From: a virus | Taxonomy: Duplodnaviria > Caudoviricetes | DNA length: 64,000 bases | Direction: 5' to 3' (one strand) | IMG/VR virus record: IMGVR_UViG_3300012007_000009 | Coordinates: 64,001-128,000 of that record | Shown: positions 1-64,000 of the stretch, piece by piece | Numbering within the stretch: the first letter of the stretch is position 1 | How the letters are laid out: every line of letters begins with the position of its first letter | Made by a program: the position numbers and the translations under genes | Notes under the pieces: model-generated | Told to the model about the DNA's origin: nothing | The model's database searches: none | The model's input: the letters and a program-made list of their open reading frames with translations, nothing else

Positions 1-52
1 CCTAAAATCTACCTAAATTTACTAAGTTTTACCGAAATTTGCAAGTATTTCA

Positions 53-103
53 TTGCATTTTAGGTTGAAGCTCGGTATAAAATTTTGTATATTGTTATAA
101 ACT
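53..103 (+). promoter_or_regulatory. Stacked promoters upstream of tnpB
   Basis: TTGCAT(53-58)-17bp-TATAAA(76-81); TTGAAG(65-70)-17bp-TATATT(88-93); exact TATAAACT late motif at 96-103. Confidence 0.55.
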
Positions 104-107
104 TGAT

Positions 108-223
108 GTATAGAGGTTCAGTGAATTAGTGGCTTTCTTCATTGAACGACACTGAGAGACCATTTATGATGGCTCGTTTGATGCTGAAAGCCACAAAAAG
201 TATCGAACGAGCCATTTCTGTAT
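108..223 (+). ncRNA. Structured RNA with two hairpins and complementary loops (kissing loop)
   Basis: Stem 116-125/138-147 (10 bp), stem 169-185/199-215 (17 bp), loops GTGGCTTTC (129-137) and GAAAGCCAC (186-194) are exact reverse complements; weaker closing stem 108-115/216-223. All non-Watson-Crick pairs are G-U on the + strand. Confidence 0.7.
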
Positions 224-225
224 CT

Positions 226-1965
226 ATGAGCAAGCACTGTTGGGCATTGAAGGATAAGTACGAGTCGCAGTTCTCCGCTGCGTTCTATCCTATTCTATTG
301 TCCGACACCAAGCGAGCTGAAATCATTCATCGAGCAGAGGAAATCCGTTCCGTAAGAAATGACATATCGGAGATATTCTTCTCGGATATGCTCGGCTTTC
401 AGGACATGACAAAGTTTGAAGCGTTAAACTTCTTCAATCCTACATTCACGACCAGACTGTCCAGTCATTACTTGAAGAAGGCTATAGAGGATGTATGGAG
501 AGCCTATCAGCTCCGGTTCGATGCTATTCGCAAGAATATTGAGTTCGTCAAGGTTGAAAAACTCGTTCCATTGTTCTACAAGATAAATAGTCACGGACAT
601 AAGAAAGGTGACTTAAAATCTATAGAGTGCCATACCAAGAAGACTGAACTCACAAAGGTACTGACTTGGCTTGCACGATACGGAAAGGACGAAACTGTCT
701 ATTGGCTCGAATCCGTGATTCCTACCACACAGGAATCAAAGCAGAAGTTCTACCGCGCCATCTTGGAGAAGATTAGGAAGTTCGGCTTTGAACGCCTCAT
801 GAGATTGGCTCTATCTAGGAGAATCACTGTATTTGCCGAATACGAGACGCGTGGAAAGATTACATTTGAATCGCTTACCTTCAGTGGCCGTAGCCGTATC
901 AAGCGTCCTATCGTGGATGCTCGTAGGAACGAGACTGGTAAGTTCGATTACTTCATCGAGATTTCATGGGACTGGTATGACCAAGGTTATCATGGCGACA
1001 GCAAGAACACGCTGTGCATGCCGTTCAAGTATAATAGAAAGTATCACCGTTCTTTGAATAGGTACTGCAACGGAACAGACACTTCCTATACGATAGTAGT
1101 ACGAGGAAAGGACATCCATGTAGTTCTCGCGAGGGACGGTTACCGCTACAAGAATACCGATGAGATAACCGAAGATAATACCGTCGGTATAGATGTTAAT
1201 TCCAAGCACAACATGTTCGCCTTGAGCAGCGGAGAGTTCATACCTAACGACGATGCCTTGATTGCCGACCTAGAAACCGAGCTGCTCAAGATAGACCAGA
1301 AGCAGAAGAACTACAATGCCCGGTTTGCCAAGGACGAGGAACATGATGCATTCAAGATTTCCAAGAAGGACAAGGCTCGCGTCGAAGCGATAACCTTGAA
1401 ATTGAACGAGTCCAACAAAAGAACGATTGTACTGCTCTGCCAAGCCTTTGCTGCCAAGGGAATCAAGCACATCGCAATGGAGAACCTCGACGGTTTCAAA
1501 GGAAGCAAACTTCATTCCGAGGACAGTAAAGGATTTAATCTAGGTAGATTGCATCTGCGGACTGGACTTTCCTCCCTGAAGGATGAGTTCATCCATATTG
1601 CACCCAAGTACGGCTTGCTAGTATCGCTTGTGCAAGCCGAATACACATCGAAGATGTGTGGTCACTGCGGTTGTATTGATGACCGCAATAGGCAAACACA
1701 AGAAGAATTTTGCTGTGTGGAATGCAGTCATTCCGAGAATGCCGATATACACAGCTCGAAGAACATTAAATTTCGCCTTACCTCGACCGTGTTAAGAGAG
1801 AACCTGCTCGTAAGAGCGGGGGATAGCGAATACAGGTACTTCATTCCGAAGGGACTCCTTCCTAGGTGGAAGGTGAAGAAGTTCTTGGAAAAATGTCGTT
1901 GCGATGGCTTGTTCAAGCAAGCTATAGAAAATCAGCAATTATCTACCACTGATAGATTTTGTTAG
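226..1965 (+). CDS. tnpB: TnpB/Cas12f-like RNA-guided RuvC nuclease (about 580 aa)
   Basis: RuvC-I VGIDVN, RuvC-II IAMENL, YTSKMCGHCG...CVEC zinc finger, RuvC-III NADIHSSKNI. ORF track starts at TTG 142; ATG 226 preferred because earlier starts lie inside the RNA stems. Confidence 0.9.
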   Translation: MSKHCWALKDKYESQFSAAFYPILLSDTKRAEIIHRAEEIRSVRNDISEIFFSDMLGFQDMTKFEALNFFNPTFTTRLSSHYLKKAIEDVWRAYQLRFDAIRKNIEFVKVEKLVPLFYKINSHGHKKGDLKSIECHTKKTELTKVLTWLARYGKDETVYWLESVIPTTQESKQKFYRAILEKIRKFGFERLMRLALSRRITVFAEYETRGKITFESLTFSGRSRIKRPIVDARRNETGKFDYFIEISWDWYDQGYHGDSKNTLCMPFKYNRKYHRSLNRYCNGTDTSYTIVVRGKDIHVVLARDGYRYKNTDEITEDNTVGIDVNSKHNMFALSSGEFIPNDDALIADLETELLKIDQKQKNYNARFAKDEEHDAFKISKKDKARVEAITLKLNESNKRTIVLLCQAFAAKGIKHIAMENLDGFKGSKLHSEDSKGFNLGRLHLRTGLSSLKDEFIHIAPKYGLLVSLVQAEYTSKMCGHCGCIDDRNRQTQEEFCCVECSHSENADIHSSKNIKFRLTSTVLRENLLVRAGDSEYRYFIPKGLLPRWKVKKFLEKCRCDGLFKQAIENQQLSTTDRFC

Positions 1966-1979
1966 ATTTTTGCCAACGG

Positions 1980-2084
1980 TCAGTTAACGCGATGTCCGAC
2001 ATCGAACCTTCCGGGGATTCCGGGGAAACAGAAGAGCCCTCCTCGGATGAGGGCGGCTCGGACGACCTGAACCTCAATATCTAG
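1980..2084 (+). pseudogene. Orphaned 3' end of a phage gene interrupted by the TnpB element
   Basis: Open frame SVNAMSDIEPSGDSGETEEPSSDEGGSDDLNLNI-stop with phage-like codons; its TAG overlaps the convergent gene's stop in CTAG (2081-2084), as also seen at 51016-51019. Confidence 0.6.
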
Positions 2085-3214
2085 GCCTTCTCGCCGAAAT
2101 ACATGCACTTCCGGGCGAACTTCTTGTCCTGGAATGTAAGGAAAAGGCGGCCGTCGTCGGAATGCAGCATCTCAAGCACGGCGGAACCGGCATTCCTCAC
2201 CATCATGGTACTGACGTCCATCGGCAAGTCGATGGACTTTTTCGTATCCATCATCCTGACACCGGTCATGGTAATTGTTCCTGAATACCTGTCCTCGAAG
2301 CCGTACTTCATCTCGACGGTCTTCTCGTCCAGGGGAACCAGTTTCACCGGGGCAATCGGGTCCTTGTAGTTGAGGCCATACACCATGTCGATTGTCGCCA
2401 TCATGCCGATGGTGTCGAACTTCATGTACGGGGACATGCCTTCGCTGCTGCCTGTACGGAGCTTGCCTTCACCATAGGCGTAGTTGATTCCGTAAAGTTT
2501 CCCTTGTGTACGAATGCGCTTCCTCGACCAGTCGAGGTCGAACGAGCACAGGGGGTCCGTGCTGACTGTAGGCATAATCTTGAACACGTTCACCGGGACG
2601 GATATCGCGAAGTCCGGTACGTCCTTCATCGATTCCACACCTAATACCTTGATAGTAAACGGGAGGGTCGCGATGCTGACCCGGTCGTTCCCGGTCCTGA
2701 ACGACAGAGTCCCCTCGTTGCACGCAAACTCGACTGTATCGAACTCGTAGCAAGTGTCGATGATTGAAGCCATCACCATTTGTTCGACCTGAATGGTGAG
2801 GTCAGGGGAAAATCCCTCATCCATTTCGAACGGTTCCAACAAAGGAAGGCTGGCTTCGGATTCAAAGCATTCCAGGCCCTCGTTGTAGGAGGAACCGATG
2901 TACAGCCTGCCGTCAGCAACCCACAGGGCAACCAGGCCGTCCTTCACTCCCTTGTCGCAGGTGACGAAGAAGTCACTCAGTCTCACATACGCATCGCTGT
3001 CCAGGCATTCCGATTTCAGTGTAGTGTCGACCAGTGCAGTAACTCCCTTGTCGGTAGTGAGCTTCATGTAAACAAGGTCGTCCTCGTCGTGATTGACAAA
3101 CGTCTCGATGTGAACCTTGCTCTCGTCGGACTCACACGAGAATCCGATAAATGAAATTGCTTCACGGAAACCAGTCACCGTGTTGAACATAGTAAGCTTT
3201 GGCGTATTTGGCAT
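2081..3214 (-). CDS. Hypothetical protein, possibly a divergent DnaN (beta clamp)-like fold
   Basis: 377 aa, GAGG RBS. Size and segments FREAISFIGFSCESDESK and FAISVPVNVFKIM loosely recall beta-clamp repeats; function call is weak. Confidence 0.6.
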   Translation of the reverse strand: MPNTPKLTMFNTVTGFREAISFIGFSCESDESKVHIETFVNHDEDDLVYMKLTTDKGVTALVDTTLKSECLDSDAYVRLSDFFVTCDKGVKDGLVALWVADGRLYIGSSYNEGLECFESEASLPLLEPFEMDEGFSPDLTIQVEQMVMASIIDTCYEFDTVEFACNEGTLSFRTGNDRVSIATLPFTIKVLGVESMKDVPDFAISVPVNVFKIMPTVSTDPLCSFDLDWSRKRIRTQGKLYGINYAYGEGKLRTGSSEGMSPYMKFDTIGMMATIDMVYGLNYKDPIAPVKLVPLDEKTVEMKYGFEDRYSGTITMTGVRMMDTKKSIDLPMDVSTMMVRNAGSAVLEMLHSDDGRLFLTFQDKKFARKCMYFGEKA

Positions 3215-3245
3215 AGATACCTCTTTTCATGACGAAAACTACATC

Positions 3246-3274
3246 AAAAAGGGGCGCCCGTTGCCGGACGCCCC
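3246..3274 (-). terminator. Intrinsic terminator
   Basis: Minus strand GGGGCGTCCG-GCAA-CGGGCGCCCC-TTTTT after the 3295..4815 gene. Confidence 0.8.
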
Positions 3275-3294
3275 CAATGGCATGCAGGAATTCG

Positions 3295-4815
3295 TTAGAA
3301 GATGTTGTCGAGCGAAGCCACCGCCAGGTCCGTCTTGTCCTGTCCGGACTCTTCCGAGTTGCTCCCGTCCTCCGACATGTCGATTCCGGCATCGGTATTC
3401 CCGTTGCCGAACATGTCGTTCGCTGTATCCATCATGTCGCCCATTTCGCCACCGTTGCCGAAACTGTTCAGGTCGACGGTAGAATCGGGGGACATGCCGC
3501 CACCCATTCCGAAGTCGTCCTGCGGGAACGTCATCGCGGCGGTTTCCTTGGCCACGTCGTGCATGGCAGTACCGTCAGTGTTGTAGACTTCCGGGAACCA
3601 CTTGCCGAGGTCGGTCTTGAACTTGGTTACATCCACCTTTCCACCCTCGAGAGCCTTGGCGAACTGCTTCAGTCCTTCCTTAGGGAGGGCAGTATCCAGG
3701 GCCTTGTAGTCATCGAATGAAAGGAATTGTTCCAGAATCTCGTCGGCAGTCATGTTCTTGACTCCCGGGAAGCCCTCGTACCACTCGCTGGCTGAAGGCT
3801 TGACACCGCCGGACTGCTTGTCGCTCACATAATTGACTGCATCAGCCACTATTTGCGCCATGTTGTCCCAGGCTGCCTGGGAAAGGCCGGAACCAATTTC
3901 AGGGTCCCCGTTGAGCACGAACTCCCTGAATTCAATCTTGTCTGCACCGTCTCCATTGCCGTCGGTCACACCATTGACTTCACCGGCTGACTGGGGAGCT
4001 TCGGTACCGTCGCCGAATCCGCCACCCATGTCGCCACCGGCATCACCGCCTGCAGGGGCGGCAAAGTCATCGGCGCCGAAATCGCCACCGGCATCACCGC
4101 CTGCAGCATCCATGTCCTCATCTGCTTCGAACATGGCCACCGTGTCGTTACATACGTCGAGGAGCTTCTGCAGCTTCCAGTCGACAGACTCGTATGCAGT
4201 GATGTTGTTGGTGTCGGAATTCGCGAGCGCGAGGGAATCGTTGAAGTTGTCCTGCGGGGTATTGACCGCGCCTACGCCGTAGAGCATGTCGTCCAGCGGG
4301 GGCTGCGTTTCCTGGAGAATGAGGTTCCTGGCGCTCTCGCGGATTGACTGGGCGAAGTTACCCTTGAACTGGTCGGAATCGAGCGGGACCTCGTACAGCA
4401 TGGACCTGCCGGTGTCGAGGGAAAGCTCTACGCTAATCTTGCCATGGGTGTTCGGGAACTTCAAGTTGAGGGTGACCGGGGTGCCGTCGCACCTGAACGA
4501 GCCGTTCATGGAAGTCTGGTCCATGTCCATCCCGGAAAGATTCAGCCTCATGGGGGAATAGGACGTGGTGGATGTGGCCTCGGTCATCAGCTTTACGCCG
4601 ATATCCTTCAGGGACAGGTAGTTCTTGTCCATCAGGAGGCTGCCGTTCTCGTAAGTGCGATGGTCGAACTTCTCCTTGGTCTGGTCGCCGACCGGGCCGA
4701 GGGTACCCTTCATCATCTTGACGGTTGTCGTGCGGGCCGGCACGACCGGGCCGCTCTGGGTCTTCGTATATTCGAAGGCCTTGCTAAAATCTTTCAAAGA
4801 AACGCCTTTGCTCAC
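3295..4815 (-). CDS. Acidic, probably virion/prohead-core-type protein
   Basis: 506 aa, GTG start with GAGG RBS, TATAAACT 33 nt upstream, D/E/G-rich linkers, several hydrophobic-x-E motifs (LMTEA, AYES, MFEA). Confidence 0.7.
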   Translation of the reverse strand: MSKGVSLKDFSKAFEYTKTQSGPVVPARTTTVKMMKGTLGPVGDQTKEKFDHRTYENGSLLMDKNYLSLKDIGVKLMTEATSTTSYSPMRLNLSGMDMDQTSMNGSFRCDGTPVTLNLKFPNTHGKISVELSLDTGRSMLYEVPLDSDQFKGNFAQSIRESARNLILQETQPPLDDMLYGVGAVNTPQDNFNDSLALANSDTNNITAYESVDWKLQKLLDVCNDTVAMFEADEDMDAAGGDAGGDFGADDFAAPAGGDAGGDMGGGFGDGTEAPQSAGEVNGVTDGNGDGADKIEFREFVLNGDPEIGSGLSQAAWDNMAQIVADAVNYVSDKQSGGVKPSASEWYEGFPGVKNMTADEILEQFLSFDDYKALDTALPKEGLKQFAKALEGGKVDVTKFKTDLGKWFPEVYNTDGTAMHDVAKETAAMTFPQDDFGMGGGMSPDSTVDLNSFGNGGEMGDMMDTANDMFGNGNTDAGIDMSEDGSNSEESGQDKTDLAVASLDNIF

Positions 4816-4847
4816 GGGAACCTCGCAGTTTTCGCGAATTTCCCGTA

Positions 4848-4855
4848 AGTTTATA
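4848..4855 (-). promoter_or_regulatory. Putative late promoter TATAAACT
   Basis: Exact motif oriented toward gene start 4815. Confidence 0.7.
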
Positions 4856-4869
4856 TAATGGCGACTACT

Positions 4870-5757
4870 CTATTCGACCAAGCTTTCGTGGTTAATCTCG
4901 CCACCGTCGCTTTCCATGCCGGCGACATACAGATTAATCGGGTCGTTCGGGTCAGCCCCGGGAATGGCGGAAAACGCCTTCAGGGTTATCTTGTCCCTCT
5001 TCTCTGACTTGAAATGGCGGACCTCGACCTCGTAGTCGGTATCGATTCCCTTCAGGATATTGAAATACAGTGCAGGAATCTTGCGGAACTTGTCGTGGGA
5101 ACTGGCATATGCCGCGTCAATCTGCGCTGCGGCCCCCATGCGGGTGCAGTTCCTGGGAATGACGTTGGTAATCTGCTGCCCGGTACGGCCCTTCATGTAG
5201 ATGCTCACCTTGCTATGGGTAAGGACCACGGAAACGAACTGGCAACCGGGAACCATCTTGAGCTCGTCGCACATCGTCTTCAGCTCGGCCTTGTCCAGCA
5301 CTATAGTGGACAGGCAGTTCATCGGGTCCTTGTCCCTCTCGCACGGGACGTGCCTGGATTTCTGGTCGAACCGGGTGGGGTCGGCGCATATGGCACGACC
5401 TACCTTGGTCGCAGTATCGGGAGTTCCGTTCATGAACCTGACCATAGGGTATACGTGTCCGTTCGTCAGGGTCTCGTCGAGGACGCTCACGTTGGACGCC
5501 GGATTCCCGGGAAACCCGACCAGCTCGCAGAACCGGATGAACTCCATCAGCGAGGCGACGCATACCTCGTTCCCCTCGAAGTTGAGGTCGTGCGGCCCGG
5601 CCGATATATGGAGGAATGTCGCCGTGGTAGGTACCGTAATCCTGCACCTCCCGTTACCCTTGAACATCACCGTAGCCTTCGACTTGCTCACCATCGTGAG
5701 CTTCTTCAGCAACACGAAGAACTGCGGACTCATTGTAATCACTTGCGGATTTTCCAT
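4870..5757 (-). CDS. T4 gp45-like sliding clamp
   Basis: MSPQFFVLLKKLTMVS, VCVASLMEFI and ADPTRF match the pattern of gp45 (LSKDTIAILKNF, IYDLNGFL, ADPSTV-type segments); sits in the replication cluster. Confidence 0.65.
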   Translation of the reverse strand: MENPQVITMSPQFFVLLKKLTMVSKSKATVMFKGNGRCRITVPTTATFLHISAGPHDLNFEGNEVCVASLMEFIRFCELVGFPGNPASNVSVLDETLTNGHVYPMVRFMNGTPDTATKVGRAICADPTRFDQKSRHVPCERDKDPMNCLSTIVLDKAELKTMCDELKMVPGCQFVSVVLTHSKVSIYMKGRTGQQITNVIPRNCTRMGAAAQIDAAYASSHDKFRKIPALYFNILKGIDTDYEVEVRHFKSEKRDKITLKAFSAIPGADPNDPINLYVAGMESDGGEINHESLVE

Positions 5758-5760
5758 ACT

Positions 5761-7791
5761 CTAGCCTTGCCTGATTTTATCCAGGCTCCTCTCCATAAAT
5801 GTAGCAATTCTGTCAATGCCCAGGTTCATCTCGGGTGTCTTGGGACGCACCATGTACTCCATTGCTCCCCAGCATTCCACGGGAATCTGCATCATCGGTA
5901 TGGCGAACTTCCTGCATATCGCCGACATTACCGGCCCAAGAAGCCCCCTCTGGTCGCCGAGCTGCTGGAAGAAGTCGATGTACTCCAGCTCGTTCAGGTA
6001 GATTCCCCGTATTGCGACGAATGGACCGTCCATCACTTCGACCGGGTGGAACCCGGTTGACGCGGTAATCCCGGTAACGCGGAGCTGCTGCTCCCGGGAA
6101 ACCCCGCCGTACCACCCGTATGCCCCGTAGGATACCGGACACTTGTCCCATGAGCCGTCCGGGAGTATATGCCCGTACCCGAACGGGGCGACGGCGCCCA
6201 CGTTGAACGGCACCGAACCCAGGGTATTGTGGAACATGGGGTCGGTAATCATGGTGGTGGCCGGGGCGATGACTATCCAGGAAGGCTTTGTCCGTACGTC
6301 CGCCGTCCGCAGCATGCCCAGGGCGTTCTTTATGGCGCGGGCGAATGAAGGCGGTATCACCCTGCGTCCGAGCTTCTTCCCGCATGACACGCGGAACAGG
6401 CACTCGTCCTTGGCGTTGGGGTACGACTCGTATATGCCGGGAGTTCCCCGGGACGAGTGAATCACGAAAGTCACAATCTGGGGTTCCTCGGAGAACCTGA
6501 GTATGTCGTTCCGGTTCGGCCTGGTCTTCCGTACGGGAGACCCTGTCGTGAGTATATTGCGTATCGCGTCCAGCCTGGCCGACTCCTCCATGCGCTTGCG
6601 CATAATCTCCAGGTGCTTCTGCTTGCGCTCTTCCTTGCCCTGCTGGAAAGACGCGGCGATTGCGGCCTCCATCTGCTCGACCGGGTTCGCGAACTGCACC
6701 GGGGACATGGCCAGCTGGTATGTGCTGTTTGCCTTGCGCTTCCTCCTGGCCATGGACTGTTTCTTGCGGACCCTCACCTCGACTCCGGACGCGACCACCT
6801 TCTCGACATCCTCCTTGAGCCAGCCCCTGGGGGCATTCTTCGTATATCCTTTCGCGGGCACGACCACGTCGCCATGCAGCACCCTGCGGCATCTCCCGAC
6901 TATGAACTCGTCAATCCACCGTTCACTCTTCAGGAACTTGTACCGTATCGCGCGCCGGTTGTAGTACGGGAGTCCCTCGCAGTAGTATTTCCGTAGCTCC
7001 CGGAACTCAATCAGCTTTTCCAGGTCCTCCCTCCGGTAGCACCACTTGGATGCCCCGGTACCTACCGGGTTTTCCGCGTATTTCAGCATGCCCATCTGCT
7101 TCAGGTTGTCGAAGCATGCGTCGGTGACACCCATGTATACCCTTGCCAGTTTCGGGGGAAGGAAGTCCGGGAGCGGCGTTTTCCTGAACCTGTGGGATTC
7201 CCCCCTCTCGTGCAGGTACCTGAGAATCTCCGCCTTGCTGTACTTGAACGGGCATCTGGGCTTGTGCGGTTCTATCCGTATCTTCTCTTTCCTCGTCAGC
7301 CTCTTCAGCGTGATTACCTTGATGCCGATTAGCATCGCTGCGAAAGAACGCTTCAGCGGATTCACTATGAACGAACACAGGTATTCCGGGTCATACTCCC
7401 GCCTGAACCGTTCCAGGTCCTTCCTGTACAGGACGCGGTAGCCTGTGCGCGACGACACGCTCAGCCTTATGTATCCGAGCTTTACGTATTTCTGCCATGT
7501 CTTGGGCGTCATCCCGAGTTCTAGCATGGCCTCCGCCTGGGAAAACTCGTGCAACGGGTGCAGGTCGTCCGGGGGATATACCCGGTACTTGGATATCGCG
7601 TCCATCACCTCGGCATGCCGGTACTCCTTGGTGTTTCCCGGCGTGTACCTGTACGGAATCTCATCCAGGATTCCGGTGTGCTTCAGCCTCTCGACCGGCA
7701 TGTTGAGGTACTTGGCTACCCATGAGGCGGTAACGAACTCCGGCGGACCGTTCTTCCTGTTCCTGTATGCGACCCTCAGTATATTCGGCAT
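5761..7791 (-). CDS. Multi-HTH (MerR/Xis-like repeats) protein fused to a degenerate GT-A-like domain
   Basis: About five repeats such as SQAEAMLELGMTPKTWQKYVKLGYI and KRSFAAMLIGIKVITLKRL; C-terminal VGAVAPFG and VEVMDGPFVAIRG are GT2-like. Start overlaps primase stop. Confidence 0.6.
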   Translation of the reverse strand: MPNILRVAYRNRKNGPPEFVTASWVAKYLNMPVERLKHTGILDEIPYRYTPGNTKEYRHAEVMDAISKYRVYPPDDLHPLHEFSQAEAMLELGMTPKTWQKYVKLGYIRLSVSSRTGYRVLYRKDLERFRREYDPEYLCSFIVNPLKRSFAAMLIGIKVITLKRLTRKEKIRIEPHKPRCPFKYSKAEILRYLHERGESHRFRKTPLPDFLPPKLARVYMGVTDACFDNLKQMGMLKYAENPVGTGASKWCYRREDLEKLIEFRELRKYYCEGLPYYNRRAIRYKFLKSERWIDEFIVGRCRRVLHGDVVVPAKGYTKNAPRGWLKEDVEKVVASGVEVRVRKKQSMARRKRKANSTYQLAMSPVQFANPVEQMEAAIAASFQQGKEERKQKHLEIMRKRMEESARLDAIRNILTTGSPVRKTRPNRNDILRFSEEPQIVTFVIHSSRGTPGIYESYPNAKDECLFRVSCGKKLGRRVIPPSFARAIKNALGMLRTADVRTKPSWIVIAPATTMITDPMFHNTLGSVPFNVGAVAPFGYGHILPDGSWDKCPVSYGAYGWYGGVSREQQLRVTGITASTGFHPVEVMDGPFVAIRGIYLNELEYIDFFQQLGDQRGLLGPVMSAICRKFAIPMMQIPVECWGAMEYMVRPKTPEMNLGIDRIATFMERSLDKIRQG

Positions 7792-8954
7792 CAGAAGAAG
7801 ACCTCCGCCTTGTGGAAGGACTGCTTCTTCTCCTTGTACGCCCTGATTCCCTCGAACCGCTTACGGGCGGCTTCCTTCTTCATGTTCCCGTACTTCAGCG
7901 CGAACAGTATGCCGGCCGCCTCCGGGTTGCGGACCCTGGCCTCTATTGCGTCACGACGGGCAAACCCCTCCTCGTCGACGGGAAGCTCCCCGGTCATTAC
8001 GGCACCGTTGATGTCCTTGCTCTTCAGGCCCTCCCAGGTAAACCACTTGAAACCGAGTTCGCATGTCCTGGCCCTCGCCTCCTGGCCCTTCTCGTCGTTG
8101 TCCCATATCACGACGACCTTGTCCTTGTTCTCCTTCAGCCGTGGATTGTCATTGAACACCGAATCAAAGTGCGGAATTCCGCCTATGGCAATGGCATTGT
8201 GGATAAATGTTGAATCTATCGTACCTTCCAGGATGTATATGGGCTCGTCGTAGTTGATGAAGTCTATGTTGTACGCGCCGCGCTTCACGCCTGCAAAGTT
8301 CAGGTAGCGGAGCGGGTTGCCCTGGTCTATCGCCCTCGCGTCGAACTGTCCCCACTTGCCACCGAAATGGTAGAACGGTATTATAATCCTGTTCTTGTAA
8401 CGGTTTCCGAGAGGCCTCCCGTGCTCGTCCAGCATGACGTTCCCGTTGGCGTCCCGGTCGAGGAACTGGTCACCCTCCTGGCACACGAACCACTCGGAGT
8501 AGACCTCCTCCCGTATCCTCCGGGAACGGCACAGGTTCAGCCCCGCGATTGCAAGCGGATGACCGGACATTATCGGGACGAGTTCGCCTTCCTTGAACGG
8601 GAGGGCCGATTCGAGGGGCCGCTGCTCGGCCTGCAGGGTAGTCTCCTTGTCCCTGCGGCCGCGCTGCGCCCCGAAAGCGCTGAACAGCAATCTCTGGTAG
8701 GCGTTCTCGTCGTGTGTGCGGAGCCACTTGGCGTATGGCATCATGGGGGTGCACTTGTAGCAGACGTACTGCCATGTATCGGTATAGATGTACGCCTTCT
8801 TCTTGTTCGGGCGGTTTATGTCGCCGCATTCCGGGTTCGGACAGACGAAGTTGTAGTACCCGGCATGCGAGTCATCCAGGGCAAACCCGGAGAACTGCTC
8901 GTGTATCGAGTCGTCGTAGACTGCGGCCGGTATGTCGTCGTATGATATTGCCAT
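7791..8954 (-). CDS. T4 gp61-like DNA primase
   Basis: Zn ribbon CPNPECGD...CYKC, RIIIPF, TOPRIM IYILEGTIDS, VIWDND, KDIN. Confidence 0.9.
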   Translation of the reverse strand: MAISYDDIPAAVYDDSIHEQFSGFALDDSHAGYYNFVCPNPECGDINRPNKKKAYIYTDTWQYVCYKCTPMMPYAKWLRTHDENAYQRLLFSAFGAQRGRRDKETTLQAEQRPLESALPFKEGELVPIMSGHPLAIAGLNLCRSRRIREEVYSEWFVCQEGDQFLDRDANGNVMLDEHGRPLGNRYKNRIIIPFYHFGGKWGQFDARAIDQGNPLRYLNFAGVKRGAYNIDFINYDEPIYILEGTIDSTFIHNAIAIGGIPHFDSVFNDNPRLKENKDKVVVIWDNDEKGQEARARTCELGFKWFTWEGLKSKDINGAVMTGELPVDEEGFARRDAIEARVRNPEAAGILFALKYGNMKKEAARKRFEGIRAYKEKKQSFHKAEVFF

Positions 8955-8964
8955 TCTGATAAGA

Positions 8965-8976
8965 AATATAGTAAAA
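8965..8976 (-). promoter_or_regulatory. Host-type -10 element (TTTTACTATATT)
   Basis: Same motif precedes gp32 (10601) and helicase (14524) genes. Confidence 0.6.
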
Positions 8977-8979
8977 AAG

Positions 8980-9011
8980 AAAAGGACTGGATAGCATCTC
9001 CAGTCCTTTTT
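8980..9011 (-). terminator. Intrinsic terminator after gp32
   Basis: AAAAGGACTGGA-7nt-TCCAGTCCTTTT inverted repeat with T tracts on both strands. Confidence 0.8.
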
Positions 9012-9041
9012 GCTACTGATTTGCTAAAAAGTTAGCCTAGG

Positions 9042-10520
9042 CTAAAATGGCAAATCGTCATCGCTGTCCGTCTCGACAATCGGGGCAGGGCCAGCCTGCG
9101 GAGGCATCATCTGAGCCGGCTGTGCCAGGGGAGGCGCAGCGGGCGGAACATATGCCTGCTGTTGCGGTGCTACCGGGGCAGCGGGGGCTGCAGGAGCGGG
9201 CGCTACCGGGGCTGCCTGGGGCATTCCGAACTGAGGAGCGGGGGCTGCCTGGGGGAATGCGGGGGCTGCGGGAGCGGGGGCTGCGGGAGCAGGAGCGAAT
9301 GCCGGGTTAGGGGCAAACGCTGGCGTCACGGGAGCTGCGGCTGCAGGGATAGGAGCCGGCATCTGCACGTTAGGTACAGCCGGAGCCATCTGCTGTTGCT
9401 GGCCCATGAACGCTGCAGGGTTGGTGTTGCTGGTAATCTTGGCGTTGGCAGGCACCTGCGGGATGCTGTTCTGAGTACCGGGCTGCATGCCCATGGGCAT
9501 CTGTGCACCGGTCTGGAACGGCTGCGCGGCATATGCCGGGGCAACGGCGGCCGGAGCCACGCCCATCTGCTGGGCACCAGCACCATATCCGGTCTGGTAG
9601 CCGGAAGCGGCCTTCTGGCGGGACAGGGCGTTGGCCTCATCCCAGAACTTCTGCAGCATGGCGATAGCTTCCTGCGGTGTCGGAATGTCCTGCATCACGA
9701 AACTGAGGTCATGACACTGGTCAAGAATCGCATAGATGGATTCGGTATCGATGACCGAAGTGGCCACGTTTGTAGCGGGGTCGACTACGGTCTTGGTGAA
9801 CAGAGGGCTCGGGTTCTTGGCGAAGGCGCTTCCCTTGTAGGTAGGAGCACCCTTCCTGCCGGTACCGAACGACTTCTCTGCATCCCACACGCCGTTGAGC
9901 ACGTAGTCATATCCGTTGGTCGGGTCATAGGGCACGAATGCGTCACCTGTATCAACGTTGACATCGTCAGTAATGCCTTGTGCAGCCTTGGTAAGCTTCT
10001 CGTTGTACTTGTCCACGGGTTCCTGGAAGGCAGCGTGCTGGTACTTGGAGTGGGGCCACACCTTGACCTGGTTGTTATACTCTGGGTGGTTTGTATCCTG
10101 ACGGATGAGGAAGTTACCGTACCATTCTTCCTCGGGAAGCTGCTGGAGGTATCTCTTCAAGCTATCCTTGGTTGCGCCCGGCTGCTCCTTGGCTGCGCGG
10201 TAGCGTGCCCACACGTCCTCGCAGAACGGGCAGTTGCGTTCGCCCGGAATGTTCTTGCAGCACTTGACCGTCAGGGTCTTGCCGCTGTTCACGTCGCGCA
10301 AGCGGTGAATCATCACGCTCACGTAGGGATAGGCATTGAGGTTCCTCCCGTTGGGGAGGGCACGTACGACCGCCTTGTAGGTGGTGTTGTTCTTCGTCAC
10401 CTTCGGACGCCAGATTCGCGGGTCCGTATTCACCCCGCCCTGTGCAGTGGCCTGCGGGGCAGGAGCCGGCGCGGACACCATGAGCATACCACCATTGGGT
10501 ACTTGTTGCATGTTTTCCAT
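9042..10520 (-). CDS. T4 gp32-like single-stranded DNA-binding protein with long P/A/Q linker
   Basis: DPRIWRP, AVVRALP, CPFCE, QVKVW, PYDPTNGYDY, TYKGSAF are gp32-family motifs; ends DSDDDLPF. Confidence 0.85.
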   Translation of the reverse strand: MENMQQVPNGGMLMVSAPAPAPQATAQGGVNTDPRIWRPKVTKNNTTYKAVVRALPNGRNLNAYPYVSVMIHRLRDVNSGKTLTVKCCKNIPGERNCPFCEDVWARYRAAKEQPGATKDSLKRYLQQLPEEEWYGNFLIRQDTNHPEYNNQVKVWPHSKYQHAAFQEPVDKYNEKLTKAAQGITDDVNVDTGDAFVPYDPTNGYDYVLNGVWDAEKSFGTGRKGAPTYKGSAFAKNPSPLFTKTVVDPATNVATSVIDTESIYAILDQCHDLSFVMQDIPTPQEAIAMLQKFWDEANALSRQKAASGYQTGYGAGAQQMGVAPAAVAPAYAAQPFQTGAQMPMGMQPGTQNSIPQVPANAKITSNTNPAAFMGQQQQMAPAVPNVQMPAPIPAAAAPVTPAFAPNPAFAPAPAAPAPAAPAFPQAAPAPQFGMPQAAPVAPAPAAPAAPVAPQQQAYVPPAAPPLAQPAQMMPPQAGPAPIVETDSDDDLPF

Positions 10521-10559
10521 AGGATTTATCCTTCTGAAAGTTGTTTAACTATAGTTCAT

Positions 10560-10612
10560 GGACCGCACCCTAAAGCATGCCGGGTGCTGGTCCACACTTA
10601 AATATAGTAAAA
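10560..10612 (-). promoter_or_regulatory. gp32 promoter (-10 TATATT at 10601-10606) and leader hairpin (10560-10593)
   Basis: GGACC-A-GCACCC / GGGTGC-GGTCC stem followed by an A/U-rich stretch up to the start codon. Confidence 0.55.
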
Positions 10613-10629
10613 TCGGCTGTCAGAAGATG

Positions 10630-11313
10630 TCATTCTGAAGATTTTTCTTCGTTTTTGGTCGATTTCAGGTGAGGGATTGCCATTTTCGGGCCGTTTTCGT
10701 GCCCGATAAGCTGGAGTTTCTCCGCCTTTTCCAGGGAAGCCTCGACAAGCTGGTCGAAATCGTCGGGTATGGAGTAGTCCTCCTCGGTGGCGAACTCCTT
10801 CTCCAGCTCGGCCGCACACTCGGACAGTATGTCCTCGAAGTTCCACCCGATGCACTTCTGCGTCGTGTTGTCGATGATGCACGCCTCGACGAACCGCCTG
10901 GACACCTCGTCGTGCGACAGGGCCTCCTCGGTGACGTTCGGGTTGTACTCGTCGTCCACGTGCATGACACCCTCGTGCTGCTCGTCCTTGACCGTAAGAA
11001 TCTTTGCGGCTTCCTTGTCGTCCATATACGTAGATTCCGAAACTTCCTCGGACTCACGCTCGAACTCGGGAGCCCTCATCATGTAGTCCTTGCCCAGCAG
11101 CGGATTGTTCCTGCTCTCGCGAAGGTTTGTAATCCACTTGTTGTACGCCTCGGTCTTGACCAGCTGGCTATGAGCCGACTTGTCGAAGTCCGCGTTCACT
11201 ATGAGGGCGGACGTGGTCTCAATCTCCTTCTCCCTGCCGGCGAACTTCTTCTCGTACTCGTCGTTCTCGGCCTTCAGGGTATTGCCGTATTCCGGAAACT
11301 TGAACCTAGCCAT
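10630..11313 (-). CDS. Hypothetical acidic protein
   Basis: 227 aa ORF, coupled to the upstream gene, phage-like codon usage. Confidence 0.7.
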   Translation of the reverse strand: MARFKFPEYGNTLKAENDEYEKKFAGREKEIETTSALIVNADFDKSAHSQLVKTEAYNKWITNLRESRNNPLLGKDYMMRAPEFERESEEVSESTYMDDKEAAKILTVKDEQHEGVMHVDDEYNPNVTEEALSHDEVSRRFVEACIIDNTTQKCIGWNFEDILSECAAELEKEFATEEDYSIPDDFDQLVEASLEKAEKLQLIGHENGPKMAIPHLKSTKNEEKSSE

Positions 11314-12001
11314 TGTTCATGTCCCTCATGATTGCGTCAATCTCGTCCATATTGATGTCCATCTCGTCGAAGTCTGGCTTCACGCTGTCGACTTCCTCGA
11401 CGACCTTCCTCACCTTGCCCTCGCCAAGGCACAGCGGGCATTCCTCCCCGTCTATCTCGCCCTCACCGTGGCATTCCGGGCAGGTAACCACGTCGTCGTG
11501 ACGGTCATCCCGGAGCTTCACCGGGTGCTTGGCAACATATTCCAGCTCCGCGTCGGAAATCCGGATGCCCTTCTCCTCGGCGACCTTCTGCTTGATGTCG
11601 TTCTCCAGGATTAGGCTGAACTTGATGGGGTCCACTGACGGCGCCAGGGTCATCAGTATGTCGAACATGCCGAATCCCGGGACCTCGTACTCCCTCCCGC
11701 TGCGGTCCACTCGCTTCACCGTACGCGCATACTTCTTGTAGGCGTTCCACAGGGCCAGATTGACCTTGTCCTTCGCCTTCTTGAGGTAGGTGTCGGGCAT
11801 CGTGAGGGTAATGCAGATGTCGCCCGGGAACCGCTGGGTCATCAGGAACTTGTTGATTTCCGCCGCTATGTCGTCGTTTCCGAGCTTTCCCTGCGCATCG
11901 GAGCCGGACGGCCCCATCTCGTCCCCGCGGTTGACGCCATCGGTTTCCTGGGGGTCGCCGGGAGACTGCTCGATATCGTCTTCTTCCATGCCGTAGTTCA
12001 T
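11306..12001 (-). CDS. Hypothetical protein with DnaJ-type zinc finger; possible gp33-like segment
   Basis: CPECHGEG...CPLCLGEG; KFSLILENDIKQKVAEE loosely resembles the gp33 core (weak). Confidence 0.6.
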   Translation of the reverse strand: MNYGMEEDDIEQSPGDPQETDGVNRGDEMGPSGSDAQGKLGNDDIAAEINKFLMTQRFPGDICITLTMPDTYLKKAKDKVNLALWNAYKKYARTVKRVDRSGREYEVPGFGMFDILMTLAPSVDPIKFSLILENDIKQKVAEEKGIRISDAELEYVAKHPVKLRDDRHDDVVTCPECHGEGEIDGEECPLCLGEGKVRKVVEEVDSVKPDFDEMDINMDEIDAIMRDMNNG

Positions 12002-12036
12002 AAAATCCTGCCGAATGCTTGTATCCGGTAGGAAAA

Positions 12037-12801
12037 CTATGCTTTTTTGGTGGATTTTCGACGGGTGGGTTTCTTTCTCTGGGCCAAGGCTTCAAGGTCG
12101 ACCGGCCAGTCGTCCATCCTGACCATGGAATAGTCGACAAGGGCCCTGGTATCGTACAGCTTCCTGGTGGTATGGTAAGTCAGCAGGGCCAGTATGTCCG
12201 GGGGAAGGCTGTCGGGACCCAGAATGTCGTACTTTATGTGGTTCCTGAGTATCTCGCACATCCAGAATGCGTCACATAGGTCGGAATGCGGGCTCTCGTA
12301 CTGCCTCGGGAACTGCTCGAACTCCGGATAGTAGAACTGGGGGTACACAGCCTTCATCGCCTCGCACATGGCAATCTTGCCGGCATCGCCGTTACCTGTC
12401 GCGAAATGCTTAATCTGGCCTATCCCGTAGGTTATTATACCCTTGCCCTGCAGGTAGAAGTGCCTGCGGTACACCCCGCAGAACTCACCAATCTGGAAAA
12501 TGGAGTTGCTGTTGCCCTCGTTGGCCTTCTCGTACGCGTAATCCTCGAAGGATACGTACTTGACGTCCTCCATGTCGCGCTCGAGTATCCTGACCGCGCG
12601 TTCCTGCCTCACCAGCATGGGTACCTTGTCGTAGTCGGTCCCGCTGCACATGATATGGACGTGTTCGGTCTCCAGGACGGCATTCAGTTTTGGCTGGTAT
12701 CCGTAGAACTGGATATCCTTGATGTCAAAGTTTTCGTCGTCGAGGTCCATTATGACCTTTCCCGACGAGTTCATCGATGGGTCTATCCCGGCAATCTTCA
12801 T
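12037..12801 (-). CDS. RuvC-like Holliday junction resolvase
   Basis: KIAGIDPSMNSSG, VSFEDYAY, IKHFATGNGDAGK, SDLCDAF. Confidence 0.85.
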   Translation of the reverse strand: MKIAGIDPSMNSSGKVIMDLDDENFDIKDIQFYGYQPKLNAVLETEHVHIMCSGTDYDKVPMLVRQERAVRILERDMEDVKYVSFEDYAYEKANEGNSNSIFQIGEFCGVYRRHFYLQGKGIITYGIGQIKHFATGNGDAGKIAMCEAMKAVYPQFYYPEFEQFPRQYESPHSDLCDAFWMCEILRNHIKYDILGPDSLPPDILALLTYHTTRKLYDTRALVDYSMVRMDDWPVDLEALAQRKKPTRRKSTKKA

Positions 12802-12810
12802 GGTATCCGC

Positions 12811-14493
12811 CTATACGTAGTCGCCCACCGTCTCCAGCTCCACATTCACGTCTTCCTTGGGAAGTTCCGGATTCGTACCGGGAACCGCCTGTGCTTCCTG
12901 GGGCTTACCTATTGCCCTCTTGGGTCCGCCATCCTTCTTGCCGCCACGCGGGGCGTTTATCTGCGGTTCCGCCTCCGCCATCGCCATGTTGTAGGCGTTG
13001 ACTTCGTCCTTGGTCGGACTGAACCATCTCATCTGCTTGAAGTCGCACCTGGTAAGGAACATGACAAGAGCAGGACCGAGACGAGATTTCAGAATGTAGT
13101 GGCTGAACATTCCCATCGAGCGCAGCACGTCGTTGGCCGTCAGCGAAATCATCAAGTCGGCAGTCTCGGCGTAACCGGAAGAACCTTCCACGGATTCAAT
13201 ACCAGCTTCGACATTGTGGTAGCCGCTCCTGTTGAACTGCACTGCGGATACGCAAGCGAAGTTCCTCTCTATGGCGATGTCGCGGAGCTGTTCGGCCTTC
13301 ATTACGCCGTCGTTGTACATGGAGCTCTCGCTGACCCTTCCCCTCGTGGCCGGCTTCATGATGCCGATATAGTCGACCACCAGAAGGTCCAGCTTGCCGT
13401 GCGCAATCTCGAAGGAATCGATGACCGCCTCAATCTCGACGGGAGTGGTGGTCGTCTTCATGTACCTCACCTGTAGCTGTCCGGGGCGCGCGCCGGTCTG
13501 CCGGCATGCCTCGACTTCCGCGTCAATCTTCTGGCGAACCATGTCTCCGGTAAGCTGCAGGACATCGTAGAAATCGGTGGAACAGATGTTCGATGCCAGC
13601 CTCTGCCAGACATAATCCTCTGCAAGTTCCAGGGTAATATACAGTACATTGAAGCCGTTCTTGTAGGCGAATGCGGCCTCGCTACAAAGAGTCAGCGACT
13701 TACCGATATTGGGCTGACCCACGAATAGTGTCAGCGTCTTGCGGTAGTATCCGCCGCCGGCCATGATACCGTTGACGTCGGGCCGCCCGGTGTAGTACCT
13801 AATCTCGTTGATTCCGGACGGTATGCACTGCTTCTGCTCACGCAACTTCGCCAGTGCCAAATCGGCATCGGTATACATGTTGATGCCGAGGTCGGTATGC
13901 AGGCTGTAATTGACTGCCGCCTGCAGCTTAGGAATCAGGTCGCGTATGCCGTCTACTCGCTTGTCATGAATCGATTCCGCCGCACTGACCAGGATTTCCT
14001 CCGACAGCCGTTCCTTGAAGAAGGATTCAATCATCAGGACAACGTAGTCCTGGTGCATCGCCTGAATCGGGGTATTGTAGATGAACATCAGCTTGTCGCG
14101 GGCCTGTATGGCGTAGTCGTTCGCCCCCATTCCCGTGATGAGTTCCTGCGCGGTAGGCATCCTGCCGTGCTTGTGCTCGAACTTCCTGATTATGTCGACA
14201 ATGTTCCGGTTGTTCTCATCCTGGAACAGCTCGGGACGCAGGGTTTCCCGCATCTTAGGGCCCACCGAGGAGTCCTGGAAAAATACTCTGATTACTAAGT
14301 CTTCCCGGGTAAGCGCAATGACCTGCTGCTGCGGCACGAGGTAAGCCGGCTGTGTTGCCGGTTGGACGGCATACTGCTGCGGCATCACCTGCTGCTGCAT
14401 CATCGGCGGGAACCCAGCCTGTGCTGTCGGCTGTTCCATTTGTCCTGCCACCGCTGGCTGTTGCGGATACGTCGGGGTTTGAAAGGTTTCCAT
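12811..14493 (-). CDS. T4 gp41-like replicative helicase (DnaB family)
   Basis: Walker A GQPNIGKS, NVLYITLE, LLVVDYIGIM, SAVQFNRSG, LKSRLG; Q/P-rich N-terminus. Confidence 0.9.
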   Translation of the reverse strand: METFQTPTYPQQPAVAGQMEQPTAQAGFPPMMQQQVMPQQYAVQPATQPAYLVPQQQVIALTREDLVIRVFFQDSSVGPKMRETLRPELFQDENNRNIVDIIRKFEHKHGRMPTAQELITGMGANDYAIQARDKLMFIYNTPIQAMHQDYVVLMIESFFKERLSEEILVSAAESIHDKRVDGIRDLIPKLQAAVNYSLHTDLGINMYTDADLALAKLREQKQCIPSGINEIRYYTGRPDVNGIMAGGGYYRKTLTLFVGQPNIGKSLTLCSEAAFAYKNGFNVLYITLELAEDYVWQRLASNICSTDFYDVLQLTGDMVRQKIDAEVEACRQTGARPGQLQVRYMKTTTTPVEIEAVIDSFEIAHGKLDLLVVDYIGIMKPATRGRVSESSMYNDGVMKAEQLRDIAIERNFACVSAVQFNRSGYHNVEAGIESVEGSSGYAETADLMISLTANDVLRSMGMFSHYILKSRLGPALVMFLTRCDFKQMRWFSPTKDEVNAYNMAMAEAEPQINAPRGGKKDGGPKRAIGKPQEAQAVPGTNPELPKEDVNVELETVGDYV

Positions 14494-14523
14494 AGGTCCA
14501 AATCCGTCGTTATCTCGAAAAGA

Positions 14524-14556
14524 AATATAGTAAAAAATGCCCGGTCAACCCGGGCA
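14524..14556 (-). terminator. Terminator after uvsX overlapping the helicase promoter
   Basis: Minus strand TGCCCGG-5nt-CCGGGCA-TTTTTT then ACTATATT. Confidence 0.65.
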
Positions 14557-14578
14557 ATTTCATGATTCCAGGAAGGTC

Positions 14579-15916
14579 CTACTCGGAATCCATTTCTGAC
14601 TCGGCCTGCAGCCCGAGGGCCTCGGCTTGCTGCGCGGCCTTCTTGATGAGCTTGCTGTTGATTTCGGCATCCGCCGTATCGAGCAATGACTCGTCGAGAC
14701 CGGACAGTTCCTCCTCCGTGGCGTTCTCCGCGTTGTCGTCGCCGAACACGCCGAGCTTCTGGTTCTTGTACTTGGCCTTCACGTAATCGTTGATTGGGTC
14801 GAGAATGGTGCCGATGTACTTGGCCGAATGCAGCTTCGGCTCCGGGGCGACAATCCATTCCGTCCTGGGCTTGCGCGGGTCGCAGATGACCCATTTCTTT
14901 CCCATAAAGGTCTTGCCCGACTCATCCTTGGGGAGCTCCAACCCCGGCCAGTCGGCCTGTTTCGTGTATGGTACAATAAGTCCGGCTTCCTCTGCCCAAA
15001 CGTGAAGCCCGTAATAACGGCTGAGGCCGTTCTTGTAGCTGAGGTAAAGACGGGTACCGAACCCCTCGTGCACCATCCTGTTCTTGATATTGCCAACCTG
15101 GATGAATATGCCCTGCACTTCCTTTGCCTTCTTCCCATCCCTCTGGATGTCGACTCGCTCGAGAAGCTTGTACACAGACAATATGACCGAAGCGGAATAC
15201 TTGGCACCTTCACCGCCGGCGACCTTCTTCGTCTCGGTATGGGTCACCGCCGCGTTGGGGTCGATATACATGTGGTTGGTCACGTACATGGGGGCACCGA
15301 GTTCACCGAGGCGGAAAGTGATATCCCTGTACATGGCGGACAGCTTCTTGGCCTTTGTGAGGTCCGTCTTGTCCTCGTTGGCAAGGACGTCGTTGATGTT
15401 CTTGTTGGTGGAGAGCATACCCTGGGAATCGAGCACGAACGCAACCTTGTTCGGGTTGATTAGGGTCTTGTTCTTCTCCATGTAATCCTCGAGCTGCTTG
15501 AGGATTGTGGATATACCGTGATGACAGTCCTCCACCGTGTGGAAGTGAAGCACCTTGAACTGTCTTGCCGGGAAGGAAGCGTAGTTGCTCAGGTCCTCCC
15601 TGGTCGTCTCGTTCTCCGTATCGATATAGTAGATGAAGTAGTTGTCGGCGAACAGCGGGGGACAGAAGTTGTACTTGCCGAGCAGGGACTTGCCTGAGCC
15701 CTGGAGACCGGCGGCCTGAACCACCTTGTTCTTTGGGAAACCACCGTAACAGTCGCCGCACAGGACTGCGTTCAATGCATAGCTTCCGCTGTCGGCAAAT
15801 CCGTATGTCGGGCGGTCGACCCCCGCATCGACGAACTTGTCCGTTGTGACCACCGTGTCGAAGAACGCCCACGGGTTCTCCGCAAGGGCGTCCGCACCTT
15901 TCTTCTTGCTAGCCAT
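14579..15916 (-). CDS. uvsX: UvsX RecA-like recombinase
   Basis: DSGSYALNAVLCG, Walker A GLQGSGKS, YIDTE, VLDSQGML, TNHMY, GGEGAKYSAS. Confidence 0.9.
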   Translation of the reverse strand: MASKKKGADALAENPWAFFDTVVTTDKFVDAGVDRPTYGFADSGSYALNAVLCGDCYGGFPKNKVVQAAGLQGSGKSLLGKYNFCPPLFADNYFIYYIDTENETTREDLSNYASFPARQFKVLHFHTVEDCHHGISTILKQLEDYMEKNKTLINPNKVAFVLDSQGMLSTNKNINDVLANEDKTDLTKAKKLSAMYRDITFRLGELGAPMYVTNHMYIDPNAAVTHTETKKVAGGEGAKYSASVILSVYKLLERVDIQRDGKKAKEVQGIFIQVGNIKNRMVHEGFGTRLYLSYKNGLSRYYGLHVWAEEAGLIVPYTKQADWPGLELPKDESGKTFMGKKWVICDPRKPRTEWIVAPEPKLHSAKYIGTILDPINDYVKAKYKNQKLGVFGDDNAENATEEELSGLDESLLDTADAEINSKLIKKAAQQAEALGLQAESEMDSE

Positions 15917-15939
15917 ATAGCTACCTCTTCAATAAAAAA

Positions 15940-16251
15940 TTAACCGGCCGCATTTCCCGCGGTCAGTACGCTGTAAAAGTGTGACTTCTTGTAGGTGCTA
16001 TGGTTGAAGACGCGCCCGGCCTTCTTCAGCTCCATGTACAGGCGGTACGCCGGGTTGTCGTGCAGCAGCCTGTCGGTTGGCACGCCATAAGGCGCCGGCT
16101 GCACCGGGATGTCGAAATCCCACGTGCTGACGAAACCGAATTCTATGTCGTATCCGACATATACGCCAGCTTCGTGCAGCTCCCTTGAGCTCAAACCGGT
16201 TATACGCGATATACCGGGAGCATCTCTGTATAATAAGATTGCTTCTTCCAT
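15940..16251 (-). CDS. Hypothetical protein
   Basis: ATG 16251 lies just downstream of a promoter; first gene of the uvsX unit. Confidence 0.6.
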   Translation of the reverse strand: MEEAILLYRDAPGISRITGLSSRELHEAGVYVGYDIEFGFVSTWDFDIPVQPAPYGVPTDRLLHDNPAYRLYMELKKAGRVFNHSTYKKSHFYSVLTAGNAAG

Positions 16252-16264
16252 AGGTCCATAAAGC

Positions 16265-16293
16265 AATATAACTTTTGGAAAAATAAAATGCAA
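16265..16293 (-). promoter_or_regulatory. Sigma70-type promoter
   Basis: TTGCAT-17bp-TATATT on minus strand. Confidence 0.7.
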
Positions 16294-16387
16294 GTGCCTT
16301 ATGCAAATTTTTTAAATGGCTATGTCCACCCAAAGTGTTGCTAGTTTGAAAAATCGTTGAAATTAGTCCAATTTCGCCATTTTCCAC

Positions 16388-16415
16388 CCCTATGTAAACC
16401 AAACTTTACATAGGG
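16388..16415. repeat. Perfect 11-6-11 inverted repeat
   Basis: CCCTATGTAAA-CCAAAC-TTTACATAGGG upstream of the transposase. Confidence 0.85.
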
Positions 16416-16477
16416 TTTGCTATTGACATAATATGACACTCCTGTTTTGCTATATTTCCATTATAGAAGGAGGTCTT

Positions 16478-17533
16478 ATGTCCGAAGTAAATCTTGTTTA
16501 CCAGATGTACAACACCTTGTCCAAATCGGACAAGATGCGCTTCATGCAGATGCTCGGCATGCCTCCGCAGATGACCGAAATCATCGACTCATCCACGATG
16601 GAAGAGTTCCTTGACAAGTACCGCTTCCACAATGGCGTGTGCTGCCCGCATTGTGGTCTAGTGGATGTCAAGAAGAACGGCAAGACAAAGACAGGACACC
16701 AGCGGTTTCAATGCAAGGGTTGCGGTAAGTCATTCACCTATGCGACCCGCACCATCTTCCATGGAGCCAAGCTGCCGCTTGACACCTATCTCCGCTATGT
16801 GCATTGCATGATGCACGGTATGACGGTCAGGGCAACGGCTTATGAATGCCATATTTCCAAGAATGCATCCTTCTTCCTCCGTCACAAGATTCTGGATGCT
16901 CTGCAAGAAATGCAGTCCAAGGTGAAACTGGACGGCATCGTGGAAGCGGACGAGACCTTCTTCCGTATTTCATTCAAGGGCAACCATAGTCGGAGCCAGT
17001 TCTTCAGTATGCCCCGTGAGCCTCACATGAGAGGCGAACGCTCCAAAAAGCGTGGTATTTCATTGGAAAAGGTATGTGTGCCGTGTGCGGTCAACCGTGA
17101 CGGCAAGTCCATTGCACAGATTGCGAACTTGGGTCGTGCATCGGTGCGGAGCATTTCCAGCGTGTTCGGTGGTCGTATCTCACCGGATGCGGTTCTCTGC
17201 ACCGACAAGCACAATGCGTATGTAGGGTTTGCAGAGCGGGAAGGCATCAACCTATTGCAGTTAAAATCTACCCAGCGTGTCAGTGGCACGCTGGGTATCC
17301 AGCACATCAACGGCTATCATAGTCAGCTAAAGACATTCATGGAACGCTTCCACGGAGTTGCTACCAAGTATCTCAACAACTACTTGGTATGGCACAATCT
17401 TCGCAACTACGCCGAAGGTGATTTCAACTTCAAGGAATCCGTATGGGAACGCCATAATGCTGAAGCCATCTACGATGACTCAAAGTGGACTTATATGTTC
17501 CGTCCGCCTATTCCTTTGCCGTTGGCGGCATAA
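16478..17533 (+). CDS. IS1595-family transposase (ISPna2-like)
   Basis: Zn ribbon CPHCG...CKGC, HTH, VEADETFF, LCTDK, QHINGYHSQLK, FHGVATKYLNNYLVW; GGAGG RBS before ATG 16478. Confidence 0.92.
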   Translation: MSEVNLVYQMYNTLSKSDKMRFMQMLGMPPQMTEIIDSSTMEEFLDKYRFHNGVCCPHCGLVDVKKNGKTKTGHQRFQCKGCGKSFTYATRTIFHGAKLPLDTYLRYVHCMMHGMTVRATAYECHISKNASFFLRHKILDALQEMQSKVKLDGIVEADETFFRISFKGNHSRSQFFSMPREPHMRGERSKKRGISLEKVCVPCAVNRDGKSIAQIANLGRASVRSISSVFGGRISPDAVLCTDKHNAYVGFAEREGINLLQLKSTQRVSGTLGIQHINGYHSQLKTFMERFHGVATKYLNNYLVWHNLRNYAEGDFNFKESVWERHNAEAIYDDSKWTYMFRPPIPLPLAA

Positions 17534-17575
17534 TTCTGCCGCACTGCTATTTCATCGTCTAGTCCTTATACTAAA

Positions 17576-17893
17576 TCACCATACTGATTCGCAGTAATAT
17601 GTGAATGGATTAAGACTGATTTCTCCACGTGTGTCTTTAATTACCGTGGTATCAGACTTAATTACCTTGGTACCAGACTTATGTACCATTGCCATTTTCT
17701 GGCAATGCCATTCCACCCTATGACCTATCATGTGGTAATCGTACCAACAATCACCAACCTGTCCCTTTCCACGAAAGAAATGGTATAATGTGTCATTGGT
17801 ATTCGGATTCCAAATAGTAAACTTTTTGCAAGTTCCGTCGCCAGCGAGTGAGACTGCTACTCCGATTAGGATAGTCAACAAGACAGCTTTCAT
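17576..17893 (-). CDS. Transposon passenger: small secreted protein
   Basis: Signal-peptide-like MKAVLLTILIGVAVSLA, four cysteines. Confidence 0.65.
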   Translation of the reverse strand: MKAVLLTILIGVAVSLAGDGTCKKFTIWNPNTNDTLYHFFRGKGQVGDCWYDYHMIGHRVEWHCQKMAMVHKSGTKVIKSDTTVIKDTRGEISLNPFTYYCESVW

Positions 17894-18145
17894 TTAGTGT
17901 TCTTCTTTCACTATTCCTTCTTGATGGCGGCCCGTCGTGCTGGCCCGTCGGGCTCCCTCTTCGTCACCATACACTTCGGCCAGCTTCGCCCTGGCATTAA
18001 GGTAAGCCAGGTTGCCCATTTTCTCCATCTTCTCACCTTCCAGAGACGTACTGGTCCAATCGGTTACCGTGCATTCGTTCAGGTCCTTGTCGCCGATGTG
18101 TTCCTTTAACTTAGTGAGCTCGTCAATTATCTTGCTGAGTTTCAT
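17894..18145 (-). CDS. Transposon passenger: hypothetical protein
   Basis: 83 aa, AGGAG RBS. Confidence 0.65.
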   Translation of the reverse strand: MKLSKIIDELTKLKEHIGDKDLNECTVTDWTSTSLEGEKMEKMGNLAYLNARAKLAEVYGDEEGARRASTTGRHQEGIVKEEH

Positions 18146-18205
18146 TAGGTTTCTCCTTTGTTATGGTATACGGTTTCTTATATTGCGTACATAATCTTGC
18201 ACATG

Positions 18206-18634
18206 TTATCCTATAATTTCAGTCCACGCAATAACCTTGTTGTAACAATCACCCTCTTTTGGACGGTAGCCGTAAAAAATGCCGTTATCACCACACAAAA
18301 GCACATTATAGACAGGTGTACCAACTGGTTCGTTATTATCGCTATGGTACATTTGTACTTTACAGAGGAAAACATCCTTTTGATATTCGGCAACCTTGGG
18401 AGCATCTCCACAATCCTTGTATGGATGCCAAATCATCTTGTTGGAGTTATCTTCAAGCATACCTAAATGCTCTCTATACATCTGAAGCTGACAGAGTTTT
18501 AGGTTTCGGTTAATGCAGTCATCGGACAACACATATTCCAAATCCTTGATTTCGTTTTTAAGCCACTCAATCTTTCGCTCGGTGGTTTTTAGTCTGTTAG
18601 CATTCATATCTAGTTGATTGGTTTCCGTAGTCAT
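18206..18634 (-). CDS. Transposon passenger: phage-like hypothetical protein
   Basis: GAGG RBS; coiled coil then WHPY...P...VIAW, a DUF551-like pattern. Confidence 0.65.
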   Translation of the reverse strand: MTTETNQLDMNANRLKTTERKIEWLKNEIKDLEYVLSDDCINRNLKLCQLQMYREHLGMLEDNSNKMIWHPYKDCGDAPKVAEYQKDVFLCKVQMYHSDNNEPVGTPVYNVLLCGDNGIFYGYRPKEGDCYNKVIAWTEIIG

Positions 18635-18674
18635 AGCTTTACCTCACTTGTTAAACTACCTGTTAAATTATATT

Positions 18675-19034
18675 TTATACCTTGCTTGCGGCAATATCGC
18701 CAGCAAATTCTGTAGGGAATAGTCGATACATAATGTATTCCTTCAGCACTGGTTGATTGTCAATTAGCTCATATACCGAATTGATATGATGCAGTGCATC
18801 AGTTACATTCTTGGCTATGCCGTCCAGATGGTTTGCGCCCAACCGCTTAGGCAGAATACCGTACACATTGATATAAAGGTCACCGCCATCTTTCACCGTT
18901 ATCAAGTGTTCCTGACCGGAATATGTAATCCGCACCTCCTTTGAGTCTGGTGCAACGGAAATGCATTCGGCCTTGCCAAGGTCAAAAGATTCACGCTTGA
19001 TTCCATATACCCTCACGAGCTTTGCAGTAATCAT
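18675..19034 (-). CDS. Transposon passenger: hypothetical protein
   Basis: GGAGG RBS before ATG 19034. Confidence 0.65.
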   Translation of the reverse strand: MITAKLVRVYGIKRESFDLGKAECISVAPDSKEVRITYSGQEHLITVKDGGDLYINVYGILPKRLGANHLDGIAKNVTDALHHINSVYELIDNQPVLKEYIMYRLFPTEFAGDIAASKV

Positions 19035-19036
19035 TG

Positions 19037-19729
19037 TTACCTCCATAACGCTTCAATCCGTTCCTTTACATCCGTCCACTTATCAGATATAGCAAGATAG
19101 TCCTTATTTTTCTCCGTAGCCAAATCATTATGATGCTGCAATCTTGCCATAGCACCATAGTAATTTTCAGCATACGTGGCTATTTGACGGGTTTTCCGCA
19201 GGCTATCTTGTTTCATATTCCGTAATTGTTCATCTTGACACCTTATTACTTGCTTGTATGCCTCGGTATCGTGAAAAAGGGAGTCACGTTCCGAAATGAG
19301 CCGGGCATTTTCTTCCTTCAATGCGGTAATTTCGGTATCTTTATTTGTCTTCAGTATATCCATAGCCACCAACTCGCCCTGCTTCTCTGTCAACGATGCT
19401 TCGAGTTGTTCAACTTTGTGTTCCAGATAGGCTATATACTTCTCTTGCGGTACTGGATGCTCCGTATCATACAGGTCAACAAATTGGTTGGCACCAAGCC
19501 ACGGGCTCTCGCTCGTTCCATCCAGTACGATTGCATCTACGGTCTCTTCGTGAGGATGCAGAATATATCCTTCACCATAGGGCTCAATCGTACACACGTT
19601 TACCCCAAGATGTAGGTCGTCAACGGACAACTTGTTATCCGTCAATGTGAAGGTGTACCTATCGTTATACCCTTCTTCGAACGCTAGCCGTAAGCTAGAT
19701 TCAATAGCGTCTAATGACCATTCCATCAC
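19037..19729 (-). CDS. Transposon passenger: coiled-coil protein
   Basis: 230 aa, heptad-rich C-terminal half, coupled to neighbours. Confidence 0.7.
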   Translation of the reverse strand: MMEWSLDAIESSLRLAFEEGYNDRYTFTLTDNKLSVDDLHLGVNVCTIEPYGEGYILHPHEETVDAIVLDGTSESPWLGANQFVDLYDTEHPVPQEKYIAYLEHKVEQLEASLTEKQGELVAMDILKTNKDTEITALKEENARLISERDSLFHDTEAYKQVIRCQDEQLRNMKQDSLRKTRQIATYAENYYGAMARLQHHNDLATEKNKDYLAISDKWTDVKERIEALWR

Positions 19730-19935
19730 GTTGACTCCACTTTTATCGTTCCGTTGAACCCCATCTCACGGATGTCTTTTTCAAGTTGATTTGCAGACAT
19801 CCAGAAGTTTCTTGTATAGCCACGACCGAGGACATAGGCGTAGAAACGGTCACAGTCTTTTGCAATATGAATTTCGTCATCATACTTTTGTGCGTTTTCA
19901 ATCACTTCAATCAGTAGAATCGGTTGCGTCATCAT
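19726..19935 (-). CDS. Transposon passenger: hypothetical protein
   Basis: 69 aa, GAGG RBS. Confidence 0.6.
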   Translation of the reverse strand: MMTQPILLIEVIENAQKYDDEIHIAKDCDRFYAYVLGRGYTRNFWMSANQLEKDIREMGFNGTIKVEST

Positions 19936-19988
19936 CTTTTAATCCTCTTTTATATCCGTTCGTTTATCCTCAAACTCGGTCCCGGTTC

Positions 19989-20594
19989 CTACGCAATGTT
20001 TACTGTGAGCGATGCCATAGTCTCATTAGAACGAGGGTCAACATAGGCAACAACTGCCGTCTTCGTTCCGTTGAGGTTAGCATCACGCACAACCTTGATG
20101 ACTCCGTTTATAATACCGCACCTATCCTCCGCATCGCTCGATGCGAACCAGTCCTGACAAGGAAGCGTCTTCAACTCTTCCTCGGTGTCTGTACCGATGT
20201 AGACAACGTTGCCACAATACTTACACTGCTTTTGAAGCTCGGAGGAAGCGTAGCCCAACTTATACACCACATACAAGGGATGGTTCTCCTTACACACGCA
20301 AGGCACAATTTTGTCAAACTTCGCATCAAAATTATCGTCGGTAGGGTTAGCTGTCGTTTTCGGTGAATATCCCCACATTCCGTTCTCTTCGCACTCTTCG
20401 TATCCCAACTTCTTCAGGATATACTCGCAACCGGCGGTGAACACATCGGGTACTTCTACCGCCAGATGCTCCATTCCGTCACTGCCTTCCACCAGACACT
20501 CTTCCTCACGGAGAATACGCTGGATTTCCTGGCGGCTCGGAATGAAATTGTCATCAAGTTCAGTTGGAAATTGCGGATTGAATGAGTCACTCAT
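19989..20594 (-). CDS. Transposon passenger: Cys-containing hypothetical protein
   Basis: TAAGGAG RBS before ATG 20594; CVCKENH and CKYC motifs; TGCTATATT promoter at 20648-20656. Confidence 0.7.
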   Translation of the reverse strand: MSDSFNPQFPTELDDNFIPSRQEIQRILREEECLVEGSDGMEHLAVEVPDVFTAGCEYILKKLGYEECEENGMWGYSPKTTANPTDDNFDAKFDKIVPCVCKENHPLYVVYKLGYASSELQKQCKYCGNVVYIGTDTEEELKTLPCQDWFASSDAEDRCGIINGVIKVVRDANLNGTKTAVVAYVDPRSNETMASLTVNIA

Positions 20595-20743
20595 AGTTAT
20601 CTCCTTATCTAATTTACTCACCCAATAAACTACATTTTTTCAATACAAATATAGCAATTTATGGGGTCTGTGGGTTAAATGCTGTTTTTAGCCAATTTTG
20701 ACCATTTTTATCGGCCAGCAACACTTTGGGTGGACATAGCCTT

Positions 20744-21658
20744 TTAAATCTGCTTGCTCGAAAGCAGGTCAACCATGTTCAGCATGCTCGACCAGGTTCC
20801 ACCGACACTCATAACAGGGATTAGGAACACGTGATGTCCCTGGAACTCCACCTTGGTCCACCTGAACTTCAGGTTGTTCGGAAGTTCAAACGGGCGGTTG
20901 GCTATCAGGACGAAGGGCCTGAATGTCCTGTCCTTCTCGCGGTCTATCACGACAGCGTCATCGAACTCAACAATCGCCTGGTTTGTCTTCGGGTCGACGG
21001 ACTTCACGACGACGGACGGCCTCTTCCCGAGCTCTATGTTGACCAGGGCCGCCCCGTTCAGCCGGCTGAACATGTTCCTCCGGTCATCCCGCATGACCTG
21101 GAGGTACTCGTGCAGGTCGAGGTACCCGACCATCTGGTGCTTCACCGGACGGTTCGCCTGGTGCCATATCCCCCACATATACCTGGCGATGACGGGTTGG
21201 AACAATGCACCCTTGTCTGCGCCGAGGTTCGCCATCAAATTGTATATCCCAGGAATATCCTTCATCAGCTCTGTACATGTGGTCAACTTTCTGTCGGCCT
21301 TGTCGGAGAAAGTGTTCCTCCCGGGAATTCCCTTGAACTTCCCGGTGAATACGTACCTATCGAAATCGAACCTGGGGGAATTGAACGAGTTGAGCGCGTT
21401 GCACACGTCGGTGCCTTCCCTGCTCTTGATGGGAACCCGGTCGGGAAGCGCGTACACCTCCACGGTCTCCCCCACCATCTTCCACGCATCCAGGGTAACG
21501 CCGCAGTCGGTAGTGTACTTCGCCTTGCTTATGGTGGCGTGCGGCTCGGGTTTCCCGTGAATGTCGCACAGGCCCATGGACTCGCCGAGCACTATGTGGC
21601 CGGCGTCGATGTCCGGCATGTACACCACCTGGGTCTTCCCCATGTGCTGGAGTATCAT
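20744..21658 (-). CDS. Hypothetical protein (late operon)
   Basis: ATG 21658 overlaps upstream stop (ATGA); its TAA lies inside the transposon TSD. Confidence 0.7.
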   Translation of the reverse strand: MILQHMGKTQVVYMPDIDAGHIVLGESMGLCDIHGKPEPHATISKAKYTTDCGVTLDAWKMVGETVEVYALPDRVPIKSREGTDVCNALNSFNSPRFDFDRYVFTGKFKGIPGRNTFSDKADRKLTTCTELMKDIPGIYNLMANLGADKGALFQPVIARYMWGIWHQANRPVKHQMVGYLDLHEYLQVMRDDRRNMFSRLNGAALVNIELGKRPSVVVKSVDPKTNQAIVEFDDAVVIDREKDRTFRPFVLIANRPFELPNNLKFRWTKVEFQGHHVFLIPVMSVGGTWSSMLNMVDLLSSKQI

Positions 21659-24060
21659 ACTACGCGGCCCCTGTTCTTGAAAGGAATAGTTATCGTCTGC
21701 ACTTCGCCCGCGGGCACTATGACGCCGAGTATAAGGTAGATGCCGTTGGGACCGACATCCTCCACGCTGCACTGCTCGTACACCAGCCTAATCCTGGGCT
21801 CGTATTCCTGAATGGCGGCGAAGCACTCCTGCAGTATGTCGTTCTGGTACCCGCCGGTGCGTAGACTGAATATGCGCTCCTCGATGTTGGTACCGAATTC
21901 GGGGTTGAACAGCCGTTCGCCCTTCCGGGTGAGAAGGCAGCTGTACAGGTTCTGTATCATGCTGTTCTCGTCGGTAATCTCGGTGAATCCCTTGTAGCCG
22001 AAATCTCTGTTGTACGAGGCGCTTCGGCTTACATTGGCATCTATTACGCCGGGTTTCATCCGGTCGTTGAGCTTGACCACCCTGGGGACCACCACCAGGG
22101 CGTTGACGGTCGCGGTTTCGCTGCACGGTTCGGCAACCCCGGGAACCCAGTCGGAATTAGTGGGCTTCTTCATCACGGTCAGGCTTATGTTGCCGCCATA
22201 TCCCCGGGGCATCTCGAAAGTGAGCGTGGACCCGTCGTTCGTCCTGACCGGCACCCACTTTGCGGGGTCATCCTCGTTGCCGAGGCGCACCCGCATGTTA
22301 CCGGCAAGGAAATCGAACGAGGCGCTGTTCATCGACATCACGGAAACTACGTCGCCCGGGCTTATGACATCGGGCATGACCTTGACAGGGATGGGCACGA
22401 ACTCGCCGGAGTCCTCGCCGGCGGCGTACGTTATCCTGAAGCATGGCGTGCCCGGCCCTTCGGCCCCGAGCAGGACCTCGGCCCCGGTACGTCCATACAG
22501 GGTGAAGGCGAGCGACACCGGCCTACCGGTTGCGCACCACTTCTCGCTGGTGGACGAGGGTACCTCGAAGGTAAACACCCGGGCCTGGCTCTCGTAATCG
22601 CAGGTCTGCTCGTCCCCCTCGTCTGACTGTATGGGCATGCGGGCCAACGGGATGGCCGAAATCTTCTTGCTGACCGCAGTTGCGTTGTCGCCGGTATCCC
22701 AGAAACTGTCGGCAAGGGGAGACATGCATATGTCAGTGAGCACCTCGGTGCTGGCCTTGACCAGAACCTCCACCAGGAACTTCCTTCCCGTTCCCCCCTC
22801 GGCGGCTACCGGCGGGTTGAACTTTATGACGGCGAATTTCCCGTCGCAAACCGCAATCGTGCTACCGTCGACCCCGCCCCCCTTGTCCGGGTTGGCCAAG
22901 TCGAACGCCCCGTACAGTGACGGGTAGAGTATGACGGCTTCGTTCTCGATGGTGGAACCGTTGTTCACGCTCGGCTCGGTCGTGGCGTTCCTGGCGGGAG
23001 CCTTGAGAGTTCTACGGAGAAGCTTCTTGGTGGATACGGGAGGTTCCCGTTCCGGGTAAGGGCCGTAATTCGCCGGGACATCCTTGGCCGGCGTCCTGGG
23101 CGCGTAGGCGATTGAATCTATATCCAGCCCAAGGGCTATGTTCCTGCTGCGGCACACGAACGCATTGGCCGCGCCGCCATTCGCCGGCCTGATGTCGATT
23201 ACCGCGTTGGCTACTACGGTGGAGCCTCCCCTGCAGAGGGTAATCCTGTCCCCGTTCTTGAACGTATGTGCCGGCCATATGACGACCGCTTCGGACATTC
23301 CCGCGATGGCAGTTTTATCAACAAGATATTCACAAGTTATCCACTTTGTAGCAACAGCTAATTCACAATTCTCGTATTTAGTCGTCTGACAGCCGAACCC
23401 CGTGAAGAACCTGGTCCTGTAGGTGAACGAATTGTCCGCGGTCACCGAAACTCGGTAGGTCCCGTTGAACCTCTCCCCGGCAACGCCGCATGAATGGTCG
23501 GTCCTGGGAAACCCGCTCATGGTGACGGCATCGCCGTCGGCAAACCCGTGGTTTCCGCGGGTGACTACCGTCACCGTACCGGTAACCGGGTCGTATTCGG
23601 CGGACTCAATCGATACCGGCGGCAGCCTGCGTTCGATAAGCACGTTGACCGGTATGTTTCCCGAGGAATAAGTCCCGTTCAGCTTCGATTCACCGGAGAG
23701 CCTTACCGTTCTTCCCGAGGAATCCATGAACTCCAGCGAATGCTCGTACGTGTCCCCCGAGAACTCGCACACCACCTCCAGGTTGAAGGAGGAGTCGTGG
23801 GTCGAACCGGTAGTGTCGTTGTATGGGCGGCGGAACACCCCGTTCCAGTCATCGTAGGTCACCGTATCGCACGGGTTGGACGGTACCGCGTACACCCCGG
23901 TACCCGTGGCCGATGTGAGGTCGTTCATGCCGTCATACCTGAAGAATAGCCTGGCCCTGTACTCGCCCGGGTCTGGAACGTTGCCGGACATGCGCAGAGC
24001 GAAGACGTAATTCCCGGTATCCCCGGTATAGCCTGACATTTCCTCGATAACATTCAGCAT
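21655..24060 (-). CDS. Large protein with C-terminal gp25-like baseplate wedge domain
   Basis: MIQNLYSCLLTRKGERLFNPEFGT...IQEYEPRI is the gp25 signature; N-terminal part is beta-rich (NHGFADGDAVTMSG...FNGTY). Confidence 0.8.
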   Translation of the reverse strand: MLNVIEEMSGYTGDTGNYVFALRMSGNVPDPGEYRARLFFRYDGMNDLTSATGTGVYAVPSNPCDTVTYDDWNGVFRRPYNDTTGSTHDSSFNLEVVCEFSGDTYEHSLEFMDSSGRTVRLSGESKLNGTYSSGNIPVNVLIERRLPPVSIESAEYDPVTGTVTVVTRGNHGFADGDAVTMSGFPRTDHSCGVAGERFNGTYRVSVTADNSFTYRTRFFTGFGCQTTKYENCELAVATKWITCEYLVDKTAIAGMSEAVVIWPAHTFKNGDRITLCRGGSTVVANAVIDIRPANGGAANAFVCRSRNIALGLDIDSIAYAPRTPAKDVPANYGPYPEREPPVSTKKLLRRTLKAPARNATTEPSVNNGSTIENEAVILYPSLYGAFDLANPDKGGGVDGSTIAVCDGKFAVIKFNPPVAAEGGTGRKFLVEVLVKASTEVLTDICMSPLADSFWDTGDNATAVSKKISAIPLARMPIQSDEGDEQTCDYESQARVFTFEVPSSTSEKWCATGRPVSLAFTLYGRTGAEVLLGAEGPGTPCFRITYAAGEDSGEFVPIPVKVMPDVISPGDVVSVMSMNSASFDFLAGNMRVRLGNEDDPAKWVPVRTNDGSTLTFEMPRGYGGNISLTVMKKPTNSDWVPGVAEPCSETATVNALVVVPRVVKLNDRMKPGVIDANVSRSASYNRDFGYKGFTEITDENSMIQNLYSCLLTRKGERLFNPEFGTNIEERIFSLRTGGYQNDILQECFAAIQEYEPRIRLVYEQCSVEDVGPNGIYLILGVIVPAGEVQTITIPFKNRGRVV
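23315..23367 (+). repeat. Five DnaA-box-like 9-mers at exact 11-bp period
   Basis: TTATCAACA 23315, ATATTCACA 23326, TTATCCACT 23337, GTAGCAACA 23348, TAATTCACA 23359. Confidence 0.65.
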
Positions 24061-24072
24061 ATCAATCTAATC

Positions 24073-27000
24073 CTACGCAATTTCGTTGAACCGGAGGAAA
24101 CTCGTGCCCCTCAGTGTATCATATATGCTGTCCAGCCTGTCTATGATACCCGGGTCATCCGATAAGCCGACTCCGGCTGCGCCGTAGAAGCCCAACCTAG
24201 AATCGTAGTCCCTGTCGACCGAGTCCATGTTCTTGGGTACTCCCCCTAGCAGGCACATCAGTTCGTCCAGGGCAACCCCGCCATCGCCGACGTCGTAGCC
24301 CACGATGGCGTTCACCACGTCCTGCCCGTACTCGGACCACAACTCGTCAAGCGGTTGCCACTTCCCGAATATGTCGGGAATCCCGGACATCATGTCGTCC
24401 CCGTTGCCGAGAGCCGAGTAATTCGCCTCCCTGAGGGCGATGCAGATGTACAGGAGTGACAGAAGGAGGAGAAGGGCCTCGCTGCGGTCGCCATACTTGA
24501 TATACTCATCCCGAATCCAGACACTCACATCGGCAGGCGACTCGTCCATTACACGGAAATCTGCACTACGCAGCGCATCGTACTCTTCCGGGGAAAGCGT
24601 ATCGTCGCCACACTTCCTTATCCATGCATGGGCATTGAGATAGGCGGGCTTTGAAGCAAGGCACTCCTCGTATTTACGCAGCCGTTTACGCAACACCGAC
24701 GCCGGGACGTCCATATCGGCACTGCCGGCCTTTCCCACTTCTTCCGGAGGAACCAGCCTGCCTTTCCCGGCACCATTGGCATCGAATATGGACGAAGCCA
24801 TGAATCGGAGGACACACCACTCGTAGAACTCTGGCTCGTTGGACCTGTCGGGCGGTTCATCGGAACCTGCCTCTATAATGGCCTCACGGGAGCCATACTT
24901 TTCCTTGATGTACCTGAATACTTGGTTGATTACGGGCGCAGTGGTGACATCCGCGTTGTGCTTCTTGGCCATGCTGGCCAGGAACTTCTTCACGAAGGCG
25001 AACACCTCGGCAGGGCTGCACTTGCCAGCCTCCGACGAAATGCCTTCGGTCACCGCCCCGTTTGCGATGGTTTCCTTCACCAGGGTTGCCAGGTTCACGC
25101 TGGGCATCAGCTTCATCAGGTCGCCGTTGTCGTAGTCGCCGCTTTTCAGCTTCCGCTTTATCGCGTCCACGCTGTCGATTCCGGTCTCGAATGTATCGAA
25201 CCATTTCAGCATGGCATCGAGCATCTTCCACAGGAACTGCCTCCTGATGCCGTACTTTATCGGACTCTCGCTGGCATCGATTTCCTCGGCTTTCTGTTTC
25301 GCGTAATATTTCCATACGGCCAGGATGCTGTCGCCCACCAGGTCCCTGTCCTCCGGCGTGATATCTATGCTGATGTTGAGCCCTTCCGCCGTCAGTCCCG
25401 ACTCCACACCGAATTCATGGAAGCAATCCGACACTTTCTCGAGGACCGAGGAGAAGAACTTTGCCTTTTCCGCATGGTCCGCATCCTCGGAAGGTATGTC
25501 TTCCTTGCTGAAACCGAGTCTCCCGTAGAACGGCGTAATGTCGTCGTTCACCCTGAGGTAAGTATCGACATATGCCGCGACCGCGTCGAACTGGACATTA
25601 CCGGAATCGGCATCCGCATTTATCGCGCCGTGCCCGGATGAAATTTTTGCCATGGCGCTGTTCGACATATCGTCATCCGACTCGTAATCCGTGTGCTGCA
25701 GCTCGTCGCCGCGGACGGTCGGGCCGGTTTCCGACTGTATGAACCCGAAGAGCGGCTCGGGTGGCGGGGTGACGACTTTCAACTGACCGTCGACAAAGCT
25801 GTTCTTCTTGCCTTGCTGGGCAGTGTAATCACCGTGCAGCAGTTCCGCTATGCTGGGGGAATCGAACGTGTACATCGTGCTCTTCGTATCCGAAAGCATG
25901 CGGTCCAAGTCGGAGCACGCGTCGTCGAGCACACCCTTCTCCGCCACGGTCCCGTTCTTGAGCAACTTGATGTTCCTGCCGTCTCGGATACGACCCAGCT
26001 CCTTCCGGAGCAGCTCCGCGCAATTCCTGGACATCGTGACCCCGGTCTCGATATCCTTCGGGACGGTGATGAAGCAGGAATGCGCGATATACTTGTCTCC
26101 GACTTTCGTCAGCGTGGGGGATACGTGGTATTTCTTCTTGAAATTACTGTTGCCCATGAATATCAGTTCGGCAGCCAGCTTGTCCGCGGTAAGCCCGTGG
26201 GCCTTCAGCCTGGCGATTGCCGCGGAATTCCTGCTATCCATGCTGTCGTCGCTCATGACGGAAAGTACGCCCTTCACCAGGTCATACGGCGCCGCGTATA
26301 CCGAGCCCGTCTTGGTACTGGGATATGTATACCCGGCCAGCTTCATTTCCGCACGGTCAATGCTTTCGTCGGAAGCCATTGCCTTGGACCTGGAAGCGGT
26401 CGCGCGCACCTGGTTCGACTTGGCCTTCATGTCGGGAGCATCCAGGGTATATCCCCTGTACAGGTCGCCGGCCAGCCTAGGCTTTCCCCCGGTCGTGCCC
26501 ATGATGTGGGAATTCACTTCCCTGGCGACCTTGGCCATCGTATCCCGTTCGAACAGGTTCACTAGCTTGTCTGGGTTCTGCAGTATGTACATGTAGGCAT
26601 TCTTGCCCATGCTCAGGTAGGCGAGGGACGCCAGCGTCTCTATGGTCAGGGGGTTCTCGGGCAACCCGGGAGGCACGCAGTCGGCATCGTGGGCCGCTAT
26701 GCCGAGCCGCTCCATGTTTTCCCAGTCAATCTGCGATGGCGCCTTCGCATATTCATCGCATTCGAACCCGGATTTAAGTTCTTCCAGCCGCTGCCTAACG
26801 TCGGCATTTTCCATGGCTTCCGGGAACGCCTCGTATGCGGCGACAACGGATTCCTTAATCCGGCTTGCCTCGTTCACCCTGACATTCCATTCATTGTCGA
26901 ACTGTTCCCTGGCAATCTTCTTGGCCCTGGCCTCGGGCGAGGCCCCATATTCCCGCCTGTCCTTCGTCGTACCGCCATTGGGGCGTTTCTTGGGAGGCTC

Positions 27001-27291
27001 CTCGGCGGCCCCGGCATCCTCGATATGCATATCCGGGCGGGACATTATGGAGTCGAAACTGTCATCCACACCGGCTTCCGAGTAACCGATGGTGTTCTCG
27101 TCGCTGTAGTCGACCATCTGGCCGTATCTTCCCATCGAATCCATGACATCGGCATTTCCAGAATCGCCAGTAGCCGAATAGTCATCGCCGGACATGTCAT
27201 CAAACTCGCCCCTGGCTTCCAGCCTGGCGGGCATCTTGTTCAGTTTGAACCATGATTCCAGTAGTGCTCGAGGGTATATAAAACCGGCCAT
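24073..27291 (-). CDS. Large acidic, probably virion protein
   Basis: 1072 aa, TATAAACT 30 nt upstream, N-terminal LLES and RLEA; same unit as gp25-like gene. Confidence 0.7.
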   Translation of the reverse strand: MAGFIYPRALLESWFKLNKMPARLEARGEFDDMSGDDYSATGDSGNADVMDSMGRYGQMVDYSDENTIGYSEAGVDDSFDSIMSRPDMHIEDAGAAEEPPKKRPNGGTTKDRREYGASPEARAKKIAREQFDNEWNVRVNEASRIKESVVAAYEAFPEAMENADVRQRLEELKSGFECDEYAKAPSQIDWENMERLGIAAHDADCVPPGLPENPLTIETLASLAYLSMGKNAYMYILQNPDKLVNLFERDTMAKVAREVNSHIMGTTGGKPRLAGDLYRGYTLDAPDMKAKSNQVRATASRSKAMASDESIDRAEMKLAGYTYPSTKTGSVYAAPYDLVKGVLSVMSDDSMDSRNSAAIARLKAHGLTADKLAAELIFMGNSNFKKKYHVSPTLTKVGDKYIAHSCFITVPKDIETGVTMSRNCAELLRKELGRIRDGRNIKLLKNGTVAEKGVLDDACSDLDRMLSDTKSTMYTFDSPSIAELLHGDYTAQQGKKNSFVDGQLKVVTPPPEPLFGFIQSETGPTVRGDELQHTDYESDDDMSNSAMAKISSGHGAINADADSGNVQFDAVAAYVDTYLRVNDDITPFYGRLGFSKEDIPSEDADHAEKAKFFSSVLEKVSDCFHEFGVESGLTAEGLNISIDITPEDRDLVGDSILAVWKYYAKQKAEEIDASESPIKYGIRRQFLWKMLDAMLKWFDTFETGIDSVDAIKRKLKSGDYDNGDLMKLMPSVNLATLVKETIANGAVTEGISSEAGKCSPAEVFAFVKKFLASMAKKHNADVTTAPVINQVFRYIKEKYGSREAIIEAGSDEPPDRSNEPEFYEWCVLRFMASSIFDANGAGKGRLVPPEEVGKAGSADMDVPASVLRKRLRKYEECLASKPAYLNAHAWIRKCGDDTLSPEEYDALRSADFRVMDESPADVSVWIRDEYIKYGDRSEALLLLLSLLYICIALREANYSALGNGDDMMSGIPDIFGKWQPLDELWSEYGQDVVNAIVGYDVGDGGVALDELMCLLGGVPKNMDSVDRDYDSRLGFYGAAGVGLSDDPGIIDRLDSIYDTLRGTSFLRFNEIA

Positions 27292-27320
27292 ATGCTAGAT
27301 GACTCCCGTAAAACATTCGT

Positions 27321-27328
27321 AGTTTATA
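27321..27328 (-). promoter_or_regulatory. Putative late promoter TATAAACT
   Basis: Exact motif, overlapping the upstream stop codon. Confidence 0.7.
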
Positions 27329-28298
27329 CGGTGTCGGGGGTTTCCCTGGCCTGCTCCTCGTCGGAATAGTATTCCTCGTAGTCAAAGTCCGGCACGTCGG
27401 ACTCCTCGTCGGTGTCGACCCCGTCAGCTTCCATCTCGTCGCTGCGGAGCTTGTCGAAGTACATCGCGTAGGCCTGCGCCAGCTCGTCCTCGTCGACGTA
27501 CAGTACGTCGTGCGGTATGTCGTCCTGCTCGAGCATCCTGGTGCCGCAGTCAACGTAACCCCGCTCGTTGGGTACCCACACGCTGAAAACCCACCCGTCG
27601 GAACTGCACACCGAGCCGATGCACACTATGTCCGGGTTGCCGCCGCACAGCAGCACCTCGGTCCTCCCGGCAACCCCGTCGACATCGTTCTCGACGTCCG
27701 GTTCGCCTCCCATGAAGTCCTTGTCCGGCCTGAACATCGCCGACTCCGTCGCCGATATGGCGTACACGTCGAACCGGGTGCCTCCCGGGTTCTGTATCGT
27801 CCCGACGTGTTCCATCGAGTCCGGGTTGGCCGCTATGTGGGTATTCACCAGGTCGGCATCTATGCCGGTATCCTTCGACGGGACGTTCCTCCTGGTAAAA
27901 TCCACCGCGTAACGGTAGGCGTCGCACGGGTCGTCGACGTACCCGATGCTGTAGACGTGCATGTTGTCGTTCATGTACATCCCGGTGATGAACCTGCCGG
28001 CCCGGTTCACCATGGCGGCATCGTCGGTGCCGCTCCCCTCGACAACGATACCGGGGTCGAGTATGAGCGGCACTCCCCCCAGCATGTACAGGTAGATGAG
28101 CTCGACACGTATGGAGCCTATCGCCCCGCCTATCGAATATACGGGAACGGGACGGCCCTGGCATTCCGGGTCGTCAGACATCCTGTCGAGTTCGTCCTTC
28201 AGCTCGTCGACGACGTCGCTGCCGTCGTAATCCGACTGGATGACGGCGTACGGCGTCCTCACGGACGAGAGTCCGCACATGTAGCTGACCGAAGGCAT
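27324..28298 (-). CDS. Hypothetical acidic protein
   Basis: 324 aa, high GC3 coding frame. Confidence 0.7.
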   Translation of the reverse strand: MPSVSYMCGLSSVRTPYAVIQSDYDGSDVVDELKDELDRMSDDPECQGRPVPVYSIGGAIGSIRVELIYLYMLGGVPLILDPGIVVEGSGTDDAAMVNRAGRFITGMYMNDNMHVYSIGYVDDPCDAYRYAVDFTRRNVPSKDTGIDADLVNTHIAANPDSMEHVGTIQNPGGTRFDVYAISATESAMFRPDKDFMGGEPDVENDVDGVAGRTEVLLCGGNPDIVCIGSVCSSDGWVFSVWVPNERGYVDCGTRMLEQDDIPHDVLYVDEDELAQAYAMYFDKLRSDEMEADGVDTDEESDVPDFDYEEYYSDEEQARETPDTV

Positions 28299-28301
28299 CC
28301 G

Positions 28302-28754
28302 CTATCTCTTGACCAGCCTGAGGTTCGGCTTGCCTTCCGCCTTCTTGCCGTCGGTAGGCTCGGTCTCGGCGAGTTCCTCGGCGGTGAGCAGCTTGGACAG
28401 GTTCTCCACGATGGCGGTGAACAGCGGGGAGTCCTTGTAGGAGTCGTTGCCCTTGTTGGCTTCCCTCAGCTTCTTCATCTCCGCCTTGTAATCGGACACG
28501 CGCATCTTGATTGCCGCCCTGATTCCTGCGGGAATCTTGTCGATGTCCACGTCGAACAGCCTGTCGGGGCAGTTGCACTTGATTTCGCCGTCAACGAGCT
28601 CGATTCCGTACTCCTTCTCCTCCTCGTCGGTGAACTTCAGCAGGTCCAGGAACTCGTCGAAGTAGAAGTATGTCTGCATCGTGCTGGGCAGGTTGTGCGC
28701 GTACTTGATGATGTTGTGCCTGTCCTTGACGGTAAGCTTAACGATATTTGCCAT
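28302..28754 (-). CDS. Hypothetical protein
   Basis: 150 aa, GAGGGG RBS. Confidence 0.75.
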   Translation of the reverse strand: MANIVKLTVKDRHNIIKYAHNLPSTMQTYFYFDEFLDLLKFTDEEEKEYGIELVDGEIKCNCPDRLFDVDIDKIPAGIRAAIKMRVSDYKAEMKKLREANKGNDSYKDSPLFTAIVENLSKLLTAEELAETEPTDGKKAEGKPNLRLVKR

Positions 28755-28796
28755 GGGTGTCCCCTCTTGATATTTTTTCGCTTTACATGCATTAAA

Positions 28797-29789
28797 TTAT
28801 GTCTTTTCGGCCTTCCTGGCCTCCCTGAGGGCCGAATATGCCGATTTTACGGCCTCCCCGCCTTCTTCCGGGGCGAGCTCCACGTTCACCATGGCCTTCA
28901 GCCCGGTTCCGAACAGGTTCTCCACGGGATAGTCGTAGGCGAAGTCGGAAGTGCCTGGAGGCACGTCCACCGCCAGGAGCCTCCCGTATACGTCTATGTC
29001 GACGGCCGTCCCGAGGACGAAGTCCTCCGGGTGCACTCGGCGCGTTATCCTGATGAAAGGGAAGCCGTCGGGGGACATGAACGCCTCGATACCCCTCTCC
29101 TCGTCGGGCAGCGGGTTTATCTCGACCACCAGGTCGCCGTTAGGGCCCCCCTTCATGCCGTCGTTCCCCTTGCCGGTGGCCATTACCCTGGCCGTTCCCG
29201 GCGAAAGGTCGAACCCGTACTCGCATTCCCGCTCGGTCCTCCCCGTACCGTGGCACACCTGGCACTCCCCGGTGACCACGGTGCCCCTCCCGGAGCACCC
29301 CGGGCAGGTCTTCTCCTTCTTCCTGAACACAATCTTGCCGGTCGCCCCGCACCGGGGACAGTTCACCTGCTTCTCGCCGCCGATGCCGGAGCACATCAGG
29401 CACTCGCTTGACTTCGCGTACCTCACCGAAAGCCCGTACTTCCCGAATATGAAGGCTTCCATGGGCACGTTCTCCGTGACCTCTATGTCGGAACCGCGCT
29501 CGCCGCACCGGTCGTCCTCCGGCGGCTTGCCGAAGTTGCTGGCGACGTCGGATTTTCCGAACACCTGCTCCATCCAGGCGAACTTGACGGCGAACTCGTT
29601 GCCGTTCACGTACTTGCGCCGAAGCTCCGGTGTCTTTATTAGTGCGTACGCCTCGTTCAGCGCCGCCATGTCGTCCGGGTTTCCGCCGTGGTCCGGGTGG
29701 TACTTCCGGGAAAGCTCCTTGTATGCCCTGTGTATCTCGTCGTCGGTCGCGGTTGGCGGCACGCCCAGTATTCCGTATGCGTCTATCAT
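28797..29789 (-). CDS. dnaJ: DnaJ chaperone
   Basis: J domain with KYHPD, four CxxCxGxG-type repeats, C-terminal GGPNGDLVV. Confidence 0.9.
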   Translation of the reverse strand: MIDAYGILGVPPTATDDEIHRAYKELSRKYHPDHGGNPDDMAALNEAYALIKTPELRRKYVNGNEFAVKFAWMEQVFGKSDVASNFGKPPEDDRCGERGSDIEVTENVPMEAFIFGKYGLSVRYAKSSECLMCSGIGGEKQVNCPRCGATGKIVFRKKEKTCPGCSGRGTVVTGECQVCHGTGRTERECEYGFDLSPGTARVMATGKGNDGMKGGPNGDLVVEINPLPDEERGIEAFMSPDGFPFIRITRRVHPEDFVLGTAVDIDVYGRLLAVDVPPGTSDFAYDYPVENLFGTGLKAMVNVELAPEEGGEAVKSAYSALREARKAEKT

Positions 29790-29802
29790 GGTGTCCTCCC
29801 TG

Positions 29803-29810
29803 TATAAACT
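29803..29810 (+). promoter_or_regulatory. Putative late promoter TATAAACT
   Basis: Exact motif 35 nt before ATG 29845. Confidence 0.7.
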
Positions 29811-29844
29811 ACGATAAACCGGTTTGAAATCGCGAGGACATAAG

Positions 29845-30459
29845 ATGTCGGAACAGGAATTTGTAGACCTATACTACCAGGAACCACCCGAGAAGCCCAA
29901 GGACGAGAAGATTCCGACCGGACTGAACGAGGCCAAGGTCGATACAACAAACGACGCCAAGGTCGGAAAGGTCAAGGTGACCCACCCGGTAGACGGTGGC
30001 AAGAAGCATCCGAAAATCGGCTGTGCCTGGGATGCCATGGGTCCGTTGGCGGGTTCCGGGGAAAGCGGACCGTTCGACGGCCTTGCCGACGGCGAGGGCG
30101 CGCAGATTGGGGAAGGCGCGGGCGCACCGGCTCCCGCCGGGGATGTCGGTGGAGCTGCCGGTGGTGGAATGGGGGAATCCCTGAGTCCGAAGGGCCTGAA
30201 CGCGGTACTTGAGGCAATCGGGGAAAAATACCCGGATTCCGCGGCCGTCCCGCAGATTAGGCAGATGTTCAACAGCCTGCAGGACGGTGGCACCGGGAAG
30301 TTCTACTGCGGTGCCGACGGGTGCGAATCCGTGGACGACCCCATGATGAGCGATGCCGACGAGGCGGTAAGCGCCGCGGCAGCCGCGGTCGAGGCATCCC
30401 TCATGGCCTACCGGAAAATTTCCGGACGGGAATATCCGGGGTTTACCGGGGTGAACTAG
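29845..30459 (+). CDS. Acidic hypothetical (late) protein
   Basis: GAGG RBS; motifs LNEA, MGES, VLEA. Confidence 0.7.
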   Translation: MSEQEFVDLYYQEPPEKPKDEKIPTGLNEAKVDTTNDAKVGKVKVTHPVDGGKKHPKIGCAWDAMGPLAGSGESGPFDGLADGEGAQIGEGAGAPAPAGDVGGAAGGGMGESLSPKGLNAVLEAIGEKYPDSAAVPQIRQMFNSLQDGGTGKFYCGADGCESVDDPMMSDADEAVSAAAAAVEASLMAYRKISGREYPGFTGVN

Positions 30460-30485
30460 AGAATAACTCCATGCAATACAAGGAA

Positions 30486-30507
30486 GGGGCGGCCATCGAC
30501 CGCCCCT
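30486..30507. terminator. Hairpin between convergent genes
   Basis: AGGGGCGG-7nt-CCGCCCCT. Confidence 0.55.
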
Positions 30508-30513
30508 ATTCAG

Positions 30514-33500
30514 TTATTCGTCCGACTCGAGGTCATTTTCCTCTTCCTCGCCGCTATTTGGCTGCACCGGCGGTTCCGGGGATTCCTGGGGTTCCCGGGA
30601 AGAGTCGTTGGATAACCCGTCCCTTCCCGGCATACGTTCAGGCAACGATATTTCGTCCTCGTCGGTAGACCAGTCTGCCGTAGCCCTGTCCCGGAAAGCG
30701 GTACTGATATCATACGTACCGTCGACGCCGCGTGTCGTGGATATGTGAACGCCATCGTCGGTAGTCACCGTTTGTCCGCGTCTTACGGTATTTTCCTCTT
30801 CCGACGTCAAGTGCTTGACCTTATCCGTCACGAAGTTAGTCAGGGTAACCGACACCACGTTATAGAACAGTTCATACAGCTTGTTCCTGAGTTTCGGATT
30901 CCGTACAGTCGAGTTCTGCACATAGTTACCGCGATTGGTATACTTCTCCATCTCGATGGCGAATTCATTCCATTCATTGGCACTTTCGCTGAAATCCATT
31001 CCGCTCATTCTACGGTTGACCATGTCCCTGATTATCGAGACCGGAATGTCAAAGGTGTACCATGAGTTGTAGCCATCTTGCCTAATACGATGCTTGAAGC
31101 GGACACAGCCCTTGTACTTACTGAGGGAAATCGTCTTCCTATCCCGCATTGATTTCAACAGGATGGTAGCGATACCGTTCGTATCTATCAAGGAATCCCG
31201 CTTCATGGAAGAGCACATCCTGATGCAGTTGAAGAAGTCCTCGTTCATCATATCGTCGATAAACTGAACTGCCTGGGGCCCGGCGACGGAAGTATACTTG
31301 TTGACCGCATCGCTGAGTATGGCAAGGCAGTCACCTTCGTCCCTGGGCTTTCCGTTCACTACATAGTCGTATCCTTCCGGGTACATATCATCGTCGATTT
31401 TCTTTATGGGTGAACCCTTGGCCCTTACAAGTCTGTTCAGCACTGCTTTCAGGTACGAAGTTGGCTTTTCGCCCATCGTCGTAATGCCGCGGCCCGAAGA
31501 AGCTGCAGCTGCGACCTTTACCGCATCCGAGTTGTATAGATTCCTCGTATGTGCGAATGCCTTGGCCATAGCCTGACGTATCCAGATGAAGTGACGGGCA
31601 ATATCCTCGTTGCGGGAATTGCTGTCATGCTCGGCGGCCTGCAGTTCCTCAGGACTCATGTAGGATGACCACATGCAATGTTTCGTGGCAAATTCCTCAA
31701 TTGCCGCGAGTATCGCATTGTACCCATCACTGTTTTTATTCAATACCTTCTGTATGGTTGCACATTCCGCCTCCAAAGCATCAAGAGCAGCCATACGAGT
31801 AGGACCTGCGCCTTCCTTGGAAAGTACTCCTTTCGCTGAACACTTGTTGGCAGCTTGCTTTGCCGGCTTGTTGTCCAGCGCACCCTTTACACCGGCGTGC
31901 GTGCTGCGCGTCAGCGTAATCAAGGCGGCCTTAATTGCATCGTAGTATTGATTGAACCAGTCCAGTGCAACCTCGCCGCTCTGCTGGTTGATGTGGAATT
32001 CCTTAATCGAATCAAGAATCTCAATCGATTCATCCTTGGGCAATTCGCCGCTCAACGCCGTTTCTATCTTCGAATACATGCGCGAGGCGCCTTCGGAATC
32101 GTTTATTGTTTCGTTGTCGATTATAGGTACAGTACCATGCATCGTACGCCTGGCGTCAATGTCCTTCACTTCGTCCGTGCCGAACTTGTCGATATACAGC
32201 TCGCGAAGTTCTCCGCTGCGCGATATTGAGTCACGCAGAACGCGTTCGGCCACGTTATATACGCCGCCCTTAGTGCGGGGCTTTTCGCTATCCAACGCAT
32301 CCATGAAATCATCGACCAGTTTACCCGCCACCGTATTCGTGCGAGCGCCGAGTATCCCGGTTATGGCCGTAGCCGCCCCGGACGTATCGGCGTTCCCACT
32401 AGTACCAAGCGTGGTCAGGATATTAGTGATTTCCCGCATCGGGTCTCCCGGGTCGGTTTTGTCGTTGAACTTAACCATATTCTGTACAAAGTTCCTGGCA
32501 TAGTCAGTCATATCCTCATACGTCATGGTGGCCAATGTCTCAATAGGAATCTGCTCTATGAACAGGGACAGGACATCCTTTGCCGTACTCCTGCTTCCAA
32601 GAATGTCAGCCAGGCTCGTATTGGGAACTTCGGTATCAGAATCCGTGGGGTCAGTCCTGTAGTTGACATTTATCGCATGGGCTTCCCTGGTGCGCTTGTC
32701 CACGTGGGCCTCTGACCTCCATATCATAAGGGCCTCGGCCAGGTCATAGGTCAACTCATCAATATTGTCTTCGATGCTGGCCTGTACTTTAGGCAGCGTT
32801 CCGTACTTTTCCCCGTACACACCGCGCAATATATTCGTTGATGCGGAGTCGATTGCCTTTCCACGCAACCGCATGGAAGCACGCTCTATAACCTGATACA
32901 TTGCGGTATTCAGCAATGAATCGTCGATGCATCCGTATAGTACCGATAGTGGCACGAAAAGGAGTCCCGCGGACTTTGTGCAACTTCTTGCCGATACTTT
33001 CATCGTCTCTTCGAAATCATTGACAGTATCCGTAAATATCTTGGAATCATGGCCGGCATCCCTATTGCTCAATTCGTGCAAAGCGGCACTGCCTGCAAGT
33101 TTTTTAGAAATGATGGATTCCCTTATCTTGCCGGCCACCCCTTCGGGAGTATCGGAATCATCCAGCGATACGCCAATTGCACCACCGATATCAGAAAGTC
33201 CAGCGAACTTGGGAACAGCCTCTTCAAAATGGGCATAATCCCTACGGTCGCTCGCCTGAGCAGAACCGTTATCGTTAAACACCGCCCAGGTAGTCGTGCT
33301 CATGTCGATTGGGGACCTGGTATCGGAGTCATCTTCCAAGGAGAGGCCCTGCAATAGATATTTCGGTACCTCTATCCCGGTCTGAACGCCCGTACCTACC
33401 AGGTTATTCAGTATGTTACCCAAGCGCCTGTAGGTGTGATTGTCGGAACTATTATCAATCTCATCTTCTACAATGGCGAGGTTCAAAACCGCACCTAGGG

Positions 33501-36500
33501 CTGTATTCGCTTCTCCACTATACAAAGTCTCGTAGGAGTTCCCGTGTTTGGTGCTGCTCTTATAAACCAAGTCATCGAACGGTATGAGTGCGCCTTCATA
33601 GCCAATCGTATAGCCTTTACCCAGGCGCTCGTATATAGCGCTCAGTGTCTTGCTAAATCGTTCGTTGCCACGAAGCATGGCATCCGTACTGTCGCGGAAC
33701 TTTTCACGTATAGTTTTGTCAAGGGCGGACTTTGATGTCTGGTTCACGGTATCGTCCGTTTCCTTGCCTGGATTACGTGCACCTACCATAGCTAGACGCT
33801 CGGCGGCAGAAGTATTCGCATCATCACTACCGGCCAACCTAGCGCTATCGCCACCATATAGCTCAAGCCCAGACACATTGCCTGCCTTATGCTCAGTATT
33901 GGCATACGATTCGATAGCAAGCACAATATTCGCAATACCGGTACTTACCGTACTTGCCATTTCGAGCTCTACTAGGTCCGGATTCAGTTCAGGATTCTCG
34001 TCGGCATTTTTCTGCTGGGAGGCAACATCGGCTTTCAGCTGGTTGAACTCAGCCAGCATTCTATCCAGCATGTCTTCTACAGTCGGGTCGCCACAATCAC
34101 CGACTTTTGTAGCGAACATGTTTCCGACAGAATCCACTTCTTGCAGAATATCCCGTTTTTCGAGCGGAACTGTAGAAGTCATGAAGTTGTAGAAGGAATT
34201 CATTGCGTCATCCAGAATGCGTACCCGGCGGTTCACATCCTTGCGAATTGCAATATTTTTCCCGCGCACACCCTCCGTCCCGAATGTAACGGCGGTCTCG
34301 TGGGCCGAATCCAATGCGGCCGCTACTCGGCTCAACTCCGCCGGCGATATGCCGGCTGTTATATCGAACTTTCCGGAGCTGCTTCCCATACCCGGGCCGC
34401 ATTTAATCAACCCAAGCATAGTGGAACTAGTTACGCCTTCGTATGTGTCGGCGGAATCGTTAGTTAAGTCAAACTCCCTCAGTGCGTCATAATCTATGGA
34501 GTTGGTAAGCACATCGCCCGTGTGGTCGTCACGTTCCCCCAGCGCATCAGGCTGCACTAGGTCATCAACGGATACACCATCAACTTCACCCGAGCTTACC
34601 CTATACGGCTCCGCTTCGGCAGAGTTAGCGTTGTAATCGCGAACGGCGTCCCTGTATTGTGAAATTTCATCGGGAACTTTCGCTGCATAGTCTATTGCTG
34701 TCAATACATCGCAGAACGGTTGCTTCATTATTTCGGGTGACTTTTCAAGTGCCGGCATCACGGTTTCAATGCACTTGCTCAATGCATCGAGTGACTTATT
34801 GGATACGACGGCACTTCGATTCATCGAAATGTTTCCGTCGAGACTCATCTTCCCGTTGCGGCCATACGACTCATCAGCCTTAAAATCCTCGCTAACCGCC
34901 TGCGCATACAAGTTTTCGAGTTTCTTGAATGACATGATTGCCTTGGGTGTCGAAGCTTCCGACACGCTGGCACTCAATTCGTCAACCGCGTTCTTATATT
35001 CCGTATATAGGCCATGGTCATCAAAATACTCATCGGTATTGTACTCGACACCGGTACTGGCAAACTCCACGGCACCATCGGCACCTTCGGCCATGGTAAA
35101 TGGCGAATTTATCACATCCAGCAATTGAGTTGCCGCATGCAGTATACTCTGGGGAGTCAGCAGTTTGCTACCGGACCTATCGGCACACATGCTGTTCAGC
35201 TTACGCAATGCGCCCAATGACGACACGTCGCTATAGAACTGGTCGTTCTTCTTCAGCTTCGTGGCAAAGAACGAATCAAGTATGCCATTCAAAATATCGG
35301 CGGCCGCTTCCCTTGGCTTCTTGGCGGCAATCTGGTTACACGTCAAGGCATTCTTCAGGGTGCTGACCTGCTCGATACCCTTGGTTTGGGTCAATGCAAG
35401 CAGTGTCTCGACATCATACAGATTCCGGTCGTATATCCTGTTAATCGCCTCGCCTGCCTGCAAGACAGCGTCTATTGCCGGTGCGCTCGTCGTATGCAGT
35501 ATCTTGGCAAATTGCTGCATGTTCTCGGTTGCATCAAGCGTCCTTTCGCTATTGGCGAGGGAATTCATGTAAGTATCATTGGATATCCCTATCATGTTCT
35601 CCGGGCGACGGAAAGTGTTCCTGTAGCCTTCGTCGCTCCAAGCAGACACGAAGTTCACGCCAACCCATAGGGCATATTGCGGAGACTTGGACTTGGAATC
35701 CGGCATCTGGGTCAGTCCCTTCGGCATCCAGTCGGCCATATTGCTGTCGGTAAATTCTCCGGCCGCAAGACCGCTGTTCCTGCCGAATTTGACACGGTAT
35801 ATGTGTTCGCCGTTTTCCTCGTTGACGGAAACTACCCGGCCCTGGGTCTTCGCGTAAATGAGTTCGCCGTCGTTCGTTACGGTCCCCTCGGCACCGCCGC
35901 TCAGGCGAAGCCTACCCTTCGACTCTTGATTTATCGGGGACAATGGGAGTACCATCTCCGCCTTCAGGTCGTGGGTCACCGGCATGTTGTATGCACCTTC
36001 CTTGATATTGAATATGCTACGCTTCACGTACTTGATTGTATCATCCATGACCGTGGGAAGCTGCTGTTGATACTTCTCGGAACCAGTATGAACCAGTATG
36101 TACCTGCCCACCTTATCTTTTAGAGTAGACAGCAAACTGGTGTCATTGATGGTATCTATCCAGGTATTCCTGAGCATCACGGCATTGGTTGGGTCGGGGC
36201 TGCCAGCTACATGGGCAAAGTACCTCTCTATCGTGTCGATAATATCAACATAGTCTATGTCGACTGAATGGTCTATGATATACTGAACATCGTCAGAGTC
36301 GTCCGACTCGGAGTTGGATTCCTTGGTAAACCATGGCATCTTCGGAATATCGCTACCGCTTGCCGCAATAATTGCGTATGTAAGCATCGGCACGCTCAAT
36401 GCATACATGCTGCCCAGATTCTTGTCGTTGGTGCTTGGTACAGTCACGCGCACCGAGAACAGAGGAATGGATACTTTCGGTAATATCATGGCGTTGGTAA

Positions 36501-38034
36501 CATCGGTACTCGACGGGTCGAGCAACGTAATATACTCATCTGCCACGATACCATCGGATTCCTTGGGAGAACCGGCGTCGCCAACAATCCGGTCGGCTAT
36601 ATCCATGGGAGGAGTTGCCCTGTTGCGCTTGGCCGCAGCATCCGTCTTGAACTCATCAGTTTTTATGCCAATGTCATCGGCTGCATCCGACGGGTTGGCC
36701 AGGAGGCCGTTTTCCAGATTATCCTCGACATCGTTCGGGTTGTATTCCTCGGCAATCAAGCCCACTATAACGGCAACAGCGCGATAGAAGTTGGCCGTAC
36801 CGGGAGCTATCAACGCACCGAGTTTCCTCACCGAGGTACTTATCTTGTTTTTATGAAGAGCTATCTTCCTGGATAGCTGGTCCGCTGCCGGGTTTTCCCC
36901 ATTGCTGGCATTATCGTTTATCAAGGCATGGATTTCGGGTGCCCTCCATTGTGTAAGGGGCGTCTTCAGTGCAACCGGCGCGCGGAGAACCGGGCTACCC
37001 GCGGAATGCGTATCGATTCGCTCGTTCCAGCCAAACGGTGCATCTGCGAAAGAAACTAGCTTTTCCAGGCCAGCATCATCGTCCATCCCTTCAAGCAAGC
37101 CCTCTACATAGGATTTGAGCGTCTGCTCCCCAGCATCGCCCTGGCCGGCGGATTCCGACTGCTGTACCTTTGCATTTCGGCACATCACAAGCATGGCGCC
37201 TAGCTGGTATATATCGCGGTCCGACTTTAATTCACCTTTGAACGCATCCTGCACCGCCGAAACAGTCTGACCGCACAGCACCTTGTCCAGGTCAACTAGC
37301 ATCTTCTGGACGTCAGAATCCATCATGATTTCCCTGAACTTCTTAACGAAGCTGAATACCGATTCACCGAGCTCGGCACCCTTGCTATGCTGTTCTTCGC
37401 CACCATTCTTCACCAGGAAATAGAACCAGCGTTCGATAACCCGCAGGTCTTCCCATTTGTCTTCCCCGACGACATCACGCTTTAGCCCGAACAGGCTATC
37501 ATAATCTATTGCACTTTCAAAATCATCAACTTGACGCAACATGGCGGCATCACCGCTATGGAGTGCACGCGTACTGTTGATTTGGGCTTTAGTAGTGTAG
37601 GATGCGCCCTCGTTGACCTTTTTCTTCAGAGCATCCATTTCACTGATGAACTTCTGGGTGGCGGCCGTCGAGGTACCCTCGGTTTCCCCGACACCCATGA
37701 ATCCGGCACCCCCGGAGAAAGCCAGTACGCCAGCCCGGACCTTGTTTACCAGGTCAATCGTGTCCCTGCCGGCATACGACGATATGATAGTGTCGTACGT
37801 CTCGGAAGCACCGGGTGTTTTTGCCGCTTTAGTCGAAGCGAAATAGAAGTCCTTTACCTCGGGGTGGACGAATGATACTACGTAAAACAAGTTTGACATC
37901 CAGGCGTTCGGCGCTTGCGCCATTCGTCGGGCAATTTTCCGTATTACGTCATTGGCGTTAATGAAGTCGCGAGTAATTTCCTTCATTGCGGCGGAATCGC
38001 CCTCGAACCTGGCTTCAGTAAGAATTTTGTTCAT
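30514..38034 (-). CDS. Giant (2506 aa) probably virion/ejection protein of unknown function
   Basis: Uninterrupted 7.5 kb ORF, late motif 35 nt upstream, starts MNKILTEARFE; no enzyme motif recognised. Confidence 0.8.
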   Translation of the reverse strand: MNKILTEARFEGDSAAMKEITRDFINANDVIRKIARRMAQAPNAWMSNLFYVVSFVHPEVKDFYFASTKAAKTPGASETYDTIISSYAGRDTIDLVNKVRAGVLAFSGGAGFMGVGETEGTSTAATQKFISEMDALKKKVNEGASYTTKAQINSTRALHSGDAAMLRQVDDFESAIDYDSLFGLKRDVVGEDKWEDLRVIERWFYFLVKNGGEEQHSKGAELGESVFSFVKKFREIMMDSDVQKMLVDLDKVLCGQTVSAVQDAFKGELKSDRDIYQLGAMLVMCRNAKVQQSESAGQGDAGEQTLKSYVEGLLEGMDDDAGLEKLVSFADAPFGWNERIDTHSAGSPVLRAPVALKTPLTQWRAPEIHALINDNASNGENPAADQLSRKIALHKNKISTSVRKLGALIAPGTANFYRAVAVIVGLIAEEYNPNDVEDNLENGLLANPSDAADDIGIKTDEFKTDAAAKRNRATPPMDIADRIVGDAGSPKESDGIVADEYITLLDPSSTDVTNAMILPKVSIPLFSVRVTVPSTNDKNLGSMYALSVPMLTYAIIAASGSDIPKMPWFTKESNSESDDSDDVQYIIDHSVDIDYVDIIDTIERYFAHVAGSPDPTNAVMLRNTWIDTINDTSLLSTLKDKVGRYILVHTGSEKYQQQLPTVMDDTIKYVKRSIFNIKEGAYNMPVTHDLKAEMVLPLSPINQESKGRLRLSGGAEGTVTNDGELIYAKTQGRVVSVNEENGEHIYRVKFGRNSGLAAGEFTDSNMADWMPKGLTQMPDSKSKSPQYALWVGVNFVSAWSDEGYRNTFRRPENMIGISNDTYMNSLANSERTLDATENMQQFAKILHTTSAPAIDAVLQAGEAINRIYDRNLYDVETLLALTQTKGIEQVSTLKNALTCNQIAAKKPREAAADILNGILDSFFATKLKKNDQFYSDVSSLGALRKLNSMCADRSGSKLLTPQSILHAATQLLDVINSPFTMAEGADGAVEFASTGVEYNTDEYFDDHGLYTEYKNAVDELSASVSEASTPKAIMSFKKLENLYAQAVSEDFKADESYGRNGKMSLDGNISMNRSAVVSNKSLDALSKCIETVMPALEKSPEIMKQPFCDVLTAIDYAAKVPDEISQYRDAVRDYNANSAEAEPYRVSSGEVDGVSVDDLVQPDALGERDDHTGDVLTNSIDYDALREFDLTNDSADTYEGVTSSTMLGLIKCGPGMGSSSGKFDITAGISPAELSRVAAALDSAHETAVTFGTEGVRGKNIAIRKDVNRRVRILDDAMNSFYNFMTSTVPLEKRDILQEVDSVGNMFATKVGDCGDPTVEDMLDRMLAEFNQLKADVASQQKNADENPELNPDLVELEMASTVSTGIANIVLAIESYANTEHKAGNVSGLELYGGDSARLAGSDDANTSAAERLAMVGARNPGKETDDTVNQTSKSALDKTIREKFRDSTDAMLRGNERFSKTLSAIYERLGKGYTIGYEGALIPFDDLVYKSSTKHGNSYETLYSGEANTALGAVLNLAIVEDEIDNSSDNHTYRRLGNILNNLVGTGVQTGIEVPKYLLQGLSLEDDSDTRSPIDMSTTTWAVFNDNGSAQASDRRDYAHFEEAVPKFAGLSDIGGAIGVSLDDSDTPEGVAGKIRESIISKKLAGSAALHELSNRDAGHDSKIFTDTVNDFEETMKVSARSCTKSAGLLFVPLSVLYGCIDDSLLNTAMYQVIERASMRLRGKAIDSASTNILRGVYGEKYGTLPKVQASIEDNIDELTYDLAEALMIWRSEAHVDKRTREAHAINVNYRTDPTDSDTEVPNTSLADILGSRSTAKDVLSLFIEQIPIETLATMTYEDMTDYARNFVQNMVKFNDKTDPGDPMREITNILTTLGTSGNADTSGAATAITGILGARTNTVAGKLVDDFMDALDSEKPRTKGGVYNVAERVLRDSISRSGELRELYIDKFGTDEVKDIDARRTMHGTVPIIDNETINDSEGASRMYSKIETALSGELPKDESIEILDSIKEFHINQQSGEVALDWFNQYYDAIKAALITLTRSTHAGVKGALDNKPAKQAANKCSAKGVLSKEGAGPTRMAALDALEAECATIQKVLNKNSDGYNAILAAIEEFATKHCMWSSYMSPEELQAAEHDSNSRNEDIARHFIWIRQAMAKAFAHTRNLYNSDAVKVAAAASSGRGITTMGEKPTSYLKAVLNRLVRAKGSPIKKIDDDMYPEGYDYVVNGKPRDEGDCLAILSDAVNKYTSVAGPQAVQFIDDMMNEDFFNCIRMCSSMKRDSLIDTNGIATILLKSMRDRKTISLSKYKGCVRFKHRIRQDGYNSWYTFDIPVSIIRDMVNRRMSGMDFSESANEWNEFAIEMEKYTNRGNYVQNSTVRNPKLRNKLYELFYNVVSVTLTNFVTDKVKHLTSEEENTVRRGQTVTTDDGVHISTTRGVDGTYDISTAFRDRATADWSTDEDEISLPERMPGRDGLSNDSSREPQESPEPPVQPNSGEEEENDLESDE

Positions 38035-38068
38035 CCGGTACCCCTAGTCTGGTATCCAATTTGCCGCA

Positions 38069-38137
38069 AGTTTATACGATTCGGGCGCAAATATTGCATT
38101 CGCCGGCAACCGAAATGCTAGTAACTTCATATAAACT
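38069..38137. promoter_or_regulatory. Divergent pair of TATAAACT late promoters
   Basis: Minus copy 38069-38076, plus copy 38130-38137. Confidence 0.75.
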
Positions 38138-38158
38138 GGCCAAGTAGAGGTATTCCCG

Positions 38159-39940
38159 ATGGCAAACGCACCAGAAGCGGCAAATGAGAACATTGTAGGG
38201 GTGGTAATGAACCTGACCGGCATACAACCCGGCCAAACTCCTTCCATTGAAGCAATCAACCGTGCATTTATTCTTGCATCGTTTGGATATACTATCCTGA
38301 AGCTAAACGACTCATGCCAGGCCGATGTTATCAAGAGCATCATTGAAACTATATGGGACATCTTCAAGGCCAGGAGTTGTAACCGAGATGTAGTAAGCAC
38401 TCAAATTGAACCGTCCAGCATATCCGTTCAAGCCTACCCTGACTTGCTAGAATTCATACAACGATATAAAATCAATCCATTGTCTGGAGCGGCCAATCTA
38501 ATCGGCTCGCTTCTCAATGGAGCAAACAACGGTAATCCACCACGCAATCTTGACTTCATTACGGACGTTCGGCCACATGTATCCGCGGCACTCAGTCGAA
38601 TCCCGGCCCTGGTAGTCAACGCACTGGGATACATTCCGGTCGATGGAAATCAGGGCAGCGGCATAAGTGACACAGAGAATTTACATAAGGCAGCCGATAC
38701 GCTATTCCATGGTAGCACCGAACTTACAAATAAGTGCAAAAGCTACCTGTTGAGGGCAAACTTCTGGAACAACCCTTCAGAGGACTACAAAGTCGATAAT
38801 GAAAAGGCCAACAAGTTCTTCGAAGGCTTTGCCGCGGACATCAAGGCAAAGGGTCAGGGAGCATTAGATGCATTGACGGCTTATCTGGAATCCGATAATT
38901 CCAGGCTTGATGCACCTAAGGACCCGGCCTCATTCGGCCAGGTGGCCGAATCAGTGCCAGGCCAACTAGCGGAACAATCGGTGGACGGTGAACCGTCGGC
39001 ACGAGCCAACCCGACCGCAGAAAATACCCTTCCACCATTACCGAGGGAATCTGCCGAACTACTCAACGGGATGGCGTACGATGATGAACAACTGCAGCAA
39101 GCCGCCGATGCCATAATGGGGAACAGTTACTACAACGTACCCCTAATCACCACGTATCACCCGGGAATCACGGAGAAGGCAGTCGCCCAGCTGCTTGACA
39201 CGTGCACCGACCGTGGTGAGCACAGGCCTTTCCGGGTGACCGCCGGAGACCCCCGGGAAAGAAAGACCGTGATGATTCCTCCGGCCTTCAAGGAGGACAA
39301 GGTTCCGGCCATCTGGAGCCGCGCGGTCATAGGGAGCCTGGGATTTCCTTTCGTGAACTTCACCTGCCCCCCTATCATGGAAATCATCCGGGGGACCGAC
39401 CCCAAATCAATCAAGTCCGCCTACAAGAGCGTGAAGCCCCTGTTCAAGGAGTGCGGACTGAAGAAGCCCATCGAGACGCTGAAGGAGTTTGCCCACGCCA
39501 AGTACCGTAACTGCACTCTGAACGCCGTAACGGTAGACGCCGAGGAGCTCTTCAGGGCCGAACCGGGGTCCACGGTCAGTGCCGGGATTATAGACCCGTA
39601 CAGCAAGGTACTGAAGGTCAAGGGAAGTGCCAGCATTCCATTGGACTTCCTGACAGCATTCTACGGAGTCCTATCGCCAGTGAACGCAGTGAGCCAATAT
39701 TGCGAGCTCACGGGAATGGACACCAGGGCATACCTCGACACGCTTGCCACGACAGGGAAACCTCCCATATACATCCTGAACCCGAAGAAGTGCTCGTTCA
39801 TGAGGGGACCAAAGGGAAGCCTGTTCCACGAGCTGTTCAGCTCGAAGACCGCCCCCGTCCTCGTTAGGGCCAGGGTTAGTACCCATGATGGTGGGTTCAT
39901 CATGCCGGAAAAGCTAGCGGACATGCTGTTCGCCGTATAG
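38159..39940 (+). CDS. Hypothetical late protein, paralog of next gene
   Basis: 593 aa, GAGG RBS; C-terminal domain shared with 40034..41641. Confidence 0.75.
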   Translation: MANAPEAANENIVGVVMNLTGIQPGQTPSIEAINRAFILASFGYTILKLNDSCQADVIKSIIETIWDIFKARSCNRDVVSTQIEPSSISVQAYPDLLEFIQRYKINPLSGAANLIGSLLNGANNGNPPRNLDFITDVRPHVSAALSRIPALVVNALGYIPVDGNQGSGISDTENLHKAADTLFHGSTELTNKCKSYLLRANFWNNPSEDYKVDNEKANKFFEGFAADIKAKGQGALDALTAYLESDNSRLDAPKDPASFGQVAESVPGQLAEQSVDGEPSARANPTAENTLPPLPRESAELLNGMAYDDEQLQQAADAIMGNSYYNVPLITTYHPGITEKAVAQLLDTCTDRGEHRPFRVTAGDPRERKTVMIPPAFKEDKVPAIWSRAVIGSLGFPFVNFTCPPIMEIIRGTDPKSIKSAYKSVKPLFKECGLKKPIETLKEFAHAKYRNCTLNAVTVDAEELFRAEPGSTVSAGIIDPYSKVLKVKGSASIPLDFLTAFYGVLSPVNAVSQYCELTGMDTRAYLDTLATTGKPPIYILNPKKCSFMRGPKGSLFHELFSSKTAPVLVRARVSTHDGGFIMPEKLADMLFAV

Positions 39941-40033
39941 AATACCTGAAATTTCCGAAAAAATACGTGGAATCGACGAAAAAAACACCGAGAGTGCCGA
40001 TAAACTACCAATGTTTTAACGGGGATTCTCTCT

Positions 40034-41641
40034 ATGTCCTATATCTGGGAAGACAAAAATCGCGGCAAGTCGCTATACGAGATGGCAATAATCAACCAGA
40101 AGGCCTTGATGGAAGCAACCACGGGGGCACCAACTGCACCGGATACGGTAAAATTCAAGATTCCCGATGGAAAGGACACGGAAAATAATCATAAAAACAT
40201 AGCCCAGGTGCTGGCGAAGGCCGGAGTAACCCCTAAATTCGATAACGGATTCATCGAGCTCTCCAAGGATGACTTCGCCAAATGTTCAAATAATATTCAA
40301 TTCCTGTGCAAGCAAACCCTTCTTGAACCGAATGATGAAATGAAAGCCGCCATAACGGCATCAGATGAGTCAAAGATGGAGACCACCCGAGAAGAAGTTG
40401 TCAAGAAAGCAATCGAAACATTCAAGAACCAGGATACCCAAAATGAGCTAGCATTAGCCGTTAGATGCTTGATGAACGGTACGTGGTTTGATGGGAATGT
40501 GCCCAATGCGCAGCAGAAGCAGACAGTGGAACATTGTCAAGCACTATTAAAATCCGGCGATTCGGATAAAATTCTGGCAATGCTAAAAACCATCACGGGT
40601 CTTGAAAAGCGCGGGATAATTTCCCTTGACGCTAAGAATCCGAAGCTGTATAAAGAAACCAAACCCGAAACCCAATTCAATGGCGACGTCAAGATGCCGC
40701 CAATGTTCGATGCCGAACCAGACGATTCGATGTGGAACGAGATGATTGTAAATGAGTTTGGTATGCCATTAATCAACCTCAGCCACCCGGCAGTAGCAAA
40801 GATTATCAGCAGCGACAATCCGGAAGACGAATGCCCCGCCGAACTAAAGCAATTCAAGAAAGCAATCTATGGCGACAAACGCCTGACCGCAGTATTCGGC
40901 GAAGGCGGAATTGCCCGTATGCTTGGCAAGATGGCCAATCTGCTAACTCTCGGCATTGCCGGTGCAACCCTGGATGCAGGCAAGAGGGCCGACCGCATAA
41001 TCAAGGAACTGCATGAAAAGGGCGGGCATATCGCTCATCGCAACCTGCTGTTCATCGGCGCAGATGAACTGATGGATGCCGATGCCGATAACGAAGAACT
41101 TACTATCCCATCAGCAGTATATAGCAGGTCAAAGAAGAAAGTTCTTGGCAAGCTAGAAGTCCCGGCACCTGCGCTTGCACAGTTATACAGCGCGGTCGAC
41201 CCAATCAAGTCCGCAAAAATTTATCTCGAAATTCTTGCATCGGATGATAGGGTTGCCGAAAGCCTCAATGAATCCATTGAAGACGATGACGGCGCTCTCC
41301 TCGAAGGAAAGGGTGTTTTTGGTAAACTCGCGGGCGCCGCCCGTGCCGTACAGGACAAATTCACCGGTGAAAAAGCGGATTCGCCATCATCGGTAAACAA
41401 GGATACTGTGTCAGAACTGAAGAAAAAATGGGTATCATATCTAGAAAAGCACGGCCGTCCGCCATTCTATGTACTCAAGCCCAAGTCAACCAACAAGGAA
41501 GTCGACATCATATCGACAGCCGAAACCGGCAGGGCTGGTACCAGTGGCGGTAAGGTGCACATGGTTACCATGAAGATAGGAGACCACAAGGGTGCCGCAT
41601 TCATGTCACCCGAAGACATTAAACTCTACTTCTCTGCCTAA
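40034..41641 (+). CDS. Hypothetical late protein, paralog of previous gene
   Basis: 535 aa; GATAAACT at 39999-40006; N-terminal LYE and LMEA. Confidence 0.75.
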   Translation: MSYIWEDKNRGKSLYEMAIINQKALMEATTGAPTAPDTVKFKIPDGKDTENNHKNIAQVLAKAGVTPKFDNGFIELSKDDFAKCSNNIQFLCKQTLLEPNDEMKAAITASDESKMETTREEVVKKAIETFKNQDTQNELALAVRCLMNGTWFDGNVPNAQQKQTVEHCQALLKSGDSDKILAMLKTITGLEKRGIISLDAKNPKLYKETKPETQFNGDVKMPPMFDAEPDDSMWNEMIVNEFGMPLINLSHPAVAKIISSDNPEDECPAELKQFKKAIYGDKRLTAVFGEGGIARMLGKMANLLTLGIAGATLDAGKRADRIIKELHEKGGHIAHRNLLFIGADELMDADADNEELTIPSAVYSRSKKKVLGKLEVPAPALAQLYSAVDPIKSAKIYLEILASDDRVAESLNESIEDDDGALLEGKGVFGKLAGAARAVQDKFTGEKADSPSSVNKDTVSELKKKWVSYLEKHGRPPFYVLKPKSTNKEVDIISTAETGRAGTSGGKVHMVTMKIGDHKGAAFMSPEDIKLYFSA

Positions 41642-41647
41642 CGTGAT

Positions 41648-42676
41648 ATGCGGCTAGATACTTTCCTACAGAACGCGAGGGTCATGCTCGAGAACAACAT
41701 GGCCTTCTTCTCCAAGAAGGCCGATGGCGGACGCAAGCTGCGTTCAAAGCAGCTCACCCGTTACTTCGAGGGTATCTCCCGGAACCACCGGGGGCATGCA
41801 GTTCTCGAGTGGCGAGTGCCTTCCGCGTCCGACCCGGAGAAGAACTACCAGTGCTACATCTCGGTGGAGCCCAAGCGAGGCACCCTGTTCGTCCTGGCCT
41901 CCACCAAGGGCAGGATAGGGGAGAAGATTCAGCTAATCAAGGATGCGGACGTGCGCTGTTTCTGCACCTGCCCGGACTTCAACTGGTCCGGTGCCAAGTA
42001 CAACATGAAGCACCGCTACGACGGGTACGAGGATGGGCACACCTCCGACGAGGGAGTTCCCGACGGTTCCGACATCCGTCCAAGAATCAAGGACCCGAAG
42101 GGGAGGAATACCGTCTGCAAGCATCTCCTTGCCTCCTTCAACGGGATAATGCTCAACGCGTCCACCATCATGAAGGCCGCACGAACGGCCAAGTTCCCCA
42201 AGGATTACACCGAGGAGGAACCACAGCCGAAAGTCCTCGACCATGACAGCGAGCAGGAATACGACGCTACCGGGGAAATCACCGTGCTGAATGGCGGCAA
42301 TACCGAAAACGCACCTACCGGGGAAATAAAGGCGGCTAATTCCGGAAAGGACAAGCCGATAATGGACTATCCCACCGAGGACGAGGCCATCAAGATACTG
42401 GGTGAATCCTCCCCGGTGAAGGTACCCGAGGCCCAGGAAGCCCTGGATGCGCTCGCGAATACCCTGGGAGAGCCGGAAAATAACGGTGAGCAGTCAACAG
42501 ACGGCGACATAACCGCATTCAACTCCGATTCCGATGAGAAAACCAAGGAATCCGGGTCGGAAATCAGCATGTTCAACGGGGACGGGCAGAAGTTCAACCC
42601 CCTTACCGACATCGAGGATGCCGCCAAGCTGCCGATGTTCAATCCCGGGCCGTCAGACGAGGACGAACTGACGTAG
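41648..42676 (+). CDS. SWIM zinc-finger protein with acidic tail
   Basis: RCFCTCPDF...VCKHLLA. Confidence 0.75.
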   Translation: MRLDTFLQNARVMLENNMAFFSKKADGGRKLRSKQLTRYFEGISRNHRGHAVLEWRVPSASDPEKNYQCYISVEPKRGTLFVLASTKGRIGEKIQLIKDADVRCFCTCPDFNWSGAKYNMKHRYDGYEDGHTSDEGVPDGSDIRPRIKDPKGRNTVCKHLLASFNGIMLNASTIMKAARTAKFPKDYTEEEPQPKVLDHDSEQEYDATGEITVLNGGNTENAPTGEIKAANSGKDKPIMDYPTEDEAIKILGESSPVKVPEAQEALDALANTLGEPENNGEQSTDGDITAFNSDSDEKTKESGSEISMFNGDGQKFNPLTDIEDAAKLPMFNPGPSDEDELT

Positions 42677-42686
42677 TTTCCGGTAC

Positions 42687-43397
42687 ATGAGCATATACGT
42701 AGTAGGCGACACCAAGAAGATGTTCCCCGAACTCGACGAGGGCAGGGAGAAATTTCTCACAGATATGCCCCATGAAGGGGAAAACATAGACCGGCTGAAC
42801 AGGTGGTACTGCGAACTGACAGGATTGTACCATCTATGGAAGAACTCAGATTCATTCTACGTCGGATTGGAACATTACAGAAGGTTCTTCGAGTCTATAA
42901 AGAGTCCAAAACAGCGCATGAAGGTGGACGAAGCCCAGGAAATACTGGAAAAATGCGACATGATTGTCACAGAATATGACCATGGTCCAAGATATACGGC
43001 GCTCCAGTGGTTCAAGGACTCGAAATTTCAGGACGGGAGCAGCTACATACTCTACCTGGACAAGTTCATCGATGTCCTTGACGACAAGGACAAGGAAGGA
43101 TTCAAGGAATACCTCGGGAGGCACCGGCTGGTACAGTGCAACATGTTCATAGGGAAACGCCCTGTAATGGATAGGTGGTGCAAGTTCATCTTCAGCGTAC
43201 TGTCCAGGTACGACAAGTTATGCCCGCCGTCGCAGGCGCACGGGCGACTTCAGGGGTACTTCGCCGAGCACATATTCGGATACTGGCTGGAAAAGGAATC
43301 GGTGCCACTGTTCATGGCACCGAAAGTCGAAATGGAATACGTGGAAAGGAACGGGGTGTCCCCAGCCAGAGTAGGCTACTCTACCTCACGAGCTTGA
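42687..43397 (+). CDS. DUF4422-like glycosyltransferase-associated protein
   Basis: NRWYCELTGLYHLWKN, VGLEHYRRFF, CNMFI, RLQGYFAE. Confidence 0.8.
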   Translation: MSIYVVGDTKKMFPELDEGREKFLTDMPHEGENIDRLNRWYCELTGLYHLWKNSDSFYVGLEHYRRFFESIKSPKQRMKVDEAQEILEKCDMIVTEYDHGPRYTALQWFKDSKFQDGSSYILYLDKFIDVLDDKDKEGFKEYLGRHRLVQCNMFIGKRPVMDRWCKFIFSVLSRYDKLCPPSQAHGRLQGYFAEHIFGYWLEKESVPLFMAPKVEMEYVERNGVSPARVGYSTSRA

Positions 43398-46300
43398 TTG
43401 CGAGCATGTCACCATCTTCGATATCCTCAGCATCGGTGTCGATGACGTTATTGTCAACCGAGTACCCGCACAGGTCACCGTCATCATCGACACACCAGGC
43501 ATAGCATACATATTCCGAGTTAGGCGACATTGACCCGTCTACGTCGGCCTTGCCGGTAGGACTGAACCCGAGCTGCTTGGAAGCGATTGCTCCGGTATCC
43601 TGTCCCAGGTTATTGAGTTCTGTCACCGTAGGAAGGCGCCAACCGGTTGAGCCGAGCTGGGCCATGATGGCTTCGGCATCCTCCATGCTGTACAGCATCA
43701 CGTTCCTGGATGATTTCACCCCGGTTGCCCCGTCATAATACCCGGTCATCCACAGCAACCCGTTCGCCTCGTGGTATTCCACTTTCTTCCCGAGCTCGGC
43801 ACTGGCCATCGAGCCAGCATTTGCCGAGAATTCGCCACCCCTGCTGAAATACGGGGCCAGCATCTGCTTTACCCGCTCGGCCTCCCCGGAAGGCAGATTC
43901 TCGATAACGGAATTGATTTTTATCTCATGTGCCCTAACGAATTGCGTAGTGAACTCATCCCAACCGCCCATGGCGGCAAGCCGCAGAAGCAATTCCAGTC
44001 CTTCTGGAGTAGTACTCATGTCCCGTACAGTTTCCGGGGTGAAACACTTTTTGCAAACCTCATGGGCGATATTACCCGGCAACATGTTGATACAAGACAA
44101 TAGAACCATAGGCTTGTCCTTCAGAAGCTTTTCGATATCTTCAGTGGATATTACGGCAGGGTCATCTTTGGAAAGGCTCTTATCATATTTAGCTGATATA
44201 TCAAACAATGCCTTAGTCACCCTGTCTCCATGCAAGCTCAAGGATTTCCACTCAAAGTCGTCGACGCTCAGCACCAGATGTTGACCGGCTAAAATAGTCG
44301 CCACGACATCATTGAATGAGTTGGACTCGTAATACTCCTTTCCATAATGAGCCAATAGCTCCCACAATTCGTATGCTATGATGCATCGTGCTAGGACATC
44401 GTTCCGCATGGCCATCTTCTTTGAACCAGCCCCATTATCCACCAACGTTTGCTCATTGCAGCTAATTATCCCACCTCGCTTGCTATCCAGGAATATTTCC
44501 CTAGCAAGTCCCGAATCGGATTCATACAGGGACATATAACTGTCAAGCACTTGTTTTATGTATTCACCAACATAGTGAGTATTGTCACTCACCCTCGACG
44601 TACTAAAAGAAAAATTTCGTTTTAATGGCTTTATGTATGTCCTGAAATACGTTGTCAAGTCATCTGTCACCAACCCATTAATCAGCATAGAATGCCTTAA
44701 TGCATCAAACCTCCAGCCACCCGACTGTGGTTCATTTAACTTCAGGAAGGTCGACAATATCCGCTTTCCTAATGGGGAATTGCTCTCAACTTCCTTGACA
44801 ATGGAGCGACCAAGACACAGGTTGAGGAATAGCCTTAATGCATATTCGGTATTATTCGGGTAAGCAGTCAAAAATTCGCGTATTCTCCTGAGCAGCATGT
44901 TACCGGAGACCGAATCACGGTATTTGTTGATATCGTTCTCGTTGTTGTCCGGAACAATGTTACCATATAATTCAGAAGAAAATACCCTGAAACCAGGCAC
45001 AACACTCCCGAATCTGAGCAAGCACCGCTTGGCTGGGCCATTATCAATAGCATGGAGGAGTGTTTGCTGCACTCTGGGCGTCATGAATTTCTTTATATCC
45101 GAGAACAAGGCATCCCGTGACGCGGCATTCATGGAATTGGACCTCATTAAGCCATCGAAATAATTCATCAAGCGCAAACAATTATCTATCGCTCTGGTTC
45201 CAGAATCATTTAATGCATATTCAACAGCATCTTCGGATAACGGTATATATTGACCGGAAATGCCTATAGAAACACTCAACGCATCCATTAATGCATTGAT
45301 TCCACGTACTCGGAATATCGCCACCTGTACATTGGGTTCACGTAGCATTTTCGGTGAAAATGTATTGCTGAGGCTGTAGGCATTATCTGCTATTTCGGGC
45401 ATTTTCATGAAGTCAGCTACCCGGATGGTGGCATGTCCCGGTGTCCCGGTCAAAGCTTGGATTAGGCCATTGGGGTCATCGAAGGGTCTTAATATAGACA
45501 GTCCGATTATGTAATCAAATTCACCTGGATAGCCGGTGGATATTCCATATTTTTTGGCAATACTCATAATTTCAGGGTCATGTACAATGACCTTATTCTC
45601 CTTGACTGCCATCTCGACCCACTCGCTCAGGTCGTCGGAATCAACCAAGCCACGGTCGACACATGCAGCAAGAAATTGCAGTTCATTAAATCGCCCGAAA
45701 TACTCAGTACCGCTATAGATTTCATTCCATAAATTAGAAATAAACGTGTCCGGTCTCGACATACTCTTCTTCAGAATACGAACCCTATCATCCCAAGTAA
45801 GCTTGAACTGTAACTTCGACAAGTCGTCATTGCTTGGTGCGTCTTGCCATAGGCCTAAGCAGAAATCCGCTGTCAGGAAGTTGACAAAATCTTCGGCAAC
45901 CCTGTGACTTATTATTTGGGGGAACATAAAGACAATATCTTGAATGCGGTATGCGCCTTCATCTTCCATCAGGTCCAGTCTCATTATACTTACCCCGGAA
46001 CCAGGAACTAGATAGGCTTGTATGCGGTCATTTTCTTCCTTTACCCATTCGGTGCCATCCTCGTTTCTCAGCATCATTTGCATGCCTGCAGCTTCCCACG
46101 CCATTCCTCCTTTGCTATTTTTAACCGCGGTATCTGCGATATCAGATGTTGTAAAATTTTCCGTATCCGCCAATATCGTTTTTTCAAAGCGGTTGTTGTT
46201 TTTTGTCAGTTTCTCTATAAGGTCGTGTTCATTGAACAAAGACTGTATTTCATCGGCAAGAGCAACTCGGTCTATTTTATTCAACCTGGCGGTAAAGCTC

Positions 46301-46749
46301 TCGTTATCTGAACATGAGGACAAGTCTTTCAATATGGCCAATTTCAGTGCATTCTTTAGATTCTCTTCAACATTTCTGAAATTTGCGCTGTTCTTTACGT
46401 CCTGATACACCCATACAGGTTCACCACCATCATCCCTATAACGTAGGCCAAGTTCATCCATCGCCATATCCATGGAAGAATTTACCAGCATATCGACCTG
46501 CATAAACCTCGGGTCGCTATTCAACTTGCGTGCTATTGATGTGGTAGTGCTGCTCCCTTCACAATCCGTCGTATCTATGCCGAGAAACCTTGCCGCATCA
46601 TCGTACCTAAATGGCACCGGGCGTACCGAATTCCCGCTATTTCCCTCGAACAACACCCGGTATGCGCTTTCCACCAGGGTCATAATCCCGATATCAATAC
46701 CGCTCGATACCAATTCCTTGTAGTCTGAATTCGAAAACATCGGCAACAC
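43381..46749 (-). CDS. Large late protein with C-terminal FISUMP/DUF1566-like domain
   Basis: GLLWM...LYS...GWRLPTVTELNNL...GFSPTG...AIKLVR; N-terminal VESAYRVLFEG; start may be ATG 46740. Confidence 0.75.
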   Translation of the reverse strand: MLPMFSNSDYKELVSSGIDIGIMTLVESAYRVLFEGNSGNSVRPVPFRYDDAARFLGIDTTDCEGSSTTTSIARKLNSDPRFMQVDMLVNSSMDMAMDELGLRYRDDGGEPVWVYQDVKNSANFRNVEENLKNALKLAILKDLSSCSDNESFTARLNKIDRVALADEIQSLFNEHDLIEKLTKNNNRFEKTILADTENFTTSDIADTAVKNSKGGMAWEAAGMQMMLRNEDGTEWVKEENDRIQAYLVPGSGVSIMRLDLMEDEGAYRIQDIVFMFPQIISHRVAEDFVNFLTADFCLGLWQDAPSNDDLSKLQFKLTWDDRVRILKKSMSRPDTFISNLWNEIYSGTEYFGRFNELQFLAACVDRGLVDSDDLSEWVEMAVKENKVIVHDPEIMSIAKKYGISTGYPGEFDYIIGLSILRPFDDPNGLIQALTGTPGHATIRVADFMKMPEIADNAYSLSNTFSPKMLREPNVQVAIFRVRGINALMDALSVSIGISGQYIPLSEDAVEYALNDSGTRAIDNCLRLMNYFDGLMRSNSMNAASRDALFSDIKKFMTPRVQQTLLHAIDNGPAKRCLLRFGSVVPGFRVFSSELYGNIVPDNNENDINKYRDSVSGNMLLRRIREFLTAYPNNTEYALRLFLNLCLGRSIVKEVESNSPLGKRILSTFLKLNEPQSGGWRFDALRHSMLINGLVTDDLTTYFRTYIKPLKRNFSFSTSRVSDNTHYVGEYIKQVLDSYMSLYESDSGLAREIFLDSKRGGIISCNEQTLVDNGAGSKKMAMRNDVLARCIIAYELWELLAHYGKEYYESNSFNDVVATILAGQHLVLSVDDFEWKSLSLHGDRVTKALFDISAKYDKSLSKDDPAVISTEDIEKLLKDKPMVLLSCINMLPGNIAHEVCKKCFTPETVRDMSTTPEGLELLLRLAAMGGWDEFTTQFVRAHEIKINSVIENLPSGEAERVKQMLAPYFSRGGEFSANAGSMASAELGKKVEYHEANGLLWMTGYYDGATGVKSSRNVMLYSMEDAEAIMAQLGSTGWRLPTVTELNNLGQDTGAIASKQLGFSPTGKADVDGSMSPNSEYVCYAWCVDDDGDLCGYSVDNNVIDTDAEDIEDGDMLAIKLVR

Positions 46750-46772
46750 CGTACAATTGTGTGATTAACCAC

Positions 46773-46810
46773 AGTTTATACCTTCAGGGCATATCCTTGG
46801 TATATAAACT
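46773..46810. promoter_or_regulatory. Divergent pair of TATAAACT late promoters
   Basis: Minus copy 46773-46780, plus copy 46803-46810. Confidence 0.75.
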
Positions 46811-46842
46811 CTCTGATAACGGACTAAAACCACAGGTTCAAG

Positions 46843-47988
46843 ATGAAGGGTCTAAGCATACCGGCAACCATGATGGAGTCAATCTCCAGGGCATACTCAA
46901 CGATTTTCGGCGAACCGCTCACGGAATCGGCACTTTTTGAATCCCAGCGGGAAATTGAGGAACTTACCAGGAAGGCAGTGTACAAGACCATAGTATCCAA
47001 CATCATCGGCCATATTCCCGAGAACTGGGATGACCCCCGCGTGACCGACCTGTACCAGAGAGTGCACGACGACCACATGAAGCCAGTCTCACAGTTCCTT
47101 CATGAGTTCCAGGCATCCCCGGCCGGACAAAACATAAGCATTCCCGAATTCAACGAGCAGTCATTCACCAACCGGCGCGGTAACGAGCTTACCCTGATGC
47201 AGAGCATCCTCAACAACATCAGGCAAACGTTCTTCAACTTCAACGGTGCGAATACCGACTACATGCCGGGCGTAACCAGGATAGCGCTGCTCCGCAACGG
47301 AATGGGCGGTTGCGGCTTCGGTAGTCCCGAGCAGGACCCCGGTGAAGTGAAACTACTGAAGACCTTTGTCAAGTACGTATGCGAGATATGCCCTGACCCA
47401 CAGGCCGATGGCGCGGAATTCGACATCGACCTCAACGGCATGACGCTCCGGGATATCCGCAACAACTTCGGCAACACCCTGCATGGCGACATTACGAGTC
47501 GCCGTGATGCAATACGCGGATACTCATCGGAGGCAACACCCGGAAACTACCGTATTGTCCACATACCCGACTTCCAGACTGCCCAACAGTACCGACAGTA
47601 CTTCACGGTATCCCCCTGGTGCATCACCACCTCCCAGATGATGTGGGACTCCTACACCCTGGAAGGGAAAAACACGGTATATTTCTGCCTGCGGGACGGT
47701 TTCGAGGATGTCCCGGCCGAGCCCGGGGAGAATTGCCCGCTCGACGACTACGGGACCAGCATGATAGCCGTGATTGTCGATACCGACGGGGACCTGTCGA
47801 CGGCAACCCCCCGATGGAACGATGCCAACGGCAGTTCCGACTACCTTCTCAAAGAAGAAGATGTGGTCGACCTTATCGGACGTCCGTTCTACGACGCGTT
47901 CCCCCCAGTGGAGACCGAGGACCCCGAATACGTCCAGCAGGCCAGGAGACTCGGCGGGCCAATGGGAGGGCCGGACGGCCGTCCATAA
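46843..47988 (+). CDS. Late protein with WCIT-type domain
   Basis: N-terminal MMES...LTES...LFES; SPWCITT...WDSY...DDYGTSMIAVIV. Confidence 0.75.
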   Translation: MKGLSIPATMMESISRAYSTIFGEPLTESALFESQREIEELTRKAVYKTIVSNIIGHIPENWDDPRVTDLYQRVHDDHMKPVSQFLHEFQASPAGQNISIPEFNEQSFTNRRGNELTLMQSILNNIRQTFFNFNGANTDYMPGVTRIALLRNGMGGCGFGSPEQDPGEVKLLKTFVKYVCEICPDPQADGAEFDIDLNGMTLRDIRNNFGNTLHGDITSRRDAIRGYSSEATPGNYRIVHIPDFQTAQQYRQYFTVSPWCITTSQMMWDSYTLEGKNTVYFCLRDGFEDVPAEPGENCPLDDYGTSMIAVIVDTDGDLSTATPRWNDANGSSDYLLKEEDVVDLIGRPFYDAFPPVETEDPEYVQQARRLGGPMGGPDGRP

Positions 47989-48022
47989 GTTACCGGGAAT
48001 ATCTAGAAAGGATTAATGACCA

Positions 48023-51019
48023 ATGAGTTATGCACTTCTCGATAGTCTGTCCATCCTGCTTGAGGCGTCATCGGCCGATAGTTCGATGGCAAAACGCATA
48101 GAGGCCGACATATGCCGTCGGTTCGGAATAACGGAGGACGCCCGGTACAGCGATTCGCGTTACTCGAACCTTGCGCATTTTATCCGGCTGTATGCCGGAG
48201 CGCAGATTCTGCACCCGCAGTACATGGGTATCGGTTCTTCCGAAGAAGTGGTAGCCTGGTTCGGGTGGAACGACGGACCGCACGGTGAACAGTCAGCAGA
48301 CGGGTCGACCGGGCAACAAGAAAACGCCGACGTCCAGGATGACGGTGAAGAACAGGATAACGAAGTTACGCCGCACGATGCGCCGATATCGGTGCAGGAC
48401 CTGGCCGATGTCGATTCCTGGCCGCAGAACTTAAAGAACTATGTCGCGTTGCTGTCCGGACGTTACATCGAAGGCATATTAAGGATATGTTTCGATGAAT
48501 GCGGAATGAAGTCATACCTCATACACCGGGAACCGGGGTTATTGAACGCCCTCGCGGAATACTTTGCCCAGAAAACCGGAAAGAGCATACAGGCTGCAAA
48601 ATCCGAGATTCTCCGCGACAACCCACCCGCATGGAACTACAACAAAATGCGCCATCTTGCCAGGGTCATCCTGCCGGAACTCGTACTTTGTACTCTTATC
48701 GCGCCCATGTCCAATACGCCGAACTGCGGAAAAACCGATATCAGCCAAAATATCGAGTACCTGGGAGTGGATAACGTAGAACTGATTCAGGACATGACCA
48801 CCCCGGTTGACGTCAAGATTACAAGTAACCTGGAAATTGCAGGAAAGACGGCCCCGTTGAATTATTCCCAGTTGCTCAAGCTAGTGAATAAGTGGACCTA
48901 TGACCTAACGGCAATAGATAGGAAATCGAGCATAAACGGGGCCAGTGGAGAAACAACCTATTACGAGCCGCCCAAGGTCAATAGCGATGATGATGACAGC
49001 GAGGCCATCGCGCCCCAGTCGGAAGGACTGAATGCGACCTACAGCGATGAAGTCGCCCCCGAGCCAATTATGGTAGAGCACGAGGAAAGTACTACGGTGC
49101 AGTTCCCGACAAGAAAGTTGAACGGGTGGTATGTAGTAGACATCGACCAGGACCAGGACAACGCCAAGGACAACCAGACAAGGATAAGACGCGGCGTCAT
49201 AGCATTCAACGAACCTGCCGCACCAACCGGAAAATTCTATTTCCGGGGAGGAAGCGTATACAACCCCAGCGGTGAACACGCTAAATGCACGAACGGTGTA
49301 TCTTCGTGGTGCTGGACATGGGATGGATACTATAACGATTACAGGAACATGGGCAACGGTGACCGCGGGTTCATGCTAATAAGCGAGCATGCGCTCGACA
49401 AGGACGTACTGGATTCATATGTTGAATACCGCGACGACACCCGCCTCGGGGATAAGTATGACTCGTCAGCATTCGGCATAGTCATTGCAGGACCCGGGGA
49501 AAGCAGGTACAGCATTCCGGGCCTAGTTAAATACGACGACGACCGGGGGATATGTTTCGAGGCACGCCGCGACGTATCGAAGTCTTCAAAGGCACCAGGT
49601 ACAAGTCACCCGGTACATTACGATGAATCACTTGTGCCGAGCGGGGGGAATATCCCGGGTATGCTGAAGGTATCCGACTTCGGCAGCGATTACGCCCCGA
49701 AGATAATCCTAATCAACTACTCGATTTTCTCCCTGGCCTTGATAGGGAAATGGGATAACAGCATCAGACTCGTCGACCCCGACGGACATCTCCAGACGGA
49801 TGACCTGGTCGCCCTGATGCAGAAGTGGTTCCCCGTACCCCTGGATGGCAATGCCGCACCGCAGCTATCGGGGCCAAAGATTGTCGAACACAAGGTGGAT
49901 GACATATCCGTCATAGGCGACCTGCTGAACCTCGACATGGTAGGAGATGAACCGGATGACGTATTGCGGGAAAAGGTGTACAGGTGGAACGGGACCCCGT
50001 GGCGGACATACCAATCCTACCAGCCTAACGTAGGCGACTACAAGCTGGTATACATGGCGGACGCGGATGCATTGTACAGGTATGAACATGACCGTTCCGG
50101 CAATATGCCGGTATCCGAAATTCCCGCACTGGTATTCCTGCATTTTCCCGAGCGCAAAATTACTGTCCCGGTATTTTCCACCCCGAAACCCCTGGATGAA
50201 CTGCTCTCCCTGGATTATTCCGACGGCATAGCACCCAGGATAGAGAAGATTCTTGACGGCGCGGATGGCACGGACAGGGAAACTGGCAAGACCGGCAACG
50301 ACGGCGACAGCGGTTTCGATACGGACGAGTCCGGGATTTCCTGGGCATTCCCGGTATCGTCATCCAGGAAGAATCGCCGCATCGGGTTCAACGCCGACGG
50401 CGAAGTGTTCGTTTCCGGGCCGGAGACGGAAGGAAAACCCGAGAGTATCGCAACTTCGAGGGGCGACTGCCCGTTCCCCCCGGGAAGCCGCGGCACGTAC
50501 GTAACGACACCGGAAGGGAACTACAACCTGTGGGTCGTGTATGACGGGGCCGACAGGCAGCGCATGCTCGTCTACTATGCCAGGGAAAACCGCATCCGCA
50601 GGTACGAGATTCTAGGCGAATTCCTCGATGCGGAAAAAATGACTGCCCTCCTCAGCTACGATGTGAACGGCGATACCAGGTATACGCTCGGATGTATCAC
50701 CGGGGATAGGGCAAGACTGCAGAGTCCGAACGACCCGTATACCAACTACATAGTACTAATGGGCGGAATAGTGGTAGACAACATAGGCCTGACGGAGAGC
50801 GCAGTAGATAAGTTCATTAACGAGTACGTGGGCCGGGATGTTGGATTGGCCACCATGATTGGCTTCAACCCGGGAAGGAACGATTCCCCCGAGGATGTGA
50901 AAGTCGGAACGATTCACTGGTATGACCGCCATACGATGGAATTCACCGGGCTAGACTACATAACGCTCGACGAGCTCAGCAGGAACGGCAGTAACCTGCC
51001 GATAATCCATCGCATCTAG
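48023..51019 (+). CDS. Large late protein with related WCxT domain
   Basis: 998 aa; SSWCWTWDGYYNDY...DKYDSSAFGIVI; N-terminal LLEA. Confidence 0.75.
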   Translation: MSYALLDSLSILLEASSADSSMAKRIEADICRRFGITEDARYSDSRYSNLAHFIRLYAGAQILHPQYMGIGSSEEVVAWFGWNDGPHGEQSADGSTGQQENADVQDDGEEQDNEVTPHDAPISVQDLADVDSWPQNLKNYVALLSGRYIEGILRICFDECGMKSYLIHREPGLLNALAEYFAQKTGKSIQAAKSEILRDNPPAWNYNKMRHLARVILPELVLCTLIAPMSNTPNCGKTDISQNIEYLGVDNVELIQDMTTPVDVKITSNLEIAGKTAPLNYSQLLKLVNKWTYDLTAIDRKSSINGASGETTYYEPPKVNSDDDDSEAIAPQSEGLNATYSDEVAPEPIMVEHEESTTVQFPTRKLNGWYVVDIDQDQDNAKDNQTRIRRGVIAFNEPAAPTGKFYFRGGSVYNPSGEHAKCTNGVSSWCWTWDGYYNDYRNMGNGDRGFMLISEHALDKDVLDSYVEYRDDTRLGDKYDSSAFGIVIAGPGESRYSIPGLVKYDDDRGICFEARRDVSKSSKAPGTSHPVHYDESLVPSGGNIPGMLKVSDFGSDYAPKIILINYSIFSLALIGKWDNSIRLVDPDGHLQTDDLVALMQKWFPVPLDGNAAPQLSGPKIVEHKVDDISVIGDLLNLDMVGDEPDDVLREKVYRWNGTPWRTYQSYQPNVGDYKLVYMADADALYRYEHDRSGNMPVSEIPALVFLHFPERKITVPVFSTPKPLDELLSLDYSDGIAPRIEKILDGADGTDRETGKTGNDGDSGFDTDESGISWAFPVSSSRKNRRIGFNADGEVFVSGPETEGKPESIATSRGDCPFPPGSRGTYVTTPEGNYNLWVVYDGADRQRMLVYYARENRIRRYEILGEFLDAEKMTALLSYDVNGDTRYTLGCITGDRARLQSPNDPYTNYIVLMGGIVVDNIGLTESAVDKFINEYVGRDVGLATMIGFNPGRNDSPEDVKVGTIHWYDRHTMEFTGLDYITLDELSRNGSNLPIIHRI

Positions 51020-51960
51020 TGTTTTGGGGACAGGTCGAACGGGACGAACGGCTCGCCGGATTCGTCCTCTTCCGGCCCGTCATATACTTCCCGGATTTCA
51101 CCGGCATCCTTGCCGATGAATCCTTTCAGGAACTTCGGACTCAGACCGGCGATTACGGACTCCAGGGACACTACTTCTACTTCCCCATCGGTCTCATCCC
51201 CGATGAAACCACCCATGGCCTCGGCATAGTCGGCATTGTAGACGACGTTTGACGACCCGTCATACTCCATCACCCCGGGGTTCATCCCGGTGACCTCGGA
51301 AACCGTCCTGTATTTCCTGGGATTCTCGACCCCGGCCTTCTCCAGAATCTCGTAGTCATCGTCATCGAGCTTTCTCTCGAAGTCGAGCCCGCGCCTGCTG
51401 ACAATCTCCCCGGCAGCCCTGGCAAGCCGGTCGGCCTGCTCATCGGCCTTCATGTCGGATTCGTACTTTTCCGGGGCGAATTTCCTGTACACGTCGCCCA
51501 TGCTGATGGAAGTCGCCTCGGTAACCCCGAACAGGTCGAGGAACAGCGGGTACTTCGGCATCGTGCCCATCTTCTCCTTCCCGTCACGGAAGGACTTGTA
51601 CCAGAAGGGTATCACGGAAGTGTATTCGGCCAGCTTTTCCGGGTCAATCCCGGAATCTCCCACCACGTCGTCAAAGTCGGCATAGTCAGCCATGACGAGT
51701 TCCTTCGCCTGCTCCCTCGTCAACTTGCCGGACGGCTCCGTTTTCGCCGCGGTCCTTACATCGACCCGGATTTCGGTAGCCGGCCTTTCGTCAGCGGAAT
51801 CCCCCGTGCCATCATCCGAATCAGAATTGGACTTACCTTCGGAAGTAACTGTCTCGTCGTCATCCTTCTTGACATCGGCCTCCCATTCGGAAAGCGAGTT
51901 TTCCTGTTCGTCGAACGCCCTGTCGGCTTCATCTATAGTTTTCTGGTCGAGCATGCCCAT
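51016..51960 (-). CDS. Hypothetical acidic protein
   Basis: 314 aa, convergent CTAG stop overlap. Confidence 0.7.
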   Translation of the reverse strand: MGMLDQKTIDEADRAFDEQENSLSEWEADVKKDDDETVTSEGKSNSDSDDGTGDSADERPATEIRVDVRTAAKTEPSGKLTREQAKELVMADYADFDDVVGDSGIDPEKLAEYTSVIPFWYKSFRDGKEKMGTMPKYPLFLDLFGVTEATSISMGDVYRKFAPEKYESDMKADEQADRLARAAGEIVSRRGLDFERKLDDDDYEILEKAGVENPRKYRTVSEVTGMNPGVMEYDGSSNVVYNADYAEAMGGFIGDETDGEVEVVSLESVIAGLSPKFLKGFIGKDAGEIREVYDGPEEDESGEPFVPFDLSPKH

Positions 51961-52000
51961 CTGTCTGTTCCCATATGTCTCTTTTCCCAGAAACTACAAC

Positions 52001-52029
52001 AAAAGGCGTCCGGGAGTGCCGGACGCCTT
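52001..52029 (-). terminator. Intrinsic terminator
   Basis: AAGGCGTCCGG-5nt-CCGGACGCCTT followed by T tract on minus strand. Confidence 0.75.
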
Positions 52030-52051
52030 CTCGGAATGTTCGCCTGCCGCA

Positions 52052-52990
52052 CTAGCGGAAGAACTTCTGGTTCCTGGGGGCGACCCCGCCGTTGCGGGTG
52101 GACATGTTCCCGTACCCGGCGTTGTTCAGGAGTTCGTCGGCAAGGGCGTCATAGTCGACGTCGGCATCGTTGGCCTCCGTCCCGGGACGGCCTTCGTCCG
52201 CGCCGTCGTTACGGTAATCCTTCAGCTCGTCGGAATTCCAGAGGGAGATGTAGTCGTCGAGGTTCCTGTCCGCTTCATCGTCATCCAGCTCGCGACGGCG
52301 CTGCTCGTCGAACGCGCTGTCGTACTCGGCGTCGATGTCGCGTGCCGGGTGGTCGAAGTCGATGTCGCGTTCGCCGTTGTCGTCGTACGGGCGGAGCAGG
52401 TCGGACTCGCCCTCGTCAGCGTTGCCGAAGAGGTTGCTGGAACGGCTCTCGGTCAGCTCGTTCCCCTTCCCTTTCTTGCCCTTGCCCGCTTTCTGGCACT
52501 GGGTATCGGCAGGCGCCGCGTTGGGTTCGCCGCAGTCGCATTCCTCTTCTACCGGTACGCATTCCCCGTCGACGCACTTCGTGCCGGCGGGGCACTCGTC
52601 GTCACCGTCGCATTCGCCGTCGTCATCGCCGGCCTCCTCGGCACCGCACTCGTCATCTTCCCCCGACGAGAACGGGTTCTCGCCGGCATTCACCTTGTCG
52701 TCGAAGTTCTTGAGGAAGCCCTCGAGAACGGTCTGCTCCTCGGAGTCCAGGTGCGGGAGGAACGCCTGCAGGAGGCCGCTGACGGCATCCTTGATTTTGT
52801 CGGCGGTCAGCGGGCCGTCGGCAGCCTCGAACTGTGGCTTCCTGGCGGGCCTGATGTACCCTTCCTTGACTGCGAAGTTGTACTTGAAACGGTCGATTGC
52901 GTCGTCGTTGCTGCCGTTCTTCAGGGAATCGGCGAAATCCATGTACGCCTCGAATGCCGCGGGGCCGAGCGTGCGATGTGTCCTGGCCAT
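52052..52990 (-). CDS. Acidic late protein with Cys-rich patch
   Basis: TATAAACT at 53024-53031, GAGG RBS; motifs AFEA, QFEA, VLEG, LTES; CDGDDECPAGTKCVDGEC. Confidence 0.75.
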   Translation of the reverse strand: MARTHRTLGPAAFEAYMDFADSLKNGSNDDAIDRFKYNFAVKEGYIRPARKPQFEAADGPLTADKIKDAVSGLLQAFLPHLDSEEQTVLEGFLKNFDDKVNAGENPFSSGEDDECGAEEAGDDDGECDGDDECPAGTKCVDGECVPVEEECDCGEPNAAPADTQCQKAGKGKKGKGNELTESRSSNLFGNADEGESDLLRPYDDNGERDIDFDHPARDIDAEYDSAFDEQRRRELDDDEADRNLDDYISLWNSDELKDYRNDGADEGRPGTEANDADVDYDALADELLNNAGYGNMSTRNGGVAPRNQKFFR

Positions 52991-53043
52991 AAAATCTACC
53001 TCGTATTGGTATGCTTTACGCCAAGTTTATATCATGTCCGTTT

Positions 53044-54558
53044 TTATGCGCTTGCGGCAGGCTCGTACACCCCGAGCATCTCCAGTTCGACATCGCGGTC
53101 GAACTCCATCTCGTCCCCGGTCTTCCAGGCCATCCCGAACTCCTCCGACGTCATGGTCGGGACGCCCACCTTCCCCAGCTCGTCCTCCACCAGCTCCCTG
53201 ACCCGGTCGGCAAGCCCGGCCTCCACGATAATCTCGTCGTGCACCGTGCAGTACGGGCACCCGACTTCCCGGGTAATCCGCGGTATGGCCCTGTCGAACA
53301 CGAAGCTGCTCTCGACCCGCTGCATCTCCCGGGCGAGCGCCGCGTAATTCCCCGCCTTCATCCGCTCGATGGCGAGCAGCATGCACGGGAAGTGCTCGGA
53401 CCACACCCTACGCACCGCGCCCTTCATCGGGTCGCCGCCCTCCGTGAACACCGGCCCGAACAGGGTGACGAAGAACGCGTGCTTCGCCTCTTCCCTGCCG
53501 ACCTCGCGGTCGAGGTCGAAGTCCTGGGACATCTCCGACGCGAAGAACTCGTAGAGCCGGCCTTCCCTGACGAGCCCCTCGTACCTCCCGCATTCCTCCA
53601 GGTACGCCCCGCGGTCGCGTATCTCGGCCCTCGCCCTCAGCTCCCTCAGCGACGGCGACTCGGTCAGGTCCAGCGCGGCGCACTCGTCGGCCAGGCTCCG
53701 CATTATCGTTCCCAGGAAGGCCCCCTGGCTGGACTTGATGTCCACGCCGGCGGTCGGCTTCCCGTCGCAGTACAGGCACTCGGCCCGTACCTCCTTCTTG
53801 AGCTGTGTCACGTTTGTGTGTATTCGCCCGAACCTGTCCTTCTTCACGAACAGCGCCCCGGGGTCCTCGTTCACGGAGTTGAACCTGTCGACCTTCGCCA
53901 ATTCGCGGCGCTTCCGCTTGGCGGTCATGGACTTGTCCGCGACAAGCCTGTCCAGCACCTTGACCGCCCGCTTCCTGTCCAGGGAGAAATGGGACAGGCC
54001 GTCGTGGCAGGCGCCCACCCTCGGGTCCAGCATCTGCCTGGCCTTCACGTCGGCCGCGCACAGCGCGAGCCTCTTCAGGAACGGCCTGGACTTGACGGGG
54101 ATTCCCCTCGTCCTCCCGTACTTCCTGGTCTCGCCCGTGACGTCGCCCATCCGCCTCTCGCGGCTGTAGCAGTACTCCTTCCAGTAGTTCACGTAGGGCC
54201 ACCCGAACCAGAAGGCCTTGCTCCGCCCCCTGGTCTTGCCGTCACCCGGGAGGTACGAGAAGCTCCTCCCGATGAAGCCCCAGTTGATGAGGTCCTCGAG
54301 CACGGATTTGTAGTCGTTCCCTATGGCCGCGTGCAGGTAGACCGCCTGCAGGTTGCAGTGCCAGGTCCTGGTATCCACCTTGCCGCCCAGTATCCTGGCG
54401 TCGTGGTAGGCCCTCTTCAGCTGCCTTGCCACGAGGTGCAAGACAAAGAGGTACTTCTCCCTGCGCCTTGCGCACCCCGGGAACTCCTCAAGCTTCTGCC
54501 TGAGGGGGGCGAGGAAAACCTCGGGTACTCTCATCTTGTACTCGAACCTGGGTGTCAT
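53044..54558 (-). CDS. PolA-superfamily (TV-Pol-like) polymerase without exonuclease domains
   Basis: GRIHT, motif A VDIKSSQ, motif B REEAKHAFFVTLFG, MQRVES, motif C TVHDEI; N-terminal wHTH-like YKSVLEDLINWGFI. ATG 54558 preferred over GTG 54684. Confidence 0.75.
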   Translation of the reverse strand: MTPRFEYKMRVPEVFLAPLRQKLEEFPGCARRREKYLFVLHLVARQLKRAYHDARILGGKVDTRTWHCNLQAVYLHAAIGNDYKSVLEDLINWGFIGRSFSYLPGDGKTRGRSKAFWFGWPYVNYWKEYCYSRERRMGDVTGETRKYGRTRGIPVKSRPFLKRLALCAADVKARQMLDPRVGACHDGLSHFSLDRKRAVKVLDRLVADKSMTAKRKRRELAKVDRFNSVNEDPGALFVKKDRFGRIHTNVTQLKKEVRAECLYCDGKPTAGVDIKSSQGAFLGTIMRSLADECAALDLTESPSLRELRARAEIRDRGAYLEECGRYEGLVREGRLYEFFASEMSQDFDLDREVGREEAKHAFFVTLFGPVFTEGGDPMKGAVRRVWSEHFPCMLLAIERMKAGNYAALAREMQRVESSFVFDRAIPRITREVGCPYCTVHDEIIVEAGLADRVRELVEDELGKVGVPTMTSEEFGMAWKTGDEMEFDRDVELEMLGVYEPAASA

Positions 54559-54664
54559 CGGTCCAAAATTATTCAAAATCCGCCATTCCGTCAAGGAGTT
54601 TATCCGGGTTTCGCCACCCCTTCCCGGGATTCCCCCGTCTTCCCCCGGGCCCCTACGGGGTCCA

Positions 54665-54801
54665 CGCTCCGCCAGGTCACACAAGTCCTATAGATATGTT
54701 TAACGTTTTGAACCCGGTTTCCCGGAAAACCCGGTGGTGGAGGGAGGACCATGAGGGTCGCTCCGCCCAGTTACCTACAAGTCCTATAGATATGTTTAAC
54801 G
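54665..54801. repeat. Two 25-bp direct repeats in a divergent intergenic region
   Basis: ACAAGTCCTATAGATATGTTTAACG at 54681-54705 and 54777-54801, each preceded by CGCTCCGCC (54665, 54759). Confidence 0.9.
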
Positions 54802-54839
54802 AATCGGACAGGTTTCCCGGGGTTTTCCGGGAATTCCCG

Positions 54840-54868
54840 TTGACTTCCCGGGGGAATCTTGCTATATT
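54840..54868 (+). promoter_or_regulatory. Sigma70-type promoter with extended -10
   Basis: TTGACT-17bp-TATATT with TG at the extended position; ATG 6 nt downstream. Confidence 0.75.
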
Positions 54869-54874
54869 CTCGGT

Positions 54875-55318
54875 ATGGATTCTACAGATTACAAGAAGCT
54901 CAGCGCGGCCAGGCTGGTGCTGTGTCCCGCGACGGACGTTTCCGCCGGGGTCACCTCCGGTTCCATGGGCTACCTGCTGAACACGAACATGCGTGGCGGT
55001 GTCGAAATGGCCAGGGACGGCGAGGCGCCGGAGCTGGATGGCGACGCGGTCGAGTCCGGGAAGTTCCTGGACGCCCTGGACCGGGCCGTCAGGTCCTATC
55101 TCGACGACTGCGTCAGGCTGCTCTATCTCAAGAAATCATCCAACGCCTTCGCCGAGACTGGCTTCAAGTTCATGCCGCAGCACCCGTACAGGGTGGTACT
55201 CTGGACTGGCAAGACGGACGGCGGGTACGAGTTCTCGTTCATGCCGCTGAGGGATGCGGGGAAGGTATCTTCCGACACCGTGTCTCCCGGTGCTTACCGG
55301 TGCACCCAGGCCGTGTAG
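54875..55318 (+). CDS. Hypothetical protein
   Basis: 147 aa, first gene of the uvsW unit. Confidence 0.7.
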   Translation: MDSTDYKKLSAARLVLCPATDVSAGVTSGSMGYLLNTNMRGGVEMARDGEAPELDGDAVESGKFLDALDRAVRSYLDDCVRLLYLKKSSNAFAETGFKFMPQHPYRVVLWTGKTDGGYEFSFMPLRDAGKVSSDTVSPGAYRCTQAV

Positions 55319-55336
55319 GCCGGAGGCTGATTGCGT

Positions 55337-57187
55337 ATGGAACAGCAGTTCGGGGTAACGGTCACATTCGACAACTATGACGGCGTGCTCGCCAAGATGC
55401 ACGTTACCGGGGAGAATCCCAACGCGAACCGGGAGGTCCTCCGCTATACCCTGGCAACGCTGACGTACTACGACAAGTCGAGGAAGTACACCTGGGCCGC
55501 CAAGCACGGCTACGACGACTGCCTGGTCAAGTTCTTCGACGGGAGGAACCGGACGCTGCCCATCGGTCTCATCCCGAGGCTGTCGCACTACCTGCGCGAC
55601 GCCTTCCAGGGCCAGGTGTCCGTGAAGATAACCAGGGCGATACGGGAGATGTTCACTCCCCCGTTCGGGCCGGTGCCGATAGAGACCGTGCGCGAGTTCG
55701 AGAAGACGCTCAACATGTACGACCGAGGGAAGTTCCTGGAGAAGTCCGCGGAGAATCCCGCCCTGCAGAAGGAGGACTTCTCGCTGAAGATGTTCGAGCA
55801 CCAGGAGAAGATTGTGCTCGAGGCGCTGAACAGGCGCAGGGTCTCCATTCTCGCATGCACCAGCTCCGGCAAGAGCATGTCCATGATGGTGATAGCCCGA
55901 TACCTGATGGAGCGGGAGAACAAGAAGGTGCTCGTCATAGTTCCCAACGCGGCGCTGGTGAAGCAGCTGTTCCGCAACTTCCGTGACGACTACGGCTGGG
56001 AGGAGGCGGGAGACTACTGCACGCAGATTTACGGCGGGTCAGCCGACAAGATTTCCAAGAAGAAGCTGGAGGAGCTGAAGCGCCTGTCCATAGGCGAGGA
56101 GGCTACCCTCAAGCAGATTACCATATCGACCTGGCAGTCGCTCCGCCTGAAGGACGACTCGTACTTCAAGGTGTTTACCGCGGTGCTGGTGGACGAGGCG
56201 CATTCGGCGAAGGGCGAGGAGCTGCGCAACATCCTGGCGAAGTGCGTCAACGCCAACAACTTCAAGGTCGGGTTCTCCGGGACGCTCCCGGATGCCGAAC
56301 TGGCGAACGATAACGTCTCCAACCACATCGATGCCGGGTACATCGAGGGCGGCCTCGGCCCGAAGCTGGACGTTGTCCGGCTGAAGGAGCTGATTGCCAA
56401 GGGGATACTCACGCCGCTGGAGGTGAAGGCAATATTCGTCCCGTACCCGATGCCGCTCCGGCCGGCCATCTGTGCCGACAAGACCCGGTACGAGGATGAG
56501 CGGGCCATCGTGTGCGAGAACAGTTCCCGCAAGGACGTGGTCGACATGCTGTTCACGGGGGGCAGGATTACCGGCGAGCAGAACACCGTCATCCTATTCA
56601 ACTACAAGGAACACTTGCACGAGTTCTGCGACTTCATGAAGGAGAAGCACCCGGGATACACCTACCATGTCGTCGAGGGCGATGTCGGAATCGACGACCG
56701 GGACGACATAAGCCTTGCCATGGAGAAGTGTACCGGGAACGTGCTGATAGCGACCTACGGCTGCATGAAGCAGGGCGTCAACATCAAGCTGCTGCACAAC
56801 CTGATACTGGCGGAACCGATGAAATCCGCATACACCATCGTGCAGTCGCTCGGCCGAATCGTCCGCAGGCACCCGGACAAGAAACTGGCGACGACGTACG
56901 ACATTGTGGACGATGCCGCCTACTATACGAACCCGCGCAACGGGGGACCGGGAACGCGCAAGTACAACTACATGATGAAGCACTACTACGAACGGGTCAA
57001 GTACTACGCCAACGAGGAGCTCCCCATAGAGGAGATTCATCTCGACGGGCTGTACGAGGCCCAGGTGACCCCCGACGACATCAAGAAGCGCAGGGAAAAG
57101 GCAGCGGCCACGGCCGCCAAGCAGCAGGCCAAGGGCCAGGGGAGGACATCCCGGGCAACCTGGCAGAGAACAATGTTCACACGATAG
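55337..57187 (+). CDS. uvsW: UvsW-like SF2 helicase
   Basis: ACTSSGKS, STWQS, VDEAH, GFSGT, ATYG, QSLGRIVR, YDIVDD. Confidence 0.9.
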   Translation: MEQQFGVTVTFDNYDGVLAKMHVTGENPNANREVLRYTLATLTYYDKSRKYTWAAKHGYDDCLVKFFDGRNRTLPIGLIPRLSHYLRDAFQGQVSVKITRAIREMFTPPFGPVPIETVREFEKTLNMYDRGKFLEKSAENPALQKEDFSLKMFEHQEKIVLEALNRRRVSILACTSSGKSMSMMVIARYLMERENKKVLVIVPNAALVKQLFRNFRDDYGWEEAGDYCTQIYGGSADKISKKKLEELKRLSIGEEATLKQITISTWQSLRLKDDSYFKVFTAVLVDEAHSAKGEELRNILAKCVNANNFKVGFSGTLPDAELANDNVSNHIDAGYIEGGLGPKLDVVRLKELIAKGILTPLEVKAIFVPYPMPLRPAICADKTRYEDERAIVCENSSRKDVVDMLFTGGRITGEQNTVILFNYKEHLHEFCDFMKEKHPGYTYHVVEGDVGIDDRDDISLAMEKCTGNVLIATYGCMKQGVNIKLLHNLILAEPMKSAYTIVQSLGRIVRRHPDKKLATTYDIVDDAAYYTNPRNGGPGTRKYNYMMKHYYERVKYYANEELPIEEIHLDGLYEAQVTPDDIKKRREKAAATAAKQQAKGQGRTSRATWQRTMFTR

Positions 57188-57196
57188 GAGAAATGT

Positions 57197-57622
57197 ATGG
57201 AAATCAAGGTACAGTATCTGGACGAAACGGTAAGACGCCTGGAAGTAAACGCCAAGGGCGACTGGATTGACCTGTACGCGGCGGAACGGACCGAGCTGAA
57301 ACAGGGCGAACATGCACTGGTGCACCTGGGCGTGGCGATGAAGCTGCCTGACGGGTACGAGGCGCACCTGGTCCCCCGCTCTTCTACCTACAAGAAGTGG
57401 GGGATTATCCAGGCCAACCATGTCGGCATCATAGACAACTCGTATTCCGGCCCGAACGACTGGTGGAAGATGTCCGTCATAGCCATGAGGGATACCGTAA
57501 TCGAGAAGGGTGACAAGATTTGCCAGTTCAGGATTGTCGAGCGGCAGCCGGAAGTCACATTCGTCGAAGGCAGGATGGACGGGGAGGACCGGGGAGGGTT
57601 CGGTTCCACCGGTTCCAATTAA
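57197..57622 (+). CDS. dut: Trimeric dUTPase
   Basis: IDLY, PRSS, GIIDNSYSG, ICQF, RGGFGSTG. Confidence 0.93.
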   Translation: MEIKVQYLDETVRRLEVNAKGDWIDLYAAERTELKQGEHALVHLGVAMKLPDGYEAHLVPRSSTYKKWGIIQANHVGIIDNSYSGPNDWWKMSVIAMRDTVIEKGDKICQFRIVERQPEVTFVEGRMDGEDRGGFGSTGSN

Positions 57623-57642
57623 GTTTACCTCCTGAGAGAAAC

Positions 57643-57682
57643 AAGGGCGGACCGGTAACGGCCCGCCCTTTCCGTATAAACT
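57643..57682 (+). terminator. Terminator followed by TATAAACT late promoter
   Basis: AAGGGCGG...CCGCCCTTT hairpin with GTAA loop (57643-57671); TATAAACT 57675-57682. Confidence 0.7.
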
Positions 57683-57689
57683 GGGAAAT

Positions 57690-60600
57690 ATGAAAGACTT
57701 TGCCCGCATAATCATGGAAACTCACCTCGACGACAACTTCGCCAGGGTGCTGTACGAATCCCTCGCCATATTCGAGGCTACGAACATCAACAAGGCATTC
57801 CTCCTGAAGGAGGCCGGGTCCCCGGAAGCGCTGAAGGCGGCCAAGGACAGGGTGAACAATGCATGGGAATCCGCCCACATGGATGGCGTCATCAAGGGGG
57901 GCAATCTCCTACAGAAACTGTTCAACTTCCTTTTCCTGATGGAAATCCGCAAGCCGGGGTTCACCAACGAGGAAATGCTTCATAAGATTCATGACCTGGC
58001 AATACACGGGTCCCTCGAACAGAGATTCCTCTCCAAAGTCACATCGGACACGGTCCCGGATGAGGCCAGCGCGATACTCGACGATGCCAGTGTCGGGGCG
58101 GAGCAGGCGGCGAAGCCGTATCCGTCACTGACCAAGGAAGAGGAGAAGGTGTGGAACCGCGTCAAGGTGTATCACGAGTTCCCCGACGGGTTCAAGTGGG
58201 TGTATGCGGTGGACGCCGGCGGCAGGATTGCCCCGAACATGCCGTCTTCAATCACCAGCAAGACCATGCACCATTGCGGGAACTCCCCGCGTGCCGGTTC
58301 CGACGACCAGTACTGGGAGCTTCGCGATGCCAGCGGCAAGGCATACCTGACCGTAATATTGACACCCACAGGGAAGATAGAGGAGTCAAAATCCTGGGGA
58401 AACCAGGAAAACAAGTACCGCAGGCAGATACAGCCTTACGTGAAGTGGTTCCTGAAGGACCAGAAGGTAACCGGCGTTGGGCACAGGTACGACTATGGCT
58501 ATGCCCCGCAGATGAACTTCGGCGTCAAGGATTTTATCGGCGATGACCCGGAATTTATCGATTACGTGATTGAGAACAAGTCCGAACTCCTGGGAAATAC
58601 CGAATCCAGGATTCTGTTCTGGCAGGATGCAATCAAGGAAGGCGTCCTTACTACGGAAGACCTGAAGAATGCATACTTCGAGCGGGCATCGGTACGCGAG
58701 CTGATGGAGAAGGTGCCACAACTGAAGGAATACGCCGAGCGGGCCAGGTTCCACCTATCGGCGGACCGGTTCTCCAGCGAGGACTCGATTTTCGGGCGGA
58801 ACCCGTTTGTGGTCATTTGCGCGGCGTGTTCCGGAAACCCGTTCACGCCGGAGGAAATAGATAGGCTAGTTAGTGAAGGCACCCTGTCACTCGAGGAATT
58901 TGCCAACTATGATGTCCACCTTCTCACTCCCGAGATACAGCGAGTTTTCGTCAAGCACGACGCAAGAAATTTCGACACCCTATGTAGGATAGGCGAACAG
59001 GTTGCGGCCTTCAAAGTTTCCCCCGAATTGTGGATGAGCCTTCTACCCGACAATGACGAGCCATTATCGTCGGATATGCTTGGCAGGTCAATGAGGCTGC
59101 TGGACTACGTGTATTCAGCCAATCCGCCCAGCAAGGTAAAGACTGAAGCCGAGGCCATGATAAGCAACAGCAAGTTCATTGATATGGCTGCTGACATTGT
59201 ACGGGGTGGCGCACCCGAAACGAGGGAAAAGTATGGGTGGGGGGCGCCGCGGCCGTTGACACTGTTGGAGAAACTTTCGGTTGTTTTCGAGAGGTTCCCT
59301 GAAATGGCCATCCCGGAAAAACTGATGGATTGCACGTGCGACTTGATACAAGATACACACAGGTCAACTGACCCGAGAGAAGAGCTTTCGAACAACATGA
59401 GTATCCTGCGCGATGTGGAACGGATAGGACAACCGAGAAACGAGCGTCTCCTTGCTCTATATACGGATGACCGCATTGCCGAGAAGTTCTTTGGCACATC
59501 GGATATAAGCGGGAGGGAACGCATCGACTATGCCGATATGAAGGAGTGCTTGTATACCCTAATAAAAGTATTCGGGAAGACCCGGATTTTGAACATCGCG
59601 TCCAGGATTCCCGATTTTGAAATGCTGCAGGGGGCTTTATTTGTCCTGACCGGTTCCGCCAACCAAATAACGGAATCCATGCTCGGTATGGTAACTGAGT
59701 GCATTGAAGAGTGGGATTTGCATGAATGGTTGTCCTTAGCGACCTTGCCGAAAGCCATGATGGTAAGCGACCTGGTGGTAAACTTTCCAAGTACACTGAA
59801 CGCACTTGACTGGGACAAGCCGGACACCTACAATGGTATATCTCAAGTAGCCAGCAAGATATGCTCACCCATATTTGCCGAAACTGGATTGAGCGCGGAT
59901 AAGGTTAACGTATTCATTGACCGGGTATGCAACGAGGCAATTGACCACATCGATGTATCGTACATTGGATGGTTGATGGGGCGGTATTCGGGCGGGTTGA
60001 ATAAGACACTCATGACCTTAATGACAAGTTATTCGGTAAAGCCGGATGGAGCAGAACGTCTATATCGGGCGATGGGCGACTTGATGCTGGGGAATTTCGG
60101 GCAGACCGAGATGGGGTATGATACGTCATGGTTCAGTATACCGGGTGCTTGGAGCATATTCACTATCGGATACGACGAATGGGAGGAGTATTACGGGCGA
60201 TATGGCTTCAGGTTCGTCAACGCGTATGTTTTGAGCGCACCGTCCGACCGGTTCGTTGAGGACGACTTCATACTGAACTTCGTATGCAAGAAACTGCAGG
60301 ATAATGTACCCGAGACTGATATAAGGGCATTTACCCATATAATGGATGGCTACGAAAACCGAGCAAAGAAAGCAAAACTGGGTGCAGTCATATCGGATGC
60401 GGTCGTCGACGGGAACTTCGATGCGACAGAAACCGTATTCATGCATCTGTACAAGGACCGGTTTATCAACGCCAAGGCATATCGTACCTACCTCTCGAGG
60501 CGTGACGACCAGGGGGCTATGGAGGTAAAGGACCTCTCTATGGCCGCCGGGGTTGTGCAGTCCATGCGAAGCATCGCAAAGCTTCATACCCTTCCGCAGT

Positions 60601-61007
60601 TGGTCGCGTCGACTGTGCGGTACCTGGTGGGCAGGTTGTATGACAACATGGGTGACGGAAGCGGAATGTACATGAAAGTTGATAGCAACTGCATTGACGA
60701 TTGTGATGTGCTGGAACAGCTGATTGACCAGTTGACCCGAAAGGCGACAGTCGGTTACATTCCGGCCGCAATAATGGCTCTGTACAGTGAAGGCCTGGTC
60801 GATAAGATGCGGGTCTTCGAACAGGCGAACCTGCAGGCATGTGACGTTCCCGGGAAACCCAAGGCACCGCTGAAATGCATAGTCAGCCAGAAGCTCAAAT
60901 CGATGGTCGGCATGCTTGAGCGTGTCAAGGACCGGGCACAGGATGCCGCTGCCAAGATTGTCGATAAAAAGCCGAGGAAGCCGCGCAAGGCGGCAGCTCG
61001 GGCATAG
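57690..61007 (+). CDS. Large late protein with PcfJ-like domain
   Basis: KTMHHCGN...YWELRDASGKAYLTV...ESKSWGN fits the PcfJ-like pattern; starts MKDFARIIME; basic tail. Confidence 0.75.
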   Translation: MKDFARIIMETHLDDNFARVLYESLAIFEATNINKAFLLKEAGSPEALKAAKDRVNNAWESAHMDGVIKGGNLLQKLFNFLFLMEIRKPGFTNEEMLHKIHDLAIHGSLEQRFLSKVTSDTVPDEASAILDDASVGAEQAAKPYPSLTKEEEKVWNRVKVYHEFPDGFKWVYAVDAGGRIAPNMPSSITSKTMHHCGNSPRAGSDDQYWELRDASGKAYLTVILTPTGKIEESKSWGNQENKYRRQIQPYVKWFLKDQKVTGVGHRYDYGYAPQMNFGVKDFIGDDPEFIDYVIENKSELLGNTESRILFWQDAIKEGVLTTEDLKNAYFERASVRELMEKVPQLKEYAERARFHLSADRFSSEDSIFGRNPFVVICAACSGNPFTPEEIDRLVSEGTLSLEEFANYDVHLLTPEIQRVFVKHDARNFDTLCRIGEQVAAFKVSPELWMSLLPDNDEPLSSDMLGRSMRLLDYVYSANPPSKVKTEAEAMISNSKFIDMAADIVRGGAPETREKYGWGAPRPLTLLEKLSVVFERFPEMAIPEKLMDCTCDLIQDTHRSTDPREELSNNMSILRDVERIGQPRNERLLALYTDDRIAEKFFGTSDISGRERIDYADMKECLYTLIKVFGKTRILNIASRIPDFEMLQGALFVLTGSANQITESMLGMVTECIEEWDLHEWLSLATLPKAMMVSDLVVNFPSTLNALDWDKPDTYNGISQVASKICSPIFAETGLSADKVNVFIDRVCNEAIDHIDVSYIGWLMGRYSGGLNKTLMTLMTSYSVKPDGAERLYRAMGDLMLGNFGQTEMGYDTSWFSIPGAWSIFTIGYDEWEEYYGRYGFRFVNAYVLSAPSDRFVEDDFILNFVCKKLQDNVPETDIRAFTHIMDGYENRAKKAKLGAVISDAVVDGNFDATETVFMHLYKDRFINAKAYRTYLSRRDDQGAMEVKDLSMAAGVVQSMRSIAKLHTLPQLVASTVRYLVGRLYDNMGDGSGMYMKVDSNCIDDCDVLEQLIDQLTRKATVGYIPAAIMALYSEGLVDKMRVFEQANLQACDVPGKPKAPLKCIVSQKLKSMVGMLERVKDRAQDAAAKIVDKKPRKPRKAAARA

Positions 61008-61028
61008 CGCAATTGCTATATTTGGTGC

Positions 61029-62405
61029 ATGGCTAAGAAGAAATCAGGAGCGGCAGCACTTTTCAGCGAGCCGCCGGTAACGAGTTATCCCTTTGTAGAC
61101 AACCGCCTGGTCGTCGTAGACTGGGCTTCACTGTCGTACCATATGTTCTATTCCATAGCGTCGGACAAGAACAGGGCCAAGTACGGCCTGGTTGACGCCG
61201 AGGGGGAGCTGGAGCTGTGGCGTACCAAGATGATAACCCGCATAATGGACTACGTGGCACTGTTCAACCCGAGGCACCTTGTATTCGCCCTGGAAGGGAA
61301 GGCCGCGTGGCGCAAGAAGTTCGTCGAGGACTACTATTCCGACAAGGCGGAAATATACTGGAACAAGGTCGAGTATTACGTGGCGTCGGACAATTTCCTG
61401 TACATGGTGCAGAAGGCCAATGGTGGAGGATATGCCGTTACCAAGCTGAAGGCAGCCGACAGGGCCAAGCTGAGCGAACTGAAGCACAAGAAGCTGAATG
61501 AGATGCCCCCTGACCGTCAGAAGATGTTCTGGAGTATACGTACGGCGACCGGGAAGCCGATTCTTCCGTCATACAAGGGACACCGTGCCGCCAAGGAATG
61601 GACATTCTTCACGGACAAGAAGGTATGGGCGGCCTATCGTGAGCAGTTCGCCATGGAACTCGCCCCGCTGTTCAGGGCGAGGGCGATACAGTGCTTCCAC
61701 GCCGAGGGTGACGACGTAATCTACTCCACCGTACAGAAGTATGCCGGTGAATGTGACGACGTTATTGTCATTACCCGAGACTCCGACATGGCGCAGATTA
61801 AGACCAGGAACGTGAGGATTTTCAACCACCAGACTGATACGTTCATAGTCAAGGACGACCCGGTGAAGTACCTGGACCACAAGGTCCTTACCGGGGACGA
61901 TTCCGACAACATTCAGGGAATGGCTTTCGTCGACCCCAAGACAGGAAAGTTCAAGGAAGGCAAGGAGACCCAGCTTTCCGATGTCGGCGCCACCACTTTG
62001 CTGGAGTCCTGCCCGAATGTATACGAAGCTGCCAAGAACAATGGTTGGGATGACCAGTACATGAGGAACCGTACCCTCATCGACCTGTCCAGGGTTCCCG
62101 ATGATGTCAAGAAGGAAATCGACCACTGCATGGACATGGCCCCGGAACCTGAGAATGTAGCCGGGTTTGAACGTCTGGATTTCTGGGATGTGCCTGACAT
62201 GATACGGTCCAACTATCTCAGGCTGCAGTCCACCGGGTTCTATTGCGTGAATTCAACGAATTCGGGCGTCGCCTTCAACGCGGGCATGTTCACCAAGTAC
62301 AAGGCGGCTGCTGAAAAGCCGAAAATCGAGCTCGGGGATGATGTGGTGACGGCCGACAACATCGGCCTGGACGCCGAATTATCGGACATAGACGTGATTT
62401 TCTAG
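61029..62405 (+). CDS. rnh: T4 RNase H-like 5'-3' exonuclease
   Basis: VVVDW, YKGHR, EGDDVI, TRDSDMAQI, LTGDDSDNI, RNRTLIDL; TGCTATATT promoter at 61014-61022. Confidence 0.88.
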   Translation: MAKKKSGAAALFSEPPVTSYPFVDNRLVVVDWASLSYHMFYSIASDKNRAKYGLVDAEGELELWRTKMITRIMDYVALFNPRHLVFALEGKAAWRKKFVEDYYSDKAEIYWNKVEYYVASDNFLYMVQKANGGGYAVTKLKAADRAKLSELKHKKLNEMPPDRQKMFWSIRTATGKPILPSYKGHRAAKEWTFFTDKKVWAAYREQFAMELAPLFRARAIQCFHAEGDDVIYSTVQKYAGECDDVIVITRDSDMAQIKTRNVRIFNHQTDTFIVKDDPVKYLDHKVLTGDDSDNIQGMAFVDPKTGKFKEGKETQLSDVGATTLLESCPNVYEAAKNNGWDDQYMRNRTLIDLSRVPDDVKKEIDHCMDMAPEPENVAGFERLDFWDVPDMIRSNYLRLQSTGFYCVNSTNSGVAFNAGMFTKYKAAAEKPKIELGDDVVTADNIGLDAELSDIDVIF

Positions 62406-62444
62406 TCCATATGGTATAGTTTACCTCTCAAAGAGGTATACATT

Positions 62445-64000
62445 ATGCGAAATCAACGACTAGCGGTCAACTGCCTTGTCCAGGTGAATTCGGACAACCG
62501 CCTCGACTTCGAGGAATGGCTCAACTACCATATCGCGCTCGGCTTCGACACGATTTTTGTCTGTGACAACGGCAACCACTCCTGGCTCGACGAGGTGTGC
62601 GAGAAGCGCCGCGAGCATGTCACGCTCGCTCCCCGTGACGAAAGGTGGGCGTTCAAGAGCGAGATTATACAGGATTACGTGTCCCGCCGGGAATTCGAGG
62701 AATGGTGCATCTGCATGGACGAGCACGACTTCCTGTGGATTTCTCCGGCAAGGGCCAAGAGCATCACCGAGTATGCCGATACCATACCCGGTACCGTGGC
62801 GGCAGTGACGTTCTACGTCAAGCACATGTCCTCCAAGGAACCTACCAGGTACCGCGTGGGAACCCAGATGGACTGCTTCACCCATACCAGGAGGGAACCG
62901 GAAGGATTCCTCCCCATGTACAAGGCCCTACCCAACACGGGTATTACAATGTTCAGGGTATCCAGCCAGAACATGCCGCTGCGAGACCCGGTGACCCCGG
63001 TATACATCAACAACTGGGTCGATTCGGAATTCCGCCAGATGACGCCCGATAGGTTCAAGTCCGAGACTACTTCTCGCAGGTTCTACCCGACCGCTTACTC
63101 CGTCCGCTGTTACCGGTATGCAATCCGCTCGGGCGTCGAGATGGGGTTCGACGACAAGATGGTTCCCGTCGGCTTCGATGTGCAGGACCTCAACATGCAG
63201 AAGGCCAGGGAGATGTACATGCATATCCCGGTGAATCCGGAAACCGAGACACTGTTCGCGAAGGCCGAACCGCCCGAGGCCGTGCAGGAACCGGGAAGCC
63301 CGAAATCCGTGTCGGTCGTGGCTGCCGAGTCAGGTCTTCCCATCACTCGTGCCAGGATTGACAAGCTCATATTCAAGGGACAGTTCCTCGAGGACATAAT
63401 GAAGTATGTCGAGGAGAAGGACCCGAATTACGACAGGGCCCTGCTCGAAAGCATGTTCGAGGATGAGCGCAAGAATATCGTGGCCACGTCGAGCCTCTAT
63501 ACGGAGATGCAGGAGATGCTGGACCAGGGCAAGGACGATGCCGAAATCCGGCGTACGCTGGTGCTCACCGAGACCACCTACAATCGTATGAAGGCTGCCT
63601 TGCCTGTTCTCGACATCAAGACCAAGTATGCCGACATGGTCGAGGAATCGGCTGGTGGCGACACTTCAATCCAGGTGAAGGTGGGTGCCGCCGTTCCCGT
63701 ACAGGAACACGGGGATTCCGAGATTGAGAGCCTGGTTGACACATTCGAGGCGGACCAGGAGGTCAACGCTCCGACTGCCGAGGAACTGGCTACCAGGGAG
63801 GAAGCGGTCGCCATGCTGGCAGTCAAGGAAAAGCCGAAGGGCAAGGGCAGGACGTCCAAGAAGGAGACACCCAAGAAGGACACCGCCAAGAAGAAGGTCA
63901 AGGCTGCGGTGGTTGCAGGTACCGCAAAGAAGGTCGGCGGGAAAACCGGCAAGGCGGAAACGCCCGAAATGGCCAAGGATGCCGCAACCGAGGAGCTGGA
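62445..64000 (+). CDS. GT2/GT92-like glycosyltransferase with extended acidic/Lys-rich C-terminus (runs off the window)
   Basis: Not in the ORF track; translated by hand from ATG 62445 (GAGG RBS): FEEWLNYHIALGFDTIFVCDNG...WCICMDEHDFLW. Confidence 0.75.
   Translation, partial: MRNQRLAVNCLVQVNSDNRLDFEEWLNYHIALGFDTIFVCDNGNHSWLDEVCEKRREHVTLAPRDERWAFKSEIIQDYVSRREFEEWCICMDEHDFLWISPARAKSITEYADTIPGTVAAVTFYVKHMSSKEPTRYRVGTQMDCFTHTRREPEGFLPMYKALPNTGITMFRVSSQNMPLRDPVTPVYINNWVDSEFRQMTPDRFKSETTSRRFYPTAYSVRCYRYAIRSGVEMGFDDKMVPVGFDVQDLNMQKAREMYMHIPVNPETETLFAKAEPPEAVQEPGSPKSVSVVAAESGLPITRARIDKLIFKGQFLEDIMKYVEEKDPNYDRALLESMFEDERKNIVATSSLYTEMQEMLDQGKDDAEIRRTLVLTETTYNRMKAALPVLDIKTKYADMVEESAGGDTSIQVKVGAAVPVQEHGDSEIESLVDTFEADQEVNAPTAEELATREEAVAMLAVKEKPKGKGRTSKKETPKKDTAKKKVKAAVVAGTAKKVGGKTGKAETPEMAKDAATEEL

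Follow-up and report, generated by a model that had tools for sequence, protein, structure and literature searches.

An IS607-family element lacking tnpA

The window analysed here is a stretch of 64,000 nt (positions 64,001 to 128,000) of the IMG/VR virus record IMGVR_UViG_3300012007_000009, which is 160.8 kb long and estimated to be 44% complete, a size that indicates a jumbo phage. At the left edge of the window the following features were identified.

-13 to 1979, + strand: IS607-family element without tnpA, about 2 kb, mobile
1 to 64, + strand: left end of the element, which starts 13 nt before the window, with 10-bp-phased AAAATCTA-type repeats
226 to 1965, + strand: tnpB, 579 aa, Pfam Cas12f1-like_TNB (PF07282) at 3.8e-11
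1775 to 1979, + strand: omega-RNA-like scaffold, 62 predicted pairs, 11 of them compensatory
1980 to 2084, + strand: stranded 3' tail of an acidic phage gene, 34 codons, with homologues in L122 and L125

In a comparison with 13 IMG/VR loci, the homologous stretch ran from about 16 nt ahead of the window to position 1980; the element homology begins at position 1484 of locus L001, and all loci diverge right after CAACGGT. Since the flanks differ at every locus, the unit is a mobile element. Uninterrupted homologues of the split gene (L122:1930-2160 and L125:1920-2150) align across the junction, and excision of -13 to 1979 restores the reading frame. GG is present at both junctions (-15/-14 and 1978-1979), and the ends are of the IS607 kind, with a GG core and subterminal repeats and with neither terminal inverted repeats nor a target duplication. 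The right end carries inverted copies, TAGATTTT, twice; as judged from known IS607 ends, the left-end repeats are probably TnpA binding sites (PMC6188088). The interrupted acidic phage gene is cut near its C-terminus, and its upstream part now stops 16 nt into the window.

The preliminary description of this DNA, made from the letters alone, had noted a structured RNA immediately upstream of a large TnpB, and the protein of 579 aa, about 180 aa longer than is typical, agrees with the latter point. Besides the Pfam match, TnpB scored 1.9e-21 with NCBIfam guided_TnpB, which is under the cutoff of that model, and its C-terminal residues 450-525 match solved Cas12f/TnpB chains, so that the RuvC/TNB (zinc-ribbon) part is present at the C-terminus. 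A total of 1207 homologues were collected, and the clade is one of large phages, on contigs up to 455 kb. The omega-RNA was expected to come from the 3' end, and the scaffold indeed occupies this usual place: the last ~200 nt of the element form a predicted multi-helix RNA whose end coincides with that of the element, the GG core 1978-1979; a guide would run from 1980. With Rfam 15, no RAGATH-18 match was obtained for the 3' scaffold. A serine-recombinase TnpA with a MerR-type HTH was found neither in the element nor in the 160.8-kb record, and no second copy of the element was found in the available record. Relatives carry a tnpA of the MerR-HTH/resolvase type between the same left end and tnpB, which places the family in IS607 and makes the window copy a tnpA-less derivative.

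Predicted fold of the tnpB leader

The region between the left end and tnpB, a leader of about 115 nt (108-223) directly 5' of tnpB, had been described as two hairpins with mutually complementary 9-nt loops, a 21-nt linker and a weak outer stem, and each of these parts was recovered in our analysis.

108-115 with 216-223, + strand: outer stem, weak, 8 bp with 3 G-U pairs, ending 2 nt 5' of ATG226
116-125 with 138-147, + strand: hairpin 1 stem, 10 bp with 1 G-U pair
126-137, + strand: hairpin 1 loop, 12 nt, a 3-nt spacer UUA (126-128) followed by the 9-nt strand K1 (129-137)
148-168, + strand: linker, 21 nt
169-185 with 199-215, + strand: hairpin 2 stem, 17 bp with 2 G-U pairs
186-198, + strand: hairpin 2 loop, 13 nt, strand K2 (186-194) followed by a 4-nt A-rich spacer (195-198)
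129-137 with 186-194, + strand: kissing (pseudoknot) helix of K1 and K2, 9 bp, perfect complement

The letters of K1 are GTGGCTTTC (129-137) and those of K2 are GAAAGCCAC (186-194), the two loops being 48 nt apart. Even without the loop helix, the leader reaches a minimum free energy of -44.8 kcal/mol in its nested fold, with a z of -4.26, and none of 200 shuffled sequences folded as well. In both the window family and locus L093, K1 abuts the 3' arm of hairpin 1 and has the 3-nt spacer on its 5' side, while K2 stands directly 3' of the 5' arm of hairpin 2 and is followed by four A/U-rich nucleotides. Hairpin 1 and the loop helix thus follow each other in the order of an H-type pseudoknot, the stems being directly adjacent, and the short A/U-rich 3' spacer of loop 2 would be placed to run along the loop helix. 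The arrangement thus points to a defined intramolecular fold, as far as can be judged from sequence.

The outer stem is less well defined, with two competing registers in which 108-115 pairs either with 216-223 or with 223-228, the latter including the AUG of tnpB; the registers span -2.5 to -8.8 kcal/mol. As judged by alignment A3 and its column entropies, the linker is variable in its 5' half and conserved in its 3' half (AAGAGACCAUUU), which is purine-rich, resembles a Shine-Dalgarno (SD) sequence and lies 6-9 nt ahead of AUG166/AUG169. With regard to riboswitches built on a three-way junction (purine or lysine type), no conserved junction nucleotides forming a ligand pocket were found: the outer stem, itself weak, adjoins both hairpins directly, and in its 5' half the linker varies as much as neutral sites do.

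Two further features of this stretch were noted. A sigma-70-like match (TTGAAC, 17 nt, TATGAT) lies within the module at 142-170, and a transcript initiated there would be missing hairpin 1 as well as the 5' arm of hairpin 2. In its lower stem (168-180), hairpin 2 shares GATGGCTYGTT, at 10 of 11 nt, with a hairpin of the 3' scaffold (1905-1927), a resemblance that might hint that TnpB binds its own leader.

Covariation among homologous leaders

Homologous modules were found by pattern scans of IMG/VR and metagenome contigs, and 38 distinct leaders were aligned (alignment A3), from which all counts of helix pairing were taken. Every module found in IMG/VR and in the metagenome contigs precedes a tnpB of this clade; a pattern scan for the module in 185,579 prokaryote genomes/species gave three matches, all of which were unrelated.

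Over the 38 sequences, 99.7% of the cells of the loop-loop helix are paired, with 341 Watson-Crick cells, no G-U and a single U-U. Its outer five pairs are invariant, whereas the central four are hypervariable, each appearing in three or four Watson-Crick types, so that compensatory change is seen at four pairs and the proposed kissing interaction is upheld. Hairpin 1 is paired in 97.4% of cells with 4 compensatory pairs, and hairpin 2 in 96.6% with 3. Both stems and the loop helix therefore covary, and covariation as high as observed was reached in 0 of 500 shuffles; when partner columns were slid as a control, pairing dropped to 34-43%. The outer stem can be formed in the window, as the preliminary description claimed, while among the relatives it is paired in 86.7% of cells with almost no covariation, and this part of the claim holds less well beyond the window.

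The strand on which the structure is selected could also be read from the alignment. The stems contain far more G-U than A-C cells (40 against 2 in hairpin 1, 70 against 1 in hairpin 2), indicating that the folded strand is the + strand and, most simply, RNA, in good agreement with the earlier suggestion of RNA-level selection. Two alternative structures were examined and rejected: the alternative hairpin 1 of RNAfold, for which covariation was 0.171 as compared with 0.159 in shuffles, and a 24-nt helix in which loop 1 and the adjoining 3' arm would pair with the 5' arm and loop of hairpin 2. Outside the nine kissing pairs, the 24-nt helix contains only pairs that never change or are wobbles, together with two positions at which pairing does not occur in any sequence, and a comparable extension was absent from the L093 and L112 sequences when these were read.

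The motif had not been recognised at first sight, and none of the Rfam 15 covariance models matched positions 1-2600 of the window at E values up to 10; nothing relevant was found with Rfam 15 in L093, L112 and L005. A full-text literature search found no description of a structured 5' leader of tnpB. The original observation is thus confirmed far beyond chance, and the leader is a real RNA element, previously undescribed.

The same design in distant subfamilies

Two TnpB subfamilies, represented by L093 and L112 and about 49% identical to the window TnpB, have leaders of the same architecture written in unrelated letters. In L093 (TnpB 49% identical), the leader has no sequence similarity to that of the window, and yet hairpin 1 consists of 9 bp with a 12-nt loop of 3 nt plus UUGGUCGGC, and hairpin 2 of an interrupted 16 bp with a 13-nt loop of GCCGACCAA plus 4 nt. 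In L112, hairpin 1 again has a 3+9 loop, with UCGCCAUUC, and hairpin 2 has a longer loop with GAAUGGCGG, in which two nucleotides precede the kissing strand; the loop helix is made of 8 Watson-Crick pairs and 1 G-U. Closer relatives of the L093 type were not found in IMG/VR.

Variation of the loop core

The four central pairs of the loop helix occur in eight variants, GGCT, CGAG, GAGA, GGAT, CGTG, CGCA, AGCG and GCAA, and the core columns vary to the same degree as the part of the linker that is under no constraint. The lone mismatch between loops among the relatives is found in L030 (8531-8674; L055 is the same), where K1 carries CGTG and K2 is complementary to CGAG on a backbone identical to that of L056; this copy is either an intermediate caught in the act or a recombinant.

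When core types were mapped on the tnpB tree, 18 changes were counted against 16.9 in shuffles, a random-like scatter, while on the tree of the module backbone only 12 changes were counted against 23.9, a value reached in 0 of 200 shuffles. The core is thus unlinked to the tnpB tree and linked to the backbone, which indicates that the module recombines as a unit relative to tnpB. The core has also switched several times inside backbone clades. L027 and L029 share one insertion site and carry different modules. Two contigs carry two copies each with different cores; in another contig, both copies share one core. No third partner for the loop 9-mers or for their 7-mers was found in the element or its flanks.

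Promoter and start-codon context

The sequence surrounding the module contains putative signals for expression.

65 to 93, + strand: sigma-70-like promoter match (TTGAAG, 17 nt, TATATT) from a consensus scan, conserved in alignment A1
96 to 103, + strand: promoter-like phage motif TATAAACT, 10 copies in the window against 0.88 expected
216 to 225, + strand: pyrimidine-rich spacer without a Shine-Dalgarno sequence

The copies of TATAAACT are located at 96-103, 4848-4855(-), 27321-27328(-), 29803, 38069(-)/38130, 46773(-)/46803, 53024(-) and 57675, with two pairs of copies divergent. The other nine all stand just upstream of a start codon, and most of these starts have a purine-rich SD-like stretch, and TATAAACT is probably a promoter element of the phage's own, of the late type. 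A transcript start near 108-110 is predicted from its position. The module begins 5 nt past TATAAACT, and the leader of tnpB is unusually long and structured in comparison with those of the other genes with this motif.

The AUG of tnpB is located 10 nt 3' of hairpin 2 and is not preceded by a Shine-Dalgarno sequence. Another start codon, AUG or GUG, is placed at the 5' base of hairpin 2 in all 38 leaders (shifted upstream by one codon in L050), as well as in L093 and L112; the sole SD-like sequence of the window family, AAGAGA, precedes this buried codon. Relative to tnpB, the upstream codon is in frame in 14 leaders, in +1 in 23 and in +2 in 1. The short upstream ORF of L093 stops within loop 2. 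A conserved leader peptide or an N-terminal extension of TnpB starting at AUG169 was considered and rejected, because the frame is not conserved. The terminator scan called none at hairpin 2, which has a 13-nt loop and is followed by UUUCUGUAU in the window and by UUUCCUUUUUU in the L093 leader.

Genes in front of tnpB in related elements

The position taken by the module is filled in a different way in relatives that are autonomous. Two loci, L004 and L005, encode TnpBs of equal length and 86-87% identity to that of the window, and carry in the same slot a small ORF and a serine-recombinase tnpA, for which a resolvase domain (5.3e-23) and a MerR domain were identified. A tnpA of the MerR-HTH/resolvase type is also present in the slot of L091, L095, L096 and L117. 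In L005, L091, L096 and L117, tnpA and tnpB overlap, abut or are at most 1 nt apart (within 1 nt in L005), and in L095 a gap of 11 nt separates the two. The module is absent from the autonomous L004, L005 and L091 and from the tnpB-only L113 and L119, the last two having a short plain leader instead. The module is restricted to copies without tnpA. Since the autonomous copies lack it and a normal 3' scaffold is present in the window element, the module is not needed by the nuclease itself.

Some additional features were observed in these slots. L004 has two extra ORFs of 121 and 71 aa between tnpA and tnpB (2480-3008). A conserved ORF of 63-64 aa (MKRMKVVRV...), with no Pfam match, precedes tnpA in L005 (182-373), L004 (1692-1886) and L091 (144-335). 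L119, a distant tnpB-only relative (35% identity), carries six tandem AACCTATAAAA repeats at its left end (180-352) and no hairpin module. In L094, of which the TnpB is 46% identical, the slot is taken by an ORF (681-842) with weak likeness to RHH proteins (Pfam RHH_1, E 0.009), containing an in-frame TGA and overlapping tnpB through ATGA; the in-frame TGA could be due to recoding, to error or to decay.

A leader that may gate TnpB expression in cis

Taking these results together, we propose that the region is a cis-acting, pseudoknotted 5' leader of the tnpB mRNA that gates the expression of TnpB, a reading to which we assign a probability of about one in two. Among the options named in the preliminary description, a translational switch would fit the context best. 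In autonomous relatives tnpB overlaps, abuts or closely follows tnpA, and in L094 it overlaps the upstream ORF through ATGA, from which translation of tnpB appears to depend on upstream translation (compare PMC10666635). The module would then replace the translational coupling between tnpA and tnpB. In its folded state the leader would hide the entry AUG and keep TnpB low; a ribosome, a protein or a partner RNA would open the fold, and translation through hairpin 2 would then expose, or run into, the start of tnpB. Attenuation and stabilisation may be regarded as variants of the same gating idea.

Four points stand against the gating leader. The frame of the upstream AUG varies, which is a misfit to simple termination-reinitiation in every copy, and L113 and L119 manage with a short plain leader. 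A purely structural role in cis does not need a core as variable as a free linker, and the U-rich stretch after hairpin 2 could equally belong to an attenuator or mark where a small RNA ends.

The last two of these points lead to the main alternative, doubtful in our estimation, that the region specifies a discrete small RNA of about 110 nt, ended or processed after hairpin 2, which acts in trans through its loops. Such an RNA might pair hand in hand with other copies, forming dimers or rings, or else with same-type leaders, and the 4-bp core would then act as an identity code by which co-resident elements control copy number or exclude one another. It would account for a core that is as variable as the unconstrained linker and yet always complementary, by Watson-Crick pairs only and with many swaps of the transversion type, and for the persistence of eight core types that follow the module backbone and not the tnpB tree; the two contigs that each hold two different-core copies and the U-rich stretch 3' of hairpin 2 (UUUCCUUUUUU in L093) are in accord with it. 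The contig with two same-core copies is not, and the conserved asymmetry of the loops (3 nt on the 5' side of loop 1, 4 nt on the 3' side of loop 2) appears better suited to an intramolecular pseudoknot, while a 13-nt loop followed by an interrupted U-tract is a misfit to a standard terminator, for which a GC-rich stem, a loop of 3-8 nt and an unbroken U-tract directly behind the stem are expected, and the scan called no terminator. The more general notion that the 4-bp core is an RNA identity code, by which a leader recognises its own partner loop only, in cis or in copies of the same type, seems to us unlikely. If it were true, TnpB elements co-resident in one phage would be regulated, or assembled into higher-order RNA, independently, and this would amount to an incompatibility-group system for RNA-guided nuclease elements together with a set of orthogonal kissing pairs.

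Other functions for a structured RNA at this position were weighed against the same data. TnpB and phage genes often have small ribozymes and RAGATH motifs as neighbours, and together with the compact pseudoknotted fold and the insertion of the element in a transcribed gene this association would favour a new self-cleaving or processing RNA, by which the tnpB message is released from transcripts that read through the interrupted gene. We regard this as improbable, as no Rfam ribozyme family was matched, the three subfamilies have few conserved unpaired nucleotides in common and the linker varies freely in its 5' half. A tracr-like second RNA subunit or cofactor of the large TnpB, the idea put forward in the preliminary description, would be in keeping with the constant adjoining of the leader to this TnpB clade, with the extra length of the protein (about 180 aa) and with the likeness of the lower stem of hairpin 2 to the penultimate hairpin in the 3' scaffold, which in the window family extends to 10 of 11 nt of the 5' arm. 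That likeness is weak in L093, absent in L112 and about what chance gives, and between the leader and either the 3' scaffold or the flanks no complementarity is conserved beyond stretches of chance length. The leader stands 5' of tnpB, and the module is missing from L004, L005, L091, L113 and L119; the presence among these of autonomous elements with TnpBs of equal length and 86-87% identity, and the lack of a third partner for the loop 9-mers, speak against a scaffold part, which we therefore hold to be quite improbable. Least probable is a structure of single-stranded DNA used in transposition or replication, such as an end hairpin of the IS200/IS605 style. The hairpins are close to the left end of a TnpB element and a strictly Watson-Crick loop helix would suit DNA too, but the serine recombinase of IS607 uses double-stranded DNA, autonomous copies are without such hairpins, the stems carry 110 G-U against 3 A-C cells, and the module starts about 120 nt inside the end, directly after the promoter.

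Significance and comparison with known systems

TnpB elements are the ancestors of Cas12 and are under development as compact genome editors, and in phages they act as homing elements; to our knowledge very little is known of how TnpB expression is controlled, especially in phages. The leader, found exactly where the transposase gene has been lost, offers a testable handle on how a nuclease element without tnpA sets its dose. It is a strongly supported, uncatalogued RNA fold that accompanies a TnpB clade very abundant in large phages. RNA engineering could draw on its loop helix, of which at least eight natural 9-bp versions, mutually orthogonal, exist on a single scaffold, and the core, with its fast turnover that is compensated every time, is a clean example from nature of compensatory evolution.

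Structured RNAs hitherto described for TnpB elements include the omega-RNA (reRNA) of IS607 TnpB, including RNAs derived from RAGATH-18 (PMC11061315), and the group I intron that is fused to IS605 or IS607 TnpB elements in IStrons (10.1101/2023.11.20.567912). The leader resembles the omega-RNA in being a structured RNA of the same element, but the omega-RNA is at the 3' end and abuts the guide, whereas the leader is at the opposite end, has no guide and coexists with the 3' scaffold of its own element. With IStrons it shares the position of a structured RNA in the 5' part of a TnpB element inserted in a gene; unlike IStrons, it gave no group I intron match in Rfam 15, and with about 115 nt it is too small for an intron core.

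In the interlocking loops of phi29 pRNA and in the antisense kissing loops of plasmids ColE1 and R1, the loop sequence sets the specificity, and as in the leader covariation preserves the complementarity of the loops although their letters change from one relative to another. The loops of phi29 pRNA pair between molecules in DNA packaging and those of ColE1 and R1 belong to two separate RNAs, whereas the leader has both loops in one RNA, located by a TnpB gene. Hairpins that sequester the ribosome-binding site are found in the tnpA leader of IS200 and in T4 homing-endonuclease genes with late promoters, and by analogy the gene of a selfish element may here too be kept low by the structure of its leader. 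The T4 late-promoter case is also resembled in that the promoter motif of the leader is common to nine other genes of the window and stands directly before the structure. In IS200 and T4, single hairpins cover the SD sequence; in the leader no SD precedes tnpB, an AUG is buried in hairpin 2 and a loop-loop helix is added.

Further close parallels are the H-type pseudoknots that act as translational operators in the 5' leaders of phage T4 gene 32 and of the E. coli rpsO and alpha-operon mRNAs. The leader differs from these operators in that the second strand of its pseudoknot is the loop of a second long hairpin and that its 4-bp core is hypervariable. It agrees with them in having the pseudoknot just 5' of a start codon and loop lengths suited to crossing the grooves, and by analogy a role in setting the level of translation would be likely for the leader as well.

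Follow-up and report, generated by a model that had tools for sequence, protein, structure and literature searches.

We find that a baseplate gene of a rumen jumbo phage, lytic and T4-type, holds five co-oriented 9-mers that resemble the binding site of the bacterial replication initiator DnaA, with an exact 11-bp period and a 2-bp spacer after each. This phased array is far beyond chance, and because distant relatives of the phage retain its silent codon positions, we regard the element as a real DNA-level signal. On our reading, baseplate codons 231-250 contain a conserved cis-acting DNA element. As to what it does, we tentatively favor, with somewhat less than even confidence, the reading that the patch is a cooperative array for host DnaA.

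Results

A phased array of 9-mers in an AT-rich codon patch

The baseplate gene lies in the window, the 64,000-nucleotide stretch of viral DNA that was analysed, which is part of a 160-kb record. The C-terminus of its protein is a gp25/W-type wedge domain (Pfam GPW_gp25, residues 700-760, E 1.5e-7) and the N-terminus is a beta-rich extension; the AlphaFold model has a mean pLDDT of 78.7. Within the gene, the sequence-only reading had seen an abrupt AT-rich patch with A/T-ending codons, and the numbers bear this out. Only 4 of the 24 patch codons end in G or C, against a GC3 of 0.763 gene-wide (binomial 1.2e-9), and the GC content over 100 bp is 0.42 in surroundings of ~0.6, returning to ~0.6 within 40 bp on either side. 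Codon positions 1 and 2 are also shifted toward AT (GC12 of 0.375 vs 0.506). According to the AlphaFold model, the patch codes for the first strands of a beta domain at residues 228-320, with strands E228-230, E236-242 and E245-247 all C-terminal of a preceding domain at residues 149-215. Pfam assigns no replication domains to the genes adjoining the baseplate gene. Antisense and alternative frames show open antisense stretches, as expected for a GC3-rich gene, and an overlapping gene was rejected as the cause of the constraint, which spans only ~60 nt.

Table 1. Coordinates in the window of the baseplate gene, its codon patch and the DnaA-box-like 9-mers
Feature	Position	Strand	Description or basis
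Baseplate gene, 801 aa (P0001)	21655..24060	-	ORF list, translation, Pfam
AT-rich codon patch, codons 227-250, TKYENCELAVATKWITCEYLVDKT	23311..23382	.	GC3
Conserved core, boxes 1-3, TTATCAACA ag ATATTCACA ag TTATCCACT	23314..23345	+	silent-site conservation
Box 1, TTATCAACA	23315..23323	+	1 mismatch to TTWTNCACA
Box 2, ATATTCACA	23326..23334	+	1 mismatch to TTWTNCACA
Box 3, TTATCCACT	23337..23345	+	1 mismatch to TTWTNCACA
Box 4, GTAGCAACA	23348..23356	+	weak, 3 mismatches to TTWTNCACA
Box 5, TAATTCACA	23359..23367	+	1 mismatch to TTWTNCACA

The sequence-only reading had already listed the five 9-mers of Table 1, four of them one mismatch from the DnaA consensus and the fourth weaker; their positions, orientation, period and match to the consensus all hold. 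Box 3 is the nearest of the five to the canonical TTATCCACA. Read on the coding strand, the core is GTGGATA nnn TGTGAATAT nnT GTTGATA. When the 65-bp core was shuffled with dinucleotides preserved, at least three phased boxes appeared in 0 of 200,000 sequences. Recoding with the peptide held fixed gave four phased boxes in 0 of 20,000 sequences with the gene's own codon usage and in 57 of 20,000 (0.3%) with A/T-biased codons. The array thus has the sequence form of a DnaA-box cluster, namely at least two co-oriented near-TTWTNCACA 9-mers 2-3 bp apart. DnaA-like 9-mers are not enriched window-wide (56 observed vs 68.6 expected), nor are they across the whole genome. At position 6, which is nearly always C in canonical boxes, boxes 1 and 4 have A. 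These two boxes are 33 bp (11 codons) apart, as are boxes 2 and 5, and both pairs fall at a CE.xV peptide repeat. Tandem Repeats Finder returned no row for the array, because its units are too divergent.

The element occurs only once in the 160-kb record, in which we found neither a second copy nor a complementary partner; the best other match, which is intergenic, agrees at 17 of 24 positions. A scan for further arrays in the genome, as the sequence-only reading had proposed, found none in the record. Loose hits are densely clustered at just one other place, a T-rich intergenic stretch at genome position 144,897, and there they are not in phase. Three copies of the 7-mer core in 11-bp phase occur only at the orthologous site, in G000 and in G001, and exact-pattern scans of viral contigs found the array only in the orthologous gene. 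No DNA similarity to known phages was found, and a scan of genome contigs for the baseplate protein gave no match.

Silent positions of the array are retained in distant relatives

Conservation was assessed over four independent lineages. Boxes 1-3, silent positions included, are retained in L010, L011, L012, L025 and L026. Box 2 is invariant in all six patch-bearing sequences, box 1 is CTATCAACA in L011, L012 and L025, and box 3 is TTATCCACC or CTATCCACT in the relatives. The A/T-ending, unpreferred codons are common to lineages at 51-56% protein identity (Fisher 2.7e-6 to 1.1e-16): in the core, identical residues have the same A/T-ending codon in 11/14, 12/12 and 7/9 cases, compared with 4-9% in the rest of the gene. 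In L011, only 5 of the 24 patch codons end in G or C while the gene as a whole has a GC3 of 0.84. The patch is the gene's top window for codon identity. It is also the strongest silent-site island genome-wide against the 260-kb relative G001 (p 1.2e-6 among 31,921 windows in 61 orthologue pairs; next island 3e-4).

Silent-site retention within the clade bears out the earlier proposal of a DNA-level signal overlaid on a structural gene. Loss of the 9-mers at synonymous sites, which the same reading had named as evidence against itself, is not seen inside the clade, but four more distant homologous lineages (L013, L014, L003 and L018) are without the element and have ordinary GC3 there (13-15 of 24 codons). 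Boxes 4 and 5 are lineage-specific and kept in part of the clade: box 4 is partly retained in L011 and L012 (GTACCAACA), and the TTCACA part of box 5 in L010, L011 and L012. In L025 and L026, box 4 is degraded and box 5 is gone, yet 7 of the 8 codons there end in A or T. AT-richness itself is therefore retained as well, something that boxes alone would not predict.

The silent positions that depart from the A/T rule fit the boxes. The codon for Lys/Arg239 keeps its G (AAG or CGG), completing GTGGATA, in all lineages. Where the residue itself changes (L/S/I246 and A/I/L235), the third-position T that opens a box is still retained, and codon 242, the one fully variable codon, falls in a spacer. 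Among relatives, the boxes vary at their first T, and Val247 is GTT in all lineages, though the preferred GTG would create a perfect TGTGGATAA.

Host DnaA as the candidate binder

The host is probably Fibrobacter, an assignment that rests on one transposase: Fibrobacter MAGs encode relatives of the phage's IS1595 transposase that are 82-84% identical to it. A DnaA DNA-binding domain (domain IV) is encoded neither in the phage record nor in the 91%-complete relative, so that DnaA, if involved, would come from the host. Two full DnaA paralogues are present in Fibrobacter.

We infer DnaA as the binder, and likewise the consequence of its binding. Co-oriented 9-bp sites with 2-bp spacers would present all sites on one helix face, where DnaA of the host could bind cooperatively. 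DnaA-ATP would first seat on the best site, box 3 (TTATCCACT), and then spread to the weaker boxes 2 and 1, plus 4 and 5 in this lineage, on the model of low-affinity oriC arrays and 'double DnaA boxes'. With each replicated phage genome adding one more array, the arrays might load or soak up host DnaA during phage amplification in a datA-like manner; alternatively, bound DnaA might act as a local regulator or a roadblock in the late baseplate operon. The claim of the sequence-only reading that 9-mers with 2-bp spacers fit DnaA agrees with the known spacing, since E. coli DnaA prefers co-oriented box pairs 2-3 bp apart, often a weak box with a strong one (PMC11317965).

Comparison with boxes of the host, which that reading had also proposed, is suggestive and alone not significant. 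In Fibrobacter dnaA1 promoters, TTATCAACA and TGTTGATAG form an inverted pair, and in one genome (G010) TGTGGATAG occupies that place. Both forms of box 1, TTATCAACA and CTATCAACA, are present in these promoters and, together with one GTTGATAnnnTGTG pair, upstream of both dnaA paralogues in Fibrobacter MAGs. A block upstream of dnaA2, conserved in three species, reads GTTGATA nnn TGTG with the 11-bp step of the array. All six occurrences of TGTTGATA in 58 kb of Fibrobacter DNA fall in dnaA upstream regions, and another genome (G011) has six perfect canonical boxes in 3.2 kb around dnaA2, compared with an estimated ~0.2 expected. The same variants thus lie beside Fibrobacter dnaA, but when the patch was compared by unbiased blastn with 74 kb of Fibrobacter DNA, no hit was significant (best E 0.08), the dnaA-upstream matches being only among the top hits.

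Several observations count against DnaA: the free first T, the A at position 6, GTT at Val247, the AT-richness that L025 and L026 keep without boxes 4 and 5, the lack of a significant hit in the Fibrobacter blastn, the assignment of the host from one transposase, the lack of enrichment of DnaA-like 9-mers in window and genome, the four lineages without the element and the CE.xV repeat. In addition, T4-type phages carry their own replication machinery, and no use of DnaA is known for them. The fuller proposal, that a clade of rumen jumbo phages hid a cooperative DnaA array in silent baseplate positions, as a datA-like sink or sensor or as a hidden auxiliary origin, is one we would put forward with reserve, as possible but on the doubtful side.

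Possible other binders, origins and partition sites

Some other sequence-specific binder of phage or host may occupy the array, or the AT-rich phased DNA may be a structural element, with the likeness to DnaA boxes being coincidental. We judge this unlikely. Binders encoded by the phage could be an iteron-binding initiator, a regulator or the multi-HTH protein P0024, and a structural element could be a site that melts or bends readily and acts as an auxiliary T4-type origin. Units in which 8 bases are conserved and 3 vary, repeated exactly every 11 bp, are the general signature of proteins stacked on one helix face, and plasmid R1 parC, with its 11-bp iterons, is an example of such stacking. 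Another binder would also suit the free box position 1, the A at position 6 in two boxes, and the AT-richness that outlasts box loss in L025 and L026. T4 offers a precedent of origins inside or beside structural genes, its minimal origin elements being ~100 bp with a promoter and an A+T-rich unwinding element (PMC3016281).

What tells against another binder is that no partner was found. The five-HTH protein P0024, which the sequence-only reading had offered as an alternative binder, does not co-vary with the patch: it is present equally in patch-less relatives (55% identity in G003 and G004), and its Pfam search gave one sub-threshold HTH_17 match only. ParB_N had no match in G000 or the 91%-complete G001; neither did StbA/ParM, a weak result as this search was also silent in all control genomes. 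Positions 23000-23700 contain no detectable sigma-70-type promoter or terminator, and an ATAAACT-like late-promoter motif is not conserved in the patch. The lack of a second copy in 160 kb and of a GC-skew switch weigh in the same direction.

A main replication origin at the array is unlikely. The sequence-only reading was correct that no long unwinding element lies beside the array, while the GC-skew profile that it had suggested as a check shows no switch there: the cumulative skew does not turn at the array, and the skew minimum of the window is near 54-55 kb, with a better origin candidate ~30 kb from the array. No DnaA-trio repeats were seen in the array flanks. The missing unwinding element, DnaA-trios and skew switch speak against a bacterial-type origin. 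The identity of the gene, a baseplate gene whose neighbors are without replication domains, speaks against a lambda- or plasmid-type iteron origin, and the lack of ParB_N and StbA/ParM matches, together with the presence of 5 units rather than two sets of 5, against an R1 parC-type centromere.

Possible mRNA-level signals or absence of function

It is also conceivable, though in our view improbable, that the signal acts in the mRNA or in translation, through ribosome-slowing codons or through an unstructured AU-rich stretch. Unpreferred codons might slow the ribosome so that the first of two homologous tandem beta domains folds before its twin emerges; an AU-rich stretch might serve for RNase entry or for the binding of a protein or small RNA. 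In the phage's own usage, the patch codons are mostly among the least-used synonyms (TTA 0.04, GCT 0.14, ACA 0.14, GTT 0.16, AAA 0.20, TGT 0.27), and AGA (0.06), codon 249 of the relatives, is likewise rare. The location is also suited to a pause: on the AlphaFold model, codons 231-250 begin ~15 codons past the domain at 149-215, about one exit-tunnel length behind its last strands, and an H-x-F-xx-GD-x-(I/V)T motif is common to both flanking domains. The codons of L025 and L026, A/T-ending even where boxes are lost, can be added here.

However, usage in Fibrobacter ORFs (21,483 codons) tells against slow codons. GAA (0.78), GAT (0.58), AAT and TAT (0.50 each) are not rare there, CTT is the commonest Leu codon, and GTT and GCT are second of four; among the patch codons, only ATA, TTA, ACA and ACT are rare. 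Since most patch codons are common in Fibrobacter, the bias is toward A/T-ending rather than slow codons, and a pause becomes less probable. Judged by the supply of the putative host, the patch is not a rare-codon cluster. Moreover, no such codon cluster is seen in L013, L014, L003 and L018, homologues that share the domain layout, and Lys/Arg239 keeps a common G-ending codon in all lineages. As for a signal in the RNA itself, the mRNA fold is unremarkable (z -0.27), Rfam returned nothing at E up to 1, and no complementary sequence was found elsewhere in the record.

We consider it very unlikely that the patch has no selected function and reflects a local, parallel C-to-T/G-to-A mutation bias, such as might act where the DNA is frequently single-stranded, or a short gene-converted piece, with the boxes arising from the 11-residue repeat and AT-rich codons. 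Nearly every patch codon differs by transitions only from the phage's preferred codon, the AT shift extends to codon positions 1 and 2, other AT-rich codon patches occur in GC3-rich genes of this genome, and the 33-bp box spacings coincide with CE.xV. But the patches of the window and L011 are only ~75% identical, with differences that are non-synonymous and in spacers, and are therefore not a recent transfer. Silent sites are saturated in the rest of the gene; a bias would need to have stayed on one and the same 60 bp in four lineages, and that alone would imply a feature at the DNA level. The G of codon 239 is retained although AAG to AAA would be silent, and the other AT-rich patches share no common motif, none being conserved against G001 at a comparable level. 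Between the window and L010 (95% identical), substitutions crowd both edges, but none falls in a 59-nt run across the array (P ~0.04).

Discussion

If DnaA is the binder, a lytic T4-type phage would be exploiting the host initiator via a codon-hidden site, a layer of phage-host cross-talk invisible to ORF-based annotation. The same 60 bases would then be dual coding, specifying three beta strands and a protein-binding array, with selection measurable at silent sites. Whatever the binder, the silent-site constraint is the strongest found between two jumbo phage genomes, and the element is a good entry to the cis-acting sites of uncultivated phages via comparative codon analysis.

Comparison with known systems

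Like the rare-codon clusters linked to co-translational folding, the patch is a run of unpreferred synonymous codons at a fixed position, just past a domain boundary, that homologues retain. Unlike such clusters, the patch has codons that are mostly common in the putative host, is absent from same-fold homologues, and keeps its letters rather than just its codon class.

Phased direct repeats are a feature of lambda ori, and lambda-type origins sit within the initiator's own gene. The array shares with lambda ori (gene O) and with T4 oriG (gene 34) and oriF (uvsY; PMC3016281) the form of a cis element of at most ~100 bp in or beside coding sequence, with an A+T-rich part. In contrast to these origins, it has no skew switch or unwinding tract, and the middle promoter required by T4 oriF and oriG (PMC3016281) was not found at the array.

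Small off-origin box clusters are also known from E. coli (datA and DARS) and Bacillus subtilis, where they act on the DnaA pool via titration or a change of nucleotide state rather than via initiation (PMC5742627, PMC5835720). A sink of the datA kind was what the sequence-only reading had suggested for the array. These are chromosomal and non-coding, whereas the array is intragenic. datA requires an IHF site between its boxes; in the phage, TATCAACAAGATA at 23316, one base off WATCAANNNNTTR, overlaps box 1, a resemblance only.

Among phages, a precedent comes from T5-like phages, whose injection-stop (iss) region contains closely spaced pairs of DnaA boxes (Davison 2020, bioRxiv 10.1101/866236). 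These belong, as here, to lytic phages with their own replication genes, are conserved in a precise arrangement across relatives and include the non-consensus TTATCAACA. A replication role is not attributed to them, and the role proposed for them is a hypothesis (bioRxiv 10.1101/866236). In T5, the boxes are paired as inverted repeats 3 bp apart and lie in a large untranslated terminal repeat (bioRxiv 10.1101/866236), whereas the phage array consists of direct repeats with 2-bp spacing, within codons, at a single-copy site.

The low-affinity arrays of E. coli oriC and the double DnaA boxes (Stringer, Fitzgerald and Wade 2024, PMC11317965) differ from the predicted phage sites in that the latter lie within the ORF of a structural gene and are without an unwinding element, DnaA-trio repeats or a flanking perfect high-affinity box. 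The occupancy of the oriC arrays and double boxes is cooperative (PMC11317965). Their architecture is that of the phage array: co-oriented 9-mers with 2-bp gaps and an 11-bp step, in which a near-consensus site is joined by weaker neighbors with 1-3 departures from TTATCCACA (PMC11317965).

The array and the gene that carries it

The sequence-only reading had described five co-oriented DnaA-box-like 9-mers at an exact 11-bp period, four of them one mismatch from TTWTNCACA and the fourth weaker, within a switch to A/T-ending codons in a GC-rich gene. Our scan recovered all five on the plus strand at that period and with those mismatches. On the coding strand the units read TGTGAATTA, TGTTGCTAC, AGTGGATAA, TGTGAATAT and TGTTGATAA, and they occupy three different reading frames of the encoded peptide NCELAVATKWITCEYLVDK. 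The AT-rich patch that holds them comprises codons 227-250, of which 4/24 end in G or C, against a gene GC3 of 0.763 (binomial 1.2e-9). The source record measures 160,790 bp (GC 0.54; completeness 44%, CheckV).

The baseplate protein greatly exceeds a stand-alone gp25/W wedge protein in size (the Pfam GPW_gp25 model has 96 positions). Its wedge domain ends a 650-residue beta-rich extension with two related tandem domains; both contain the motif H-x-F-xx-GD-x-(I/V)T, around residues 171 and 265. Modelled pLDDT falls below 50 in linkers 334-361 and 664-699.

Coordinates of the array, its gene and other features (G000, the window's own record; G001, a 260-kb relative; L066, L069 and L070, Fibrobacter sequences)
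Feature	Sequence	Position	Strand	Description
Baseplate gene	window	21655-24060	minus	801 residues; C-terminal gp25/W wedge domain, Pfam GPW_gp25 E 1.5e-7
Box 1	window	start 23315	plus	TTATCAACA, then 2 bases; 1 mismatch to TTWTNCACA
Box 2	window	start 23326	plus	ATATTCACA, then 2 bases; 1 mismatch
Box 3	window	start 23337	plus	TTATCCACT, then 2 bases; 1 mismatch
Box 4	window	start 23348	plus	GTAGCAACA, then 2 bases; 3 mismatches
Box 5	window	start 23359	plus	TAATTCACA, then 2 bases; 1 mismatch
Fibrobacter dnaA	L066	7711-9042	plus	full-length paralogue
Fibrobacter dnaA	L069	6531-7994	plus	full-length paralogue
Fibrobacter dnaA	L070	7282-8784	plus	full-length paralogue
Five-HTH protein	window	5761-7791		sub-threshold Pfam HTH_17 match only
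DnaJ-type co-chaperone	window	28797-29789	minus	J domain E 7.6e-15, CXXCXGXG zinc centre, DnaJ C-terminal domain
Putative late gene	window	43381-46749	minus	1122-aa ORF
AT-rich codon patches	G000:C1	18684-18791, 52605-52712, 11355-11462, 62624-62731		in GC3-rich genes, outside the window
T-rich intergenic stretch	G000:C1	144860-144960		four loose, unphased DnaA-like 9-mers
Conserved gene	G000:C1	145022-146515		95% identical in G001
tRNA block	G001	189868-202940		24 tRNA genes

Conservation at silent positions

Protein searches returned 22 relatives of the baseplate protein, and the DNA-level comparison covers ten. The conservation of the boxes at synonymous sites, on which the earlier proposal had hung, holds in part of the family. 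The core is kept in L010 (96% protein identity), L011 (56%), L012 (54%) and L025/L026 (52%), where it reads TGG ATA nnn TGT GAA TAT nnT GTT GAT A(A/G)A and uses identical A/T-ending codons; it is absent from L013, L014, L003 and L018 (27-50% identity), which show ordinary GC3 at the patch site (13-15/24), so the element is confined to one clade. Within L011, for example, gene GC3 is 0.84 and only 5/24 patch codons end in G or C. Where lineages share a residue, they also share its A/T-ending codon in 11/14, 12/12 and 7/9 cases within the patch versus 4-9% in the rest of the gene (Fisher 2.7e-6 to 1.1e-16). The patch is the top window for codon identity within the gene, and across 61 orthologous gene pairs with G001 (31,921 windows) it ranks first in significance among islands of shared A/T-ending codons (p 1.2e-6; runner-up 3e-4). 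Against the 95%-identical L010, substitutions cluster at both patch edges and leave a stretch of 59 nt across the array unchanged.

Per 11-bp unit, ~8 positions are kept and 3 are free. The sole fully variable codon, 242 (ACT, ACC, GTC, GTA), falls in a spacer; the residue changes A/I/L235 and L/S/I246 retain the third-position T that opens the next unit, and the Lys/Arg239 codon (AAG or CGG) retains the G that completes GTGGATA. These patterns point to a constraint on the letters themselves, beyond codon class alone. Taken alone, the difference between silent positions in boxes and those in spacers is not significant (~0.08 on our own count over four lineages).

The core is single-copy in the 160-kb record and, in IMG/VR, confined to the orthologous gene. 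In both G000 and G001, this site is the only one where the 7-mer TAT[CT][CA]AC recurs three times in phase at 11 bp, and no further array turned up in the 160-kb record. The element is real, conserved and unique, and the original observation is confirmed.

The presumed host and its dnaA regions

The window's IS1595 transposase has relatives at 82-84% identity in ruminant Fibrobacter MAGs. Five Fibrobacter genomes each encode two full-length DnaA paralogues (~443 aa and ~487-500 aa) with N-terminal (DnaA_N), AAA+ and C-terminal DNA-binding (Bac_DnaA_C) domains and box-like sites upstream. Immediately upstream of dnaA1 lies an inverted pair, TTATCAACA ... TGTTGATAG; in one species TGTGGATAG takes this place, and the two box forms therefore appear interchangeable. 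Three species share a conserved block upstream of dnaA2 that contains GTTGATA nnn TGTG, two co-oriented box-like sites with an 11-bp step, and one Fibrobacter sequence (G011) holds six perfect canonical boxes within 3.2 kb around dnaA2. All six occurrences of TGTTGATA in 58 kb of Fibrobacter DNA fall within dnaA upstream regions. By these occurrences, phage box 1 (TTATCAACA here, CTATCAACA in relatives) would be of the type that the presumed host uses beside dnaA. The likeness is no more than suggestive: when the patch was searched blind by blastn against 74 kb of host DNA, nothing significant came back (best E 0.08), and dnaA-upstream matches made up only three of the top 25.

Interpretation

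Our best explanation, put forward tentatively, keeps host DnaA, raised at the outset, as the binder: DnaA would occupy the phased array cooperatively and may thereby alter the DnaA pool or transcription nearby, a role as a main origin being less likely. There is no GC-skew turn at the array (the window's skew minimum lies near 54-55 kb) and no sigma-70-type promoter or terminator around it. Neither a phage-encoded DnaA DNA-binding domain nor ParB or ParM was found in the phage record or G001; the ParM search also drew blanks in every control genome. The main interest is a host-factor array apparently encoded in silent positions of a late gene.

That the stretch instead serves as an mRNA or translational signal seems unlikely. 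The patch consists largely of codons that rank low among their synonyms in the phage's own usage, and in the AlphaFold model (mean pLDDT 78.7) the patch forms the first strands of a beta domain (228-320) behind a related domain (149-215), a plausible place for a folding pause. However, among 21,483 Fibrobacter ORF codons, GAA, GAT, CTT, GTT, GCT, AAT and TAT are common or neutral and only ATA, TTA, ACA and ACT of the patch codons are rare, and homologues of the same domain layout lack the codon cluster; for these reasons we favour a DNA-level reading over it. The RNA fold at the patch is unremarkable (z -0.27), and Rfam gave zero matches for it.

We likewise give little weight to a different DNA-binding factor or an AT-rich element with a structural role. 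In favour of such a reading, plus-strand boxes 4-5 are gone in L025/L026, yet 7/8 codons there still end in A or T, which counts against a pure box model. The phage five-HTH protein, once proposed as the alternative binder, is not linked to the array by anything we found: its orthologues occur at similar identity in patch-bearing (G001, G002) and patch-less (G003, G004) relatives.

Local mutation bias or chance is very improbable. By count, the window has no excess of DnaA-like 9-mers (56 vs 68.6 expected), but at least three phased sites arose in 0/200,000 dinucleotide shuffles of the 65-bp core, and, with the peptide fixed, four arose in 0/20,000 recodings from the gene's usage and 57/20,000 when A/T-ending codons were imposed at their observed frequency, so the peptide permits the boxes, codon choice realises them all, and composition alone is insufficient.

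Other features of the phage genomes

A full DnaJ-type co-chaperone is encoded in an operon upstream of the baseplate genes; several replication initiators are targets of DnaK/DnaJ. The 1122-aa ORF (GC 0.44-0.45 vs ~0.55 in its neighbours; G001 counterpart 26% identical) has the look of a late gene that evolves fast or was swapped in, perhaps one for a fibre or receptor-binding protein. The four other short AT-rich patches of G000 do not carry the box motif, nor do any of them match the baseplate patch in conservation against G001; a LAGLIDADG-like motif (GLYIAEGN) encoded at 18.7 kb suggests that this one is an intein or homing-endonuclease insert. The T-rich stretch, upstream of a highly conserved gene, is probably a promoter region. 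G001 (IMGVR_UViG_3300031993_000006; 260 kb, 91% complete) has a tRNA block, and the window's record has zero tRNA genes, consistent with a 44%-complete fragment.

Comparison with known systems

T4 origins within or beside structural genes depend on an unwinding element together with a middle promoter (PMC3016281), whereas the array shows neither. The array does not fit a bacterial-type origin, an iteron origin or a partition site. In T5-like lytic phages the injection-stop region has eight conserved DnaA boxes arranged in pairs; half are variants such as TTATCAACA, and the boxes are thought unrelated to replication (bioRxiv 10.1101/866236). E. coli DnaA prefers co-oriented box pairs with a gap of 2 or 3 bp, in which a degenerate box is often joined to a strong one, and low-affinity oriC arrays obey the same spacing rule (PMC11317965). 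Judged by its sequence and conservation, the phage array would class as a DnaA-box cluster.
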